Positions 1 to 64,000 of a stretch of 64,000 nt of DNA are shown here, piece by piece. The stretch lies in contig CAVVJT010000010.1 of NCBI GenBank assembly GCA_963748625.1, forward strand, positions 1,312,001 through 1,376,000. Direction: 5' to 3'. This DNA is from an uncultured Chloroflexia bacterium. GTDB lineage: Bacteria > Chloroflexota > Limnocylindria > Limnocylindrales > CSP1-4. The position numbers and the translations under genes were made by a program. The notes beneath the pieces were generated by a model that ran no database searches, was not told where the DNA came from, and saw nothing but the letters and a program-made list of their open reading frames with translations. How positions within the stretch are numbered: position 1 is the stretch's first letter; each line of letters begins with the position of its first letter.

Positions 1-2
1 CG

Positions 3-3544
<3,542 letters not shown>

Positions 3545-3545
<1 letters not shown>

Positions 3546-5014
3546 TGGGCAAGCCGACCGGTTTCATCGAGATCCAGCGCCGCTCCCAGCCGTCCCGGCC
3601 ACCGCTCGAGCGGATCAAGGACTGGAGCGAGGCCCACCCGCACCTGTCCGACGGCGAGCTGCGGTCCCAGGGCGCCCGCTGCATGGACTGCGGCATCCCC
3701 TACTGCCACACCGGCGAGTTGATCAGTGGCATGGCCTCGGGCTGCCCGATCAACAACCTGATCCCCGAGTGGAACGACCTCGTCTACCGGGGCCAGTGGC
3801 GCGAGGCGGCGATCCGCCTCCACCACACGAACAACTTTCCCGAGTTCACCGGCCGCGTCTGCCCCGCCCCCTGCGAGGGGTCCTGCACCGTCGGCCTGGG
3901 CGGCGAGCCGGTCACGATCAAGACCATCGAGCAGGAGATCGCCGACCGGGCCTGGGACGAGGGCTGGATCACGCCGACGCCGCCGCTCACGCGGACCGGG
4001 AGGACGGTCGCCGTGATCGGCTCGGGGCCCGCGGGCCTTGCCACCGCCGACCAGCTCAACAAGATGGGCCACACCGTGACCGTGTTCGAGCGGGCCGGGC
4101 GCGTCGGCGGGCTGCTGATGTACGGCATCCCGAACATGAAGCTCGACAAGGACGTGGTCGGGCGGCGGGTGGACCTGATGGCCGAGGAGGGCATCGAGTT
4201 CCGCACGGGCATCACGGTGGGTGCGGACGTCACCGCCGACGAGCTGCTCACCGGGTACGACGCGGTCGTGCTGGCCACCGGCGCCACGGTTGCACGGGAC
4301 CTGCAGGTCCCCGGCCGGGAGCTCGGCGGGATCCACCTGGCGATGAGCTTCCTGCGCGGCAACACGCGCCGCCTGCTCGACGGCGGCAGCGGGGCCGAGG
4401 CACCCATCGACGCCGCCGGCAAGGATGTCGTGGTGATCGGCGGCGGCGACACCGGCACGGACTGTGTGGGCACGTCGATCCGCCAGGGCGCCCGGAGCGT
4501 ACGCCAGCTGGAGCTCCTCGCCCGACCACCGCTGGCGCGCGCCGCGGACAACCCGTGGCCCGAGTGGCCCAAGGTCTACAAGATGGACTACGGCCAGGAG
4601 GAGGCGGCGGCACTGTGGGGCGAGGACCCGCGGCGCTACTCCACCACGACGCGCCGCTTCATCGGCAGCAACGAGCGCGTGGCGGCGCTAGAGATCGCCG
4701 ACGTGGCCTGGCAGCCCGGCCCGGACGGACGCGTGGCGATGCGGGAGGTGCCGGGCAGCGCACAGGTGATCCCAGCTGACCTGGTCCTCCTCGCCCTGGG
4801 CTTCACCGGCCCGGAGCCCGCCCTCCCCAAGGCGTTCGAGTGCGAGCTGGATCCGCGCGGCAACGTGCGCACGGGGGCCGACAAGATGACGTCGGTGCCA
4901 GGCGTCTTCGCGGCCGGCGACTGCGTCCGGGGCCAGAGCCTGGTGGTCTGGGCGATTCGCGAGGGTCGTGCGGCCGCCGAGGGCGTGGACCGCTACCTGT
5001 CGCGCGTCGTCTGA
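3545..5014 (+). CDS. gltD: Glutamate synthase small subunit
   Basis: ATG overlaps the gltB stop (TGATG). Motifs MGKPTGF, RCMDCGIPYC, GRVCPAPCE, GSGPAG, GGGDTG and AAGDCVRGQSLVVWAI. Confidence 0.97.
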
Positions 5015-5021
5015 CGCCTGT

Positions 5022-5657
5022 TCAGGCCGCGTCCAGGAACGGTGCGAACCAGCCGAGCATGAGCCGGACCGCCGTCTCGAACTTCACCTCGTCGATCTCG
5101 CCGGTGATGCAGACGTCGTCGAGGAGCGATCCGGCGACGATGGTGGCCGCCCAGGCGACCCGGTAGGCCTCCTCCTCACCGACCTCGGGCCGGCGGGCCT
5201 GGATGACCGCGGCGAAGTCGCGGGCGGCGCGATCGGACCAGGCCCGGTCGATCTCGCCCAGGCGCGGCGTGGCGTCCACCGCCTTGCGCAGCGTGACGCC
5301 CCCAGGCACCTCCACGCGGAAGCGCACGAGCGCCCGCCAGGCGACCGTCAGCCCGAGGCGCCAGTCATCGGCCGTGCGCAGGTCCGCGAAGGCCGTCTCG
5401 AGATACTCGGTCCGCAGCCGCTCGAACCGGTCGAACAGCTCCTGCACGATTGCCCACTTGTCCGGGAAGTAGGCGTACACGGCGGTGATGCTCACGCCCG
5501 CCCGCTGGGCGACCGCGTTCGTGTTGAGGGCGGTCAGGCCGCCTTCCGCGATGAGCTCGGCGGCGGCGGCGCAGATCGCCTCGAACGTCTCGCGTGACCG
5601 GCCTTGCGCCGGAACCCGCCGGCATCGCCGGATCGCGTCATCGCCGGGTCGGGTCAT
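5022..5657 (-). CDS. TetR/AcrR family transcriptional regulator
   Basis: N-terminal HTH: RSRETFEAICAAAAELIAEGG...TNAVAQRAGVSITAVYAYFPDK. Confidence 0.9.
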   Translation of the reverse strand: MTRPGDDAIRRCRRVPAQGRSRETFEAICAAAAELIAEGGLTALNTNAVAQRAGVSITAVYAYFPDKWAIVQELFDRFERLRTEYLETAFADLRTADDWRLGLTVAWRALVRFRVEVPGGVTLRKAVDATPRLGEIDRAWSDRAARDFAAVIQARRPEVGEEEAYRVAWAATIVAGSLLDDVCITGEIDEVKFETAVRLMLGWFAPFLDAA

Positions 5658-5793
5658 CGGGCACCATGTCAGGGAGTTTCCGCATGTGCACAGACAGTAG
5701 CAATTGCTACTATCCTGTGGTACAGCAGTTCCAAGCCTGTTTCCCCGGCCGCCGATGGTGATCCCCCCCTCGCCATCGGCGGCCGTTCCATGT

Positions 5794-6669
5794 CTAGTTG
5801 GCGGTTCCCGCGAGCGCGCGCCGGTCGATCGCGTACGGCGCAAGCCGCCGGGCAAGCAGGTCGACCTCGCGGTCCAGCAGCTCCTGGAGGTCACGCAGAC
5901 GCTCCTCGGCCGACACGGCCTCGAGGAGCGCCTGGCGGCGATCCTGCTCCACCTGCACGATGCCAGTCAGCAGGAAGGAGAGGGCGGACGGGTCGTCGGG
6001 GATCCGGAGTGCCGCCCGCATGGCCTCGGAGTCGTCGAGCGCGATGGGCCGGGGGTCGGGCCGGAGACTGGGCGGGCCATCCCAGGCCCGGGCATCGTCG
6101 TCCCCGTCGGCATCCTCGTCGTCCCGCTCGGCGTCCTCGTCGTCGTCAGCGTCGTCGTCAGCGTCGTCGTCGTCGTCTGCATCCTCCACCTCGACCTCCA
6201 CCTGGACGTCGATGGGCTCGACGAACTCCCCGGCGCGAGGCTGCAGGAGGCGCAGGTAGTCCACGAACTTGCGGGTGACGACGCCCACGAGCATCTCCGC
6301 GGCATCCTCGTCCCCGATCTCGTCGGGCAGGAGATCCGCCTCGGCGACCAGGTAGGGCTCGGCACCGGCCAGCACCTCGTGGATCACGAACCGCGACCGG
6401 CCGACGCAGAGGATGTCCCAGCGACCATCAGCGTGGCGCGATGCCTCGTGGATCTCGGCGAGCGTGCCCACACCCGCGATCGCAAGCTCCGCTGTCGTGC
6501 CATCGGCAGGGGCGACCTCGCTGCCCTCGCGGATCAGCACCACCCCGAACGGCGTGGAGGTGTCGAGGCAGCGCCGGACCAGCAACCGGTAGCGCTCCTC
6601 GAAGATGTGGAGCGGCAGGGCGATCCCGGGTGCCAGGACCGTGTGCAGGGGGAAGAGCGGGATGTGCAT
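5794..6669 (-). CDS. LON peptidase substrate-binding (Lon N-terminal) domain protein with acidic insert
   Basis: IPLFPLHTVLAPGIALPLHIFEERYR, FGVVLIREG and RQALLEA..AEERL; internal Asp/Glu tract. Confidence 0.88.
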   Translation of the reverse strand: MHIPLFPLHTVLAPGIALPLHIFEERYRLLVRRCLDTSTPFGVVLIREGSEVAPADGTTAELAIAGVGTLAEIHEASRHADGRWDILCVGRSRFVIHEVLAGAEPYLVAEADLLPDEIGDEDAAEMLVGVVTRKFVDYLRLLQPRAGEFVEPIDVQVEVEVEDADDDDDADDDADDDEDAERDDEDADGDDDARAWDGPPSLRPDPRPIALDDSEAMRAALRIPDDPSALSFLLTGIVQVEQDRRQALLEAVSAEERLRDLQELLDREVDLLARRLAPYAIDRRALAGTAN

Positions 6670-6695
6670 CGGATCGATGATCACCCGGAGACGGC

Positions 6696-6720
6696 GAAGC
6701 CGCCGGCGGCCGGCGGCTTC
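6696..6720 (-). terminator. GC-rich hairpin downstream of the erpA-like gene, possible intrinsic terminator
   Basis: gaagccgccgg-cgg-ccggcggcttc is a perfect 11-bp stem about 35 bp after the stop; the U-tract is weak. Confidence 0.45.
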
Positions 6721-6756
6721 AGGGGATGGCGCATGCCGGTCGGACCGGCCGGCGGG

Positions 6757-7137
6757 TCAGTGCGAGCAGGAGCGGGGCGTGCCCGACTCGTCCGCTGTGC
6801 GGAAGCTGGAGCCGCAGCCGCAGCCCGACACGGCGTTGGGGTTGTTCACCGTGAAGCCGGCGCCCATCAACGTGTCCACGTAGTCGATCTGGCTGCCCTT
6901 GATGAGCGGCACGCTGTTGGTGTCGATGTAGACGCGGACGCCATTTGCCTCAAGGACGTTGTCGTCCGCGGTGGGCTGGTCCTCGAGCATCATCCCGTAG
7001 CGGTAGCCGGAGCAGCCGCCAGAGTAGACATAGACCCGCAGGCCGATCTCCGGGCTCGTCTCTTCCTTCGTCAGCTCGGCCAGCTTGGTGGCGGCGGCAT
7101 CGGTAAGCGAGACGACGGACGTGGTGGTGTCGAGCAT
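6757..7137 (-). CDS. erpA: Iron-sulfur cluster insertion protein, HesB/IscA/ErpA family
   Basis: GGCSGYRY and NPNAVSGCGCGSSF motifs. Confidence 0.9.
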   Translation of the reverse strand: MLDTTTSVVSLTDAAATKLAELTKEETSPEIGLRVYVYSGGCSGYRYGMMLEDQPTADDNVLEANGVRVYIDTNSVPLIKGSQIDYVDTLMGAGFTVNNPNAVSGCGCGSSFRTADESGTPRSCSH

Positions 7138-7340
7138 GGGACGGGTCTCCTTCGGGTCGCTGGCCCGGCGCCGGCCCACGGCGCGACGGGCTTGGGGGAT
7201 CGTACGCAGCGCAATGGATTTCGTCTACTGGTCCGCCGAATCGCCAGGTCGGGTCAGTCCTCGACGCAGCCAGGGGGGCGTTGCCTGGCAGGTGGCTCCG
7301 CCGGCAGGAGGCCGGCCATCGTCACCGCCGGGAGCCCGGC

Positions 7341-8582
7341 TCAGCCCGCCGGACGGCCCAGCCAGAGGACCGACCCGCCCTCGCGCGTGGTCCCGATGAT
7401 CAGCGGGGTCGACCCGACCGTGGTGACCCGCTGGAAGCCGAACTTCGGTGATCCTGTGTCGATGCCGGGCGCAACCCTGACGATGGGCTCGTCGAGCAGC
7501 TTCCATGCGCTGGCATCCGAGGCCTGCCACACGGCCCCCGCCTGGGCCATGCCGTGCCCGCCCTCGGGCATCGCAACGTCGGGATCCAGGCCCCAGTACG
7601 AGCCGACCGCCAGCAGTCCCGAAGGCGCCTTCGCCACATCCCACATCACCCCGCCCTGGATCGCGCCCTCGTTTGTCACCGGGGTTGCGCCCGGATAGGG
7701 CCACGGGGTCATGTCGGCCGTTGGCTCCATACGCGTCCAAGCCCGTCCGTCCTTGCTGGTCCACGCAAGCGGCGACAACGCGGCACCCATCCCGCCGATC
7801 GTGCCCTGATAGCCCACAGCGGTGAAGCCATCGTCGGTCGCCACCACGGCCTGCGGCTCGGCGAGGGCCCGGGTCCCGTCGTCGGGGATCGCCTCCCACG
7901 CCTTGCCGTCCGGCGAGAACCAGAACGCCGCCTTGGTCAGGTCGTTGGCCGGGACGGTGTCGGCACCGACCATCACGTACCCGGACGTCCCTGACGCCAC
8001 GCCGCGTGCACCGCCTCCGACCAGGGCATCGCCCGTCCGGACCCAGTCCAGGCCGTCGGCGGACCACCAGGCCATCGGGTGCTGTCCCTGCGCGCCTGAC
8101 TCCGTGCCGACCGCAACGACCCCGCTCGGCCCGGCGGTCATCTGGTCGATGGAGGTGCCCGTGTAGCCGCCTGCCCCCCTGAGATCCGGGTCCCCCGACC
8201 TGGCCCATGACGTGCCATCGGTGCTGACCCACGTTTCGGTCTGGTCGCCGCTGGAGCCCGACGCGACGAGGAATCCCGGTGTCGCGACGATGTCCCAGCC
8301 GTAGCCCGGATCCGCCTCCGGCAACTCCGACGAGGACCAGGTGCGGCCGTCGGGAGAGATCCAGGCGCGGCCGAACCCGACTCCCACGTACGCCCCGTCC
8401 CACCCGATGACGGCCCGGGGCCCGGCCTCGGAAGCCGGGTCGGGGTCGACGGCCTCCCAGATCCACGCCGCGTCCGCCGGGTCGGCCGTCGCCCCGGCGC
8501 CGGCTCCGGGCGAGCAGGCGGCACCGGCAAGCGCTGCGGACAGGATGGCCACGACCAGCCCCCGGGAGCACACGATGCGCAT
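7341..8582 (-). CDS. Secreted lipoprotein with repeated W-x-S-x-D-G-x-x-W (Asp-box/BNR-like) motifs
   Basis: Hydrophobic leader ending LAGAAC; repeats WISPDGRTW, WVSTDGTSW, WWSADGLDW, WFSPDGKAW and WTSKDGRAW. Confidence 0.75.
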   Translation of the reverse strand: MRIVCSRGLVVAILSAALAGAACSPGAGAGATADPADAAWIWEAVDPDPASEAGPRAVIGWDGAYVGVGFGRAWISPDGRTWSSSELPEADPGYGWDIVATPGFLVASGSSGDQTETWVSTDGTSWARSGDPDLRGAGGYTGTSIDQMTAGPSGVVAVGTESGAQGQHPMAWWSADGLDWVRTGDALVGGGARGVASGTSGYVMVGADTVPANDLTKAAFWFSPDGKAWEAIPDDGTRALAEPQAVVATDDGFTAVGYQGTIGGMGAALSPLAWTSKDGRAWTRMEPTADMTPWPYPGATPVTNEGAIQGGVMWDVAKAPSGLLAVGSYWGLDPDVAMPEGGHGMAQAGAVWQASDASAWKLLDEPIVRVAPGIDTGSPKFGFQRVTTVGSTPLIIGTTREGGSVLWLGRPAG

Positions 8583-8669
8583 CGGCGACCTCCGAACGGA
8601 TCGTTGGCTCGCGGGGAGTCGGGTGCCAGTGCCGTGTCTACCTTCTCCGGCGGGCCGCACCCGTTCGGG

Positions 8670-9920
8670 TCAGTCCTCGACGCGCTCCACGATGGTGGCG
8701 ATCCCCTGGCCTACGCCGATGCACATCGCCGCCAAGCCGTACCGGCCACCGGTGCGCGCCAGCTCGTGGACGAGCATCGTCATGAGCCTGGCACCCGATG
8801 CCCCGAGCGGATGGCCGAGCGCGATCGCCCCGCCATTGGGGTTGACGCGCGCGGGGTCAAGGTCCAGCTCGTCCATGCAGGCGACCGACTGGGAGGCGAA
8901 GGCCTCGTTGAGCTCCACGACATCGAGGTCGGCGGCGGTCAAGCCCGCGCGCTCGAGCGCCTTGCGTACGGCCGGCACGGGCCCGATGCCCATGACGTCG
9001 GGGTGGACGCCCGCAACTGCGGTAGCAACGATCCGGGCCATCGGCGAGAGGCCAAGCGAGCGCGCGCGGTCCGCGTCCACGAGCAGGAGGGCAGCGGCCC
9101 CGTCGTTGATGCCGGAGCTGTTGCCGGCCGTCACGGTCCCGCCAGCCCTGAAGGCGGGCTTGAGGGCCGCGAGCGCCTCGGCAGTGGTGTCGGCTCGGGG
9201 GTGCTCGTCTCGGTCCACGATCGTCACAGCCCCCTTGCGGCCGGGCACCGAGACCGGCACAAGCTGCGCGTCGAACCGGCCCGCCTCGATCGCCGCGAGC
9301 GCGCGCCGCTGTGACTCCAGCGCGAAGGCGTCCTGGCGCTCCCGAGGGACGGCGTACTGGTCGGCCACGCACTCCGCGGTCTCGCCCAGTGAGATCGGCG
9401 GGTACGCGGCCTTCATCTGGGGGTTCACGAAGCGCCAGCCGAGCGTCGAGTCCTCCATCGTCCGCGCGCCGCGGTCGTACGGGCCCTCGGCCTTGAGCAT
9501 CACGTAGGGCGCCCGCGTCATCGACTCCACGCCGCCGGCGATGAACACGTCGCCGTCACCCGCGCCGATCGCGTGCGCGGCGGAGTTCACGGCCTGCAGC
9601 CCGGAGCCGCACAGGCGGTTCACGGTCTGGCCGCCGACCTCCACCGGAAGGCCGGCCAGGAGCGCCGCCATGCGGGCCACGTTGCGGTTGTCCTCGCCCG
9701 CCTGGTTGGCACAGCCGAGGATCACGTCCTCGATCACGGCCGGGTCGATCCCGGTCCGGTCCACCAGGGCGCGCAGCACGACGGCGGCGAGGTCGTCGGG
9801 GCGCACGGAGGCGAGCGCCCCGCCGTAGCGCCCGATGGGCGTGCGCACGGCGTCGATGATCCAGGCGTGGCGGAGGGTACGGGCGTCTGATCGGGACATC
9901 TGTCCGATTGTAGTTGCCAT
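8670..9920 (-). CDS. Thiolase / acetyl-CoA C-acyltransferase (PcaF/PaaJ-like)
   Basis: [45 protein letters not shown] and CIGVGQG. Start is 9920 or 9899. Confidence 0.93.
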
Positions 9921-10052
9921 GGCCCCGTCGGTTACACTGCGGTTGGAACCCGCAGCCCGGGGGCTTGCGCGGGTACCGCAGTCGTCGGCGCGCGCCCATC
10001 GGGCGTACCGGCAGCCGGCGGCCGAGCCGTCAAGCCCCCGTGTCTCCGCGCC

Positions 10053-10878
10053 GTGCGCGTGGTCAGTGCGAGAGGGGCGTCGGGGGACGTGCGTCCCAAG
10101 GGACAGTCCAGGATCGTCGCGGTCTGCGTGTGTATCGCGCTGGCCGTCGCGGCGATCGCCTGCCAGCCCGCCACGCGCCCAGGCTCCACGACGCGCGAGC
10201 AGACCACCGACGAGCTGCGGCTCGCGCTCGCCACCGTGCCCGGCCCGCCCGGTGCCACCCTCGCGCCCGGCGGCGGTGGTCTCGACCACGGCGAACCCTT
10301 CGTCGAGTACAGCTCCATGCTTGCCCCGGCGGCCGTGATGACGGAGTACGACCGTGCCCTCCGCGACGCTGGGTTCACGCCGGTCGGCCACCAGGAGACC
10401 TGGCAGGGCTACCGGCGGGGCGGACACGTGTACTGGATCTCCGTCTCCCGCACCGGTCCGCCCACCACGGTCCTCGTGCGCGTGGCGGGCGATCCGATCA
10501 CGGCAGCCGCGGACGCCAGCCTCCCGCCCGGCTTCGAGGCGGCCACGGACCTGCTGCTGCCGGCGACGCCCGAGCCTGCCACCCGGCCGGGATCCAGGCC
10601 CCTGGGCACCAACCCGGGCAACGGTGTGAGCGGGAACCCGGGCAACGGCACCGCAACAGACCAGCCCGGCAATGGCAACGGCAAGCCGGATCGCACCGCC
10701 AAGCCCACGCCGGATCGCACCGCCAAGCCCACGCCGGATCGCACCGCCAAGCCCAAGCCCACGCGCCAAGCCCAAGCCCACGGCCAAGCCCAAGCCCACG
10801 GCCAAGCCCAGGCCCACGGCCAAGCCCAAACCCACCCAGAAGCCGAGACCTACCCCCAAGCCGAAGGATGGCGGATGA
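10053..10878 (+). CDS. Lipoprotein with Pro/Lys/Thr-rich C-terminal tail (frameshifted at about 10764; start uncertain)
   Basis: Lipobox-like AAIAC and KPTPDRTA repeats. An extra C at 10764 (acgCgcc versus the repeat unit acggcc) shifts the frame. The corrected frame reads AKPKPT repeats and ends KPKDGG-TGA at 10878, overlapping the next ATG. Confidence 0.6.
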
Positions 10879-11582
10879 CGGAACCCGTGCGGCTCCTCCT
10901 TGTCGATGACGATCTCCGGCTGGTCGGGTTCCTGCGGGACCGCCTGGTCGCCGACGGCTTTGATGTCACCACCGCGTCCCGCGGGCGTGATGCCCTCGCG
11001 GCCGTGGACCGCCGGTGGCCGGACCTGATCGTGCTCGACATGATGCTCCCGGACATGACCGGTGAGCGGGTGGCGACCGAGGTCAAGCGGCGCGCGGACC
11101 TGCCGATCATCGTGCTGTCGGCCGTGTCCGAGGTCGGGACGAAGACCACCATGATCAGCGACTACGCGGAGGACTACCTCACCAAGCCGTTCCACTACCC
11201 GGAGCTGCGGGCGCGGATCGAGCGGGTGCTGCGGCGCTTGGAGGACCGTATCCCCGTGCAGCAGGTGGACATCGGCGATGGCCTCACCCTGGACCTGCGG
11301 CGCCGGGAGGCCACCGTGGACGGCACGCCCATCTCGCTCACGCCCACCGAGACGCGGCTCCTGAGCGCCCTCGCGTCGGTTCCCGGACGGACGCTCTCCA
11401 CCGAGCAGCTCCTGTCCCGCGTCTGGACCGACACGGACGGCGCTGACCCGGTCTACGTGTGGGTGACCGTGCGCCGCCTGCGCCAGAAGCTGGAGCCCGA
11501 CGCGTCCAGCCCGCGGTTCCTTCTGACGGTGAAGGGCGGGGGGTACCGGCTCGGGAACCCTGAGGCCGGGCAGGAGGGATGA
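10875..11582 (+). CDS. OmpR/KdpE-family response regulator
   Basis: [25 protein letters not shown] and winged helix LTPTETRLL...[11 protein letters not shown]...GGGYRL. Confidence 0.93.
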
Positions 11583-13768
11583 CGTCCCGGCGCCGGGTCG
11601 GCGTGCCCGGCGTCAGGCTCGGGTTCTCGGGCCTGGTCGCGCTGAGCCTCCTGGTCGCTGCCATCGCGCCCGTGGCGTTTCTGGGCGTGCTGGTCGGCGA
11701 GCTCACCGGGCAGGCGGCCACCAGCGATGCGGCAGAGCGGGCAAAGCGGGCGTCGGACACCGCAGCCGCCGTGGCGCAGCGGGAGGCGGCGGACCTCGAC
11801 AACCTGGTGCGCGACTACACGCAGTGGCAGGCCTTCGCATCCCAGCTGGAGACCGGGGACCTTGAACCCGTGCGGACCGACGTCCTGGAGTTCCTCGTGG
11901 AGCGTGGGGCAATCGCCGCGGGCGTGGTCGCCACTGACGCCGGGCAGGTGACGGCGGGCGATCCGGCCGTCGTGGAGGCGCTCGTCAACGCCCTCGGGCG
12001 CCCCGGTGACGATCCGTTCACGATCACGGTGGACGGGCGGGTGTACCTGGCCGACAACGATCCGGTACCCGCGGCCGACGGCGGCGAAGGTCGCCTTGGC
12101 GAGCTCGTGCTCGCGTCGGCGCTCGACGCGCGCTTCGCCGCCCGGGTCGAGGACCTGACCGGGTTCTCCAGTGCCGTGCTTGACGGCAGCGGCGAGGTGT
12201 CGGTCGCCACGGACGCGGAGCTGGCGGCGCAGGCACTCGAGGTGACGGCCGGCGCCAGCACCACGGCGGTCGTCAAGGAGGGCGACCTGGTGGCGACGCG
12301 TGTGCCCCTGGTGGCCGGCGCGGATGATGCGCACGTGCTGCTGGCCACGAAGCTCGGCTCCCTGCAGGTGACACTCGTGGCCCTGCCCGCGGTCGTCCGG
12401 GCGCTGCTGCTCGCGGCCACAGCGTTCGCCCTGCTCGTGGCTGCCCTGCTCGCGCGCGTGCTCGGTCATCGCCTGCGGTTCGTGACCGAGGGTCTCGCGG
12501 CGATGGCGGACGGACGCGTGCCGCCCCCGGTGGCGGACGCCGGCGGCGACGACATCGGCCGCGTTGCAGCCGGCATGGACCGCCTCGTCAGGACGCTCGA
12601 CCGGCGCGAGACCACCCTGCGCCACTGCCTGGCCGCCGCGTCCGCCGTCCCGATCAATCTCACGCCGCACGAGGCGGCAGCCAAGCTCACGGCGGCCACT
12701 GTCCGCATCTTCGACGTGGCCTGGTGCCGTCTCGAGGAGGCTGACGGAACCGCAATCACCGCCACTGCCCCGACCGCCACCGCCTCGGCGGCGGCCACCG
12801 GGGAACAGGTCGCCGACGCGCCGATGGGCCTTGGCGCGGACGGACGCCGGCTCGTCGTGGGGATTCCGGCAGCCCGAGCCTGGACCGATGGCGACCTCGC
12901 CTCGCTCGAGGTCATGGCCCTGCTGGTGGGCGGGGTACTCCTGGAGGCCGACGCATATGCCCGCGCCGCGGGCCGCGCCGACCGTCTCGACCGCCTCAAC
13001 CGGCTGCAGAAGGAGTTCCTGCGCTCCATCAGTCACAACCTGCGCGCGCCGCTCGCCACGATCGAGCTCGCGGCTTCGGATATCAGCGAAACGGCGACGG
13101 ACCCGTTCGTCCGGGATCGGGCGGTGGCAATCCGGGCCGAGGAGCGGCGCCTGGCCCGCCTTGTGACGCAGGTGCTCACCCTCAGCAGGATCGAGACAGG
13201 CACCCTCCAGCTCGACGGCGAGCCGATCGCCCTCGCGCCCGTCGCCCGCCGGATCGCGGAGGAGCTCGCGGTCATCGGGCGTGTCGAGATCACCGATCTC
13301 GCCCACGGCGCCGTCGCCTTCGCCGACGTGGGGGCCGTGGAGCAGATCGCCTGGATCCTGCTCGACAACGCCGCCCACTACGCGCCGACCGGTCCCATCC
13401 GGGTCACGATCGAGACGGTCAGGGAGGCCGGAGAAGGGGGCCTCCTCCTGCGCATGACCGTGGAGGACGAGGGTCCGGGTATCGCCCCCGAGGACCGGCG
13501 CCGGATCTTCCAGCGGTTCGTGCGCGGCGGCGCATCGAGAGGCACCGAGGGGACAGGCCTCGGGCTCAGCGTGGCACGGAGCCTGGCCCGCGCGCTGGGC
13601 GGGGACCTGGTGAACCGCCCCGCGCAGGGTGCGCGCTTCGAGCTGACGCTCCCGGCAGAGGGGCCCGAGGGCTTCGAAGGCTACGGAGGACCCGCCCACC
13701 CCGGCGAGCCCGAGGGCCCCGGCGAGCCCGAGGGCCCCGGCCGCCCCGGCGAGGCACACCAAGCCTGA
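11579..13768 (+). CDS. Membrane sensor histidine kinase (extracellular sensor, HAMP, HisKA, HATPase)
   Basis: Two TM segments; H-box [22 protein letters not shown] and GTGLGL. Confidence 0.93.
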
Positions 13769-13883
13769 CGATCAGCGAACAGATGGAGCACGCGGCCTTT
13801 AGGCCGCTTGCGGGGCGTGGGCCGGGCCGGGCGGCGGCGCGACAGGCCGGACGGCGGCGCGACAGGCCAGCGGCACGGTGCCC

Positions 13884-14705
13884 TCAGCGATGGCGCCACT
13901 CTGGCGGCCGCTTCTCCAGGAAGGCGGCCATGCCCTCCGCCTGGTCCTCAGTCTCGAAGAGTGCCTCGAACCGGTCGCGCTCATAGCGGATCCCCTCGCG
14001 CAGGGGCAGCTGCTGGGCCGCCACCACCGACGCCTTGGCCGCCTCGACGGCCGCGCGGGGCATCTGTGCGACCACACCAGCCAGCTCCAGCGCACGGGCG
14101 AGCGTGCCGTCGGACGGCGCCACCACCTCGGTCACGAGCCCGAGGGCGTCCGCCTCGCGGGCGCCGATCCGCCGCCCGGTGAGGACCAGCTCCATCGCCT
14201 TGGCCTTGCCGATCGCACGCGCGAGGCGCTGCGTCCCACCCGCTCCCGGGATCACGCCGATACGGATCTCCGGCTGGCCGAAGGACGCGTCCTCGCCGGC
14301 GACCAGCATGTCGCAGGCCATGGCGAGCTCCGCCCCACCACCCAGCGCAAACCCGCGAACGGCGGCGATCACCGGCGAGCGCAACGCACCGATGTGGTCC
14401 AGCACACGGAACGGATCCTCGGCCCGCAGTGAGCCCTCCGACTCGGACGCGAGGTCCGCGATGTCCGCGCCCGCCGCGAACGCGCGCTCGCCTGCCCCGG
14501 TGATGACGATGGCGCGACATGCAGGGTCGGCATCGAGCACGCCCAGGACGTCATCGAGCTGGCCGAGCATCGCGAACGAGAGGGCGTTGAGCGCCTTCGG
14601 ACGATCCAGGACGACCAGCGCGACGTTCTCGAGCGGCCCATAACCTGCAGGGAAGTCCACGCGCACGAGCGAGGGCGCCTGGTCGAGGGCACGATCATCG
14701 GTCAT
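13884..14705 (-). CDS. Enoyl-CoA hydratase/isomerase
   Basis: RPKALNAL, AFAAGADI, GGGAELAMACD and FGQPEIRIGVIPGAGGTQRL. Confidence 0.93.
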   Translation of the reverse strand: MTDDRALDQAPSLVRVDFPAGYGPLENVALVVLDRPKALNALSFAMLGQLDDVLGVLDADPACRAIVITGAGERAFAAGADIADLASESEGSLRAEDPFRVLDHIGALRSPVIAAVRGFALGGGAELAMACDMLVAGEDASFGQPEIRIGVIPGAGGTQRLARAIGKAKAMELVLTGRRIGAREADALGLVTEVVAPSDGTLARALELAGVVAQMPRAAVEAAKASVVAAQQLPLREGIRYERDRFEALFETEDQAEGMAAFLEKRPPEWRHR

Positions 14706-14722
14706 GGGGACCTCCTCGCCGG

Positions 14723-15271
14723 TCAGCCCTCGGGCGACTCGGGCTTGCCGACGACCCGGGACGTGGTCGCACGCTGGATTTGCAGGTAGCGCTTGCGGTG
14801 GTACAGGAGCGGGGGCGCCTCGGGCTCCTCGAGCGTGCAGGCCTCCACGCGCCCCACGAACAGGAAGTGGTCGCCCACCTCGAACCGCTTGAGCACGGCG
14901 CACTCGAGCGACGCGATGGCCCCCGCGATCAGCGGCAGCCCGGTCATGCCCGGATGCCACGGGGCACCGCAGAAGGCATCGCGGCTGGGCGTGACGTTGG
15001 CGCCCGCGAAGCAGTCCGAGAGCCACTGCTGGTCCTCGGCGAGGATGTTCACCGCGTAGCGGTGCGACGCGTCGATGGCCGGGACGATGAACCGCTTGCG
15101 GTCCAGCGCGATCATCACGATCGGCGGGTCCAGGCTGACCGAGGTCAGCGCGTTGACCGTGATGCCCTGGGGGGCGGTGCCGTCGAGGGTGGTCACCACG
15201 GTGACCCCCGTGGCGAACTGGCCAATGGCGGTACGGAAGTCGGCGAGCGGGACGTTCACGCCCGGAAGCAT
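14723..15271 (-). CDS. Flavin reductase family protein
   Basis: FRTAIGQFATGVTVVTT, SVSLDPP and GDHFLFVGRV. Confidence 0.9.
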   Translation of the reverse strand: MLPGVNVPLADFRTAIGQFATGVTVVTTLDGTAPQGITVNALTSVSLDPPIVMIALDRKRFIVPAIDASHRYAVNILAEDQQWLSDCFAGANVTPSRDAFCGAPWHPGMTGLPLIAGAIASLECAVLKRFEVGDHFLFVGRVEACTLEEPEAPPLLYHRKRYLQIQRATTSRVVGKPESPEG

Positions 15272-15399
15272 ACGCGGCGTGGCGGCGCGTGCCAGACGGT
15301 CCGTCCCTGCCCGACGGTCTGTCCCTGCCCGACGGTCCGGGGCCATGCGGGCCATCCGGCCCGTCCCGCGCGGGCAGACAGCGCACTACCATCCGCGCC

Positions 15400-16827
15400 A
15401 TGACTACCGACCCTGCTGCCACCCCGGCTGCCACCCCGGCCACCCGCATCGAGCGGGACTCCATGGGCGAGATGGAGGTTCCCGCGGACGCCCTGTACGG
15501 CGCCTCCACCCAGCGTGCCGTCCTCAACTTCCCGATCTCAGGCCAGCGGATGCCGCGCCGGTTCCTGCGCGCCCTGGCGCTCGTGAAGCTGGCCGCCGCG
15601 GAGACGAATGCCGGGCTGGGCCTGATCGACGCCCCCAAGGCCGCCGCCATCGCCTTCGCCGCGCGCGAGGTTGCCGAGGGCCGGTACGACGAGCACTTCC
15701 CGATCGACGTCTACCAGACGGGATCGGGCACCTCGACGAACACGAACATGAACGAGGTGATCTCGCATCTTGCATCGGCACGCCTGGGCGGGGCCAAGGT
15801 CCACCCCAACGACGACGTCAACAAGTGCCAGTCCTCCAACGACACGATCCCGACGGCGCTGCAGCTGTCGGGCGCGATCGCGATCGAGGAGGAGCTGATC
15901 CCGGCGCTCATCGACCTGCAGGGCGCCCTGGCGGCCAAGGCTGACGAGTTCTGGGGCGTTGTCAAGACCGGCCGAACGCACCTGCAGGACGCCACGCCGA
16001 TCCGCCTGGGCCAGGAGTTCGCGGGCTATGCGGGCCAGGTCGAGGAGGCGATCCGCCGGGCACAGGCCGCGCGCGACGAGCTCCTCGTGGTGCCGCTGGG
16101 CGGGACCGCGGTAGGGACGGGCATCAACGCCCACCCGGAGTACGCGGCCCGGGCCTGCGGCCACCTCTCCGAGCTGACCGGCCTCCTCGTCCGCGAGACG
16201 TCGAACCACTTCCATGCCCAGGCAGCGCTGGATGCACCGATCGCGGCGCACGGTGGCCTGCGCGCGATCGCGCTGGGCCTGTGGAAGATCGCGTCGGACA
16301 TCCGGTTCATGGGCATGGGCCCGCGCGCCGGCCTTGCCGAGCTTGCGCTGCCGGAGACGCAGCCGGGCTCCTCGATCATGCCGGGCAAGGTGAACCCGGT
16401 CATCGTCGAGTCGCTCACGATGGTCGTCGCACGGGTGATCGGCAACGACGCCACCGTCGCCTTCGGCCAGACGGGATCGTTCCTCGAGCTCAACGTGATG
16501 ATGCCGGTGACGGCCCAGGCGCTCCTGGAGTCGATCGCGCTGCTCGCGGCCTCGGCACGCAACTTCAAGGTGAAGCTCGTCGACGGGCTGAAGGCCACCG
16601 AGCGCGGGCCGCAGCTGGTGGAGCAGGGCCTGATGCTGGCGACGGCGCTCGCGCCCGAGATCGGCTACGACGCGGCCGCCGCGATGGCCAAGGAGGGCTT
16701 CAAGAGCGGGCGCACGATCCGGGAAATGGCGCTCGAGAGAGGCATTCCTGCCGACAGGCTCGACGAGCTCCTGGACCCGCTCAAGATGACGGAGCCGGGG
16801 CTCGGTGGCGGATCAGCCGGAGGCTGA
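15400..16827 (+). CDS. fumC: Class II fumarate hydratase
   Basis: RIERDSMGE, QTGSGTSTNTNMNEVI, GRTHLQDATP and GSSIMPGKVNP. Confidence 0.95.
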   Translation: MTTDPAATPAATPATRIERDSMGEMEVPADALYGASTQRAVLNFPISGQRMPRRFLRALALVKLAAAETNAGLGLIDAPKAAAIAFAAREVAEGRYDEHFPIDVYQTGSGTSTNTNMNEVISHLASARLGGAKVHPNDDVNKCQSSNDTIPTALQLSGAIAIEEELIPALIDLQGALAAKADEFWGVVKTGRTHLQDATPIRLGQEFAGYAGQVEEAIRRAQAARDELLVVPLGGTAVGTGINAHPEYAARACGHLSELTGLLVRETSNHFHAQAALDAPIAAHGGLRAIALGLWKIASDIRFMGMGPRAGLAELALPETQPGSSIMPGKVNPVIVESLTMVVARVIGNDATVAFGQTGSFLELNVMMPVTAQALLESIALLAASARNFKVKLVDGLKATERGPQLVEQGLMLATALAPEIGYDAAAAMAKEGFKSGRTIREMALERGIPADRLDELLDPLKMTEPGLGGGSAGG

Positions 16828-16892
16828 CTCGGCCGGCGGGGCTGACGGCTCGCCAGTGGGCGCCGGGCGGACGGGGCGGCCCTCCCGCTCGA

Positions 16893-17323
16893 CTACTCGG
16901 CCGTGATCGTCCCGACCATGTTCGGGTGGATGGTGCAGACGAACGGGTAGGCGCCCGCGGCGAGGGCAGGAACGGCGACCTGGACCATCATCGGCCCCGT
17001 GATGATCTCGCTCACGGCGAGGTCGTTGCCGTTGGCGTCCCTGACCACGATGTCGTGCGGGATGCCCTGGTCCTTGTTGTCGAAGATGATCGTGAACGCC
17101 TGGTCCGCCGGCACCGTGACGGCGGCAGGCTCGAAGGCGATGTTGATCGCGACGATGCGCGTCCCGGGCGCCTCGGAGCCGCCGACGGGGGTCGGATCGC
17201 GGCGGACGGCGCGGTGACCGGCGGGATCGTGGGAACGGCGGAGCCACCACAGGCGGCGAGTGCCAGCGAGGCGAGCAGGAGGAGCGCCGCGACACGCGCC
17301 GGGCGACGGGATGACATGTGCAT
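16893..17323 (-). CDS. Cupredoxin-domain lipoprotein (frameshift at about 17198)
   Basis: Leader MHMSSRR...LALAACGG is in one frame; the Cu-site segments IPHDI and YPFVCTIHPNMVGTI are in the adjacent frame. Confidence 0.75.
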
Positions 17324-17380
17324 GCCCACAGGGTTCGGCCGATCGGGCACAACCGTCAAATCCACCCCTGCGTATGCTCC

Positions 17381-17432
17381 CTGCCTGCACGTCCCGAGCT
17401 GCCTGCACGTCCCGAACTGCCTGCACGTCCCC
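17381..17432 (+). repeat. 18-bp tandem repeat, 3 copies (ctgcctgcacgtcccga)
   Basis: Directly visible in the divergent intergenic region. Confidence 0.9.
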
Positions 17433-17449
17433 AGCACGAGGTCCCGCTG

Positions 17450-18118
17450 ATGTTCGACCCGATTCCGCCCAGCGAGTTCCTGGCCTCCGACGGTGTCGAG
17501 GACTGGCGCATCCTGGGCGACGGCATCTGCGCCTTCTTCACCACCGCCTCGTACGAGGCGGCAGCGCGATTCGCGGCGGCGATCGGCGCGCTCCCGGGGG
17601 TCGAGGACCGGCCGCCGGCGGTGGACATCCGGGCGACCGGCGTGACGATCCGCCTGATCTCCGCGCGCGACGACTGGTTCGGTCCCAGCCGCCAGGACGC
17701 CGACCTCGCGCGGGAGATCTCGCGAGTCGCCCGCGACATGGGCCTGGGCACGGCGCCCGAGCGCATGCAGAGCGTGCTGGTGGTCCCGGGCGCGTCCGAC
17801 ATCGCGGCCATCACGCCCTTCTGGCGCGCGGCGCTCGGCTACGAGCCGCGCCGGGACAGCCCCGACGAGGACCTCGTGGATCCCGCCGACCGGGGGCCCG
17901 CGTTCTGGTTCGAGGGGATGGACGAACCCCGTGCCGACGGGCTCGGCGCGATCCACGTCGCTGTCTGGGTGCCGCTCGAGGTGGCGGAAGCCCGGGTCGC
18001 GGCGGCACTGGCGGCGGGAGGCCACCTCGTGCGTGCCACGCACGCGCCGGCCTGGTGGACGCTGGCCGACGCCGCCGGCAACGAGGTGGACATCGCCACG
18101 ATCGCCGAGCGCGGCTGA
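17450..18118 (+). CDS. Pterin-4a-carbinolamine dehydratase-like + glyoxalase/VOC domain protein
   Basis: N-terminal PCD-like DWRIL...VDIRATGVTIRL...DADLAREIS; C-terminal FWRAALGY, IHVAVWV and WWTLADAAGNEVD. Confidence 0.8.
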   Translation: MFDPIPPSEFLASDGVEDWRILGDGICAFFTTASYEAAARFAAAIGALPGVEDRPPAVDIRATGVTIRLISARDDWFGPSRQDADLAREISRVARDMGLGTAPERMQSVLVVPGASDIAAITPFWRAALGYEPRRDSPDEDLVDPADRGPAFWFEGMDEPRADGLGAIHVAVWVPLEVAEARVAAALAAGGHLVRATHAPAWWTLADAAGNEVDIATIAERG

Positions 18119-18385
18119 ACGGTCGGGCGAGCCGGGGCTCGTCCCGCCCCCTGGCGACGGGGGCACTGGCGCAGCCCGTGAGGCGGACTCCCTCCCGCCC
18201 ACCGGGCCTTGTGTGCGGAGTTCTGCGCAACCGTCCCGCCCGGCGGGCAGCCGAGGCCGCAGCCGGCCGTTTCGACCCGGATCGTGCCGCTGGGCGGGCC
18301 AGACGTGCAGGTTCCCGTACGGAGTGCCCGCTGGGCGGCAGGCGATGGGACCTGCAGCTTGCAGGCCGTGGGGCTTGCAGGCCGG

Positions 18386-18468
18386 GGGGTCGGGTCGCCC
18401 GGGGTCGGGTCGCCCGGGGTCGGGTCGCCCGGGGTCGGGTCGCCCGGGGTCGGGTCGCCCGACCCGAC
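18386..18468 (+). repeat. 15-bp tandem repeat, 5 copies (ggggtcgggtcgccc), ending in an inverted copy
   Basis: Five exact units at 18386-18460, followed by gacccgac, the reverse complement of gtcgggtc. Confidence 0.92.
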
Positions 18469-18514
18469 GCATGACACCTGTCCGCGACCGGCCCGTGCGG
18501 CTACAATCCGCGCC

Positions 18515-19298
18515 ATGTCCGCCACCCGCGCCTGGGACCGCGCAGGTTCCCTCCCCGTCCCCACTGCCGGCCGCCCCAAGCCCGAGATCGCCGCCCTCGG
18601 CGCCAGCCCTCCCGGCCGTGGCCGATCTCTTCACGTTCATGCGCGACGCCGAACTCCGCTTCGGCACCCTGCGCATGCGCATCGAGGAACACGCCTGGAC
18701 CGCCCGCGGCGAGGAGGTCACCACCTTGGACGTGCTGCTCCGCCATCCCGGCGAGGCCCGGGTCCGGGTCAGCTCATCGGTGGGGGCGATTGACGACAAC
18801 TACGAGCTCTGGATGAGCGATGGCACCACCGTCCGCCAGTACCACGCCTCGCGCAACACCGGCACCCAGCGCCCTGTGCGCTCGGGTGTCCGCGGCACCA
18901 ACGGCCCGGACCTCCCGGCCTCCAGCCACCAGTACCGCCCGGTGACGCCGCTGCTGGCGGAGTCGCTGCCGGACCTGTTCATCCACCCCGCCGGCTACTG
19001 CCAGAACGTGCTGGCCACCGGCGCTTGCCGGATCACCGGCACCACGAGCGTCGCAGGCCGCGAGGCGATCGTGGTGGAGTGCGATCACCCGCGCACCGTC
19101 GAGGTCATGGCGGACCGCCCGGACTTCGCCGTCCGCATCGCGGTGGACCGCCGCGACGGCGTCATCCTGCGCCTCGAGGAGTCCCTCGGCGGCCAGGTCA
19201 CCCGCGACGCGGTGGTGACGTCGTACCAGCCGGACGCCGCGCTGTCCGGGCGGGACTTCGACTTCACGTTCCCGGACGGAACCACCTTCGTCTACTAG
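18515..19298 (+). CDS. Conserved hypothetical protein, LolA/RseB-like fold (probable frameshift at about 18600)
   Basis: ATG 18515 gives MSATRAWDR..., continuing as [18 protein letters not shown] in another frame. [33 protein letters not shown] and DFDFTFPDG are LolA-like segments. Confidence 0.6.
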
Positions 19299-19412
19299 CC
19301 CGGCCGGCGGCCCGCGAGTCGCAGAGCGAGGGGATCGCCGCGACGGTCGCTTGTCGCTACCATTCCGTTCGCGCGACTGCCGGCCGGCACGCGCACACGA
19401 GGGAGAGGGACG

Positions 19413-20396
19413 ATGTCCGCCAAGAAGTCCACAGAGTCCGACGAGCGCGCGGCGCCGGCTGCAGACGAGCCCGCGGCGCCGGCGCCCGACGACATCGTGG
19501 CGGCGGCCGAGGCTGTCGACGACCTGGACGACGACCAGGACAAGGCAGGCACCTTCAGCGGCGAGCAGGTGGACCCGGGCCAGCGGCGGATCGCCATCGG
19601 CGTCGACGTGGGCGGATCGGGCATCAAGGCGGCCGCCGTGGACCTGGACACGGGTGATCTCATCGGGCCCCGGCACCGCGTTCCCACGCCACAGCCCTCG
19701 TCGCCTGCGGCGGTCATGGCCTCCATCGGGCGGCTCGTCAAGAAGATCGGTGCCGAGGTCAAGCTCGCGCCCGACACGGCGGTCGGCGTGGGCTTTCCGG
19801 CGGTCGTGATCGACGGCGTGACCAAGAGCGCGGCGAATGTCGATCCGGGCTGGATGGATTTCGATGCCGACGGCGCCCTGGAACGGGTGCTCGGCCGGCC
19901 CGTGCACCTGGTGAACGACGCGGACGCCGCGGGCGTGGCCGAGATGCGCTTCGGTGCGGGCGTCGGCCAGCGTGGCACCGTGTTCCTCATCACCCTTGGT
20001 ACCGGGACGGGGTCGGCCCTCTTCCGCAACGGCCTGCTCGTGCCCAACCTGGAGCTCGGGCACATGGAGATCCGGGGACGCGATGCGGAGCGCCGTTCCG
20101 CGGCGGTGGCCCGCATCAGGCGCGGGCTGTCATGGAAGGCGTGGGCGGCCGACCTCGACGAGCACCTGGTGGCCATCGAGAAGCTGTTCTCGCCGAAGCT
20201 GTTCATCATCGGCGGGGGCGTCTCCAAGCGGTCGGACCGGTTCATCCCCCGGCTCACCGTGCGCGCCGCCGTGGTTCCGGCCAGGCTCCTCAATGATGCC
20301 GGGATCGTGGGCGCGGCCATGGCAGCGGCCGAGCAGGAGGTCGACAGGGCCGAGCAAGCCGAGCTGGGGGCCGACAGGGCCGGCCAGGCCGACTGA
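19413..20396 (+). CDS. ppgK: Polyphosphate glucokinase (ROK family)
   Basis: [37 protein letters not shown] and NDAGIVGAA. Confidence 0.9.
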
Positions 20397-20449
20397 CGCT
20401 CCGGGCTGGCCTTCCGACGCCCAGCCCCCGCATCCTTGGAGTCGAAACT

Positions 20450-20522
20450 CATCCGCACAAGGATGGTTTGGCGGATCCATCCGTGCAGGATTGTTGGCCG
20501 AGTCCATCCGCGCAGGGATGGA
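20450..20522. repeat. Three degenerate hairpin units (catcc-N6/7-ggat) between convergent genes
   Basis: catccgcacaaggatg / catccgtgcaggattg / catccgcgcagggatg, with a period of about 27-28 bp. Confidence 0.6.
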
Positions 20523-20564
20523 ATCGCGGGGTGGGCGTGAGCCGGCGGCCTCAGCTGCGGGCGA

Positions 20565-21617
20565 TCAGCTCCGGGTGCTCAGCACCGTGAGCGCCTCGGT
20601 CGAGCCGGAGGCGATCACGCTCTCGCCCACGCGGATGGTCCGCGTCTCGGGCGGGTTTGCCTCGTAGGCCCCGTCCTCCTGCAGGATCGCCAGGGTCACG
20701 ATGCCATCGGCGCGCAGCTCGCCCACCGTGACACCCGCCAACGGGCTCTCCTCGTCCACCGCCACCTCCTCCAGCGAGAAGGACAGGTTGCCGTGTGAGA
20801 GGGCGGCATCGATGTAGTCCACGACGCGGGGCCGGATGGCGAGCTCGGCGATCCGCCGGCCGGCCATCGTGTACGGGGAGACCACGCGCTGGGCGCCGGC
20901 CTGGACGAGCTTCGCCTCCGAGCCGCCGGTGTTGGCCCGGGCAACGATGAACAGGCCGGGATTCATGCCCCGCGCCGTCAGCGTCACATAGACGTTGTTC
21001 GCGTCGGAGTCGATGGTGGTGATCAGTCCCCGGGCCGCTTCCACCCCGGCCATCCGCAGCGTCTCATCGAGCGTGGCATCACCCTGGACGATGAGGTGGC
21101 CGTCCGCGGCCGCACGCTCCAGGGACTCCGGCAGGATGTCGATCACGACCAGACGCTGGCCCGTATGGACCAGCTCCCGCGCCACGGTGGATCCGACCCG
21201 GCCGTAGCCGCAGACGATGTAGTGGCCCCGTAGCGCCGCCACGGCCTCCGCCATCCGCTTCGCCTCCCGCCGCCCGCTGGCAGCCTCGCTGATGATGGTC
21301 TCGGCCACGATGCCGATGGACCCGAAGATGATGCCCACGCCCGCGACCGCGAGCAGCATCGTCCAGAGCCGCTCGGGGAACGTCGTGAGGTCGTGGACCT
21401 CCTTGAAGCCCACCGTCGTCAGCGTGATCGCCGTCATGTAGATCGCGTCGCTGAACGACCAGCTGAAGAAGACGATGTAGCCCAGCGCGCCCGCGATCGT
21501 GACCGTGATCACCGCGATGATCCAGGACCGCACGTGGCTTCCCCGAACGGCGTCCGCCAGCGCGTGCCGGAGGGCGCCGTACGGCGAGGTGCGTGTCCGG
21601 GCGGGCGTGCGGGCCAT
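20565..21617 (-). CDS. Potassium channel protein with TrkA-N/TrkA-C (RCK) domains
   Basis: Pore motif TLTTVGF; [11 protein letters not shown] and GDAT. Confidence 0.92.
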
Positions 21618-21742
21618 GGCCCGATGCTAACAGCGCCCTCCCGCGTCGAGAGGGCCATCCGGCGCAGATCGACAGGCCCCCCGGGCGGTCCGGCGGCGGC
21701 TTCCGGGCCGGTCCAGCCCGATGTCCCCGATAATCACCCGAC

Positions 21743-23569
21743 GTGCCGACCCTGCCCGACCTGACATTGGCCATCAGCCCCGAGCTCCGGTTCATCCTGA
21801 ACCTCGGCGTCGCTGTCGCGCTCGCCCTCGCCGGCGGCGCTGTCGCGATCCGGTTGCGCCAGCCGCCCATCGTGGGCTACCTCGTGGCGGGCGTCATCAT
21901 CGGCCCGTTCACGCCGGGGTTCGTGGGCGACCACGAGCAGATCGCCCAGCTGGCCGAGCTCGGGATCGTGCTGCTCCTGTTCGCGTTGGGCGTGGAGTTC
22001 TCCCTGCGCGAGCTGGCGCGGGTGCGGCGCGTCGTCGTCCCGGGTGCCATCGCGCAGATCGTGGTGACCACGCTGGTCGCCGGGGCCGTGGGGATCCCGC
22101 TGGGGCTGGACCCCCTGTCGGCAATCGTGGTCGGATCCGCGGTGGCGATCAGCTCCACGCTCGTCGTGCTCAAGATCCTGGTCGAGCGGGGCGAGCTCGA
22201 TGCCCTCCACGGGCGGACGGCCATCGGCTGGATGATCGTGCAGGACCTCGCGACCATCGTGCTCATCGCGCTCCTGGAGCCGCTTGCGGGCGGCGACGTC
22301 GCCCTCCCGCTGCTGTTCGCGCTGCTGCGCACGATCGCCTTCCTGGGCCTCGCCTACGTCGTGGGCACGCGCCTCCTGCCGGGCCTGTTCCGCGCGGTCA
22401 GCCGCCTCGGTTCCCCGGAGCTGTTCCTGCTGTCCGTGTTCGCCACGGCGCTCCTGGCGGCGTTCGTGTCCAGCGCCGTGTTCGGCCTCTCGCTCGCGCT
22501 TGGTGCCTTCGTCGCGGGCATCGTCATCTCGGAGTCGGATCTCGCCCACCAGGCGGCGGGCGTGATCACGCCCTTCCGCGATCTCTTTGCGGTGCTGTTC
22601 TTCGTCTCGGTGGGCATGCTGCTCGACCCGGCGGCGCTGGCCGCCGACGCGCCTGCGGTCGTGGTCCTGCTGGTGGTGACGATGGCCGCGAAGGCGGGGA
22701 CGAGCGCCCTGTTCGGGCGCCTCCTGGGACTGCCGCTGCGCAGCGCGATCCTCCTCGGTGCGCTCATCGCGCAGGCGGGCGAGTTCAGCTTCCTGCTCGC
22801 AGCCCAGGCGCTGCACCTGGACCTGATCGACACACGGGCCTACAACCTCGTCCTGGGGACTGCCGTGCTGAGCATCGTCCTCACCCCTGCCCTCGTGCGG
22901 GGAGCCGTGGCGCTCGTGGAGCGCCTTGAGCACCGCGCCGTGGCGGTCGAGCCACCCGTGCCCGGCAGCACGCCCGCGTCGCGCGGAGAGCGCGTGCTCG
23001 ATGACGAGGAGGGCAGGGGCCGGACCTCCGTCGTGGTCCTCGGCGGCGGGCGCGTCGGCGCCATCGTGGTCCGGGCGATCCGGGCCCGCGGCTTCCGGTG
23101 CGTGGTGGTGGACCGCGACCAGCGCGCTCTCGACACGCTCGCGACGCTGGGGGCGGCGACGCTGTTCGGCGATGCCGCCAACCCGGCGATCCTGCATCGC
23201 GTGGGCCTCGAGCGGGCGCGCCTCGTCGTCGTGGCGATCGGCGACCCGCTCACCGCCCGGCTCGCGGTCGAACGGGTCCGGGCGATCAACCCGAAGCTCC
23301 CGGTGATCGCGCGGGCACGAGGACGGAGCGAGATCGCGAGCCTCCAGGAGCTCGGGGTGTCCCGGGTCGCCGACCCGGAGCTGGAGGCCGGGCTGGAGCT
23401 GACCCGCGCCTCGCTCGCCCGCATGGGCGTGTCCGGACCCGAGCAGACCGCCATCGTGCTGGGCATCCGGCGGCGGACATACGGGGTCGCGGCGGGTGCG
23501 GCGTCCAGCTCCGGCTCCGAGGAGCGCGGACCGACCCCGACGCAGCCGGACGCGGACGCGGCGCCCTGA
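21743..23569 (+). CDS. Cation:proton antiporter (CPA2, KefC/YbaL-like) with TrkA-N domain
   Basis: GYLVAGVIIGPFTPG, SSTLVVLKIL, IVQD, FFVSVGM, QAGEFSF and a C-terminal GGGRVG/FGDAANP. Confidence 0.93.
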   Translation: MPTLPDLTLAISPELRFILNLGVAVALALAGGAVAIRLRQPPIVGYLVAGVIIGPFTPGFVGDHEQIAQLAELGIVLLLFALGVEFSLRELARVRRVVVPGAIAQIVVTTLVAGAVGIPLGLDPLSAIVVGSAVAISSTLVVLKILVERGELDALHGRTAIGWMIVQDLATIVLIALLEPLAGGDVALPLLFALLRTIAFLGLAYVVGTRLLPGLFRAVSRLGSPELFLLSVFATALLAAFVSSAVFGLSLALGAFVAGIVISESDLAHQAAGVITPFRDLFAVLFFVSVGMLLDPAALAADAPAVVVLLVVTMAAKAGTSALFGRLLGLPLRSAILLGALIAQAGEFSFLLAAQALHLDLIDTRAYNLVLGTAVLSIVLTPALVRGAVALVERLEHRAVAVEPPVPGSTPASRGERVLDDEEGRGRTSVVVLGGGRVGAIVVRAIRARGFRCVVVDRDQRALDTLATLGAATLFGDAANPAILHRVGLERARLVVVAIGDPLTARLAVERVRAINPKLPVIARARGRSEIASLQELGVSRVADPELEAGLELTRASLARMGVSGPEQTAIVLGIRRRTYGVAAGAASSSGSEERGPTPTQPDADAAP

Positions 23570-23635
23570 GCCTGGGCCGGCGTGTGCTTGCGCGCACGCC
23601 TGGGCGGATCACGCCGGGCGACAGGCGGGCCCGGT

Positions 23636-24331
23636 TCAGGACGACGCGGGCCGGTGGAGCGCCTCGGGCCGGTGGAAGGCGTCGGGAAGCGGCAGCTCCG
23701 GGTGGCGCGACGCCAGCCAGTCGCACAGCGCGAACCAGCTCGTGGTGAACGCGATCTCGGGCCACGGGATGGCGTCGGGGCGGTAGGCACGCACCTCGAG
23801 CGTCTCCGGACTCGTGATCGGCACGCCGCCCACGATGCGGGCCTCGAAGACCAAGGTGACCACGCCCGCCTCCAGGCGTGCGTACATGCCGACCAGCGCG
23901 CCGGGCTCCACGATGAGCCCGGTCTCCTCGAGCGTCTCGCGGATCGCGCCCTCGGTGACGGTCTCGTCAATCTCCAGGAAGCCGCCGGGCTGCGCCCAGG
24001 ACCCGTAGCCCGGCTCGATGCCGCGGCGGATCAGGACGATGTCGCCCTCGTCCGTGATCGGCAGGGTGGTCACCACCATCCGCGGGTTCACGTAGGCGAT
24101 GAAGCCGCACGACGGGCACTCCAGGCGCGGACGGTGCTCGCCGTCGGGGACGCGTTCATCGAGGCCGCTGCCGCAGCGGGTGCAGTGCTTGAGCGAGGCA
24201 GCGATCCAGCGCGGCGTCCCACCCCCGGACGCGATGTCGGTGGAGCGCCCGTCGGGACCGCGGCCGAGGGCAGCGGCGGCGCGCAGCTCATCGTCGTCCG
24301 GGCGACGCTCCGAGTACTGGCGATCGGGCAT
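23636..24331 (-). CDS. NUDIX hydrolase with N-terminal zinc ribbon
   Basis: CTRCG...CPSCG zinc ribbon; Nudix box PGGFLEIDETVTEGAIRETLEETGL. Confidence 0.92.
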   Translation of the reverse strand: MPDRQYSERRPDDDELRAAAALGRGPDGRSTDIASGGGTPRWIAASLKHCTRCGSGLDERVPDGEHRPRLECPSCGFIAYVNPRMVVTTLPITDEGDIVLIRRGIEPGYGSWAQPGGFLEIDETVTEGAIRETLEETGLIVEPGALVGMYARLEAGVVTLVFEARIVGGVPITSPETLEVRAYRPDAIPWPEIAFTTSWFALCDWLASRHPELPLPDAFHRPEALHRPASS

Positions 24332-24333
24332 GG

Positions 24334-24840
24334 TCAGGCGCCCAACACGAGCACGGTGGCGACCACGATGAGCGCCAGGAAGATCACGGCCACCAGCACC
24401 CAGGTGAGCCGGAAGAGGCCGCGGCCGCGGTCCACGGGCATCCACGCCCAGGCGGAGCGCCAGATCCGCAGCGTGGCGTCGGCTGTGGTGACCAGGAGCA
24501 GCGGCGCGGCGAGCAGCACGCACAGCTTCACGATCGGGCTGCCGAGGCCTGCGCCCAGCTCCAACGCGGTGATCGCGATGGCGCCCAGCACGAGGGCGGG
24601 AGCCGACAGCAGGACGAAGTGCTTCTGAAGCGGCGTGGGCTTGGTCTCAGGGACGCTTCGAGGAGGCAGGCCGCGAAGGCTCTCGGGTACGGGGGTCGCG
24701 CCGAAGGGTCCCGCCGCCGACGTGGCGCCGGCCGCAGTGGCTGCCCCTCCGGCCGCTCCGCCCACGCCGGTCAGCACAGGTTCGGGGATCGCCTGCCGGT
24801 CCAGCACCGGCATGCCGGGCTCCCAGCGCTCGTCGTCCAT
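24334..24840 (-). CDS. Hypothetical membrane protein (3 TM)
   Basis: GC-biased ORF with three hydrophobic segments, 2 bp from the NUDIX start. Confidence 0.7.
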   Translation of the reverse strand: MDDERWEPGMPVLDRQAIPEPVLTGVGGAAGGAATAAGATSAAGPFGATPVPESLRGLPPRSVPETKPTPLQKHFVLLSAPALVLGAIAITALELGAGLGSPIVKLCVLLAAPLLLVTTADATLRIWRSAWAWMPVDRGRGLFRLTWVLVAVIFLALIVVATVLVLGA

Positions 24841-24884
24841 CGGTGGAGTCTATCGGCTCGCCGCCGGTGACCGCCTGTCCTGCA

Positions 24885-24990
24885 CCTCGCCCCGGCGTCA
24901 AGCCTGCGCCTCGCCCGGCCGTCCAGCCTGCGCCTCGCCCGGCCGTCCAGCCTGCGACTCGCCCCGGCCGTCCAGCCTGCGACTCGCCCC
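24885..24990 (+). repeat. About 24-bp tandem repeat, 4 copies (cctcgcccggccgtccagcctgcg)
   Basis: Directly visible; runs into the left TIR at 24985. Confidence 0.85.
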
Positions 24991-25095
24991 ACGTGTGGGC
25001 CATTTCCCGAGGTTCTGAGCGTGGTCCGGGCATGGAAGTCGGGGTTTGCCACGCAGACCGTGCGTGAGCGACGCGGATTCGCCCCCCACAAGCTC

Positions 25096-26130
25096 CTATG
25101 GTTTGTCAAGCCGGGGCAGCCACTCGACGGCGCCTTGTTCGAGCAGGCGGAACACGGCCCGCGAGATCCGGTGCTTGAGGCACCGGAGCGCCTCTGCCCA
25201 TGACTTGCCCGCCAGCTGCTTGCGCTCCATATAGGCCTTCGCGGGCGGGTGGTGCAGGGACTGCGAGAGGGCGACCGTGTAGAGCGCCCGGTTGAGCCGG
25301 CGGTTGCCGCCCCGGTTCAGGCGCATCCGCTGGACCTGCCCGGAGCTCGCCGGGATCGGGGCGACGCCCGCCAGCATCGCGAAGGCGTCGGGCGAGCGGA
25401 ACCGGGCGACATCGCCCGTCTCGGCCACCAGGCGGGCCGCGGTGACCGGTCCGACGCCGGGCAGCGCGAGGAGCGGGTGCCCGGCGACCCGCGCGGCGAT
25501 CTGCTGCTCGATCCCGTCCGCCTCGGCGCCCAGCCGGCGTACCTCGGCCAGGAGCCTGCGGGCGAGGTCCGCGCGGGTCCCCGCCATCGGGGCGAGCGCG
25601 GCCTCGATCGCGGCCAGCTGGCGCTGGGTGACGAGGCGCGCAGCGGTGCGGGCGTATCCCGGCAGCAGCACGACCAGGTGGGCGTGGAGCCGGTTGCGGG
25701 CCTGGACCCGTGCGACGACGACCACCTCTCGCGCGTCCGAGAGCAGGCCGAGGTCCTCCGCCAGGCCGCCGAGCCGGACCGGCGGCAGGTCGGGCTCGCG
25801 CTGGGTCACCCGGGCGATCGCGAGGGCATCACCCGGGTCGCTCTTGCCGGCGCGACGAGTGCGCGTCCGTTCCCGGCGGCTCAGGTGCGGCGGGGTCTCC
25901 CGGACGTCCACCCCGGCGGCGGCGAGGGCGCGGGCCGCCGGGGCGCCGTACGAGGACGAGCCCTCCACGCCGACGAGGGTGCCGGGGCCGAGGCCCCCGA
26001 CCCAGGCGACGAGCGCCGCCAGCCCCTCGGGGTCGCAGGCGAACTCCCGCTCGTCGACCGCCGTCCCGACGCCGTCGACCGCGCACGCGGCGAGCGTGCG
26101 CTTGTGCGTGTCGATCCCCACCACTGCCAT
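25096..26130 (-). CDS. IS110 family transposase/recombinase
   Basis: DEDD RuvC-like motifs VGIDTHK, VGVEG and KSDPGDA; Tnp domain LPGVGPVTAA, AGVAPIPASSG and RGGNRRLNRALY; RBS ggagg upstream. Confidence 0.97.
   Translation of the reverse strand: MAVVGIDTHKRTLAACAVDGVGTAVDEREFACDPEGLAALVAWVGGLGPGTLVGVEGSSSYGAPAARALAAAGVDVRETPPHLSRRERTRTRRAGKSDPGDALAIARVTQREPDLPPVRLGGLAEDLGLLSDAREVVVVARVQARNRLHAHLVVLLPGYARTAARLVTQRQLAAIEAALAPMAGTRADLARRLLAEVRRLGAEADGIEQQIAARVAGHPLLALPGVGPVTAARLVAETGDVARFRSPDAFAMLAGVAPIPASSGQVQRMRLNRGGNRRLNRALYTVALSQSLHHPPAKAYMERKQLAGKSWAEALRCLKHRISRAVFRLLEQGAVEWLPRLDKP
25104..25109 (-). promoter_or_regulatory. Outward-facing -35 hexamer TTGACA at the IS110 right end (circle-junction promoter half)
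   Basis: Perfect TTGACA 13 bp from the element end. On circularisation it lies 17 bp upstream of TAACTC in the left end, which is only a weak -10 match. Confidence 0.6.
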
Positions 26131-26149
26131 GCCGTGTCCTCCGTGCGTA

Positions 26150-26330
26150 CGATGGGCGCGGGCCGGCCGGGCAGCAGTGCGTTGAGGTTGAAGGCCACGC
26201 TCCTATGAGGCCACGGCCGGCCCGCTCGCTCCCGGGATGGGGGCACTTGTGGGGCAGGCCACCTTGCGGGGCACGTGGGGCAGGGCCAACCCATCCCGTT
26301 CGCGAGCACCTTCCCACACCCGGAGAAGGC
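26150..26330 (-). ncRNA. IS110 bridge RNA (target-binding and donor-binding loops)
   Basis: Stem cgggatggg/cccatcccg encloses gccccacgtg and gccccacaag, which match the target flanks. Stem gcgggccggccg/cggccggcccgc encloses cataggagcgtg and acgcac, which match the element ends. Confidence 0.8.
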
Positions 26331-26352
26331 CTGACGAGTTACGCACGTGGGG

Positions 26353-26496
26353 CGCCCGCAGCAAACGGAGGGCCGCCCGCAGCAGACTGGGCCGAGACCG
26401 GGCCGCCGGGCCGCCCGCAGCAGACTGGGCCGTGACCGGGCCGCCCGCGGCAGACGGAGGGCCGCCCGCGGCATACGGGGCCGTGACCGGGCCGCC
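26353..26496 (+). repeat. Degenerate tandem repeats (gccgcccgcagcagactgggccg-like)
   Basis: About five variable units right of the IS110/MITE. Confidence 0.75.
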
Positions 26497-26531
26497 GTGC
26501 CGCCCGCCGACAGGACGACGCACCCGCCGAC

Positions 26532-27035
26532 TCAGCCCGGAAGCGGCTCCGCATTGCTCTTGTCGTCCATCACCGACGCCGTCTGCGCAGCCCGCCAGGC
26601 ATCGAGCCGCGCCGCAAGACCGGCGTCGGACAGCGCCAGGATCGCCGCCGCCAGCAGCGCCGCGTTGTCCGCGTTCCCGATCGCGACCGTCGCAACCGGG
26701 ATCCCGCGCGGCATCTGCACGATCGAGAGCAGCGAGTCCAAGCCGCCCAGGTGCTGGGTCGGGATGGGCACCCCGATCACCGGCAGCGTCGTCTTCGCGG
26801 CCAGCATCCCGGGCAGATGCGCCGCCCCGCCGGCACCCGCGACGATCACCCGGATCCCCCGTTCGCGGGCGGTCTCCGCGTAGCGGAAGAGGTGGTCGGG
26901 CGTCCTGTGTGCCGAGACGACACGCAGCTCGCAGGGAACCCCGAGCTCCTCGAGCACGGCGACCGCCTTCTCGAGCACGGGGAAGTCCGAGCGGCTGCCA
27001 CCCACGATGCCGACCACCGGTCGCGTCCCGTCCAC
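26532..27035 (-). CDS. purE: N5-carboxyaminoimidazole ribonucleotide mutase
   Basis: [24 protein letters not shown] and [17 protein letters not shown]. Confidence 0.97.
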
Positions 27036-27042
27036 GATCCGC

Positions 27043-28758
27043 TCAGTCCTCCCAGCGCAGTGCGGCGCGCGCGCGGCGCGCGCGCTCGAGAGCCTCGTCG
27101 GCGTCGCGGCCGACCACCGTCAGGTGCCCCATCTTGCGCCGCTCGAACACCCGGCGCTTGCCGTAGACGTGGAGATGGACGCCGGGATCGCCCAGCGCCT
27201 CGGGCACTCCGCCGAGTCGCGCGTCGCGATCCGGGCCGCTGCCCAGCAGGTTGACCATCGCCGCGACGCCGTGCGGCACCGCCGATCCCAGCGGCAGCCC
27301 GAGGATCGCCCGCAGGTGCTGCTCGAACTGCGAGGTCGCGGCGCCCTCGATCGTCCAGTGGCCGGAGTTGTGCACCCGTGGTGCCAGCTCGTTGACCATC
27401 ATGCCGCCGCCGGGGAGCGAGAACAGCTCGGCGGTAACCACGCCCACCACGTCGAGCGCCCGCGCGATGCTCGCCCCCGTCTCGATCGCGTCGAACGCGA
27501 TGATCGGATCGACCGGTGCCGGAGCCACGCTCTCGCTGAGGATCCCCGCGTCATGGACGTTGCGTGACGGCGGGAAGGCGAGCGTCCGCCCGGTGCGTCC
27601 GCGAGCGGTCACCACGGACATCTCGCAGGCGTAGTCGATCTCCGCCTCCAGGAGCAGCGGCCGCCCGGCCTCGCCCCCCAGGGCGCCGACCGCCGCCGCA
27701 ACCTCCGTGCGTGTGGTGATCCGCACTTGCGAACGCCCGTCGTACCCGCCCAGCGGCAGCTTGAGCCGGCACGGATACCCGAGGTCCTCGGCGGCCGCTT
27801 CGGCCTCGGCGACGCCCCGGACCTCCCGCCAGGGGGCCGTCCACTCGCCCATGTCGCGGATGAAGCGGCGCTCAGCCAGGCGGTCCTGGGTCGCCCGAAG
27901 CGCGGTGAGTCCGGGCCGGAGCGGCGCCACCTCGGCCGCCGCCATCGCCGCCTCGAGGCCGACATGCTCCAGCTCGTAGGTGACGACATCGCTCCGGGAC
28001 GCCAGCCGGCGGGCGGCAGCCGCGTCGTCGTACCGCCCGACGATGATCTCGTCCGCCACGGCCGCGGTCGGGCAGGCGGGATCCGGATCCAGCGCGATCA
28101 GCCGGTAGCCCATCGCGCGCGCAGCGAAGCCCAGCATCCGGCCCAGCTGTCCTCCCCCGAGCACCCCGATGGTCGACCCCGGCGGCAGCGGCTCCACGCC
28201 CGCCGGCCCGCGGCGGATCCCCAGCCGGTACAGCGCGTCGAGGACGAAGTCGGCCTTCTGCATGGTGTAGGCCTCGAACGGCTCAGCCGCGACCGATCCG
28301 TCCACGATGCGCTGCTTGGTAGCGGCATAGGCGTCTCGCAGGGCGGCGTCGGCGAGCAGGGCGTCGCGGAAGCCCAGGAGCTCGGGCAGCTCGCGGCGGC
28401 CGGGTGGCATCACGTGCAGGTGGACGCGGTACGCCGTGCCCTCGTGGAGCACCTCGCCCACGAGCATCGGCCGGGTGGGCGGGAACGGTGCCAGGCCCTG
28501 CTGGCGTCCGAAACCGAGCGAGAGGAGGGCGTCGGTGAGGACCGGGATGTCGTCGGGGGCCGACTCCACGGCGAGGTCCACGATGTTCTTGCCAGGCAGC
28601 CCCGGGACGGCCGACGAGCCCACGTGCTCCACGGCAGCAGCGGGGTGCGCGCTCGCGATCAGGCGCGCCAGGCCCCGCGCGACCTCGACCGTCGCGGGGT
28701 CCCACGGGTGGAAGCCGGCCGGACGGCGCTCATAGGGGCGGACGGGCAGGTCGGACAT
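27043..28758 (-). CDS. purK: GrpB (UPF0157) domain fused to N5-CAIR synthase PurK
   Basis: N-terminal [24 protein letters not shown] and FRDALL..YAATK (GrpB), in frame with [31 protein letters not shown] and RKMGH (PurK). Confidence 0.92.
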
Positions 28759-28774
28759 GGGGCCGAAGTGTAGA

Positions 28775-28838
28775 GGACGCCGCGTCGGGGACGCCGCGTC
28801 GGGGACGCCGCGTCGGGGACGCCGCGTCGGGGACGCCG
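28775..28838 (+). repeat. 14-bp tandem repeat, about 4.5 copies (ggacgccgcgtcgg), palindromic unit
   Basis: Directly visible, immediately upstream of grpB-purK. Confidence 0.9.
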
Positions 28839-28901
28839 CCGGAACGTGGTGCGGGCGCCGGCTCCGGACAGGACTAGGCCCGTCGCCCGCACGAGGACAG
28901 A

Positions 28902-29426
28902 TCAGTTCGACGTGATCACCACGGACCCGGCGCTCATCAGGAACATGAAGCTCAGGGCACCCAAGATGCCGAAGACGAGCGGCAGGATGACCAGGATCCA
29001 GAGGCAGCCGATTGCGGCGCCGCTGGGCTTCTGCACCGGCCCGCCGTACTGGGCGGCCCAATCCTCGTCGGACTTGAGCAGGTACAGGATCCCCTCGATC
29101 CAGGCGATGAACGAGGGGATGCCCGTCCACGAGAAGACCAGGTACAGGATCCCCATGCCCACCCGGCCCAAGTAGAACTTGTGCAGGCCGAGGCCGCCCA
29201 GGAGGATCGCCAGGGCCGCCGCGACGACACGACTCTTCGGCGAGGCCGGGGCGTAGGCGGGCGCGTAGGCCATGGGGGGAGCCGCGGGTGCCGGAGCGAC
29301 CGGCGGCGGAGCCGGGGCAACGGGCGGCGCGACAGGCGGCGCGGCCGGAGGCGGGGCCGGGGTCACGGGCGGCGCGGGCGCGTCGGGCGGCGGGGTCTGC
29401 GCAAGGTTGGGGTCGGATTCGGTCAT
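28902..29426 (-). CDS. TM2/NINE-domain membrane protein with Pro-rich N-terminus
   Basis: KSRVVAAALAILLGGLGLHKFYLG...WIEGILYL. Confidence 0.88.
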   Translation of the reverse strand: MTESDPNLAQTPPPDAPAPPVTPAPPPAAPPVAPPVAPAPPPVAPAPAAPPMAYAPAYAPASPKSRVVAAALAILLGGLGLHKFYLGRVGMGILYLVFSWTGIPSFIAWIEGILYLLKSDEDWAAQYGGPVQKPSGAAIGCLWILVILPLVFGILGALSFMFLMSAGSVVITSN

Positions 29427-29597
29427 GGGAGCTCCTCAGGCTGGTGCGGGGCATGCCAAGCGTGGCACAGACCTCGCCCCTTGTGCGGGCCGTCTGAGCG
29501 CCTGGCCTCCACCCCCGGCGCCTGAGCGCCTGCCCTCAACCCGACGCCTGAGCGCCGGCGGCTGGCACCCGGCCTTGCGAACGGCGACAATCCCGCC

Positions 29598-30332
29598 ATG
29601 CTCCATGGTGGCCCCGGTCCGTACGGCGTCGCAGCACCGCGGATCCTCATCGTCGATGACGACCCGAACCTGCTCGTCCTCCTGGCCGAGCAGCTGCGAG
29701 CGGATGGCTTCGAGGTGCAGACCGCGCGCGACGGCGACGAGGCCCTCCGGCGACTTGGCCAGGCATGGCCGGACCTGCTGATCATCGACATGCTCATGCC
29801 CCGCATGGACGGGCTCACGCTGGCACGCGAGGTCAAGGCCCGGGCAGACCTGCCGATCATCGTCCTCTCGGCCATCGACACCGCGGACTCGAAGGCGGAG
29901 ATCCTCGAGGAGGTCGCCGAGGACTACGTCACCAAGCCCTATCACTACGGTGAGCTGCGGGCGCGGATCCAGCGCGTCCTGCGCCGCCTCGGTGACCGGG
30001 TGCCGCGCCAGCGCCTGGAGCTGGGGCCGGACCTTGCCCTTGAGCTCCACCGGCGCGAGGCGGACGTTGCAGGGCAGACCGTGACGCTCACCCCCACCGA
30101 GTCCCGCCTCCTCTACGCGCTGGCGGCCAACCTCGGCCAGACGGTGACCACCGAGACCCTCCTTGCCCGCGGCTGGGCCGACACAGAGGACGCCGATCCC
30201 TCCTACGTCTGGGTCACGATGCGCCGCCTCCGACAGAAGGTGGAGGTGGACCCCAACAAGCCCGTCCACCTGCTCACCGTGCGCGGCATCGGCTACCGGC
30301 TCGTCAGCGCCGGCGCCACCCCTCAATCGTGA
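29598..30332 (+). CDS. OmpR/KdpE-family response regulator
   Basis: ILIVDDD, DMLMPRMDG, EDYVTKPY and VTMRRLRQKVE...RGIGYRL. Confidence 0.94.
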   Translation: MLHGGPGPYGVAAPRILIVDDDPNLLVLLAEQLRADGFEVQTARDGDEALRRLGQAWPDLLIIDMLMPRMDGLTLAREVKARADLPIIVLSAIDTADSKAEILEEVAEDYVTKPYHYGELRARIQRVLRRLGDRVPRQRLELGPDLALELHRREADVAGQTVTLTPTESRLLYALAANLGQTVTTETLLARGWADTEDADPSYVWVTMRRLRQKVEVDPNKPVHLLTVRGIGYRLVSAGATPQS

Positions 30333-30342
30333 CCCCAGCCGC

Positions 30343-31785
30343 ATGACCGACCCCGCCCGGACCGACCCGCTCGAGCCCGCCGTCTACCGGGCGAAGGGCC
30401 TCGGCTTCCGAACACGCCTGACGCTCTGGCTGGTCGCGGCGGCGGTGGTCCCGGTCGCCGTCTTCGGTGCGGTCGTCATGATCCTGGTGGCCGGCTCCCA
30501 AGGCTCCGACGGCACCGTGGGCCGCGTCCTGCTCCTGGTCGTCACCCTTGCCGTCGTCTTCGCGATCCTGCTGGCCGCCGTGCTCGCCGCGGACCTCGGG
30601 GCGCCGCTGCGCCAGATCGCGAGCTCCGTGGAGCGCGTGTCCGCGGGCGATCTCGCCACGCGCCTGGAGCTACCCGGCGACGACGAGTTCAGCCGCCTCG
30701 CCGAGAGCCACAACCGGCTCGCCGCAGACCTGCAACGCCGGAACCGCGAGCTCCGCCGGCTCCTCGACGCGCTGGGCCGCATGACGCTCGAGGACCGACC
30801 CGACACGATCGCGGCGAAGGCGGCGACGGCGGCACGTGACGCCTTCGACATGCTCGACTGCGAGGTCCTGCTGGTGGACCCGCGCGAGATCCCCATCGAG
30901 GAAGCCGTCCCCGGCGAGCCGATCCCCGTCCGGTCGCTGATGATCGCCGCAGGGTCCACCACGGGCGTCGTGACCGGCCGCCTCGCGGCCACCCGACGCT
31001 GGGATCGCGCAGACCAGGATCTCCTCGACCTGTTCGCCATCGAGATCGGGGGCGCCATCCGCAACGCCCAGCTGTACGCGCGGGTCGAGGACCAGAACAG
31101 CCGCCTGGTCGACCTCGACCGCGCCAAGGACGACTTCCTGCGCGGGGTGTCCCACAACCTGCAGACCCCGCTCGCGAGCATCCGCGGGTACGCAGGCCAA
31201 CTGGACGCGGAGCGGCCCGACCACCGCCTCGAGATCATCACCGAGCAGACCGACCGGCTGAGCCGCATGGTCCGCCAGCTCCTGACCGTGTCCCGCATCG
31301 AATCGGGTGCCCTCCGCTCCCGCCAGGAGGTCTTCGCCCTTGCGCCGCGGGTGCGCCGCACCTGGGAGGCGCTGGGGGTTGCCGACGTCCCGTTCACCCT
31401 CGAGGACGGGGCCCGGGGCTGGCTCGCCGTGGGCGACCCGGACCAGCTCGAACAGGTGCTGTGGGCCCTGCTCGACAACGCGGTGGTGTACGGCGGCCGC
31501 ACGGCGGTGGACGCGGCGGTCACGATCGACGAGACGGCCTCGGTCCTGCGGATCGACATCGCGGACCATGGCCCGGGCGTCATGGACGAGGATCGCGACC
31601 GCCTGTTCGGGCGCTTCGAGCGCGGCTCCGAGCGCCCGAGCGGCGAGGGCTCGGGGCTCGGGCTCTACGTCTCCCGGGAGCTCTGCCGCACGATGGGCGG
31701 CGACCTAGAGATCGCCCCGGCGGTGCCCGGCTGGGGAGCGGTCTTCACGATCACGCTCCCCGCGGAGGTTCCGGAGGAGTCCTGA
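30343..31785 (+). CDS. Sensor histidine kinase (2 TM, HAMP, GAF-like, HisKA, HATPase)
   Basis: SHNLQTPL, LLDNAVVY, DHGPGV and GSGLGL. Confidence 0.93.
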   Translation: MTDPARTDPLEPAVYRAKGLGFRTRLTLWLVAAAVVPVAVFGAVVMILVAGSQGSDGTVGRVLLLVVTLAVVFAILLAAVLAADLGAPLRQIASSVERVSAGDLATRLELPGDDEFSRLAESHNRLAADLQRRNRELRRLLDALGRMTLEDRPDTIAAKAATAARDAFDMLDCEVLLVDPREIPIEEAVPGEPIPVRSLMIAAGSTTGVVTGRLAATRRWDRADQDLLDLFAIEIGGAIRNAQLYARVEDQNSRLVDLDRAKDDFLRGVSHNLQTPLASIRGYAGQLDAERPDHRLEIITEQTDRLSRMVRQLLTVSRIESGALRSRQEVFALAPRVRRTWEALGVADVPFTLEDGARGWLAVGDPDQLEQVLWALLDNAVVYGGRTAVDAAVTIDETASVLRIDIADHGPGVMDEDRDRLFGRFERGSERPSGEGSGLGLYVSRELCRTMGGDLEIAPAVPGWGAVFTITLPAEVPEES

Positions 31786-31830
31786 GGCGCGCGCAGCGCC
31801 CGATGCCCGGATCCGGACCGGGAGCCGTGT

Positions 31831-31866
31831 CTGTTAGGTGTGCTGCAAGGTGCTCGGACGATAGTT
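31831..31866 (+). promoter_or_regulatory. Direct-repeat box plus -10-like element upstream of Tad triad 1
   Basis: ctgttagg (31831) and ctgcaagg (31843) are 12 bp apart; cgatagtt starts 16 bp after the second box. Confidence 0.55.
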
Positions 31867-31931
31867 GCCCTCGCCACGGCCGGGGGGTCGACCCATGTCA
31901 GGGGCACCTTGTGCACAGTGGCGCACCGTTG

Positions 31932-33392
31932 ATGAGACCGCCTTCCCGGTCCACAGCATCTCCCCGCCGCCGCTTTCGCGGCCAGTCGCTGGTGGAGTTC
32001 GCGCTGGTCCTCCCGGTCATGCTCCTCATCCTGGTGATCGCGGCCGACTTTGGGCGACTCTTCTTCTCCTACGTCCAGGTGATGAACGCTGCGCGTGAAG
32101 GCGCCAGCTACGCGAGCCTGCACGCGGCCGACAGCCCGTTTGACGGCACTGCGTACAGCAATGGCGTGACCGCCGCCGCGACCGGTGAGGCCAACGTACA
32201 GGGGCAGAGTGGCGAGGGTGGTCTGAACGTCGACCCGCCCGTCTGCTTCGACCCGCTGACGTTCGATCCGCTGACGCAAACACCGACGATCGACTGCAAC
32301 GTTGCGTCCGACTTCGCCGGCAGGATCGGCAACCACGTGCGGGTGACGGTCCGGGAGGACTTCACCTTCCTGACACCGATCATCTCCGGGCTTGTCGGCG
32401 TTCTGCCGCTGACGGCGTCGGCCACGGCGCCGGTCCACAACCCGCCGGTTGCTCCACCGACTCCTGAGCCCACCCCAGTGCCGGGCAGTCTCGTCGTAAG
32501 GAAGGTTCTGGCCGGCGATCTCACTGACTTCAATGGCGGCGAGTTCACGTTCGAGGTCACGTGCAACGGCGTGGACCTCGGCGAGGTGACGATTGACCTT
32601 GCCAGCGGAGCGGAGTCATCAGATCCGGTCACCGGCATCACGCCCGGATCCATCTGCACCGTGACCGAGATCGACCAGCCCAACGCGGGTCCGCACGCGT
32701 CCTGGGACAGCCCGGGACCCGAACAGGCGACAATCACCTCGGACTCTCAGGAACAGGTCACGATCACGAATACCCGCACGTACTCGGCGCCGGTAGATGG
32801 CAGCCTTGTCGTGACGAAGGTCCTCGACGGCGACTACACGGACTTCGCGGGCGGCGACTTCACATTCGATGTGTCCTGCGATGGCACGAACTACGGGCCG
32901 GTGAGGATCCCCCTCTCCAGCGGCACCGGGTCGACAGATCCGATCACCGGCATCCCGGCTGACGCCAACTGCACGGTGACCGAGACCACCAGGCCCGAGG
33001 CAGGTCCCAATGCGTCCTGGGTGGGCAGCATGGGCACAACCACGGTCACCATCGAGAAGAACAAGCAGGCGGACGCCGTCATCACGAATACGCGGACCTA
33101 CACCGCCCCGTGTGAAAGCCCACTGGTCACAATCACGCCGGCGACGACAAGCGACACGTCGAAGAAGATCACCGTGATCTTCACGGGAACCGCCGCGGGA
33201 AGTCCGAGCTCATGGACATGGGACTTTGGCGATGGGATCTCAGCGACGGGAGTCACCGTCACGCACGATTTCCTTTACACCAAAGGCAACAAGGGCAGCG
33301 GGGCGCAGGAGTGGAAGGTTACCCTCACGACGGCCGGGGGAGCGTGCGGAACGACCAGCGCGCAGGCGACCGTCACGTTGGACTACAGATGA
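31932..33392 (+). CDS. TadE-like minor pilin with two DUF5979/CnaB-like repeats and a C-terminal PKD domain (triad 1)
   Basis: Prepilin motif [13 protein letters not shown]; DFGR and NAAREGA; two GSLVVxKV...FTFxVxC...TNTRTY repeats; PKD motif SWTWDFGDG. Confidence 0.88.
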   Translation: MRPPSRSTASPRRRFRGQSLVEFALVLPVMLLILVIAADFGRLFFSYVQVMNAAREGASYASLHAADSPFDGTAYSNGVTAAATGEANVQGQSGEGGLNVDPPVCFDPLTFDPLTQTPTIDCNVASDFAGRIGNHVRVTVREDFTFLTPIISGLVGVLPLTASATAPVHNPPVAPPTPEPTPVPGSLVVRKVLAGDLTDFNGGEFTFEVTCNGVDLGEVTIDLASGAESSDPVTGITPGSICTVTEIDQPNAGPHASWDSPGPEQATITSDSQEQVTITNTRTYSAPVDGSLVVTKVLDGDYTDFAGGDFTFDVSCDGTNYGPVRIPLSSGTGSTDPITGIPADANCTVTETTRPEAGPNASWVGSMGTTTVTIEKNKQADAVITNTRTYTAPCESPLVTITPATTSDTSKKITVIFTGTAAGSPSSWTWDFGDGISATGVTVTHDFLYTKGNKGSGAQEWKVTLTTAGGACGTTSAQATVTLDYR

Positions 33393-33928
33393 GCCTCGGA
33401 CACGGCGATCGCGGCCAAGCCCTCGTCGAGTTTGCGCTCGTGTTCCCGTTCTTCATGCTGCTTCTCTTCGGCGTGATCGAGCTGGGACGATCCGTCTACA
33501 CCGATACCGCGCTCTCCCAAGCGGCCCGTGAGGGCGCCCGATTGGCGGCGGTGGAGGCGCGCTGGATCGGAGACACCGGCTTGTCATGCGTTGCGGCGCC
33601 CAGCGACATCACGGCGGCCAATCCGGGCGCACATGTGTGTCCGGCCAATCCTGCCGCCTTCAAGTCACACATCGTCGATGCCGTCAATCGCATGGTCGTC
33701 GGCCTGGGCGAGGTGTCGACTGTCTACGTGGCATGCACCGCGCAAGACGATCCTGAGCCGAGCGGCGAGTGGGACGGTTCGGTCCCATTCGCCGACTGCG
33801 GGGGCCTGGGAACTCCCAACCGGTCAGGGGACCTTGTTTCTGTGCGAATCGTCTTCGAGTACAGCCCGATCCTCCCGCTCATCGGGCCCTCATCGAGATC
33901 CACGTCAGCCACCATGGCGATCAACTAG
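33389..33928 (+). CDS. TadE family pilus assembly protein (triad 1)
   Basis: RGQALVEFALVFP, ELGR and QAAREGARLA; ATGA overlap with the upstream gene. Confidence 0.9.
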   Translation: MSLGHGDRGQALVEFALVFPFFMLLLFGVIELGRSVYTDTALSQAAREGARLAAVEARWIGDTGLSCVAAPSDITAANPGAHVCPANPAAFKSHIVDAVNRMVVGLGEVSTVYVACTAQDDPEPSGEWDGSVPFADCGGLGTPNRSGDLVSVRIVFEYSPILPLIGPSSRSTSATMAIN

Positions 33929-33937
33929 GAGCACGCG

Positions 33938-34960
33938 ATGACCCGGAGAACCGTCGGATCGCAAGGGGGCCAGACCCTCGTCCTGTTCGCTGGGTCGCTG
34001 GTCGTCCTGCTGCTCATCGTGGGGCTCGTAATCGACGCCGGCTATGCCTTCGCCCAGCGCCGATCGGCACAGAACGCAGCCGACTTCGCGGCCACTGCCG
34101 GCGCCCGCATCGTCGGCGAGAAGTTCACTGGGAAGCCGGCGGGCGCAGGCACCGGGTCGAATGTCCAGAGCGCGATCCAGCACGCGCTCGCAGCGAATGG
34201 AGCTCAGCTGACCGCAGCCCAGTACATCGACACCGCGGGCCGGCTAGCAGGAACTGTGGGTGGCGGCGAGATCCCTGCGAACGCTGCGGGGGTCACGGTC
34301 AGTGCGACGACCCAATGGCGGCCATTTGTGCTCGGGATCATCGGGGTGAGCAGCTGGTCGGCGGGCGCGCAGGCGACCGCGATGACCAAGGGGACGGCAT
34401 CCGGTGGCGTGCTGCCGCTTGGTATTGAGCGGATCGCATTCAACGGTCTGCCGCCATGCGACCTAGCCGGAGGATGCGACCCGGACCGGCTTACCTCGGG
34501 GCGCCTCAATGGACCGGGCCAGTTCGGATGGCTCTCGTTCGGGGCAGGGTCGAAGTTCTGCGAGGGATACGGGCTCGGGCAGTTGGCCACTGACAACTGT
34601 GAAGTCAGCCAGGGTTACCTCGAGAACGAGATCGGGCCGCCTGGTGACAGCCACGGGTGCTGCACCACGGTCGTCGGTGATCCCAATCCGCTGATCGGAG
34701 GTCTCACCGGCAACGAGTGGGGCGACCTCAGCTACTACATCGACAACAAGATCCCGGTCTGGGTGCCGATCTGGGATTGGTCGGCTGACAACGGCCGAAA
34801 TGCCTACTACCACATCGTCGGCTTTGGCGCTGTCATCCTCACCGGCGAGGGGGACCAGCACGCCAAGTGGATCGAGGGCATGCGCGTATCGGACATTGGC
34901 GATGTCCCCAATGCGTTCGGTCTCACGGGCGTCACCGGAGAGGTCTATCTCGTCCGCTGA
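33938..34960 (+). CDS. TadG-related (Tad N-terminal domain) protein (triad 1)
   Basis: GGQTLVLFA, VIDAG, AQNAADFAA, GPGQFGWL and YHIVGFG. Confidence 0.88.
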   Translation: MTRRTVGSQGGQTLVLFAGSLVVLLLIVGLVIDAGYAFAQRRSAQNAADFAATAGARIVGEKFTGKPAGAGTGSNVQSAIQHALAANGAQLTAAQYIDTAGRLAGTVGGGEIPANAAGVTVSATTQWRPFVLGIIGVSSWSAGAQATAMTKGTASGGVLPLGIERIAFNGLPPCDLAGGCDPDRLTSGRLNGPGQFGWLSFGAGSKFCEGYGLGQLATDNCEVSQGYLENEIGPPGDSHGCCTTVVGDPNPLIGGLTGNEWGDLSYYIDNKIPVWVPIWDWSADNGRNAYYHIVGFGAVILTGEGDQHAKWIEGMRVSDIGDVPNAFGLTGVTGEVYLVR

Positions 34961-35102
34961 GGCGTACGTCCTCGCCGATGCAGCGGGACGAGATAGGGCA
35001 TCCGACAGGACCACGCGCGAGGCCGAAACGGTGCGCAGACACACCGGGTACGTCGTTTGTAGCACTTTGGGCTCATGCCTTTGCAGGACCCCGGGAGTCT
35101 GC

Positions 35103-35138
35103 CGGCAAGGTGGGCTGTAAGGTCGTGGCCCGATAGTT
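35103..35138 (+). promoter_or_regulatory. Direct-repeat box plus -10-like element upstream of Tad triad 2
   Basis: cggcaagg (35103) and ctgtaagg (35115); cgatagtt at 35131, the same spacing as triad 1. Confidence 0.55.
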
Positions 35139-35184
35139 CGACCCGGTCGCCACCACGGGGGTCGGCGAATCCGGGGGCCTTGCA

Positions 35185-36303
35185 TTGAACAGCGTCTACT
35201 CGCACCGTCTCGCACGGGCACTTCGCGCCTTGTCAGCGCGCCGCATTCGCGGCCAGTCGCTCGTCGAGTTCGCGCTCCTCCTGCCGATCCTGCTCCTGCG
35301 TGGTCTGGCGCGATCGACCTCGGCCGTGTCTACCTGGGCACGATCAATGTCCAGAACGCCGCCAAGGAGGGGCCTTCTTCGGCAGCCGGCGACCCACCTG
35401 CGACGTCGAGTGGCGGCCAAGGCTGTGACGATCCCCAGAACGTCGCGGCGCGCGTCAGCACCGAGCTCGACGGAATCACAGCAGACACCATCACGGCGCG
35501 CTGCTACCCCGCCGGCACAACCAACTTCGCCTCGGGCTGGCGCAACGACCTCGCCGACTGCGTTGATGGAGACCTGTACCGCGTCACCGTCACCACGACC
35601 TTCCGTTGGCGACCCCGTTCATCGGCGAGATCATCGGCAGCACGTCCCGCTGTCAACGCCAACGCCACGTCGGTGGTCATCACCAACTTCATGGGTTCGG
35701 GGATCCGGTCGACCTCGACCCGATCCGACGAACCAGCCGACGCTGGCTCCCGGTGAGTGCGAGGTGCCGAACTTCACCAACGGCACCAAGATCTCCGGGG
35801 CCCAGAACGTGTGGCAGAACGTCGCGGGCTTCGGGACCACGGCGAACACGATTGGTCTCGAACGGTCACGCCATCGTCTGGCAGAGCCTGCCGGCGGGCA
35901 CCCGTGGCCCGTGTGCATCCACCCTGATCACGGTGGCGGACGCGCCCCAGGCGACGCCGACGCCGTCACCGACGCCGACGCCCACACCTGACGCCGACGC
36001 CGACGCCCGAGCCGACGCCGACGCCGGAGATCACGCCCACGCCCACGCCGTCTCCGTCACCCACGCCGTCTCCATCACCCACACCACCGATGTGCACGGT
36101 GCCCCAGACTGGCGTTCCCCGACAAGAAGGACCAAGCTCACCGTCACGCAAGCCGAGTCCCTGTGGCGCGGAGCCGGGTTCCGGCAGGAGAACTTCACGG
36201 CCGTGCGACCGCCCATGCAACGACTACGCGGTCGGGAGCCAGTCGTCGCAGCAAGGGTGCGAGCCGGCCGTGCCTGACGACCACGGTTCGGGTAGGTCCG
36301 TGA
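35185..36303 (+). pseudogene. TadE-like minor pilin with PT-rich linker and PASTA-like domains, multiply frameshifted (triad 2)
   Basis: [42 protein letters not shown] and CTVP fragments are spread over several frames. These could be sequencing errors. Confidence 0.7.
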
Positions 36304-36750
36304 TGGGCATCGAACCTGTTCGATCAGGCGGCGCCGGCACGGCCAGGGTCAGGCGCTGGTCGAATTCAGCCTTGTGATCATCGTGTTTCTCACGCTGGTG
36401 TTCGGCGCTGATCGACCTCGGGCGAGTGGTCTATGCGAACAACGCCCTCGCCCAGGCCGTGCGCGAGGGCGCCCGCTACGGCTCGGTGCAGGCACGGTCG
36501 GCGAACAACATCGCCGGGATTGAGGACTACACCGTGGGCAGTGTCGCCGGTATCGGAGGCGTCACCGCCACGGCCACCTGCATCCGGCCCGGCGACATCG
36601 TCATGGAGTGCAGTCCCAATGACACCCTCGAGGTGGAGGCCCGGGTGGACGTGGAGATGATCACGCCGATCATCGCCCAGCTCATGGGCGCCGCCGGCCT
36701 CAACCCGTTCGAGCTCGTGGCCACCGCGCCACGTGCTGGTCCAGAACTGA
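36303..36750 (+). pseudogene. TadE family protein, frameshifted (triad 2)
   Basis: GQALVEFSLV, then IDLGRVVYANNALAQAVREGARYG in another frame. Confidence 0.72.
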
Positions 36751-37808
36751 TGACCACGATGCAGGAAGCAGGTGCTGCCATGTCCCACCGCACCAGAGCG
36801 TCCACGCCGCCAGCGCGAGCGGGGCCAGGTCCTCCCGATGTTCGCGGGCGGCCTCATCGCGCTTCTCGTGATGGCTGGCCTCGTCATCGACACCGGCATC
36901 GCGTTCAAGGAGCGGCGCCAGGCGCAGAACACCGCCGATCTCGCAGCCATGGCGGGCACGCGTGCCGTGGCGATGAAGTACCTCGACCCCGGGACAGTGG
37001 TCACCGGGGCCACCGTCTACAACGCAATCGATGCGGCGGTGAAGTCCAACGGCTGCTCCGATCCGTGCACCTGGACCGCGGAGTACGTGCGTCCGATCGG
37101 CAACCCGTCTGCCGGCACATGGGAGTCTCTCGGCGACGTCACGAGCGGCGGGGATGTCCCCGGTGCAGCGCAAGGCGTGTCCGTAGGCAGCGAGCGTCGC
37201 CCGTCCACGTTCTTCCTGCGCGTGATCGGGCGGGACGAGTGGGATGTGGGCGCGGTCGCCACGGGAATGACGTCCCAGCTGCCCAACACGCCGCCGCCCG
37301 GCATCCTGCTGCCGATCGGCATCTACGACGCCGATTACGAGACCGGCCGCGAGTACACGCTCACGGCGGGTGACGAAGGGCCCGGGAACTTCGGTTGGAT
37401 CAGCTGGATCGACGGCGTGCAGGATGCGGTTCACCTCGCGGACTGGATCTGCAACCCGAACAACCCGGCCTTCACGTTCCCGGCCTGGTTCACCGGCACA
37501 CCGGCGTCGTGAACTCCAATGACGTGCGCGACTGCATCGAGGGGTATATCGACGCACAGACCGTCGTCTACGTCCCGATCTGGGAGCAGACGAACGGTCG
37601 ACCGGGCAGCAACCTCCAGTACGAGATCACCGGGGTCGCCGCCTTCGTGCTGACGGGTTACGACACCCACGCCGTCGAGGTCGCGGGCCGATTCGTGGAG
37701 TTCTACTCGTACCCGAGTGTGCCTGCCGGCTTCGGCGGTCCGCCCTGCAGCGCGACCGCGGACCCGGACTGCAACGAGCGCTTCAACTTCATCGGCCTGG
37801 TGCAGTAG
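36750..37808 (+). pseudogene. TadG-related protein, frameshifted at about 36800 and 37500 (triad 2)
   Basis: RGQVLPMFA, VIDTG, AQNTADLAA and GPGNFGWI, then VYVPIW...YEITGVAAF in the next frame. Confidence 0.78.
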
Positions 37809-37929
37809 TCGCCGTCCCCCAACACCTCTCCCGACGCCGGACGCGGTCTCCGCGCCCGGCGTCTGCATGTCCTGCGACGCCTCGGCGACCGCTGTAAGGC
37901 GTCTCTGACATAGGAATATCTCCTCTCCG

Positions 37930-37978
37930 CTGCAAGGTCCACCGTAGGGTGGCCGCGGCAGCGTGCCCGCCATAGGCT
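37930..37978 (+). promoter_or_regulatory. Direct-repeat box plus TAGGCT -10 upstream of Tad triad 3
   Basis: ctgcaagg (37930) and ccgtaggg (37942); TAGGCT at 37973, 31 bp after the second box. Confidence 0.55.
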
Positions 37979-38029
37979 GCGAGGACAGCCCACCACACGG
38001 GGCCGGCGAGAACCGGGGGCTCACGCGAT

Positions 38030-38932
38030 CGGCATCATCGAGCGCACGCCGCCTTCGCGTCCTCGCCGCCACGCTGGCCTGTCCAGCGAGGCCAGGCGCT
38101 GACCGAGCTCGTGCTGGTGGTGCCGGTGATCGCCCTGCTGCTGCTCGGCGCGGTCGATCTCGGCCGGCTGTTCTATGCCCGCATCTCCATCATCGGCGCC
38201 GCCCGCGAGGGCGCGATGATGGCTGCCGACTCCCCCGGCTCCTGGTCTGCCGGGGCTGCCTGCTCAGCGTCGAACAAGGTGATGTGCGCGACGCTGCGCG
38301 AGTCGGCGGGCTCGTGGGTGACCGTCGGCCCTGAGGACGTCAGCCTGACCTGCTCGCCCGAGTGCACCAGGACGTTCGGCAACACGGTCACGGTCACGGT
38401 GACCGGCCAGTTCCAGCTCCTGACACCGCTGATCGGCGCGTTCACGGGCGGACAGACGATGCACATCAGCGAGTCGTCGACGGCCCGCGTCGTTGTCACG
38501 CCGACCGTCGTCGGCGCGATACCCACTCCGACGCCCTCGCCCAGCCCCAGCCCCAGCCCGACGCCGACGCCCAGCCCGACACCCACCGGTGTTGGCCCGA
38601 CGCCCACGCCGTCACCCACGCCGTCGCCCACCCCGTCGCCGACGCCGTCGCCGACGCCGACCTGCCCGCCGCCGCGCGTGGGCCTCACGACATCGCAGCA
38701 GAACAAGAACAAGCCGGTGGTGTTCACCAGCACCTCGACCCCCACGTCGGGGTCGTGCGCCATCAACTACTACCGCTGGGACTTCGGGGACAGCACGACC
38801 GCAGCCGGCGCCCTGCCGTCGACGAGCCACTCGTACGCCGACCCCAAGGGCCGGACCTTCACCGTCACGCTCACGGTCACCACCCCGAGCGGGACGTTCT
38901 CCATCCAGCAGGCGGTCACCACGCAGTCATGA
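38030..38932 (+). CDS. TadE-like minor pilin with PT/PS linker and PKD domain (triad 3; start uncertain or frameshifted)
   Basis: [26 protein letters not shown] and YRWDFGD. There is no in-frame start codon upstream of the prepilin motif. Confidence 0.8.
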
Positions 38933-39360
38933 GCCACCAACGCCGGCATGACCGCGGCACCGGGCGAGGGCAGGCCCTCACGGAGTTCGCCCTCGCGATC
39001 CCGGTCTTCCTCCTCCTCCTGGTCGGGGTGTTCGACCTCGGGCGGGCGGTGTACATGTACAACGGTGTCGCCGAGGCGGCGCGTGACATCGCCCGGATCA
39101 CCGCAACCCACGTCGGCAACCCGGTCGGCACCAGCAGCGCGACCGTGGCCCGCGTGGCCACGCAGCGCGGGCTGGTGCCCGGACTCGGCGACCCCGCCTT
39201 CTCCTGCGTGAGCCTGTACGGCACCGCGGTGGACGACGCCGACTGCACGTCGGGCGACTACGTCGTGGTGACCTCGACGGCCGCATTCGCCCCGGTCAGC
39301 GGGTTCGGCCTCCTCGGCTCGGTCACCCTCGCCTCCAGCAGCAGTGTCCAGGTCCCGTGA
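38929..39360 (+). CDS. TadE family protein (triad 3)
   Basis: [20 protein letters not shown] and EAARDIAR; ATGA overlap. Confidence 0.88.
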
Positions 39361-40385
39361 TGCAGGTGTCCGCCATGCCCACACGACGTCTCCAGCCCCG
39401 GCGCAGCGAGCGCGGCCAGATCCTCGTCCTGTTCGCCCTGTCGGTGACGGCGCTCATCGCGATGGCGGGACTCGTCCTCGACGGCGGCGGGACCTTCGCC
39501 CAGCGCCGCGACCAGCAGGCGGCCGCCGACATGGCGGCCATGGCCGGCGCCAACGCCTACATGAACGTCTCGGGCAACCCTGCGGGCAAGCAGGCCGCGG
39601 CCGTCGTGGCTGCCCAGGCCGCGAGCGGCGACAACGGCTTCGCGCACAGCGGCACCACGACGGTCCGCGTCGTCGTGTCCCTGGTGTCGTCGGGCGCCAC
39701 CGTGCAGGTCGACATCACCAGCCCGCACGAGAACGGGTTCGCCCGCGTCGTCGGGTTGACGAGCTGGCCGGTCACCGTGACCGCGACCGCGGTCGCCGGG
39801 ACCATCGACACCGGCATTGGGGCTGCGCCGTGGATCATGCACATCGGTGCCTTCAACGCGAACGGGACGCCGAAGTACGCGACTCCGACCGCCTTCGGTG
39901 AGGGGAACGGCGACTATCCGATCAGCGGGACCGACATCGCCTGGACCGACTTCAATGGCCAGAACAACGTCAACACCAGCGAGGTCGAGAGCATCATCGA
40001 GGGTTCGAACATCGTCACCTCGACCATCGACTACGACCAGTACCTCGGCCAGCACAACCAGGGCAACCACACCGCCCTGTACTCGTCGGTGAACAGCCAT
40101 CTCGCAGGCAAGGACGTTCCGGTGCCCGTCGTGGGCCCCGGCTCGCCGAACTGCGCCGCGCCGATGCAGACGTACCAGAACGGCTGCTTCAAGGGATGGG
40201 CGGTGTTCCACGTGGTCTCGGCGGCCGGTGGCAGCAGCAAGACCATCACCGGCTACTTCCTCTCGGAGTTCGTCTCGCTGCCCCTGACGGTGGGCGATTG
40301 CACGCCCGCCCAGCAGGCGGCAGGCAGCTGCGGGGTGATCTCGGCAAGTCCGTTCGGGGCCTACCTGGTGCGCCTCACCAACTGA
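39357..40385 (+). CDS. TadG-related protein (triad 3)
   Basis: RGQILVLFAL, VLDGG and QQAAADMAA; overlapping start. Confidence 0.88.
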   Translation: MMQVSAMPTRRLQPRRSERGQILVLFALSVTALIAMAGLVLDGGGTFAQRRDQQAAADMAAMAGANAYMNVSGNPAGKQAAAVVAAQAASGDNGFAHSGTTTVRVVVSLVSSGATVQVDITSPHENGFARVVGLTSWPVTVTATAVAGTIDTGIGAAPWIMHIGAFNANGTPKYATPTAFGEGNGDYPISGTDIAWTDFNGQNNVNTSEVESIIEGSNIVTSTIDYDQYLGQHNQGNHTALYSSVNSHLAGKDVPVPVVGPGSPNCAAPMQTYQNGCFKGWAVFHVVSAAGGSSKTITGYFLSEFVSLPLTVGDCTPAQQAAGSCGVISASPFGAYLVRLTN

Positions 40386-40475
40386 GGGTGACCCCGACCC
40401 TGCTGATCACATAGGCCCCCGGCACCGCCGCGGGCCGACGGATGTCCGCGCCCGCTAGGACTATCGGCTCACCCG

Positions 40476-40524
40476 CTGTAAGTCCCAGCGTAAGGTGGCG
40501 GTGGGATCGTTGCCCGCCTAGGCT
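40476..40524 (+). promoter_or_regulatory. Direct-repeat box plus TAGGCT -10 upstream of Tad triad 4
   Basis: ctgtaagt (40476) and gcgtaagg (40488); TAGGCT at 40519, 31 bp after the second box as in triad 3. Confidence 0.55.
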
Positions 40525-40565
40525 GCGGAGAGCAGCCCACCGCTTCGGGGGAACCGTCCACACCG

Positions 40566-41520
40566 ATGGCACACCAGCCGTCAGTCACCACGCGCCGCGC
40601 CAGCCTGCGCCCGGTGCCGCCGTCCCGCAAGGGGCGGCCGCGCTCCGGCCAGTCGCTGGTCGAGTTCGCGCTGGTCCTGCCGGTCGTGCTGCTCGTGGTC
40701 CTCGCCGGGCTCGACTTCGGCAGGGTCTTCCTGGGCTGGGTCGACCTGCACACCATGGCGCGCGTCGGGGCGAACTTCGCCGCTGAGAACCCCGAGGCGT
40801 GGAGCCAGAACTTCCCGGACGTGCTGGCCCAGGACGAGTATGAGCGCGAGCTCCAGCAGCAGGCCGAGGGCATCAACTGCACCCTTCCCGAGACCATCCC
40901 GCAGCCTTCGTTCCCGAACGGGCCCAGCGGCGTGAACAACATCGGCACCCCGGTCACGGTCGTGGTGACGTGCTCGTTCGAGATCCTCACGCCGCTGATC
41001 AGCGCGATCCTGCCGAACCCGCTCCCGGTGTCGGCGAGCGCGGCCTTCCCCATCCGCCACGGCGCGATCCTGGACATGCCGACGCCCACCCCGCTCCCGT
41101 GGTGGATCGATGACGACGACGCCAACGCCTTCTCCATCGCCGACGCCTTCCCCGTCGCCGACGCCGACACCGACGCCGACGCCAACACCGACGCCCGATC
41201 CCGGGATCACCCCGGCCCCGGGCGCGACGCCGACGCCGCTGCCCACGCCAACACCCACGCCATCGCCAACGCCGCCGCCGATGTGCCAGGTGCCCAACCT
41301 CGTGGGCTGGACCATCCAGAATGCCCCGTACCGCTGGGGCCCCGGCAAGGTGACCGGCAAGGTCACGGTCATCGTCGGCAGCGGATTCACCACGACGCTG
41401 CTCTTCAACCCGCTCGTCGGCAAGAACGACAAGGGCGACGTGTCGAGCCAGTCGGTGTTCCCCGGCCAGTCACTCCCGTGCAACTCGACAGCCATGACCG
41501 TGACGTGGGAGCCGAGGTGA
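40566..41520 (+). CDS. TadE-like minor pilin with PT linker and PASTA-like domain (triad 4; frameshift at about 41100)
   Basis: [13 protein letters not shown] and DFGR, continuing in another frame as [10 protein letters not shown]...CQVPNLVG...VTWEPR-stop at 41520. Confidence 0.8.
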
Positions 41521-42023
41521 GCTCCGTCCGGCGTCCGCGCCGCGACCGGACCCGCGGCCAGGGGCTGGTGGAGTTCGCCCTGCTGGCGCCCGTGATGGTC
41601 TTCCTGATCATCGGGGCGGTGGACCTCGGCCGTGCGGTGGTCGCCCAGAACACCCTCGCGAACGCCGCCCGCCACGGATCCCGCGTCGCCGCGGTCAACC
41701 AGCTCAACCCGCCGGACGACGTGGACTCCTGCAACGAGGACATGCCGATCGAGCATCTCGACGAGCCGCACTGGTCAGCCCGTGCCTGCACCGCGTTCTG
41801 GGCGATCACGATGGACGTCGATCCGGCCGACGTGAGCCTGACCTACGCTCCGCCGTCGGATGACACCATCACCTGCGCTGAGAGTCATCTGCACGTCGGC
41901 TGCATCGCGAGCATCTCCGTCTCAACGCGGTGGGAGGCAATCACGCCGGTCATCGCCTCCATCGTCGGTCCCATCGACCTGACGGCCACGTCCGAGCAGC
42001 CGGTGGAGCGGGTGTTCCCGTGA
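41517..42023 (+). CDS. TadE family protein (triad 4)
   Basis: GTG start overlapping the upstream stop; [20 protein letters not shown] and NAARHGSR. Confidence 0.87.
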
Positions 42024-43347
42024 GCGCGCGAGGCATCCCGATGCGTGCGGCGGCAGGACCCGGCCAGCGGGACCGGGCGCGCGGCCAGGCGCTGCCCATG
42101 ATGGTCGTCGCCCTGATCGTCCTGATCGGGATGACCGGCCTCATCGTGGACGGGGGCAACGCCTGGGCCAATGCCCGCGGCGTCCAGGCCGGCGCCGATG
42201 CGGCCGCCGAGGCCGGGGCGATCGCCCTGGCCCGCCGCCTCGCGGGTGCCAAGGTGCCGACGGGTGGATGGGACGCCAACGTGCGCACGGCGGTCAACGC
42301 AAGCGCCGCGGCCAACAACGTCGTCCTCCGCGAGGCGTACTACACCGATATCTGCGGCATCCCGCTCAAGGTCGACGGCAGCTCCAGCCTCAACGACGAC
42401 GGCACGTACAAGTTCGACACTGCCCAGCCCGTGGGCTCCGGGCTGCCGGCGCCGACCAACACGACGCCCGACTGCCCGAGCCTTACGGTCGGCCCGGTCG
42501 CCGGCGTCATCGTCCTCGCGGGCAGGGACATCGACACCTACTTCAGCGGTGTCCTTGGCCTGCGGACCATCGATGTCACCATGCAGGCAACGGCCGCCGC
42601 CGGCTTCCTCCAGGAGTCCTGCGCAGCGCCACAGGGCGAGGCGTGCGGGATGCTGCCGATCGCGCTCCCGGTGACGCAGGTCACCTGTGACGGCTCGAAC
42701 AACATCGAGGACACCGGGATCCCCTGGAGCGCGGATGCGGTCAGCGTGTACATCGTCCCGCTGTGCAAGAACGGGCCGGGCAACGTCGGCTGGGTCGACT
42801 GGACGCCCAAGGGAGGCGGCACCTCGGAGACTGATCGCCAGCGTCGACAACCCGAGCAACCCGGCCGTCCCGCTGCCGTCGTGGCAGTTCATCGCGAGCG
42901 ACCGGCAACCCCAATGCGAACGGCCTGGAGGAGGCGATCCGCCAGTACGACGGCCAGGTGGTGCTCGTGCCCCAGTTCGACCTGACCTGCAACCCGGGCC
43001 CCAACAACGATCCTGACAGCTCCGTCCCCGCGATCAACACCGCACCCAACTTCGGCTGCCCCGCAGGTGACCTGGGAGGCAACGGCTCGAACCAGTGGTA
43101 CCGCATCCCGAGCTTCGCCCACTTCCGGCTCTGCGACGCGTCCAACGCACGCTGCCTGGCGATCGGCGCGGATCACGGCGCCTACATCAGTGGCAACTCC
43201 GGGCGTGACATCTGCGACACCGGCAACGGCGCGACCTCGTGCCTCATCGGCACCTTCGAGAGCGTGATCCGGACCGGGACGATCGGTGCCGGCTTCGGCG
43301 GCGGCACCGGCAACAGCAAGACGGTCGGGATCCAGCTGATCAAGTAG
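42020..43347 (+). CDS. TadG-related Cys-rich protein (triad 4; frameshifts at about 42826-42900)
   Basis: RGQALPMMVV, IVDGG, QAGADAAA and GPGNVGWVDW, with C-terminal VLVPQFD...WYRIPSFA...GIQLIK. Confidence 0.82.
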
Positions 43348-43653
43348 CCCGACCGTCAACGGCCGCTGACCGGGCACGACGCTGTCACCTGTCGGCCGGT
43401 TCCGGCCTGGGCTGGGAAAGCAGCGGGCTCGCGGTCCGGCCAGGTCCCCCGGTTGGCCGGTGGATCCCCGCATCCGGTTCCGCGAAGGTTTGCCGGATCG
43501 GTTGTCGGCCGGTTGGGGGCTGGCGCTCGGTCTGCTCGTACCACGGACCGCGAGCCTCGCGTAGCCGTACCATCCGTCACAGCAGGAGGTCACGCGCAGA
43601 GTCCAACGTCCCGATTTTCCCGGGCATCCGGGAATGGGCAGCACGGGTGAGGG

Positions 43654-45357
43654 ATGACCGCACAGGCGAGGAAGCGGCGCGACACCGGCGTGGTGGCCGG
43701 CCTGGCGCAGTTGCGCGGCTACGACCGGTCCTGGTTCCGCGCCGACCTGCTCGCCGGTGTCACCGTGACGGCGTATCTCGTGCCGCAGTGCCTGGCCTAC
43801 GCGGACCTCGCCGGCGTGCCGCCCGTGACCGGCTTGTGGGTGGCCGTGGTCGCCATGGTCACCTACTTCTTCCTGGGCACGTCCCGCCAGCTGTCGGTGG
43901 GGCCGGAGTCCGCGACGGCGATCATGGTGGCAGCCGCCGTGGCGCCACTCGCGGGCGGCGACGAGGCGCGCTGGATCGCGCTGGCGGCGGGCCTCGCCGT
44001 GATGGTGGGCATCATCTGCATCGGTGCCTGGGTCCTGCGCCTGGGGTTCGTGGCGGACCTGCTCTCCCAGCCGATCCTGCTGGGCTATATGGCCGGCGTC
44101 GCGGTGATCATGATCGCCTCGCAGCTCGGGACGATCACCGGGATCACGCTCACGACCGGCCAGCCGATCTCGCGCGTGCTCGAGCTTGCCCCGCGCCTCG
44201 ACGAGGTCAATTGGGCGTCCACCGCGCTGGGTTTCGCCGTCGTCGTGTTCCTGGTCGTCCTGCGCCGGATCAAGCCACTCGCGCCGGGGACGCTCATCGT
44301 GGTGGTGCTGGCGGGCGTCGCCGTCTGGGCGCTCGCCCTCGAGCAGCTGGGCGTGAAGATCGTGGGGCCGGTTCCGACCAGCCTGCCGGCGCCGTCGCTG
44401 CCCGCGATCTCACTTGCGGACATCTCCGCCCTGCTCGGTTCTGCGATGGCCATCACGTTCGTGGCGTACTCGGACGTGGCGCTCACCGGCCGGGCGTTCG
44501 CGGCCCGCACCGGCGAGACGATCGATCCCAACCGCGAGTTCCTGGCCATGGGCGTGGGCAATGTCGTGGCCGGCCTGACCGGCGGCTTCGCGCTGTCGGC
44601 CTCCGGCTCACGCACGGCGATCATCGACGCGATGCGCGCGCGCAGCCAGGTCGTCGGCCTGGTGGCGTCTGCGGCGGTGATCTTCGTGGTGCTCGCCGTG
44701 CCGGGCCTGATCGCGTACATCCCGCGGGCGGCCCTGGGCGGCATCGTGATCTACGCCGCGCTCCGACTGATCGACGTCCATGGTCTCGTGAAGCTGGCGA
44801 AGTTCCGCACGTCCGAGTTCGCGCTGGCGGTGATCGCGTTCACGGGCGTGATCGTGTTCGACGTGCTGGCCGGAATCCTGGTGGCCGTCGGGCTGTCCGT
44901 GGTGGAGCTGTTCGCGCGGGTGGCCCGGCCGCCGGCCGCCGTGCTGGGGCGCGTGCCGGGCCTCGCGGGTCTGCACAACGTGGAGGACTACCCGGACGCC
45001 CAGACGATCCCTGGCCTGCTGGTCTTCCGCTACGACGCGCCACTGTGCTTCGCCAACGGGCAGGACTTCCGGACCAAGGCGCTCGCGGCCGTGGATGACC
45101 AGCCGGAGCCCGTGCAGTGGTTCCTGCTCAATGCCGAGGCAATCGTTGAGCTGGACATGACCGCCGCCGAGGCGTTCCAGCAGCTGGTGAACGACCTGCG
45201 CAAACGCCAGATCGTGTTCTCGATGGCCCGGGTGAAGCAGGACCTGCGGGTGCAGCTGCTGCGGGGCGGGCTGCTCGACGTGATCGACGAGGAGCACATC
45301 TACCCGACCCTGCCCGTCGCGGTCGAGGGTTTCGAGCGCTGGAGCGAGCGCCGGTAG
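43654..45357 (+). CDS. SulP family anion transporter with STAS domain
   Basis: DLLAGVTV...PQCLAYA, GTSRQLSVGP, SGSRT and STAS FRYDAPLCFAN. Confidence 0.95.
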   Translation: MTAQARKRRDTGVVAGLAQLRGYDRSWFRADLLAGVTVTAYLVPQCLAYADLAGVPPVTGLWVAVVAMVTYFFLGTSRQLSVGPESATAIMVAAAVAPLAGGDEARWIALAAGLAVMVGIICIGAWVLRLGFVADLLSQPILLGYMAGVAVIMIASQLGTITGITLTTGQPISRVLELAPRLDEVNWASTALGFAVVVFLVVLRRIKPLAPGTLIVVVLAGVAVWALALEQLGVKIVGPVPTSLPAPSLPAISLADISALLGSAMAITFVAYSDVALTGRAFAARTGETIDPNREFLAMGVGNVVAGLTGGFALSASGSRTAIIDAMRARSQVVGLVASAAVIFVVLAVPGLIAYIPRAALGGIVIYAALRLIDVHGLVKLAKFRTSEFALAVIAFTGVIVFDVLAGILVAVGLSVVELFARVARPPAAVLGRVPGLAGLHNVEDYPDAQTIPGLLVFRYDAPLCFANGQDFRTKALAAVDDQPEPVQWFLLNAEAIVELDMTAAEAFQQLVNDLRKRQIVFSMARVKQDLRVQLLRGGLLDVIDEEHIYPTLPVAVEGFERWSERR

Positions 45358-45400
45358 GCGGCTGATCCGGGGGCTGACGCGGCGGCTGATCGGGCTGGGC

Positions 45401-45524
45401 GCGACCCCTGACACCACTGGGAGTCACCAGCGCCTCCTCTGTGCACGGCCCGTGCATCAAACCCGGACCTCCCTGCACGCGCCCTGCAGACGCCACCCGC
45501 TCCTGACTCCTGGCCGGGTCAACG
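45401..45524. repeat. Left arm of long imperfect inverted repeat (two REP-like palindromes)
   Basis: Reverse complement of 46499-46620, with exact blocks ggagtcaccagcgcc (15 bp) and ccacccgctcctgactcc (18 bp). Confidence 0.85.
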
Positions 45525-45578
45525 TGTCGGCATCGGTGGATCCGGGATAAGCCGCACATAAGGGGCACGGCCTACAAC

Positions 45579-46397
45579 GTGTCGATGGCAACCCTCCGCA
45601 TCTCGCTCCTGTCGGTGTCGTTCGGTGCCGGCCTCGCGCCGCTGATCAAGGAGGCGCGGACTCTAACCGGCTGGACGCAGCGCGAGCTCGCGGACAACGC
45701 GAAAGTCTCGCAGGCACAGGTCTGGCGCCTGGAGTCGGCGCAGCCGGGCGCCCTCGACCTGGCCCGGGTCGAGCGCGTGCTCAGGGCCCTGGGCATCCGC
45801 GCGACCCTGGAGCTCGATAGCCGCCACCTCGTCGACCGCGAGCGGCAGCGCGATGCCCTGCACGTCCGGATCACCGGCTTCCTCGCCCGTCGGTTCCGGC
45901 GCCACGGCTGGCTGACCGCGACCGAGCTGCTGATCCCGGGCGAGCACGGCCCGCGCGGCTGGATCGACCTCGTCGCCTTCCGGGAGATCGACGAGACGCT
46001 GATCGTGGAGGAGACGAAGACGGAGCTGCCCGACATCGGCGCCCTGCAGCGGAGCCTCGCGTTCTACGAGCGGATGGCCTGGCGAGCGGTCGAGGTGCTC
46101 GGGTGGCGGCCGCGGCGGATCGTCGTGCTGTGTGTCGTGCTCGACTCGGACGCGGTCGCCGACCGGATCGTCGGTGCTCGCAGCCTCCTGCTCGATGCGT
46201 TCCCGGCCGACGTCGGCGCCACCCTGCGCTGGATCGAGGATCCCGCGGCGCCCGTTCCGACCGACTGGTGCCTGGCCGGGGTGGATCCGATGTCGAGGAG
46301 CCGGGCCTGGATCCGCGGGACCGACCTCCGCCGCCGCCGGCGCCGGCCGGTGTACCGGGACTACGCCGATGCGATGGCACGGATCGGGCGGCGCTGA
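45579..46397 (+). CDS. HTH-XRE + PD-(D/E)XK nuclease-like protein
   Basis: Cro/C1 HTH IKEARTLTGWTQRELADNAKVSQAQVWRLE; restriction-endonuclease-like motif ATE...GWIDLVA...IVEETKTE. Confidence 0.8.
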   Translation: MSMATLRISLLSVSFGAGLAPLIKEARTLTGWTQRELADNAKVSQAQVWRLESAQPGALDLARVERVLRALGIRATLELDSRHLVDRERQRDALHVRITGFLARRFRRHGWLTATELLIPGEHGPRGWIDLVAFREIDETLIVEETKTELPDIGALQRSLAFYERMAWRAVEVLGWRPRRIVVLCVVLDSDAVADRIVGARSLLLDAFPADVGATLRWIEDPAAPVPTDWCLAGVDPMSRSRAWIRGTDLRRRRRRPVYRDYADAMARIGRR

Positions 46398-46398
46398 T

Positions 46399-46469
46399 CC
46401 GCTGGCCGGGCCGCGAGCCGGCTGGCCCGCCGCGAGCCCGCTGGCCGGGCCGCGAGCCGGCTGGCCCGC
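46399..46469 (+). repeat. About 31-bp direct duplication (ccgctggccgggccgcgagccggctggcccgc)
   Basis: Two copies between the HTH-nuclease stop and the right repeat arm. Confidence 0.8.
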
Positions 46470-46498
46470 TCCTGCCCCCTGACCCGCTCCCGACCCCC

Positions 46499-46620
46499 CG
46501 CTGACTCGGCCCGGAGTCAGGAGCGGGTGGTCCGTGCGGGCTGCGTGCAGCAAAGTCGGAGTTGGCGGTACGGACCGTGCGGGCATGGGGCGCTGGTGAC
46601 TCCAGGCGGAGTCGGGGCGC
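46499..46620. repeat. Right arm of long imperfect inverted repeat (two REP-like palindromes)
   Basis: ctgactcggcccggagtcag ... gtgactccaggcggagtcgg; mirror of 45401-45524. Confidence 0.85.
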
Positions 46621-46691
46621 CTGAGCGCCTGGGCCGGGACCGGGGACCGTCGCCTGGGCCAGGGCGCCTGGGCGAGGGCACCCGACAGCGC

Positions 46692-48218
46692 CTACTCCGG
46701 GCCCAGGTCGTACCCCATCCAGCGCGGCAGGCGAACCAGCCAGCGCAGCGGCGGCGGCACGTAGCCGGCCTCGTCGTCGCGCTGCTCCTTCGCCACGATC
46801 GACTCCCGGATCACGCGCGCGCCCAAGAAGCGGAACGGCTCGGGCGGGAAGCGCCGCGCGCGGTGCCCGACCAGCGGCAGGCGGGCGGCGGGATCGTCGA
46901 GCCTCACCTGCGCCAGCGCCGCCAGCACCTGGCCGCCCAGCCAGGACGGCCCGACACCCGTCCCGCTATAGCCGTGCCCGTAGTGGATCCGTCCGCCCTC
47001 GAGCGTCCCGAACGAGGGCAGGTGGTTGGGCGCGATGTCGATGGGACCACCCCAGGCATCCACCAGCCGCACGTCGTCGAGCATCGGGAAGTACCGCCGG
47101 AATCCGCGCGCGGCCAGCATCGCGGACCCAGGATCGTGCTCCACCCAGCGCCCCAGCCGCCCGCCGTAGCCCGCGCGGCCGCCACCGCCGCCGAACGCGA
47201 TCCGCCCGTCATGCGTGGTCCGGAAGTAGTGGTTCGTGAAGCGGCAGTCCGTGATCCCCTGGCCGCCCGTCCAGCCGATCTCCGCGAGGCGCTCCGGGAT
47301 CGGCTCGGTGATGACCATGTACGACGACCACGTGATCATCCGCGACCCGAAGCCCGCCCCCGGCCAGCCGGCGGCCCAGGCGTTGACGGCCAGCACAGCA
47401 TGCCCGGCCCGGATGGCCGGCCCCAGGGAGGTCGTCGCCCGCACGCCGTCGCCGTCGAGCCGCAGGTCGGCAACCCGCGTGTGCTCGTGGATGACGACGC
47501 CCCGGTCCAGCAGCACCTGGCGCAGGCCACGGGCGAGCCGGGCCGGCTGAACCATCGCATCACGGGGGATGAGCATGCCGCCGCGCAGGACCGGGGAGGC
47601 GCAGATCCGCTGGACCTCCTCGCGCGAGAGGGCGCGGTACCTGTCCGCCACGCCCAGGTCCGCGGCGAGCTCCAGGATCGATGCCCATGCGTCGTCCTGG
47701 ACCGGTGACCCGCTCGCGACGACCATCCCGCCTGCCTGCCACTTCGCATCCACCCCGTGACGCCCGGCCCACTCCCCGATCCAGCCGGCCACGCCGTCGA
47801 GCGCCATGGCCGCCTCGAGGCCCCGCTCCGGCCCGAAGTTCGCGACCAGCGCCGGGAGGTAGTCCCACCACGAGGTGAGGAACCCGCCGTTGCGGCCGCT
47901 TGCACCGCCGCCCACGATGTCGGCCTCGAGGATGACGACCCGCAGGTCCGGTGCCTGCTCGGTCAGCCACCACGCGGTCCACAGGCCGGTGAAGCCGCCG
48001 CCCACGATGACCACATCGGCCACGCCATCCCCGCCAGGCGGCGGACAGACGACGCCCGGATCGTCCGCGAGGGCGTCCCGCAGCCACCAGCCACGTTGCT
48101 CGCCCGGCCGGAGCACGGCCATGTCACGGGCCACCACGCGCCGGATGCGGGCCCGATCCCCGGGCCGCCGGTTCGGGTCCGGCGCAGGCGCGTGACGCGG
48201 CTTGGTGGCGGCCGGCAT
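46692..48218 (-). CDS. FAD-dependent oxidoreductase (DAO/PuuB-like)
   Basis: DVVIVGGGFTGLWTA, GASGRNGG, AWGGPID and GYSGTGVG. Start is 48218 or 48122. Confidence 0.9.
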   Translation of the reverse strand: MPAATKPRHAPAPDPNRRPGDRARIRRVVARDMAVLRPGEQRGWWLRDALADDPGVVCPPPGGDGVADVVIVGGGFTGLWTAWWLTEQAPDLRVVILEADIVGGGASGRNGGFLTSWWDYLPALVANFGPERGLEAAMALDGVAGWIGEWAGRHGVDAKWQAGGMVVASGSPVQDDAWASILELAADLGVADRYRALSREEVQRICASPVLRGGMLIPRDAMVQPARLARGLRQVLLDRGVVIHEHTRVADLRLDGDGVRATTSLGPAIRAGHAVLAVNAWAAGWPGAGFGSRMITWSSYMVITEPIPERLAEIGWTGGQGITDCRFTNHYFRTTHDGRIAFGGGGGRAGYGGRLGRWVEHDPGSAMLAARGFRRYFPMLDDVRLVDAWGGPIDIAPNHLPSFGTLEGGRIHYGHGYSGTGVGPSWLGGQVLAALAQVRLDDPAARLPLVGHRARRFPPEPFRFLGARVIRESIVAKEQRDDEAGYVPPPLRWLVRLPRWMGYDLGPE

Positions 48219-48236
48219 GGGCAACCCCTCGTGCGC

Positions 48237-49115
48237 TCAGGAGCCGGAGGAGTCGGGCCGCCCGCCGGCAGCCGGCCCTTCCCCTGCCCGCCGCACGTCG
48301 ATGACGCTGCGCTCGAGATCCCCCAGCTTCGAGAGGAGCGCTTCGGTCTGCGCCTGCTGGGCGGTGATCATCGCCCGCAGCTCCGCGACCTGGGCCTCGG
48401 GCGCGGGCAGGGCCCGCTGGCGGCGGCGAAGGGGGCGCGAGGGGGCCAGGAAGGCGTTTGCGATGAAACCGGTCAGCACCGAGAACAGCGCGATCCCCGA
48501 GAAGAGGAGCACGGAACCCACGATCCGCCCGGCCTGGGTGACCGGGTACTGGTCGCCGTAGCCCACCGTGGTGACGGTCACGAGCCCCCACCAGACAGCA
48601 TCCGACCCATTGGTGATGTTCGCGAGCGGGTCACCATCCTCCGCGTAGAAGACCGCGATCCCGGCAACCTCAACCACCACGATCACCAGGAACACCGTCA
48701 GCAGGAACGTCGCCTGGGCACGACTCGCGAGGATCTCCCGGACGACGTCCGGTCGGCCGATCTTGCGCATGATGCGGAGGACGCGGGCCACCCGCAGCAG
48801 CCGGAACACGCCGAGCATGGGCACGGCGCCGATGAGGTCCGCCCAGCCGAAGCCTCGCAGCAGGTACATGTGCCGGGGCCGGGTGGTGAGCACCCGGTAG
48901 GTGAAGTCGAACAGGAACAGCGGCAGCAGGAAGATGTCGACCGCCAGGGTCACCTGGGACACGATCCCGTCGAGCGGCATGAGGTACAGGATCGTGTTGG
49001 TGACGGACACGATCGACACCGCGACCATGAACAACTCGTAGCCGGCGGTCTTGAAGTCGGCCGGGGGCAGGTAGACGGCCGACCGGGCTCCCTGGGCTCC
49101 TTGGGGTTCCTGCAT
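48237..49115 (-). CDS. Voltage-gated-type potassium channel / ion transporter
   Basis: S4-like FRLLRVARVLR; pore WWGLVTVTTVGYGD. Confidence 0.92.
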   Translation of the reverse strand: MQEPQGAQGARSAVYLPPADFKTAGYELFMVAVSIVSVTNTILYLMPLDGIVSQVTLAVDIFLLPLFLFDFTYRVLTTRPRHMYLLRGFGWADLIGAVPMLGVFRLLRVARVLRIMRKIGRPDVVREILASRAQATFLLTVFLVIVVVEVAGIAVFYAEDGDPLANITNGSDAVWWGLVTVTTVGYGDQYPVTQAGRIVGSVLLFSGIALFSVLTGFIANAFLAPSRPLRRRQRALPAPEAQVAELRAMITAQQAQTEALLSKLGDLERSVIDVRRAGEGPAAGGRPDSSGS

Positions 49116-49139
49116 GCGCTCCCTCAGGTGGCGGTCCCG

Positions 49140-51428
49140 CTACGGGGCCGCGTAGGCCTCGTGGATCAGGTTGGCGATGGTCGCCGTCCAGCCCGTCTGC
49201 GCATCCGCACCCAGGCCGACGCCGGTGTTGCCGTCGAAATACTCCCAGATGCGCCCGGTCGCCTGCCAGTTCGATTCGACCGTGGCGATCGTACGCTCGC
49301 GCAGGTCCGCGGCGAGGGCCGGATCCACGTCGTCGAGCGCCTCGATGACGAGGTAGCTGTAGGGCAGCCAGATGGGCCCGCGCCAGTTGGAGTTGACGCC
49401 ACGCCCGGCGAGGCCGGGGGTGTAGATGTACTCCGCGGCCGACATGCTGCGCAGCCCGTGATCGGAGAGGAGCTTGTTGGGGTCGCGGATCGCGTCGAGC
49501 ACCCGGGGCAGCCGGTCGGGCGGGACGATGCCCGCGATCAGCGGCACGAGACCGCTGTACGTCACCGTGGTCCGCAGCCCGTTCACGTCGGCGTCGAAGT
49601 AGAAGCCCTCCTCCTCGCTCCAGAGGTTCGCGTTGACCGCTGCCGCGATCCGCTCACGCTCGCCGCGCCAGGCGGCGGCCTCGTCGTCCTTGCCCAGCCG
49701 CTCCGCGATCGTCGCGAGATGGCCAGCGAACGCCGCCATCCACGCGGAACCGTCGGCCTGGGCGGCAGGCGAGCCGTCCTTGTTGCGCCCGCGCGGGAGG
49801 TTGTCCATGCCCAGGAAGCCGCCCGCGTAGAGATCGCCCCCGACCGAGTTGACCTCCTGCCAGTACTCGAACTGGCGGGCAAGGCCCGGATAGAGCCCTG
49901 CCAGGAAGGCATCGGCATCGGTGGTGCGTCCGGCTGCGTCATAGGCCTCGGCCACCCGCAGCGCGGACCAGCCGAACAGCGGCGGGCACTCGACGTCCAT
50001 CACCCACTCCGCGCAGGGGATGTGCCCGTCGGGCTGCTGCCAGCGATCCGAGAACAGGAACTCCAGCTGGTCTGCGCCGAGATCCGGATCCACCAGCGTG
50101 GCCGCGACGGCGTGGAACCCGGTGTCCCAGGATGCGAGCCAGGGGTACTCCCACTTGTCCGGCATGATCAGGACGTCGTGGGCGTCAACCTTGCCCTTCC
50201 AGGCATCGTCGAGCCCGGCCCCGTCCCAGGCGTAGTAGGACTTCGCCCACAGCAGCGACGAGAGCGCCGCGGCGTACATGTCCTGGTGGACGGTGACATC
50301 GTCGTGGAAGAGCGCTTCGGCCTCGTCGGCGCGCCGCTCGAGCACCGCGCCGGTCGCAGGCTGGACCGCGTCCGCGCGGGCCATGGCCGCAGCGGCTGCA
50401 GCACCTGGGTCATCGGTCGCCTCGGCCGCCGTTGCCGTGGCCACCTCGGTCATCCCGAACTCGAGGGTCCGGGTCTCCCCCGGCGCCAGGGTCACCTCGT
50501 ACGCGAGCGCCCCGATTCGTCCGCTCGGGTTGCCTGACAGGGCACCCGCCTTCAGGTTGGTGTTGATCGCCTTCTTGGCGTCCTCGGCCTGGAACGAGTC
50601 GGCGGCCGGCGCGGACACCGCCACGACCGAATCGCGCCCGTCGAGCAGCAGCGAGTCGGCTGCGGCCGTCACCGTGCCCGGCAGGTTCGTCCCGAACCAG
50701 CCCTTGAGCACGACCTGGAGCGTGTCAGCAGCCGTGCCCGTGTTCGTCACCGTCGAGCGCAGCACCCACGAGTCGGAATCCACCTTGGCGTTCTCCAGGC
50801 GGACGTCCCAGGTGGGCGCCGGGTCGGGCGTGGCCCCGGGCTGCTGGATGTCGAGCGAGGGCTTCGGCAGCTGGAGCCGGTAGTCGGCGTAGCTGTGGGT
50901 GGGCGTGTTGGCGCCGAAGGTGCGCCGGTCGATGATGGTCTCGCCGTTGTCGCCCAGGCTGTTGGACAGGCCGAACAGGCGCTCGGTCACCAGGACGTTC
51001 TTGCCGTCCCAGAACGCCCAGCCGACGTGGAACTCGCCCTCGTCATCGGAGATGGCGGCGATCCCGTCCTCGGCATAGGTGTAGTCAACGCGGGTCGCCT
51101 CGAGCGGCGACATGCCCCAGCCGTTGCCGCCCTGGCTCTGGCGCGGGTTGCCCCACTCGCGCTCGGACACGTAGGTGCCCCAGCGATCGTCGAGCGCGTC
51201 GGCGGCGGGCATCCCCTCGACGATGGCCGGATCGAACGACGGCGCCGGGGTGGGCGCGACGGTGGGAGCTGGCGTCGGCGTCGTCGTGGACGGGGTTGGC
51301 CCGTTGGTCCCACAGGCTGCAAGCGCCACCACGAGCAGCAGCGCGGCGGACGGCAGGAGACGGGCGCCGGGGACGCCCTCGCGCAGGATGGTTCGGATCA
51401 CGTGATGCCTCGAGGTCGCACCGGGCAT
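49140..51428 (-). CDS. Glycoside hydrolase family 63-like (MGH1-like) lipoprotein
   Basis: Lipobox ALAAC; RWGTYVSEREWG, MPDKWEYPWLASWDTGFH, GGFLGMDN, NSNWRGPIW and EYFDGNTGVGLGADAQTGWT. Confidence 0.85.
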   Translation of the reverse strand: MPGATSRHHVIRTILREGVPGARLLPSAALLLVVALAACGTNGPTPSTTTPTPAPTVAPTPAPSFDPAIVEGMPAADALDDRWGTYVSEREWGNPRQSQGGNGWGMSPLEATRVDYTYAEDGIAAISDDEGEFHVGWAFWDGKNVLVTERLFGLSNSLGDNGETIIDRRTFGANTPTHSYADYRLQLPKPSLDIQQPGATPDPAPTWDVRLENAKVDSDSWVLRSTVTNTGTAADTLQVVLKGWFGTNLPGTVTAAADSLLLDGRDSVVAVSAPAADSFQAEDAKKAINTNLKAGALSGNPSGRIGALAYEVTLAPGETRTLEFGMTEVATATAAEATDDPGAAAAAAMARADAVQPATGAVLERRADEAEALFHDDVTVHQDMYAAALSSLLWAKSYYAWDGAGLDDAWKGKVDAHDVLIMPDKWEYPWLASWDTGFHAVAATLVDPDLGADQLEFLFSDRWQQPDGHIPCAEWVMDVECPPLFGWSALRVAEAYDAAGRTTDADAFLAGLYPGLARQFEYWQEVNSVGGDLYAGGFLGMDNLPRGRNKDGSPAAQADGSAWMAAFAGHLATIAERLGKDDEAAAWRGERERIAAAVNANLWSEEEGFYFDADVNGLRTTVTYSGLVPLIAGIVPPDRLPRVLDAIRDPNKLLSDHGLRSMSAAEYIYTPGLAGRGVNSNWRGPIWLPYSYLVIEALDDVDPALAADLRERTIATVESNWQATGRIWEYFDGNTGVGLGADAQTGWTATIANLIHEAYAAP

Positions 51429-51557
51429 GGCGCACGTCCGGGACGGACGCGCGGCGATGCGACGATCCGGATTGTACGAGCGCCCGCGGAACCGCCACCA
51501 GGTGGGCCGCTGCGGTGAGCGTCCTAGACCGGCGTTCCGGACGCGCTTAGACCGACA

Positions 51558-52532
51558 TCAGATGCGCTCGCGCACTGCCTGCGTCCCCGACCCGGACGAC
51601 TTGCCGATCTGGTCGCCGTGGCGGATGTAGATCAGCCAGTACACGGCGCCCACGAACACGCCGCCCCCGATGATGTTGCCGATGGTGACCGGCACCAGGT
51701 TCCCGATGAACGCGAGCCACGTGACGTCCGGGAAAGCCGCGGGCGTCTGCCCGATCGACGTCCAGAACGACTCCGGGGCGAACGTCTTGACGAGCACCGC
51801 GAACGGGATGAAGAACATGTTCGCGACCGAGTGCTCGAAGCCCGCCGCCACGAACGCGGCGATCGGCGGCACGAGCGCCAGGATCCGGTCGGTGGTGGTA
51901 CGCGCGGAGTAGGTCAGCCAGACGGCAAGGCACACGAGCACGTTGCACAGGATCCCGAGCAGCAGGGCCTCCGTGAACCCGAGATGGCCCTTCGCCTGGG
52001 CGATGCTCAGGGCCGTGAGCCCGAACCCGCCGCCGGCGGCGCTCCACTCACCGGCGACGAACAGCGTGACCGCGATCCCGACCGCGCCCACGAGGTTGCC
52101 GGGGTAGACGATCGCCCAGTTGCGCATGACCGACCAGATGCCGATCCGCCGGCTCGCCCAGCTCATGACGAGCAGCGTGTTGCCGGTGAACAGCTCGGCA
52201 CCGCCGACGACCACCAGGATCAGACCCAGCGAGAACACGATGCCCATCAGGAGCTTCGTGACGCCCCACGGCAGGCCATCGGTGCCCGGGACGACGGTGG
52301 CCACGCCGATGGCCGAGATCGCTCCGAACGCGATGAAGGCCCCCGCGAGGACGGCCAGCACGAACGTCGGGACGATCCCGGTCTGCGCCTTCTTCGTGCC
52401 GATGAGCGAGCCCCGGTGGGCCATCTCGAGCGGCGTCAGCGCCTCGAACGGCGACTGGGAGGTGGGGGCGGGCCTCTGGCCCGTTGGCGCGGGGACCGCT
52501 GGCGCGGGGGTGACCGCCGTGTCCGGGCTCAT
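51558..52532 (-). CDS. focA: Formate/nitrite transporter (FocA/FdhC-like)
   Basis: LAGAFIAFG, GAELFTGN, GILCNVLVCLAVW, GFEHSVANM and VTIGNIIGG. Confidence 0.9.
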   Translation of the reverse strand: MSPDTAVTPAPAVPAPTGQRPAPTSQSPFEALTPLEMAHRGSLIGTKKAQTGIVPTFVLAVLAGAFIAFGAISAIGVATVVPGTDGLPWGVTKLLMGIVFSLGLILVVVGGAELFTGNTLLVMSWASRRIGIWSVMRNWAIVYPGNLVGAVGIAVTLFVAGEWSAAGGGFGLTALSIAQAKGHLGFTEALLLGILCNVLVCLAVWLTYSARTTTDRILALVPPIAAFVAAGFEHSVANMFFIPFAVLVKTFAPESFWTSIGQTPAAFPDVTWLAFIGNLVPVTIGNIIGGGVFVGAVYWLIYIRHGDQIGKSSGSGTQAVRERI

Positions 52533-52556
52533 CGGGTCCTCCTGTGGAGGCGAGGA

Positions 52557-53630
52557 TCAGCCCTCGCCGAGCTCGCCTGCGCGATACGCCTCGAGGAAGT
52601 CCATGGCGAACATGTCCACGCCGTTGAGGACGTCGGCCGCCATGCGGAACGGCTTGGCGTCGCGGTCCATCGTGCGCACCTTGTCAACGCTCAGGGTCAC
52701 CGGGTCGATGATCCCGGAGTCCACACCGTTGTCGATCCCGAGGGCGACGAAGACGTCGTTGATGAGCTTGCGGTTCGGGAGGCCGAAGGACACGTTCGAC
52801 AGGCCGCCGGTGAGCCGGACATCGGGGCCGTGCTCCTCGCGGAACAGCTTCGCCGCGCCGAGGAAGTTGGCCCCGTTCACCGAGTCCACGGCCGCCGGCA
52901 GGACGAGCAGGTCGACATGGCAGTCGGCCGGCGCGATGCCGCGCTCGAGCGCGGCCGCGTAGATCTCGTTGGCATTCTTGACCTTGCCCTCGATGTCGGC
53001 CGGGAGCGAGCCCTTGCCGGCGGCCGAGAGGACGACCGCGGCCTTGTTGGCGGCGGCCAGGTCCAGGGCCTCGGGGCGTTCGGCTGACGCCGAGTTCAGG
53101 AGGAGCGGACCGCACGGCGTGGTGCTGGCCCGGAAGCCCGCCTCGAGCGCCTGGAGCGACGACGAATCGAGCGAGATCGGCACGGCCAGCGTGGGCTCCA
53201 GGAGGCGGACCAGCCACTCCATGGCGATGACGCGCACGCCCTCGTCGGCGTCGATCTCGTCGACGTTCACGTCGATGTAGTGCGCGCCGGCCCGCTGCTG
53301 GCGGATGGCGGCTGCGACGAGGTAGTCCTTGGCGTCCTGCGCCGCCTCGGGGGTCACGGCGCCGGTCTTGGCGACATCCAGCACGCCGTCGCCGCCCAGC
53401 CCGAGGAGCAGGGCGTTGCGGATGTGCTTGACCTTGTTCTTCGCGAACTCGGCGGAGGCTGCAACCGGTTCGCTCATCGGGACCATGCGGGAGGCGCCCG
53501 TCACGTCCGTGAAGGCCACGAACTCGGCGCCCTCGACCGTGACGATGTTCTTGCCCTTGCGCTGGTAGCTGCGGGTGGCGTGGACGTTCTCGCCGATGAC
53601 GATGAACGGGGCGCGCTCGGGGCTGGTCAC
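52557..53630 (-). CDS. Pterin-binding methyltetrahydrofolate:corrinoid methyltransferase (AcsE/MetH-pterin-like)
   Basis: FIVIGENVH, GAHYIDVNV, ISLDSS, LLNS and GGLSNVSFGLPNRKLIN. Confidence 0.85.
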   Translation of the reverse strand: MTSPERAPFIVIGENVHATRSYQRKGKNIVTVEGAEFVAFTDVTGASRMVPMSEPVAASAEFAKNKVKHIRNALLLGLGGDGVLDVAKTGAVTPEAAQDAKDYLVAAAIRQQRAGAHYIDVNVDEIDADEGVRVIAMEWLVRLLEPTLAVPISLDSSSLQALEAGFRASTTPCGPLLLNSASAERPEALDLAAANKAAVVLSAAGKGSLPADIEGKVKNANEIYAAALERGIAPADCHVDLLVLPAAVDSVNGANFLGAAKLFREEHGPDVRLTGGLSNVSFGLPNRKLINDVFVALGIDNGVDSGIIDPVTLSVDKVRTMDRDAKPFRMAADVLNGVDMFAMDFLEAYRAGELGEG

Positions 53631-53720
53631 GGGTCGCGGTCTCCTGGCGGGTTGGTTGGGGGCCTGGGCTGGGATGGTGAGGTGGATCCTGATGATCATG
53701 CGGCCCGGACAGGCCGGCGG

Positions 53721-53749
53721 TCTTGTATCGCGATCCCGTTCTTTGGTAC
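53721..53749 (-). promoter_or_regulatory. GTACCAA-N15-TACAAGA motif upstream of the methyltransferase
   Basis: The same motif with the same spacing occurs at 61402-61430. Confidence 0.55.
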
Positions 53750-53786
53750 GTCCGTGCCGCGGCAGGCAGCTCTGACGCGGCGGTTC

Positions 53787-54587
53787 CTACCCGGCCTCCG
53801 CCTGGCCGACCGGCCGGAGCGGCTCCCAGCTCTGCTCGCGGAACCTCCGGGGCGTCACACCACGGCTGCGGCTGAACACCTTGGTGAGGTGGCTCTGGTC
53901 GTAGAAGCCGCAGGCCTGCGCGATGTCCGCGATCGAGCGGTCGGTGTTCAAGAGCATCTCGCAGGCGAGCTCCACGCGCGCCTGGCGCAGCAGGGCAGTG
54001 AACGTGAGCCCGGTGCGCTCGCGCAGGAGCCGGGAGAAATGGCTCGGCGAGACGCCCACCGCGCGCGCCGTCTCGTCGCGGGTCAGCTCCTGGTCCGCGC
54101 GCTCGCGAATGTGGGTCACCGCGGCGGCGATCATCGTCGATGGCGATGACGGCCCGGTCCGCTCGATCGAGTCCACGACCCGGTCCAGCATGCGGTTCAG
54201 CCACGCGGCAAGGCCCTCGTCATCCTCGAGCGCGGCCAGCTCGTCCAGCGACCGCGCTGTCTGGCCGAGCACGTCGGTGGCCGAGGAGCCCGCGGCGATC
54301 GCAGCCCGCGACATCATCACCACCGGCTCCACGAGGAGGCCCCGGAGCAGGTCGCTGCGTTCCGCGTCGGCCGCATAGATGTGCAGGAGGACGTGGTTCA
54401 GGAGCCGGACCGCATCGCGCCGGTCGCCGCGCGCGATCGCGGCCAGCAGCGACGGCTCGAGGTAGAGATAGAACTCCCGGATCCGGTCGTAGGGACGATC
54501 GACCGGGAGGTCGATGGCCGGATAGTCGTTGGCCATCGGCCGCGCCGTGGACGGCACGTCGGTCTGCGGCCGGGACCTGGACTGCAT
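53787..54587 (-). CDS. AraC family transcriptional regulator
   Basis: VGVSPSHFSRLL...RVELACEML...IADIAQACGFYDQSHLTKVF...GVTPRRFR. Confidence 0.92.
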   Translation of the reverse strand: MQSRSRPQTDVPSTARPMANDYPAIDLPVDRPYDRIREFYLYLEPSLLAAIARGDRRDAVRLLNHVLLHIYAADAERSDLLRGLLVEPVVMMSRAAIAAGSSATDVLGQTARSLDELAALEDDEGLAAWLNRMLDRVVDSIERTGPSSPSTMIAAAVTHIRERADQELTRDETARAVGVSPSHFSRLLRERTGLTFTALLRQARVELACEMLLNTDRSIADIAQACGFYDQSHLTKVFSRSRGVTPRRFREQSWEPLRPVGQAEAG

Positions 54588-54656
54588 CCGCAGAGTGTGA
54601 GGCAGAACAGTCGCGGCGTGTTGCCCGTGGGCGGCGCCGCGTGGCCCAGGCGCCGG

Positions 54657-55946
54657 TCAGGCGCGGGTGAGCCGCTCCGCGATCTCGCACCACTCCCAGA
54701 GGCGCTTGGGGTCGTTACGGGCGGTCGAGATGTCCTTGAGCGTGAACTCCACAGGGCACCCGTTGGCCTTCGTGACGGCCAGCACGTCCCGGATCTCCTT
54801 CTCGGCCAGGTCCGGCACCCACTCGTCCATCGCCACCACGGACGGGTTCGGCTTGCGCGAGTAGACGAAGTCGGGGCCGATCGACTCTGCGGCCTTGTCG
54901 ATCTTGGCCCAGGCGCTGATCGAGATCTTGCGCACGTTGGGGATCGTGCGGATCGCGTCGATCCGGTTGTGCAGCGGGTCGCAGCAGCCGAACTGGGCGA
55001 TGCCGAAGCTGGCGTAGTACGGCTGGAAATACTGCGGAACGTATTCCTCGAAGATGCGGTCCGAGACCGACACCATCAGCTGCGACCGGCCGCAGATCCA
55101 GACGTCCTTCGCACGCACCTTGTCCACGTCGAAGCCGGGGGCCGGGATCGCCGACACGTGGGCGCCGGTGCAGTGGATGCGGTCCTGGTCGTAGCCCAGG
55201 AGGCCCTTCGCCTCGAGCTGGTCCAGCTCGGCCATGCGGACCTCCATGTACCGCTTCGCGATCGCGTGGAGATGCTCGGGCCGGTCCATGAAGTCCATGA
55301 GGATCGGCTCGGTGCCGCGGAACTGCTCGATGTCGTCCCAGAGGCTGTAGGCGAGGAGATTGCCCTCGAAGCCGTGCCAGCCCTGCATCCGCACGCCCAG
55401 GATCCCATCGAGGAGCTCGTGGGCCTTGGCCTCGACCGCGGCGGTGGCTGCCACGTCGAGGGTCAGCTCCGGCTCGCGGAACTTCGCGATGTCCTCGGGC
55501 TCCGCCAGCTGGTCGGCATACGCGTGGCTCTGGACAACGTTGCCCTCGCCCTGGTCGAGGGTGTCGTCCTGGATGCTCAGTCCCCAGCCGGTGGAGCGGA
55601 TGACCTTGCCGAAGTCCATGTACGGACGGACGACCATGTCCACGCGGGCGTGGTTCCAGCGCCACAGCTCGCGGCGGATGCGGGTCTCGACCTCGCGGGC
55701 GAAGGGGTCCGTCGACACGACGGCAAGCTCGTCGGCGCCGGGCAGGCCGGGCACCGCCATCTCGTGCCATGGGATCTCGTCGATCATGGCCATGGGGCGC
55801 TCGGGGTGCAGGTCGTTGAGCGCGGTCCACTCGCGGATGCGCTCGTCCTGGACGGGGAGTGCGGCGATCTCGGCGAGCCTCGATGCGAGCTCGCGGACGA
55901 TGGCGACGTCGGCCTGCGGCAGGCCGGTGCTGGTCTCGGCGGTCAT
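54657..55946 (-). CDS. Uroporphyrinogen-decarboxylase-fold protein, probable substrate-specific corrinoid methyltransferase
   Basis: FRGTEPILMDFMDRPE, FEEYVPQY, FGCCDPLH, RKISISAW and YSRKPNP; adjacent to a corrinoid protein. Confidence 0.7.
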   Translation of the reverse strand: MTAETSTGLPQADVAIVRELASRLAEIAALPVQDERIREWTALNDLHPERPMAMIDEIPWHEMAVPGLPGADELAVVSTDPFAREVETRIRRELWRWNHARVDMVVRPYMDFGKVIRSTGWGLSIQDDTLDQGEGNVVQSHAYADQLAEPEDIAKFREPELTLDVAATAAVEAKAHELLDGILGVRMQGWHGFEGNLLAYSLWDDIEQFRGTEPILMDFMDRPEHLHAIAKRYMEVRMAELDQLEAKGLLGYDQDRIHCTGAHVSAIPAPGFDVDKVRAKDVWICGRSQLMVSVSDRIFEEYVPQYFQPYYASFGIAQFGCCDPLHNRIDAIRTIPNVRKISISAWAKIDKAAESIGPDFVYSRKPNPSVVAMDEWVPDLAEKEIRDVLAVTKANGCPVEFTLKDISTARNDPKRLWEWCEIAERLTRA

Positions 55947-55974
55947 CGTGGGTGTCCCTTCTCTCGCTCGTGCG

Positions 55975-56601
55975 CTACCGGGCCAGCAGGCCGCGGGCCA
56001 GGTCCACCGCGGCACCGGCGTCGGGGGCGTAGCCGTCGGCGCCGATCTGCGCCGCGAACTCGGGGGTGACCGGCGCGCCGCCCACGACGACCCTGGCCGG
56101 CAGGCCGGCGGCCCGCACGGCCTCGACCACGCCGCGCATGCCGGGCATGGTCGTGGTGAGCAGCGCGCTGATGCCGATGATGTGGACGTCGTGCTCGCGG
56201 GCCGCCTCGACGAAGCGGGCCGCCGGGACGTTGACACCGAGGTCGATGACCTCGATGCCGCCGCCCTTCCACATCATGCCCACGAGGTTCTTGCCGATGT
56301 CGTGGAGGTCCCCCTCCACCGTGCCCACGATGGCCCGGAACTCGGGGGTCACGCCGGCCGCGAGCAGGGCGGGCTCGAGGATCTCCGTGCCGGCCTTCAT
56401 GGCCCGGGCGGCGATCAGCATCTCGGGGACGAACAGCTCGCCCTCCTGGAACTTGCGGCCCACCACGTCCATGGCCGCGGTCATCGCGTCGAGGACCGTC
56501 GTGGGGTCGAGCCCCTCGTCGAGGGCGGCCTGGGTGAGCTCCGCTGCGGCCTTGCGGTTGCCCGCCTCCACGGCGGCGGTGAGGGCGGCGAGGTCGGCCA
56601 T
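55975..56601 (-). CDS. Corrinoid (B12-binding) methyltransferase cognate protein
   Basis: FVPEMLIAARAM, B12 motif GDLHDIGKNLV, SALLTTTM, VGGAPVT and GADGY. Confidence 0.95.
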   Translation of the reverse strand: MADLAALTAAVEAGNRKAAAELTQAALDEGLDPTTVLDAMTAAMDVVGRKFQEGELFVPEMLIAARAMKAGTEILEPALLAAGVTPEFRAIVGTVEGDLHDIGKNLVGMMWKGGGIEVIDLGVNVPAARFVEAAREHDVHIIGISALLTTTMPGMRGVVEAVRAAGLPARVVVGGAPVTPEFAAQIGADGYAPDAGAAVDLARGLLAR

Positions 56602-56669
56602 GGTGTCGTTACTCCTGTCGTTCGGTGGTTGGAACAAGAGCCGCCAATCCGGCGGGAGGGTGTTGAGCT

Positions 56670-57620
56670 CTAGGCGCCGCCGGGCGTGAACCTGACCGGC
56701 AGGTTCCACCAGACGTACATGTTCGGGGAGGAGGGGTAGAACACCGGATCGCCGGCAAGCTCGTACTCGCCCAGCACCGGGAGGGCCTCCTCCATCACGA
56801 TCCGGGCCTCAACACGGGCGAGCGGTGCGCCCAGGCAGCCGTGCACCCCTTCGCCGAAGCCCACGTGCTTGATGACCGGACCCCGGTCGAGCGTGAAGGC
56901 GTCGGGGTCGTCGAACTGGCGGTCGTCGCGGTTTGCGGCACCCACCACGGCGACCACGCGCGAGCGCGCTGGGATGGTCACGCCGTGCAGCGTCACGTCG
57001 CGCATCGCTGTGCGGGCGGTCAGTTGGAGAGGGGTCGCCCAGCGGACCGCCTCCTCTACTGCCACCGGGACCAGGGACGGGTCCGCCAGGAGGCGGCGGC
57101 GCTGCTCCGGGTGCTCGGCGAGCAGCTTGAACAGCGTCCCGATCAGCCCCGCCGTGGACTCCACCCCGCCCAGGAACAGGATCATCATCAGCCCCATCAC
57201 CTCGGCGGCCGGCGTGATGTGCTCGTCCGTGAAGGGCACCCCGTTGATCGAGGCATGGACGAGGGTGCTGACGACGTCCTCGCGCGGGTTCGTCCGGCGG
57301 TCCTGCAGCAGGTTGATGAAGTACTCGCGGATGCCCTTGTCGGCCTCGATCGCCTCCGGCGTGAACTGCGGCGTGCCGGGCACCCGGCCCTTGAGCCCGT
57401 GGACCCAGCGCTCGAGCTGGTCGCGCTCCGCCTGGTCCTCCTTGGGCAGGCCCATGATCGAGAAGAAGACATCGAAGGGCGTGGGCCAGGCGATCTCCTG
57501 CGCGAGGTCCACGGTCCCCCGCTCCCGCCAGGCAGCCATGTGCCCGCGCACCACGTCACGGATCGCATCCGCCTGGGCGCCCACCCGACGGGGCAGGAAC
57601 CAAGGCTCTTGCAAGTGCAC
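56670..57620 (-). pseudogene. Cytochrome P450, lacking about 90 N-terminal residues
   Basis: GGVEST, EEAVRW and heme motif FGEGVHGCLGA. Similarity to the paralog at 57774 begins only at xxPRR, next to the 57619 palindrome. Confidence 0.75.
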
Positions 57621-57634
57621 TAGAGCGCTCTAGT
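57619..57634. promoter_or_regulatory. Perfect 16-bp palindrome actagagcgctctagt, LacI-type operator-like
   Basis: Central AGCGCT; a second copy lies at 61158-61169. Confidence 0.6.
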
Positions 57635-57773
57635 ATCGACGCGCGGACAGTAGGACGATGAAGGCGGGTCGTCAATACCCATCCTGCAGCCGAGGACCGG
57701 GCTGTTCCCCGGCCAGGGCACGCGGAGACCTGGCCCCACCGAGCACCAGCCGTCGCCATCGAGGGCTTGCCAA

Positions 57774-59022
57774 GTGGCCGTCACCGGTTACGACCCGTTC
57801 AGCCAGGAGTTCCAGGCCGACCCGTTCACCGTCTACCGGTGGATGCGCGACGAGGCCCCGGTCTACTACAGCGAGAAGTGGAACTGGTGGGCGCTGTCCC
57901 GCTGGGACGACGTCCGCGCCGCGGCGCTGGACCCGGACACCTTCCAGTCCTACGAGGGCATCGACCTCGACGCGACCGCCACCGACCAGGGCGGCCCGGG
58001 CTTCATCCCCAACATCGACAACCCGCGCCACGACGAGCTGCGCGGCGTGGTCCAGCCGCCGATGCTGCCGCGCCGGATCGCGAAGTACGAGGAGTCGATC
58101 CGCGCGGTCGTGCGCTCGCTGATCGACGCGTTCCGCGACCGGGGCGAGGTGGACATCGTCCAGGAGCTGGGCTGGCCGATGCCCAACGAGGTCTTCTTCG
58201 ACCTCCTCGGGCTCTGCCGACGCACGGGAGGAGGGCCGCGAGGACCTCCAGCGCTGGATCCACGAGCTCAAGCACCGCGAGCCCGACAACCCCGACCTCA
58301 CGCCCGTCTCCCGCGCGGCGACGGCCGGCATCAACGCCTACTTCATCAAGCTGCTCAACGACCGGCGCGCCAATCCGCGCCAGGACTTCGTGACGCACCT
58401 GGTCACGTCGCAGATCAACGGCGTCCCCTTCGCCGACGAGGTCATCACGCCCGAGTCCGAGATCATGGGCATGATGCGCGTCCTCTTCCTGGGCGGCGTC
58501 GAGTCCACCGCGGGCCTCACGGGCTCCATCTTCAAGCTCCTCGCCGAGCACCCGGACCAGCGCGAGCTGCTCCTGGCGGACCCGTCCCTGATCCCCGCTG
58601 CCGTCGAAGAGGCGGTCCGCTGGTCCACGCCGCTCCAGCACGCGGGCCGCACCACCTCGCGGGAGGTCACCCTCCATGGCGTGACGATCCCCACGGGCGG
58701 ACGCGTCGTCCTCGTCTACGGCTCCGCCAACCGCGACGAGCGCCAGTTCGACGATCCGGACGACTTCATCATCAACCGCGGCACGTTGCGCCACCTGGGC
58801 TTCGGCGAGGGCGTCCACGGCTGCCTCGGTGCGCCGCTGGCCCGGCTCGAGGTCAGGATCGCGCTCGAGGAGGCGCTCCCGGTCCTCGGCGAGTACGAGA
58901 TCGCGGGCGAGGCGAAGCGGTACATGACCACGCCGAACATGTACGTGTGGAACAACCTGCCGCTGTCGTTCCGGCCGCAGGCGCACGGCGCGTCGCAGGC
59001 CCAGGCGGAGCCGGTCGCATGA
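57774..59022 (+). CDS. Cytochrome P450 (frameshift at about 58212-58230)
   Basis: DPFTVYRWMRDEAPVY and DNPRHDELR, then GGVEST, EEAVRW and FGEGVHGCLGAPLARLE in the next frame. Confidence 0.9.
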
Positions 59023-59977
59023 GCACACCGGTCGAGGCCACCATCCGCGTCCGCGTCGAGCGCAAGACCGTCGAGGCCGACGGGGTCGTGTCGCTGACGT
59101 TGCGCCCGGTCTCCGGCGAGGCGCTGCCCCACTGGCACCCGGGCGCTCACGTCGACCTGCTGTTCGACGGGCTGCCGGTGCGGCAGTACTCGCTGTCGGG
59201 CGTCGCCGGACGACGTGGCCACGTACCGCGTCGGCGTCCTGCGCGAGGCCGGCGGGCGGCGGCGTGTCGCTGTTCATCCACGACGCGCTGGCCGAAGGCG
59301 CGGAGATCGCGATCGCCGGGCCGCGCAACCACTTCCGGTTCGTGCCCGCGCCGCGGTACCTCTTCATCGCGGGCGGCATCGGCATCACGCCGATCCTGCC
59401 GATGATCGCCGCGGCCGAGGCGGCCGGTGCCGACTGGCGGCTGGTCTACGGCGGCCGCACGCGCTCGTCGATGGCGTTCCTCGACGAGCTGGCCGCGTAC
59501 GGCGACCGCGTGTCGCTGCGCCCGCAGGACGAGTCCGGGCTGCTGGACCTGGACGCGCTCCTCGGGTCGCCCGAGGACGAGACCCTCGTCTACACCTGCG
59601 GGCCCGAGCCGCTGCTTGCGGCCGTCGAGGCGCGCATGGAGGCGTGGCCCCACGGGTCCCTGCACCTGGAGCGGTTCGCACCCAAGCCCCTGGCCGAGCC
59701 GGAGCGCGCCGGCTCCTTCGAGGTGGTGCTCGCCAAGAGCGGGCGCACGCTCGTGGTGCCGTCCGACCGGTCGATCCTCTCGATCGTGGAGGAGGCCGGG
59801 GTCCCCGTGTTGTCCTCGTGCGCGCACGGCACGTGCGGGACCTGCGACACGCCCGTGCTCGAGGGCGTCCCCGAGCACCGCGACGCCGTCCTGACCGACG
59901 ATGAGAAGGCGGTCAACGACTGCATGATGATCTGCGTCTCGCGGTCCCTGTCCGACAGGCTGGTGCTCAACCTCTGA
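59019..59977 (+). CDS. PDR/VanB-family FMN/2Fe-2S oxidoreductase (frameshifts at about 59210 and 59260)
   Basis: PGAHVDL, RQYSL, PRNHF, AGGIGITP, YTCGP and SSCAHGTCGTC...MMICVSR. Confidence 0.9.
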
Positions 59978-60250
59978 CGCCCGCAGCCACAATTCGCTCC
60001 GCACGGGTTTGACAACGCTGGTAGATCCGGCGCCGCGCTTGGCCATGCAGGTGTAGCAATAGATCCGCCCCCGGTTGTGCCTGCGGTGCTCCGCACGCAC
60101 GAGCACGTCACCCTGCTGCCTGTTCTGGGCCCTCTGGAGTGCCCATCAGGTCGCGCGTGTGTTCCGCGGGCAGTTCCACGGCAGGCAGGCCGTCAGGTAT
60201 TGCCGCGCGCACACGGCCACTGGCGGTCCAGGCCTGACCGCCGCCGTCGG

Positions 60251-61056
60251 TCAGTCGCCTTCGAGCGCAAGCGCCCGGCGGAACGCCTCGAGCTCGGCCG
60301 GGTCGGTCGCGACGATGTGCCTGGCCTCGGGGTACGCGCCGCCGTGCACGTCGCTCACGAACTCCTGAACGCCGCGATCCGCTCCTGCTGCAGCCGCTCG
60401 TACTCGGCCGCGAAGTTGCGGTACGTCTTCGCGTGGCGCGGCACGTGGCCGGTGTTGTAGCCCAGCATGTCCTCGGCGAAGAGGTACTGGCAGTCCCCGC
60501 CCGTGCCGGCGCCCATCGAGACCATGAACAACGATGTGCGCTTCGAGATCTCCGTCGCCATGTCGGCCGGCACCACCTCGATCTCCGCCCCGAACGCGCC
60601 GGCGTCCTCGAGCGCCTTCGCGGCGCGGTAGACGGCCATCGCGGCATCGGCGGTCTTGCCCACGGCCTTGAAGCCGCCGGTCCAGGTCGCGCGCGACGGG
60701 ATCAGGCCCACGTGGCTGATGACCGGCACGTTGTCGGCGGTCAGCTGCCGGATCGTGGGCAGGCCCGCGGACACGTAGACCGCGTCGGCCGACGCCTTGA
60801 GCATGCGGAACGCCCAGCGGGTGAAGTCGTCGGGGGTGCCCAGCTCGAAGAAGTTGACGCCCGGGACCGCGAAGACCGACGGCGCGACCTCGCGGAACTG
60901 CGGCTCGACCATCATCTCGGGCGGCACCGACACCATCTCGACGCCGGCCTTCTCGGCCGCCGCCAGCTCGTCCCAGGTGGTCGTCCGGACCATCGTGAAC
61001 TGGTGCTTGCCCTTCAGGGCCCGGATGTCGGCGACGGTCAGACGCTTGACGGCCAT
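60251..61056 (-). CDS. PanB-like ketopantoate hydroxymethyltransferase family protein (divergent; frameshift at about 60365)
   Basis: HVGLIPS..TWTGGFKAVGKT, LEDAGAF..EIEVVP, GAGTGGDCQ and PRHAKTY; C-terminal FVSDVHGGAYP is in another frame. Confidence 0.82.
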
Positions 61057-61152
61057 GGGCGTGGGTTCCTCTCGCTGGCGATGGGGATGACCGGGCCGGG
61101 CCGGGACGGGTCCGGTCGGCGCGGGCGTGCGTGCGCATTCTGCGGCACATGG

Positions 61153-61174
61153 CGACCTAGAGCGCTCTATGTCG
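61153..61174. promoter_or_regulatory. Palindrome cgacctagagcgctctatgtcg, LacI-type operator-like
   Basis: The core tagagcgctcta is identical to 57621-57632; it lies upstream of the panB-like gene. Confidence 0.6.
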
Positions 61175-61401
61175 GAAGGTAGAGCGGCAGCGTGTCAAGG
61201 CCGCGCCTGCCGTCACCGCGCACCGACCCACCCCGCTGCACGCTGACCGGGCCAACGCGCGGGTCGCGTGCGATTCCGGCTCGCCCACCGTGCCGAAGCC
61301 GGGGGCGTCGGGCTTGTGAGGCGCGATCTGGCTCGCTGGCTAGACGAATCGAGAGGGCAGCGACGGTAGGCTCGAGGCCGGCAGGGTCCGCCCGATCCAC
61401 T

Positions 61402-61430
61402 GTACCAAGGAATCGCCCGTCCGTACAAGA
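61402..61430 (+). promoter_or_regulatory. GTACCAA-N15-TACAAGA motif upstream of metF
   Basis: Matches 53721-53749 (minus strand) in sequence and spacing. Confidence 0.55.
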
Positions 61431-61519
61431 ATCGTGAGGGGGTCCCGCCACCATCGCACCAGACGAGGGCTGCGAGTCGCCGGTGGACGGCAACAGCGGA
61501 TCGGAGCGAGGTCGGCGTC

Positions 61520-63216
61520 GTGGGCACCCAGGAGACAGGAACGAACACCCTCAGCGGCACTGGCGCGCTGCGCCGGACGCTCGAGACGCCGGGTGGCTTC
61601 GCCACGGTTGTTGAGCTGGTGCCGTGGGCGGGCGCCCTCCAGGACCCCAAGGGCGTCAAGCCCCTCAAGATGGCCGCCGATCTCGCGGGCAACCAGCGGA
61701 TCACCGCCCTCTCGATCACCGACAACGCGGGGGGCCTCGCCAAGCTCCCGCCGGAGGTCCTCGGTGCAGAGGCTGCGAACCACGGCCACGACGTCATCGT
61801 CCACGTCGCCTGCCGCGACCGGAACCGCAACGGCATGCAGAGCCTCGGCTGGACCCTGCTGTCGCGCGGCCTGACCACCGTCCTCGCCCTCAGCGGCGAC
61901 TACCCGGCCGGCGGCCACGAAGGCCTCCCGAGGCCGGTCTTCGACATCGACTCCGTCGGGCTGCTGGACCTCCTCCACCGACTCAGCGATGAGGCCGTCG
62001 CCAAGGCGCAGGCCGACGACGCCGCCAGGCCGACGGCGGACGGTACGACGCCGACCCCGAGGCCAACCGCTTCTACCTCGGCTGCGCGATCGACCCCTTC
62101 AAGCGCGTCGAGGCGGGCCTCGTCCCCCAGCTCCTCAAGCTCGCGCTCAAGGTCCGCGCCGGCGCCGACTACGCCATCACGCAGGTCGGCTTCGACGCCC
62201 GCCGCCAGGACACCCTCCTGCGCTGGATGCGGAACGAGGGCATCTCGATCCCCGTCGTCGGCAGCGCCTACATCCTCTCGGCCCCGGTCGCCCGCGCGTT
62301 CAACGCCGGCAAGGTTGCTGGGTGCGTGGTGTCGGACGATCTGCTCGCCGTCGCCGAGCAGCAGGCCAAGGCCGCCGACAAGGGCCGCGCGTTCTTCCTC
62401 GAGCTGGCCGCCAAGCAACTCGTGGTGGCGCGCGGCATCGGCATGGCCGGCGTCTACATCGCGGGCCAGCGGGACGCGGGCGAGATCGCGCGGATCCTCG
62501 AGATGGCCGACGCCCACCCGGCCGATGACTGGCGCTCGCTCCTCCCGGACGTCTCCTGGCCCGAACCCGACACCTTCTCCCCCTTCGCGTCGGACGGCGC
62601 CGGCCTCAACACCGACGAACTCGATGCGGCGTACGCAACGAGCCTGACCCCCGCCGGGCGCAAGCAGCTCCGCGGTCGGACGCCGTTCTTCTACAAGGTC
62701 AGCCGGGTCGTCCACGCCCGCGCCTTCGAGCCCGGCACCGGCGGGTTCAACGCCTGGAAGCGGGTCTACGGGAAGATCGACAGCGGTCGGCTCGACAAGC
62801 CCGTCCACGTCTTCGAGCAGGCGGTCAAGGCGCCCCTGTACGACTGCCGGGACTGCGGGGACTGCTCCCTGCCGGACATCGCCTACCTCTGCCCCGAGAG
62901 CCACTGCCAGAAGAACCAGCGCAACGGTCCCTGCGGCGGCGGGACGGACGGCCAGTGCGAGATCCCGGGCCACACCTGCATCTGGGCCGACGCGTACACC
63001 CGCCTCAAGGCCTACGGCGAGGAGCGCGCGATGCTGGACCGGGCGCCCGTGTTCCAGGACAACGAGCTCCGGCGCACCTCGGCGTGGGGCAACGCGTTCC
63101 TGGGCCGCGACCATATCGCCAAGCGCCTGGCCGCCGAGGCCGCCGATGCCGCTGCCGGGACCATCGAAGCCGAAGTGGGCGCCACCGCCACCGCCGCCAA
63201 GGAGACGAAGGCATGA
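61520..63216 (+). CDS. metF: Methylenetetrahydrofolate reductase fused to a C-terminal MetV-like Cys-rich domain (frameshift at about 62020-62050)
   Basis: SITDNAGG, HVACRDRN, LALSGDYP, DIDSVGLL and GADYAITQ; C-terminal CRDCGDC...CPESHCQKNQRNGPCGG...CEI...CIW. Confidence 0.85.
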
Positions 63217-63891
63217 CCGAGCCCTGGCTTGCGACCATGACCGTCGAGGGGTTCGTGGACCGCCTCTCGTCCGCCGACCCCACCCCTGGCGGGGGCGCCG
63301 CCGCAGCGATGATCGGCGCCACGGCCGCCGGCCTCGTGGCGATGGTGGCCGCGCTGTCGGCCAGCCCCAAGCTCGACGCCTACCGGCCCACGATCGACCG
63401 CGCCCGAACCACCGTGCGCGAGGCGGGCAACGAGCTCCTCCGGCTGGCGGACGAGGACGCCCGGGCTTTCGAGGCCTTCATGGTGGCCTGGAGATCGACG
63501 AAGGGCATGGAGCCTGCCGAGAGGCGTGCGGTCCTCTCGGACGCCGGACGCGCCTCGCTCGAGCCGCCGCGGGAGATCCTGCGCCAGTGCCTCGCCATCG
63601 CCGAGGCCGGGCGAACACCTGGCGGGACGCAGCAACGTCAACCTCGTGTCGGACCTGCTGTGCGCATCACGCGCAATCGAGGCCGCGGCCCACTGCGCCG
63701 CCGAGAACGTGCTCGTGAACGTGGCCAACCTCGCCGACCGTTCGGAAGCGGACGAGTTGCGCGCAGAGGTGAAGCAGGTGGTGGGCGAGGTCGAACGGCT
63801 CGCGCGGGCCACCCGGCGGATCGCCTCCACGGGCTCGCTCCGCGGCCCGCAGCGCCGCCGGACCGTGCGCGATACCTCCGCCAGCGCGTAG
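63213..63891 (+). CDS. Formiminotetrahydrofolate cyclodeaminase/cyclohydrolase family (frameshift at about 63610)
   Basis: LSSADPTPGGGAAAA and LADEDARAF, then NVNLVSDL...ENVLVN in the next frame. Confidence 0.85.
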
Positions 63892-63942
63892 ACGGGCCCG
63901 AGCCGCGCGGCGGCTTGCCCCGGCGACCGGCGCCGGCCGGGC

Positions 63943-63999
63943 TCACGGGACCTTCGTCACCTCGTCGATGTTCGGGTTGATCGTCGTCCCCTCCTTGCG
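63943..63999 (-). CDS. 3' end of an unidentified CDS continuing beyond the window
   Basis: RKEGTTINPNIDEVTKVP-stop with GC3-rich codons. Confidence 0.4.
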   Translation of the reverse strand, partial: RKEGTTINPNIDEVTKVP

Positions 64000-64000
64000 G

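Follow-up and report, generated by a model that had tools for sequence, protein, structure and literature searches.

An intact IS110-group insertion sequence with a predicted bridge RNA in the genome of an uncultured bacterium of Chloroflexota affinity

The stretch of DNA analyzed here (the window, 64,000 nt) very probably carries, on its minus strand, an intact insertion sequence (IS) of the IS110 group (IS110 family), whose 213-nt left end is a predicted bridge RNA with a 5' hairpin and one loop each for binding target and donor. What we observe directly is the anatomy of the element, the covariation of its guides with the flanking DNA, the covariation of its stems, the presence of uninterrupted paralogous target sites, and the conservation of the catalytic residues of its recombinase.

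Anatomy of the element and the repeat it occupies

The element and its immediate surroundings comprise the following features (window coordinates):

24986-25088, no strand assigned: body of a MITE/REP-like host repeat of ~113 nt, its right-hand terminal inverted repeat split by the IS and its left-hand terminal repeat intact at 24986-25000
25082-25088, minus strand: right target flank (RT) tgggggg, the tgggg part of which is complementary to the target-loop guide RTG
25089-25090, minus strand: right copy of the TG core, common to both junctions and single in uninterrupted paralogous sites
25091-26343, minus strand: body of the IS110-group element (cgtaac ... cataggagct), 1253 nt, with a TG core copy at each junction
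25096-26130, minus strand: open reading frame (ORF) of the IS110-family RNA-guided transposase, 344 aa, assigned from profile matches, with D7/E56/D98/D101 as the DEDD residues and S263 as the catalytic Ser
26344-26345, minus strand: left copy of the TG core, likewise common to both junctions and single in uninterrupted paralogous sites
26346-26353, minus strand: left target flank (LT) gccccacg, identical to the sequence of the target-loop guide LTG

Read on the minus strand, the left junction passes from gccccacg (26353-26346) through TG (26345-26344) into cgtaac, and the right junction passes from cataggagct (25100-25091) through TG (25090-25089) into tgggggg. The non-coding left end spans 213 nt (26131-26343). 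The right end has just 5 nt beyond the stop codon, and no inverted repeat linking one end of the element to the other was reported, in keeping with the absence of long terminal or subterminal inverted repeats in the group. Similarity to a homolog that is 80% identical (L005) is limited by window positions 26346 and 25088. In addition, a contig from metagenome run X3 is identical over 26076-26352 and diverges beyond, and therefore places this element, with 7 nt of LT unchanged, in another distal context. Among the contigs of four DNA runs, there was no join across the element, i.e., no empty allele of the locus, and no circle-junction joint; as only contigs were covered, this absence carries no weight.

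When the empty site is reconstructed, it corresponds to the terminal inverted repeat of the ~113-nt repeat family. The 103-nt repeat unit has 37 blastn matches in the genome (30 of at least 80 nt), and the 15-mer formed by LT, TG, and RT occurs in the same genome 6 times exactly and 28 times at up to one mismatch, compared with 0-1 exact and 0-8 near matches for 20 composition shuffles of that 15-mer. The uninterrupted paralogous sites read cacgTGtgggg, and the repeat body that follows them is the one found at the right flank of the IS, which fixes the boundaries and the TG core and excludes a crossover register with a GC core. Indirectly, these sequences point to a conservative insertion at the 2-nt core that would involve no other target duplication. 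The halves of the target, CCCCAC and GTGGGG, could also pair with one another around GT.

An orthologous empty site was not found in a comparison of the purE flank across 70 genomes of the genus, where similarity begins only at the purE stop codon; the 15-mer was absent at up to two mismatches from all 11 purE-flank loci that were fetched, and the intergenic region is unconserved in 11 related species. The element is a single copy in the genome despite the six exact target sites, which could reflect either low activity or assembly collapse in a metagenome-assembled genome (MAG) of 10 contigs.

The transposase scores 211.1 bits against NF033542 (cut-off 140) and matches PF01548, the DEDD RuvC-like N-terminal domain, with an E value of 2e-25 and PF02371, the C-terminal Tnp domain, with an E value of 3e-25. 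Residues D7, E56, D98, and D101 and the pair S263-G264 are invariant in 9 homologs, and D7/E56/D98/D101/S263 correspond to D11/E60/D102/D105/S241 in the portions of the IS621 literature consulted. A profile of the clade matches both IS621 (8wt6, E 2e-22) and ISCro4 (9t56, E 2e-24), and the DEDD and SG residues line up. The first-pass annotation, whose strings and coordinates were all correct on re-reading of the window, had placed the element between these boundaries with a TG core, had expected empty sites reading gccccacgTGtgggg, and had described the recombinase as intact from its DEDD residues and the serine of an SSG motif. The boundaries and core agree with the paralogous sites and with the ends of the similarity to L005, gccccacgTGtgggg is present as paralogous copies in the same genome, and the open ORF with its invariant catalytic residues bears out the description of the enzyme.

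Guides and stems of the predicted bridge RNA

The left end can be resolved into the modules and guides listed below:

26300-26337, minus strand: 5' stem-loop of the predicted bridge RNA, from a fold of the window's own sequence
26233-26298, minus strand: predicted target-binding loop module (basal stem, LTG, small distal hairpin, RTG), from folds, with compensatory changes in 7 of 10 basal-helix pairs
26272-26281, minus strand: LTG gccccacgtg, same sense as LT plus core, with 10/10 identity to flank plus core, covarying in homologs
26246-26254, minus strand: RTG ccccaca followed by the putative handshake guide ag, the complement of ct-TG-tgggg; RTGs of homologs match their own right flanks
26160-26223, minus strand: predicted donor-binding loop module (10-bp basal stem, GGC/GCC, LDG, short linker, RDG), from the fold, with compensatory changes in 7 of 12 basal-helix pairs
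26196-26207, minus strand: LDG cataggagcgtg, an 11/12 match to the right end plus core
26177-26182, minus strand: RDG acgca followed by the putative handshake guide c (acgcac), the complement of g-TG-cgt

The stem that encloses the target loop pairs cgggatggg (26298-26290) with cccatcccg (26241-26233) on the minus strand, and the string gccccacaag lies within this loop at 26255-26246; the donor-binding module has a fold z-score of -3.0. Across 26 homologs, compensatory changes were found in 18 of the 30 pairs, compared with 7.2 +/- 1.6 in shuffles (0 of 500 reached the observed number), and the number fell to 3-7 when the partners were slid against each other. In the tested structure, from which the invariant LDG:RDG pairs proposed by RNAalifold were excluded, 91.9% of cells were paired. 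The 5' stem-loop is the weakest helix in the MAFFT alignment (75% of cells paired), and we retain this predicted hairpin solely as a fold of the window's own sequence. An Rfam scan of 24800-26700 returned only three chance-level matches (E 2.3-9.7), none of them above the gathering score in the release used.

The second loop corresponds to the donor junction through the LDG (11/12) and the RDG (5 nt plus one handshake base), and the donor motif ATAGGAGC is present upstream of the ORF and again after it in most relatives. Of 200000 random genomic 10-mers drawn, 194 (~1e-3) had an exact match in the 213-nt left end, and for 9-mers the number was 581 of 200000; given such low chance rates, two guide matches in the right place and on the right strand are far beyond chance. 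In an alignment-free test, the element's own left flank plus core gave a 10-nt exact match in its own loop, compared with at most 7 nt in the loops of the other 25 elements (0 of 25 reached 10), and its own right flank gave a 7-nt match in its own loop, a length reached by 1 of the 25 other loops.

The same relationship holds across the family. In a set of 26 non-redundant elements with a TG core, the longest stretch of an element's own left flank plus core that recurs exactly in its own loop averaged 7.4 nt versus 4.4 nt for non-self pairs; for the right flank, the corresponding means were 6.0 (21 elements) and 4.6. When flanks and guides were permuted, 0 of 2000 permutations reached the observed sum on the left and right alike, a result that overstates independence since the homologs are interrelated. 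Before counting, duplicates of loci fetched twice (L034, L005, L133, L144, L137, L007, and L140) were removed, as were elements whose left end or loop was absent from the fetched DNA (L128, L142, L052, and L146); L141 and its twin L054 were excluded, and a CA-core group (L057 and L147-149) and a decayed copy (L041) were left out of the TG-core statistic. Individual elements illustrate the trend: in L005 (80% DNA identity), the LTG gactcacagtg equals its own flank gactcacagTG and the RTG is the complement of ctTGtcaa at its own right junction, and in L034 the guide and flank matches are 11 and 10 nt long. There are exceptions: in L006 and L008 the RTG fails to match the right flank, the right-side scores of L125, L138, and L055 are no better than non-self, and in about 10 elements the LTG departs from the flank in 2-4 core-adjacent bases. 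In the CA-core subgroup, the LTG, RTG, and RDG change in step with the core, and the RDG acgcaTGg matches c-CA-tgcgt.

The bases adjoining the right guides covary as well. In 24 of 26 elements a G occupies target position 7, facing an invariant C next to the RDG, and the second donor-loop handshake base forms a Watson-Crick pair with target position 6 in 17 of 26 elements and a wobble pair in 3 more; in 22 of 24 elements the core-adjacent handshake base of the target loop is the complement of donor position 7 (for the window, this base was taken by eye). The core-adjacent LDG base equals the donor base in none of the 24 elements with a known right end and corresponds to target position 7 instead. 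Hence the single mismatch in the 11/12 LDG is a conserved feature of the whole clade and not a mutation. Two elements have A at target position 7; in L135 the LDG base is also A, and L053 retains G. This pattern would fit a third, bottom-strand handshake favoring completion of the exchange. In the CA-core subgroup, the LDG ATAGGAGCGTG is unchanged and does not pair with the core, and such a natural switch from TG to CA in close relatives with the LDG kept suggests that LDG-core pairing may be dispensable in the clade. That the Chloroflexota/Actinomycetota clade sharing ATAGGAGC uses a guide code slightly different from that of IS621, an idea that also draws on same-sense guide sides of 12 nt and on a donor loop lacking a real distal hairpin, is speculative, and we consider it rather unlikely.

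Several earlier expectations can be judged against these data. The layout of LTG/RTG and LDG/RDG guides proposed in the first-pass annotation is supported by guides that covary with flanks and stems that covary in homologs, folding the left end recovered a 5' hairpin and two stem-enclosed loops, and the suggestion that the right guides extend into handshake bases agrees with the covariation of those bases. Flanks and guides that failed to covary had been named as a ground for refutation, and the permutations speak for covariation.

Proposed mechanism and alternative readings

Transcription, a circular intermediate, the chemistry of exchange, and current activity are attributed to the element by analogy with IS621. 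In such a scheme, the 5' side of the target loop would be complementary to the target's bottom strand and the 3' side to its top strand, including the core, and the LDG (cauaggagcgUG) and RDG (acgCA) would address the junction of right end and left end in the circular intermediate, which in the TG register is predicted to read cataggagctTGcgtaac. The DEDD/Ser recombinase would exchange strands conservatively at the common TG. The two bases 3' of the RTG (ag) and the base 3' of the RDG (c) would act as handshake guides and pair with the non-cognate partner after top-strand exchange. As its programmed target the element would have a 15-nt sequence, the terminal inverted repeat of the host family of ~113-nt repeats, and it occupies one copy of that family.

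A further feature may bear on expression:

25104-25109, minus strand: TTGACA, a -35-like hexamer in the right end that would face the left end across the circle junction (TTGACA, 17 nt, TAACTC)

Of 65 distinct right ends, 63 carry TTGAC within the 16 nt that precede their ATAGGAGC, and by analogy with IS621 we infer a promoter function for the hexamer. The -10 element on the far side of the circle junction (TAACTC) conforms poorly to the E. coli consensus. A promoter and terminator scan of the integrated copy, covering E. coli-type signals only, found no sigma-70-type promoter and nothing else. A look for the stretch among RNA runs likewise gave none that contains it.

Two other readings of the guide matches were weighed. 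The guide-like matches might be by-products of insertion, such as terminal or target duplications, or chance, with no RNA guidance at all; although no Rfam family matches the region, this is hardly credible because the matches are located 60-170 nt into the element, within loops that covarying stems enclose, vary together with the flanks from one independent insertion to another, are sense on one side and antisense on the other as in IS621, and compare with a chance rate of ~1e-3 per 10-mer. It is also very improbable that the same element crosses over at GC instead of TG, i.e., with an element gtaac...catagga inserted into gccccacgt-GC-ttgtgggg and a circle junction reading cataggaGCgtaac. 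Such a register has some appeal: the LDG cataggaGCgt would match the junction without a mismatch, the LTG match would grow to 11 nt (gccccacgtgc), a G.U wobble could let the RTG ...caagu pair with the core, and the constancy of the LDG ATAGGAGCGTG even with a CA core would be accommodated. However, it needs gctt within the empty site, and the resulting 19-mer has 0 matches in the genome at up to one mismatch; the five 15-mers it contains gave 0 exact and 0-1 near matches, versus 6 exact and 28 near matches for the TG-register 15-mer; uninterrupted paralogs run into the repeat body that is also at the right flank of the IS; and only half of the core would be paired by the RTG. The GC-core register was rejected on the strength of the paralogous sites.

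The element with its TG core might nevertheless be an inactive relic, its ORF and RNA intact in appearance, in a copy that no longer moves or a lineage that is being lost. A lone copy in a genome offering 6 exact and 22 near-exact target sites would fit this, as would a truncated IS110-family remnant on another contig (C7) and the decay of relatives, by internal deletions in L041 and by another IS splitting the donor loop in L008. We nevertheless regard it as unlikely: the reading frame is uninterrupted and retains every catalytic residue, the four guides fit the present junctions perfectly or nearly so, an identical left end occurs in a different context in another sample, and IS copies are often collapsed in MAG assemblies.

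Relation to known bridge RNA systems

The element is one more ortholog of a class of RNA-guided recombinases described in 2024, and it leaves knowledge of the mechanism unchanged. Its value is as a natural example of a bridge RNA in which four guides, handshake bases, a target repeat family, and re-programmed relatives are all legible from sequence, and it adds to the known candidate bridge recombinases one from an uncultured, high-GC lineage whose core is TG and whose guides are longer. If the enzyme is active, the longer guides and different core might offer a gain in specificity or sites beyond the reach of CT-core enzymes. For context, in the portion of Durrant 2024 (PMC11208160) consulted, bridge RNAs were predicted in 85.7% of ISfinder IS110-group elements and covariation was tested on thousands of pairs.

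Compared with IS621 and ISCro4 (IS622), as described in the parts of the respective papers drawn on here (Durrant 2024, PMC11208160; Hiraizumi 2024, PMC11208158; Perry 2025, bioRxiv 10.1101/2025.05.14.653916), the element shares (i) a DEDD RuvC-like domain and a Tnp domain with a catalytic Ser-Gly, (ii) a long left end and a minimal right end, (iii) an RNA, predicted in the present case, with a 5' hairpin and two stem-enclosed loops, (iv) guides that include the 2-nt core, with handshake bases 3' of the RTG and RDG, and (v) a right-end -35 box (here a -35-like hexamer) facing the left end, together with a genomic repeat as the natural target. It differs in its protein, which is only distantly related (phmmer E about 1e-10), and in its host, a high-GC uncultured MAG with Chloroflexota/Limnocylindria affinity. 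Its core is TG instead of the CT of IS621, its guides of the same sense exceed those of IS621 in length (a loop side of 12 nt, of which 10-11 nt match, versus 8-9 nt), in its donor loop just 11-13 nt of linker separate LDG from RDG where IS621 and ISCro4 have a clear distal stem-loop, and its core-adjacent LDG base is a conserved mismatch to the donor.

With the IS1111 group and seekRNA elements (named in Durrant 2024, PMC11208160; review PMC13604230), the element has in common the recombinase family and an RNA-guided choice of target, predicted in our case. In that group, the RNA lies in a long right end and there are 7-17-bp subterminal inverted repeats, whereas here the guides are in the left end and the right end reaches only 5 nt past the stop codon; the guide RNA in a long right end that marks the IS1111 group is absent from the element. 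ISPpu10 and ISPpu9 of Pseudomonas putida are IS110-family elements which, in the excerpts available (bioRxiv 10.64898/2026.03.19.712850; PMC12288879), likewise insert into multi-copy, conserved intergenic or REP-type sequence capable of forming stem-loops, whereas the target in the present case is the terminal inverted repeat of a ~113-nt repeat.

Junctions, core register and target repeat family

The junction and guide strings reported in the first-pass annotation were all recovered exactly on the minus strand, where the element is laid out as follows:
26345-26344, minus strand: TG of the left junction, read from sequence as gccccacg-TG-cgtaac
25090-25089, minus strand: TG of the right junction, read from sequence as cataggagct-TG-tgggggg
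25096-26130, minus strand: 344-aa transposase ORF, stopping 5 nt short of the right boundary

Together with this ORF, the 213-nt non-coding left end fills the space between the junctions. The element is present once in its own genome (10-contig, 4.6-Mb assembly), and the alignment with its closest relative, L005 (80% DNA identity), is confined to window positions 26346-25088.

The junctions are compatible with two registers, namely the originally proposed TG core or a GC core shifted inward by two bases, under which the mismatch in the left donor guide (LDG) would vanish. As the registers predict different empty sites, both were built by script from the window coordinates and searched in the genome. 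The TG-register 15-mer gave 6 exact matches and 28 with ≤1 mismatch (20 composition shuffles: 0-1 exact, 0-8 near), whereas the GC-register 19-mer had no genome match at ≤1 mismatch, and its five 15-mers had 0 exact and 0-1 near matches. The TG-register sites form the inverted termini of a ~113-nt repeat; inversely oriented pairs lie 96 nt apart, and the repeat body that follows the sites is the same as that beyond the right junction. The 103-nt repeat unit had 37 blastn matches in the genome, 30 of them ≥80 nt. The insertion thus lies within one terminal repeat of such a unit, its paralogs stand in for empty sites, and the TG register is supported over the GC register. An orthologous empty site was not found among the related species examined, since the intergenic region is unconserved between species.

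The surroundings include the following features:
24986-25000: intact terminal repeat end, 90 nt from the insertion
26532-27035: purE, adjoining the 803-aa ORF
27043-29454, minus strand: 803-aa ORF with GrpB and PurK-type domains (pre-ATP-grasp, ATP-grasp, PurK_C)

The ~113-nt family is MITE- or REP-like, with 15-nt GCCCCACGTGTGGGG-like terminal inverted repeats (window copy 24986-25088 plus 26344-26353), and was explained by neither Rfam nor any protein family. In the intergenic region between purE and a membrane-protein gene, the repeat and insertion lie between tandem arrays (24890-24989 and 26349-26507), one with four copies of a 24-25-nt unit and the other with three copies of a 70-nt reference at spacings of 38 and 51 nt. 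The N-terminal ~240 aa of the 803-aa ORF are Arg/Pro-rich and without a Pfam match, and its start may be over-called.

In other samples, compared as contigs from four DNA runs at depth <3, a 291-nt contig of metagenome run X3 was identical over 26076-26352 and then continued into 14 unrelated letters, and further contigs ended at 25090 and 26346. These few, shallow contigs hint that the same element may occur in more than one context.

Guide covariation and predicted bridge RNA

Homologs were gathered from the genus, the class, one genome per species and metagenome contigs. Leaving out duplicates, incomplete loci and a locus from one unpublished genome, 33 close-clade elements (≥49% protein identity) were kept, 26 of them with a TG core. 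Covariation of guides with target flanks, whose absence the first-pass annotation had named as a refutation, is present across these homologs, with some misses. In L005, the left target guide (LTG) gactcacagtg equals its own flank plus core and the right target guide (RTG) complements ctTGtcaa, while L034 has matches of 11 and 10 nt. In one element found at two different insertions (L129 and L131), the RTG fits the right junctions (ct-TG plus right flank) at 10/10 and 9/10 positions. Several single LTG mismatches are u against top-strand c (L046, L007, L050, L053), where u still wobble-pairs with bottom-strand g. With an alignment-free statistic, the longest exact match of flank plus core anywhere within the loop region, the mean was 7.4 for self versus 4.4 for non-self left flanks and 6.0 (21 elements) versus 4.6 for right flanks; the observed sums were reached by 0/2000 permutations, a figure that is not a true probability as the elements are kin.

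Elsewhere, LTG and flank agree over 7-9 nt but differ in the 2-4 core-adjacent bases (L037, L039, L048, L049, L053, L131/L129, L136, L139); the L039 match looks offset by 2 nt. Four copies of a 42%-identical element in one genome (L040, L042, L043, L044 in G080) have the same donor motif, cataggagc, but a different core register, and their loop strings ctagactgcc and catgcgtt fit the conserved flanks tagactg.. and aacgcatg in all copies.

The enclosing stems given in the first-pass annotation came out both in a fold of the entire left end and in separate folds of the two modules (donor module z-score -3.0). The consensus of 26 aligned left ends consists of two stem-framed modules. In a tested structure of 30 pairs, with a 5' hairpin added and the invariant pairs between LDG and right donor guide (RDG) left out, 91.9% of cells were paired, and compensatory changes occurred in 18 pairs versus 7.2 ± 1.6 in shuffles (0/500) and 3-7 with slid partners. 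The target module order of stem, LTG, small hairpin and RTG matches descriptions of IS621, and the LDG-RDG linker of the donor module is only 11-13 nt. In L008 (= L036, L056; reverse complement ~225-1500), the LDG is split between catag and gagcgtgg by a second IS110-family element in opposite orientation, with AG at both of its junctions and a transposase sharing 36% identity with that of the window.

Bases immediately 3' of the RTG and RDG are described as pairing with non-cognate DNA positions 6-7 after exchange, a shared position 7 being harmful (Hiraizumi 2024, PMC11208158; Perry 2025, 10.1101/2025.05.14.653916). In the window these positions are cg in the target and ct in the donor, so position 7 differs; the ag after the RTG complements donor ct and the c after the RDG complements target g, as the handshake-guide claim had held. 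Across the clade, G occupies target position 7 in 24/26 elements. Target position 6 is paired by the second handshake base of the donor loop in 17/26 (plus 3 wobble), and donor position 7 by the handshake base of the target loop in 22/24, among them compensatory cases in which gg faces donor cc (L136, L139) or u faces donor ca (L039). The reported LDG match of 11 of 12 also stands, but its single mismatch is a conserved clade feature, since the core-adjacent LDG base equals the donor base in 0/24 elements. L135 alone has an LDG ending GCATGA, not GCGTGG, and is one of only two elements with A at target position 7.

A subgroup (L147-149, three copies in one genome; L057; L146) has ends reading ...gagct-CA. 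In L147-149, the starts read ...CA-tgcgtaac, the LTG ends in CA, the RTG carries TG and the RDG is acgcaTGg, and the LDG remains ATAGGAGCGTGG. Three of the four guides thus track the core in this CA-core subgroup, and the LDG does not.

Recombinase and comparison with known systems

Both PF01548 and PF02371 match the 344-aa protein, and so does NF033542, the NCBIfam equivalog model named 'IS110 family RNA-guided transposase' (211 bits, cut-off 140). The only solved structures matching it are IS621 and ISCro4, at E about 1e-10 with the single sequence and 2e-22 and 2e-24, respectively, with a 9-sequence profile. Hiraizumi 2024 (PMC11208158) names D11, E60, D102, D105 and S241-G242 in IS621; these align with D7, E56, D98, D101 and S263-G264, which are invariant across the 9 aligned homologs. 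The DEDD and serine residues noted at first pass are all present. A truncated IS110-family remnant (49% identity, residues 174-334 only) lies in the same genome at G000:C7:161188-161682.

The nearest relatives are labelled as Chloroflexota/Candidatus Limnocylindria MAGs, and those at 37-44% identity are mostly Actinomycetota, most of them with ATAGGAGC ahead of the ORF as well as behind it. The right end also contains a promoter candidate:
25109-25104, minus strand: TTGACA

On the computed circle junction, 17 nt separate this motif from TAACTC, a weak -10. In 63/65 distinct right ends, TTGAC lies upstream of the right-end ATAGGAGC at a distance of ≤16 nt, irrespective of reading frame. No RNA run was found to contain the region. 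Such retention is consistent with a junction promoter like that described for IS621 (Durrant 2024, PMC11208160).

The first-pass observation is confirmed, and its interpretation as an IS110 element with a predicted bridge RNA is supported by these comparisons. As IS110 bridge RNAs have been known since 2024 and are predicted for most catalogued members (Durrant 2024, PMC11208160), the element is a further ortholog, adding to an already known class, and its peculiarities (TG core, 12-nt guide sides, reduced donor-loop hairpin and conserved LDG mismatch) are modest.

Follow-up and report, generated by a model that had tools for sequence, protein, structure and literature searches.

The SulP-oxidoreductase intergenic region of the window (the whole stretch of 64,000 nt analysed here) holds a helix-turn-helix (HTH) nuclease gene, P0, between two copies of a ~120-nt repeat element. 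The gene and the element are associated in related genomes, element families are specific to individual paralogs, and the catalytic motif of the nuclease is intact. The whole unit is inserted at this site relative to relatives, and solo copies of such elements are polymorphic for presence and absence. The locus is best read, with a probability of about 0.55, as one case of a conserved HTH-nuclease gene/element partnership in Limnocylindrales-type Chloroflexota, in which a protein dimer would bind, cut and disperse its cognate elements.

The P0 locus and its protein

The source genome is a soil MAG of the Chloroflexota (Limnocylindrales) with 4.63 Mb, 98.3% completeness and 71% GC. Its SulP-oxidoreductase intergenic region spans 1334 nt (45358..46691) and contains repeat, gene, repeat and tandem duplications. 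It is flanked on the left by a SulP permease gene (43654-45357, + strand) and on the right by a gene for a DAO-family FAD oxidoreductase (46692-48224, - strand), which converge on the unit. Three tracts of small tandem duplications were mapped, as the earlier note had described for a unit set between convergent genes. The first (45357..45395, 12-nt unit x3.2) lies immediately left of the left element, the second (46401..46497, 20-nt unit x3.3 and 18-nt unit x2.1) runs from the P0 stop codon to the right element, and the third (46651..46679, 14-nt unit x2.1) lies to the right of the right element. On reading of the sequence, the final unit of the second tract is a partial repeat of the right element's terminal motif.

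Both repeats are quasi-palindromic and belong to element family A. The left copy occupies 45404..45526 on the + strand (nhmmer 82.5 bits, E 5.6e-23; 89.5 bits with the covariance model R1), and the right copy, inverted relative to it, occupies 46495..46620 on the - strand (90.6 bits, E 1.8e-25; R1 94.4 bits). They form an inverted repeat with arms of 119 nt (45406-45524 / 46499-46617) that are 74% complementary without gaps and separated by 974 nt. Of the 41 inverted pairs found in positions 45000-47000, no other comes near it in length. The arms had been reported as imperfect reverse complements with exact blocks of 18 bp (45493-45510 / 46513-46530) and 15 bp (45420-45434 / 46589-46603), and both blocks are present. 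Arm pairing exceeds chance because the arm belongs to a repeat family that the genome carries in 28 full-length copies. The description of long inverted repeats around the gene thus holds for the repeats themselves, but these are two separate ~120-nt element copies and not two ends of one element. Positions 45000-47000 have no Rfam match at E <= 1, which rules out a known RNA family for the arms. Consensus searches for promoters and terminators in 45300-46750, which are uninformative for a Chloroflexota genome of 71% GC, returned nothing. The window also contains a family B copy, at which synteny with relatives breaks.

Each arm begins and ends with a short palindrome of the type TGACTCC-N4/5-GGAGTCA, and all four sites were located. 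In the left element these are TGACACC-ACTG-GGAGTCA at 45409..45426, a candidate HTH-dimer site, and TGACTCC-TGGCC-GGGTCA at 45504..45521, both supported by the sequence and the family consensus alignment. The right element carries TGACTCG-GCCC-GGAGTCA at 46502..46519 and TGACTCC-AGGC-GGAGTCG at 46597..46614, read from the sequence. The 45504..45521 palindrome is a candidate operator for P0 autoregulation, since by sequence reading it ends 58 nt upstream of the P0 start codon.

P0 (45579..46397, + strand, stop codon included) is the sole plausible gene between the arms, has a GC3 of 0.93 and encodes a 272-aa protein with an XRE-type HTH domain and a PD-(D/E)XK nuclease-fold domain, the combination read from the sequence by the earlier note. 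The HTH domain (residues 19-74; 45633..45800) matches Pfam HTH_3 at 30.1 bits (cut-off 23) and HTH_31 at 29.6 bits (cut-off 27), which places it in the XRE family. In structure it matches the folds of HipB and of C proteins (Z 9.7-10.4; PDB 1y7y, 2b5a, 8ezt, 4yg1). A HipB-type antitoxin of a type II toxin-antitoxin system was considered and rejected: P0 scores 36.3 bits against TIGR03070, below the cut-off of 71.65, and its neighbours are the SulP and DAO oxidoreductase genes, with no toxin. PADLOC returned matches at the level of the HTH only (capH, E 1e-8 over residues 20-100) and no defence family on the nuclease domain.

The nuclease domain (residues ~93-248; 45855..46322) has no Pfam or NCBIfam family match. 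Its AF2 model (pLDDT 91) shows an alpha-beta-beta-beta-alpha-beta core made up of H93-108, E112-119, E127-135, E140-147, H153-174 and E180-188. Core fold and E...D...(D/E)xK residues together place P0 in the PD-(D/E)XK superfamily. Among 24 homologs, a distant subfamily included, E116, D130 and E145 never vary and K147 is kept in at least 90%, and this conservation argues for catalysis by the domain. Structural matches are the XisH-like Ava_3312 (2okf, Z 8.9), AF1548 (1y88, Z 8.2), the NucS C-domain (2vld, Z 7.9) and Can2 (8bao, Z 7.7), which share the core and the E...D...ExK residues and differ in domain architecture and genomic context; Z values of just 7.7-8.9 lie in the range that the structure-comparison tool rates as common. 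P0 is also predicted to form a homodimer through residues 68-85 (ipSAE 0.52 vs 0.00 for the best control; runs agreeing in at least 97% of contacts; partner's pLDDT at least 85). Among proteins of solved structure, 20 of 30 one-chain pairs and 1 of 23 single chains pass the dimer mark, and the P0 pass may reflect likeness to HipB-like HTH dimers already solved. Proteins 81-83% identical to P0 exist according to a protein search, and a metagenome scan for close orthologs gave distant HTH matches only.

Element families and paralogs in the source genome

The source genome contains 28 full-length copies of family A, 48 of family B and 31 of family C, all ~120 nt long, so that the arm with its palindromes recurs genome-wide. 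Of these 107 elements, 97 lie outside crude ORFs. Positions at gene 3' ends are overrepresented: convergent spacers make up 422 of 2641 spacers genome-wide and hold 42 of the 97. What sets the families apart is the 16-20-bp palindrome found at either end; length, central motif and end complementarity are common to all of them. In 72% of alignment cells the 5' end pairs with the 3' end, compared with 32-42% after sliding of the partner, and 275 cells have changed on both sides, compared with 85-127. Element ends therefore keep their complementarity while sequence changes between families. The long-hairpin structure is defined by this column-pair count; RNAalifold gave almost no consensus structure, whether for the family alignments or for alignment A3. 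Formation of hairpins by single strands would be a tentative reading, as folding energies of the copies (-0.24 to -0.28 kcal/mol per nt) are only modestly below those of mononucleotide shuffles (-0.20 to -0.23).

Family A is old, as judged by a mean pairwise identity of 57.5% and a maximum of 79%, and P0's own family is without sign of recent activity. The two P0 elements are 69% identical, barely above their identity to other family A copies. Across the family the terminal palindromes and the central motif are conserved, and the remaining sequence has drifted to ~57% identity. The youngest family C copies share just the ~130-nt element, or the element and up to ~110 nt of flank.

P0 has three close paralogs in its own genome, which contains at least four gene/family pairs. 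P0 is flanked by family A on both sides. P1 (46% identity) is bracketed by two family C elements at distances of 57 and 176 nt. P3 (61% identity) is frameshifted and has a family B element 116 nt downstream and a second 1.1 kb upstream; B, the most abundant family, thus adjoins the frameshifted paralog. P2 (49% identity) lies between diverged elements of small families. By HMM search, 5 of the 8 paralog flanks have an element within 400 nt, and ~0.1 flank is expected to have one from 107 elements in 4.63 Mb.

Bracketing by elements is not exclusive to the HTH-nuclease gene family. Pairs of same-family elements also bracket unrelated genes, namely an RHH+PIN pair, a PIN gene, an IS30-like gene and a PhzF-like gene. 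An ORF between the second close pair of family A copies (C3:206405-207238) was considered as a P0 paralog and proved to be PhzF-like instead. Eleven family B copies are clustered at C7:601-660 kb; they share one orientation, with TA cassettes between them. This arrangement suggested integron attC sites, an idea set aside because elements overall are not confined to arrays.

An alternative, judged rather unlikely, is that P0 is a regulator or architectural protein. The palindromes would be its binding sites, the elements would spread by other means (an enzyme acting in trans, recombination or slippage), and the nuclease fold would serve another role, as a ligand-binding module or DNA clamp. The HTH is closest to HipB and the controller proteins of restriction-modification systems, which are autoregulators acting on palindromic operators, and the proximal palindrome's position ahead of the start codon fits such a role. 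Conserved termini and central motif in the drifted family A copies are expected of maintained binding sites, and the enrichment at gene 3' ends also favours this alternative. The conservation of E116, D130, E145 and K147 speaks against it, as does the lack of another mobilising candidate: no transposase gene with element ends was found, and the Y1/RAYT transposase family PF01797 was not found in the 98.3% complete genome by a search whose control was positive in 6 of 14 genomes. P0 may also be, as in the earlier note's own alternative, a defence- or antitoxin-like module bound at its own repeats. No methyltransferase, HipA or partner toxin gene is adjacent to P0.

Homologous loci and empty sites

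Homolog loci in other Chloroflexota MAGs were found in genome contigs with a narrow protein alignment (A4), a broader first alignment being too diverse for such a scan. Among 34 homolog loci, 24 have an element matched by R1 within ~400 nt of the gene, and 13 have one on each side of it; excluding the 5 training loci, the counts are 19 and 8 of 29. Control loci (34 loci, 129.6 kb) gave 0 matches. The remaining 10 of the 34 lack an element at E <= 0.01, and 10 of 22 close-homolog loci lack a flank-to-flank match. A distant subfamily of P0-type proteins lacks such repeats at all 8 of its loci. Homologs were thus found to be flanked by cognate families, as predicted, both among the paralogs and at the 24 foreign loci. 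In whole-genome R1 searches, 150 candidates per genome were scored; no element appeared among these in the 5 genomes without close homologs, a weak test that is given no weight as evidence, as the search missed a known element in G014.

The terminal palindromes appear to track the HTH recognition helix. Proteins with the helix SQA-x-(V/I)W are paired with GACTC-N6-GAGTC (P0, L131, L132, L137, L138, L146, L160), and those with TSHT are paired with TGGCAC-N6-GTGCCA (L140 and L147, from different MAGs). L134 and L144 are exceptions, with a SQATIW helix and other palindromes, and shared descent confounds the correlation.

Seven relatives have empty sites, as the proposed insertion of the unit predicts: their SulP-oxidoreductase junction measures 0-70 nt, compared with 1334 nt in the source genome. 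Two others (G007 and G051) carry other genes at this junction. Genes and repeats are co-inherited in syntenic loci (L059/L060 and L036/L038; 82-86% DNA identity). One element family is represented in G016 by the two gene-flanking copies only and in G008 by 10 copies. Two solo copies of G008 were compared with their orthologous sites in G016, and neither of these sites carries the element. Insertion junctions in the alignments of filled and empty sites and of young copies are too blurred for a target-site duplication to be read.

The empty junctions also fit a composite mobile cassette, in which repeat, gene and repeat move as a whole and most solo elements are leftovers of gene deletion, like solo LTRs. 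Flanking copies in direct orientation at many loci (P1, L035, L036, L038, L039, L056) are in keeping with this. Against it, each family has 28-48 solo copies and one gene, and the inverted flanks of P0, L059 and L060 mean that recombination would invert the gene and not delete it. Orthologous units are moreover syntenic between species and not moving, and no gene remnants lie beside the youngest family C copies. Such a cassette is accordingly regarded as improbable.

Passive co-location of a TA-like or defence-like accessory gene with unrelated MITE-like repeats in variable junctions, without a functional link, draws on the other genes at this junction in G007 and G051, the TA modules bracketed by elements, the family B cluster and the weak HipB/CapH-type matches of the HTH, but is very improbable, as it leaves unexplained the same family on both flanks with different families per paralog and the excess of homolog loci over controls, and has against it the gene-flanking copies that persist where the genome has no other, the repeat-free distant subfamily and the lack of an adjacent partner toxin gene.

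Proposed mechanism and comparison with known systems

The partnership reading joins an XRE-HTH and PD-(D/E)XK gene family to a superfamily of ~120-130-bp quasi-palindromic elements. Each gene would be bracketed by or adjacent to its own element family, with solo copies in intergenic positions, preferentially at gene 3' ends. The protein would dimerise via its HTH domain and recognise the terminal palindromes of its cognate elements, and binding at the element that precedes its own gene would lead to autoregulation. The nuclease domain would then cut the elements at or near the palindromes, and repair or copying of the break would maintain and spread the element family, similar to the role presumed for RAYT with REPINs. 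Binding of DNA by P0-type proteins is probable, cleavage of the elements by the nuclease has about even odds, and dispersal driven by the nuclease is a tentative proposal. A broader and somewhat more speculative proposal is that HTH-PD-(D/E)XK proteins are the dedicated enzymes for maintenance and replication of a second, independently evolved class of REPIN-like sequence populations within genomes. A dimer would bind the double-stranded terminal palindromes and cut there, repair would copy the element into new intergenic sites, and protein specificity would diversify together with the element termini, giving separate lineages inside a single genome.

REPIN-RAYT is the classic example of a repeat population that persists over long periods in association with a single domesticated enzyme gene, and to our knowledge it has so far involved HUH/Y1 transposases only. 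If the partnership reading is true, an enzyme-repeat partnership has evolved more than once, here with an unrelated nuclease resembling restriction enzymes and an HTH reader. It would also offer a tractable case for the co-diversification of DNA-binding specificity and repeat termini, because there are several cognate pairs per genome and the helix and palindrome variants are readable. The partnership would likewise account for much of the intergenic repeat content of a soil and freshwater lineage that is abundant but uncultured, and HTH-nuclease proteins may be a source of programmable-looking, palindrome-specific nucleases.

The earlier note's REP/RAYT-like layout around a non-HUH enzyme is supported by the three checks that were run (genome-wide copies, cognate flanks of homologs and empty sites), and nothing found refutes it. 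REP and REPIN elements are associated with RAYT genes (TnpA-REP, Y1 HUH; Nunvar 2010, PMC2817692; Bertels & Rainey 2011, PMC3116915), and REP units measure 20-40 nt and carry a conserved tetranucleotide, GTAG or CGTC, at one of their ends (Di Nocera 2013, PMC3733652). The P0 system is similar in that a short palindromic repeat brackets its own enzyme gene and recurs in tens of extragenic copies elsewhere, each paralog has a cognate family and the gene is vertically inherited in syntenic position. As in REPINs, two palindromic ends surround a spacer. Unlike in REP/RAYT systems, the enzyme is of the XRE-HTH and PD-(D/E)XK fold and not HUH/Y1 (PF01797), the element reaches a greater length (~120-130 nt) and has a central motif that is conserved, and the host phylum is Chloroflexota. 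The HTH dimer probably reads double-stranded palindromes, whereas RAYT reads single-stranded hairpins. On reading, the family A terminal palindrome consensus lacks the GTAG/CGTC tag. A literature search found no description of such an HTH-nuclease/repeat partnership, which looks like an undescribed REP/RAYT counterpart built on a different enzyme.

ERIC/IRU (~127 bp) and Correia/NEMIS elements are bacterial MITEs or long palindromic intergenic repeats. The elements described here resemble them as ~120-bp imperfect palindromes with complementary ends that are intergenic and often at gene 3' ends, and all families have terminal inverted repeats as MITEs do. MITEs derive from an IS with the same ends and a DDE transposase. 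Here, in contrast, the sole associated gene is the HTH-nuclease, which lies between whole elements and not inside one, each flanking copy being complete with both ends. C proteins and HipB-type XRE repressors share with P0 the N-terminal fold, a dimeric state, which for P0 is predicted, and a palindrome upstream of their own gene. P0 differs from them in that the HTH is fused to a nuclease in one chain, there is no methyltransferase or HipA partner, and the palindromes lie on ~100 dispersed elements.

P0 and its dispersed palindromic elements

P0, an XRE-type helix-turn-helix (HTH) protein with a PD-(D/E)XK nuclease domain, belongs to a gene family that is associated with cognate palindromic elements of about 120-130 bp, a reading we hold at roughly 95%. 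In a genome of 4.63 Mb (71% GC, 10 contigs), its 272-aa coding sequence (45579-46397 of the window at C10:1312001-1376000, + strand, GC3 0.93) is the single convincing ORF between the arms of an inverted repeat. The repeat described in the earlier note is real: its 119-nt arms (45406-45524 and 46499-46617) are 74% complementary without gaps and are separated by 974 nt. The exact blocks of 18 bp (45493-45510/46513-46530) and 15 bp (45420-45434/46589-46603) and the four terminal palindromes (45409-45426, 45504-45521, 46502-46519, and 46597-46614) can all be read from the sequence as proposed. Rfam returned no match at the locus.

Rather than being the ends of a single element, each arm is a copy of a dispersed one, family A. 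Seeded with both arms, iterative nhmmer recovers 28 full-length copies across the genome, plus 4 partial matches; since the element is a quasi-palindrome in its own right, hits on both strands are seen at most sites. Aligned copies carry a 5′ palindrome of the type TGACTCC-N4-GGAGTCA, GC-rich inner inverted segments, a central AAC..GA..TT motif, and a repeat of the 5′ palindrome at the 3′ end. Family A is old, with a mean pairwise identity of 57.5% and a maximum of 79%. Identity between the arms is 69%, and they take first and second rank in one another's lists of partners, so their mutual closeness is only marginally above that to other copies.

Comparison of upstream with downstream flanks of P0 paralogs, followed by a genome search, revealed two further families of the same length: family B, with CCCCACGTGGGG termini and 48 full copies, and family C, with CCCCA-N4-TGGGG termini and 31. 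An alignment of 65 copies combines 53 of the 107 full copies in this genome (28/28 of A, 15/48 of B, and 10/31 of C) with six flanking pairs from other genomes, and all are alignable end to end. When the 5′ and 3′ ends are paired as a long hairpin, with a central helix added, 72% of cells obey the pairing; sliding the partner column lowers this to 32-42%. Changes on both sides occur in 275 cells, versus 85-127 after sliding. The element ends therefore remain complementary while the families differ in sequence. Hairpin or cruciform formation would account for this, as would a symmetric site for a protein at both ends; folding energies are modestly better than those of shuffles, and no more.

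The P0 protein and its predicted action

P0 residues 19-74 form an XRE-type HTH that exceeds Pfam cut-offs, and NCBIfam and PADLOC add only sub-threshold HTH-level matches of HipB/Y4mF and CapH type. His-95, Glu-116, Asp-130, and Glu-145 are invariant among 24 aligned homologs and Lys-147 is nearly so; the AlphaFold model (pLDDT 91) places all five on an alpha-beta-beta-beta-alpha-beta core. In structure searches, the N-domain matches HipB and restriction-modification controller proteins (Z 9.7-10.4), while residues ~94-248 match PD-(D/E)XK nucleases, namely XisH-like 2okf (Z 8.9), AF1548 (8.2), the NucS C-domain (7.9), and the Can2 nuclease domain (7.7), values in a range that the search tool calls common. 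Foldseek weakly lists R2 restriction-like endonuclease and SduA. For the nuclease assignment, the conserved motif weighs as much as the fold match. Database relatives are annotated merely as XRE/HTH proteins, the named ones coming from 'Candidatus Limnocylindrales', 'Chloroflexia', or Chloroflexota MAGs, and the clusters that the ESM Atlas lists for the C-domain are all Chloroflexota 'hypothetical protein' clusters.

Modeling supports a P0 homodimer with a predicted interface at residues 68-85. Its ipSAE is 0.52 versus 0.00 for the best control, contact agreement between runs is at least 97%, and partner pLDDT is at least 85, a mark reached by 20/30 same-chain-pair structures versus 1/23 single-chain structures; the score may reflect likeness to HipB-like dimers already solved. 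The recognition helix appears to track the terminal palindrome type. SQA-x-(V/I)W helices pair with GACTC-N6-GAGTC or TGACTCC-N4-GGAGTCA in P0 and at homolog loci L131, L132, L137, L138, L146, and L160; TSHT helices pair with TGGCAC-N6-GTGCCA at L140 and L147, from different MAGs; and Cys-containing helices pair with GATC-type palindromes at L142, L143, and L151. L134 and L144 are exceptions, and the match is only suggestive because the sequences share descent.

The most economical mechanism is one in which a protein dimer would read the terminal palindromes, would autoregulate at the upstream element copy, and would cut at elements through its PD-(D/E)XK domain; as a result the element family would be maintained and would spread. 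Binding of the elements is predicted and appears likely, while nuclease-driven dispersal is a tentative proposal. The strongest rival is that the protein is a pure regulator and the elements spread by other means, which would suit the controller-like N-domain and would leave the conserved nuclease residues without a part in dispersal. The binding-and-cutting system would be a functional analogue of RAYT/REPIN; a search for a Y1/RAYT transposase in this genome found none. Full-text searching turned up, at the level of listings and abstracts, only REP/RAYT papers, none of them dealing with an HTH-PD-(D/E)XK counterpart or with repeats in Limnocylindria.

Insertion and dispersal

The P0 unit lies between a SulP permease (Sulfate_transp and STAS) on the left and a DAO-family FAD oxidoreductase on the opposite strand on the right. 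Empty sites exist in relatives: the junction spans 1334 nt here versus 0-70 nt in seven genomes (G056, G017, G022, G001, G050, G018, and G012). In G007 and G051 it holds unrelated genes, with ORFs of 179, 543, and 62 aa at L173 (G007:C46:39900-43100) and one ORF of ~490-540 aa each at L174 and L175 of G051. These comparisons mark the junction as a variable hot spot of accessory DNA and the whole unit as an insertion there that is specific to this lineage.

Such an insertion would also be expected of a composite cassette whose solo elements are remnants. Young family C copies are alike over just the ~130-nt element, sharply bounded, or over that element and at most ~110 nt of flank, which speaks against such a cassette. 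At both solo sites tested, a copy present in G008 is missing from G016; the spacers are too diverged for exact junctions or target-site duplications to be read. One element family has ten copies in G008 and just two in G016, both gene-flanking, while another has three in each. Convergent spacers are preferred (42/97 intergenic copies versus 422/2641 spacers genome-wide, by crude gene calls).

Tandem duplications adjoin both P0 arms, with 12-20-nt units directly beside the elements (45357-45395, 46401-46497, and 46651-46679), and simple tandem repeats accompany the G008/G016 solo sites too. They may be a footprint of element-end processing. Some of the short duplications repeat the terminal motif, and others lie beside a solo copy at G008 locus L187 and beside young family C copies.

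Paralogs and homologs beside elements

A tblastn search of the genome returned three close paralogs: P1 (C10:449626-450429, 46% identity), P2 (C7:661366-662133, 49%), and P3 (C7:636164-636944, 61%), the last with a frameshift near residue 212 that marks a pseudogene or reflects an assembly error. Two distant paralogs share ~30% identity. P1 is enclosed by family C copies, 57 and 176 nt away, P2 has a diverged element on each side, from small families of 1 and 3 copies, and P3 has a family B copy 116 nt downstream and another 1.1 kb upstream, past an FdhD-like ORF. By HMM search, five of the eight paralog flanks have an element within 400 nt, versus a chance expectation of ~0.1 (107 elements in 4.63 Mb). 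Same-family pairs also bracket an RHH and PIN pair, a PIN gene, an IS30-like gene, and a PhzF-like gene, so bracketing is not exclusive to the HTH-nuclease family.

The protein family was found in 23/24 sampled genomes of the genus, mostly in several copies, and in none of 16 genomes of the small-genome sister family. Flank-to-flank BLAST at 22 close-homolog loci found flanking repeats of 94-137 nt in 8 (5 direct, 3 inverted), short repeats in 4, and none in 10; eight distant-homolog loci gave nothing past one 16-nt match. The covariance model R1, run on all 34 loci from a profile search of genome contigs, all Chloroflexota MAGs, detects an element no further than ~400 nt from the gene at 24 of them, 13 with elements on both sides, and none at the other 10. 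Without the five training-sequence loci, the counts are 19/29 and 8/29. R1 has no match in 34 control loci (129.6 kb; 8 distant-homolog, 17 other genus-genome, and 9 metagenome loci). Homologs thus have repeat families of their own, a point that the earlier note had proposed to test, and passive co-location of gene and repeats, for which the bracketing of other genes might speak, is the weakest rival beside these controls.

In two related species, orthologous units keep their synteny, with 82-86% DNA identity. Searches of 40 other genomes of the genus turned up neither family A nor family B, in keeping with the lack of any close ortholog of P0 there, the best match being 57% identical.

Family B is the most abundant family and stands beside the frameshifted P3. 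A solo copy with CCCCACGTGGGG-type termini lies 20 kb from the P0 unit at 24978-25089, where relatives lose synteny. Eleven copies on one strand occupy a 60-kb stretch (C7:601454-659988) that also holds P3; ORFs between neighboring copies include PIN-like and IS30-like genes, and the array-like layout recalls cassette arrays. Two further copies lie inside a tandem duplication with a ~227-nt unit (C10:581155-581501). A 65-nt direct repeat, 97% identical, flanks the distant paralog P5 (C10:414325-415423, ~29% identity); this repeat differs in kind (CCCGATGCGCGCTGGCC...) and has few other copies. A further small family of the same architecture, with ATCCCCGTGGGGAT-type termini and no obvious adjoining cognate gene, has four copies (C10:797818-797950, C5:25796-25917, C10:1086418-1086550, and C7:334768-334876).
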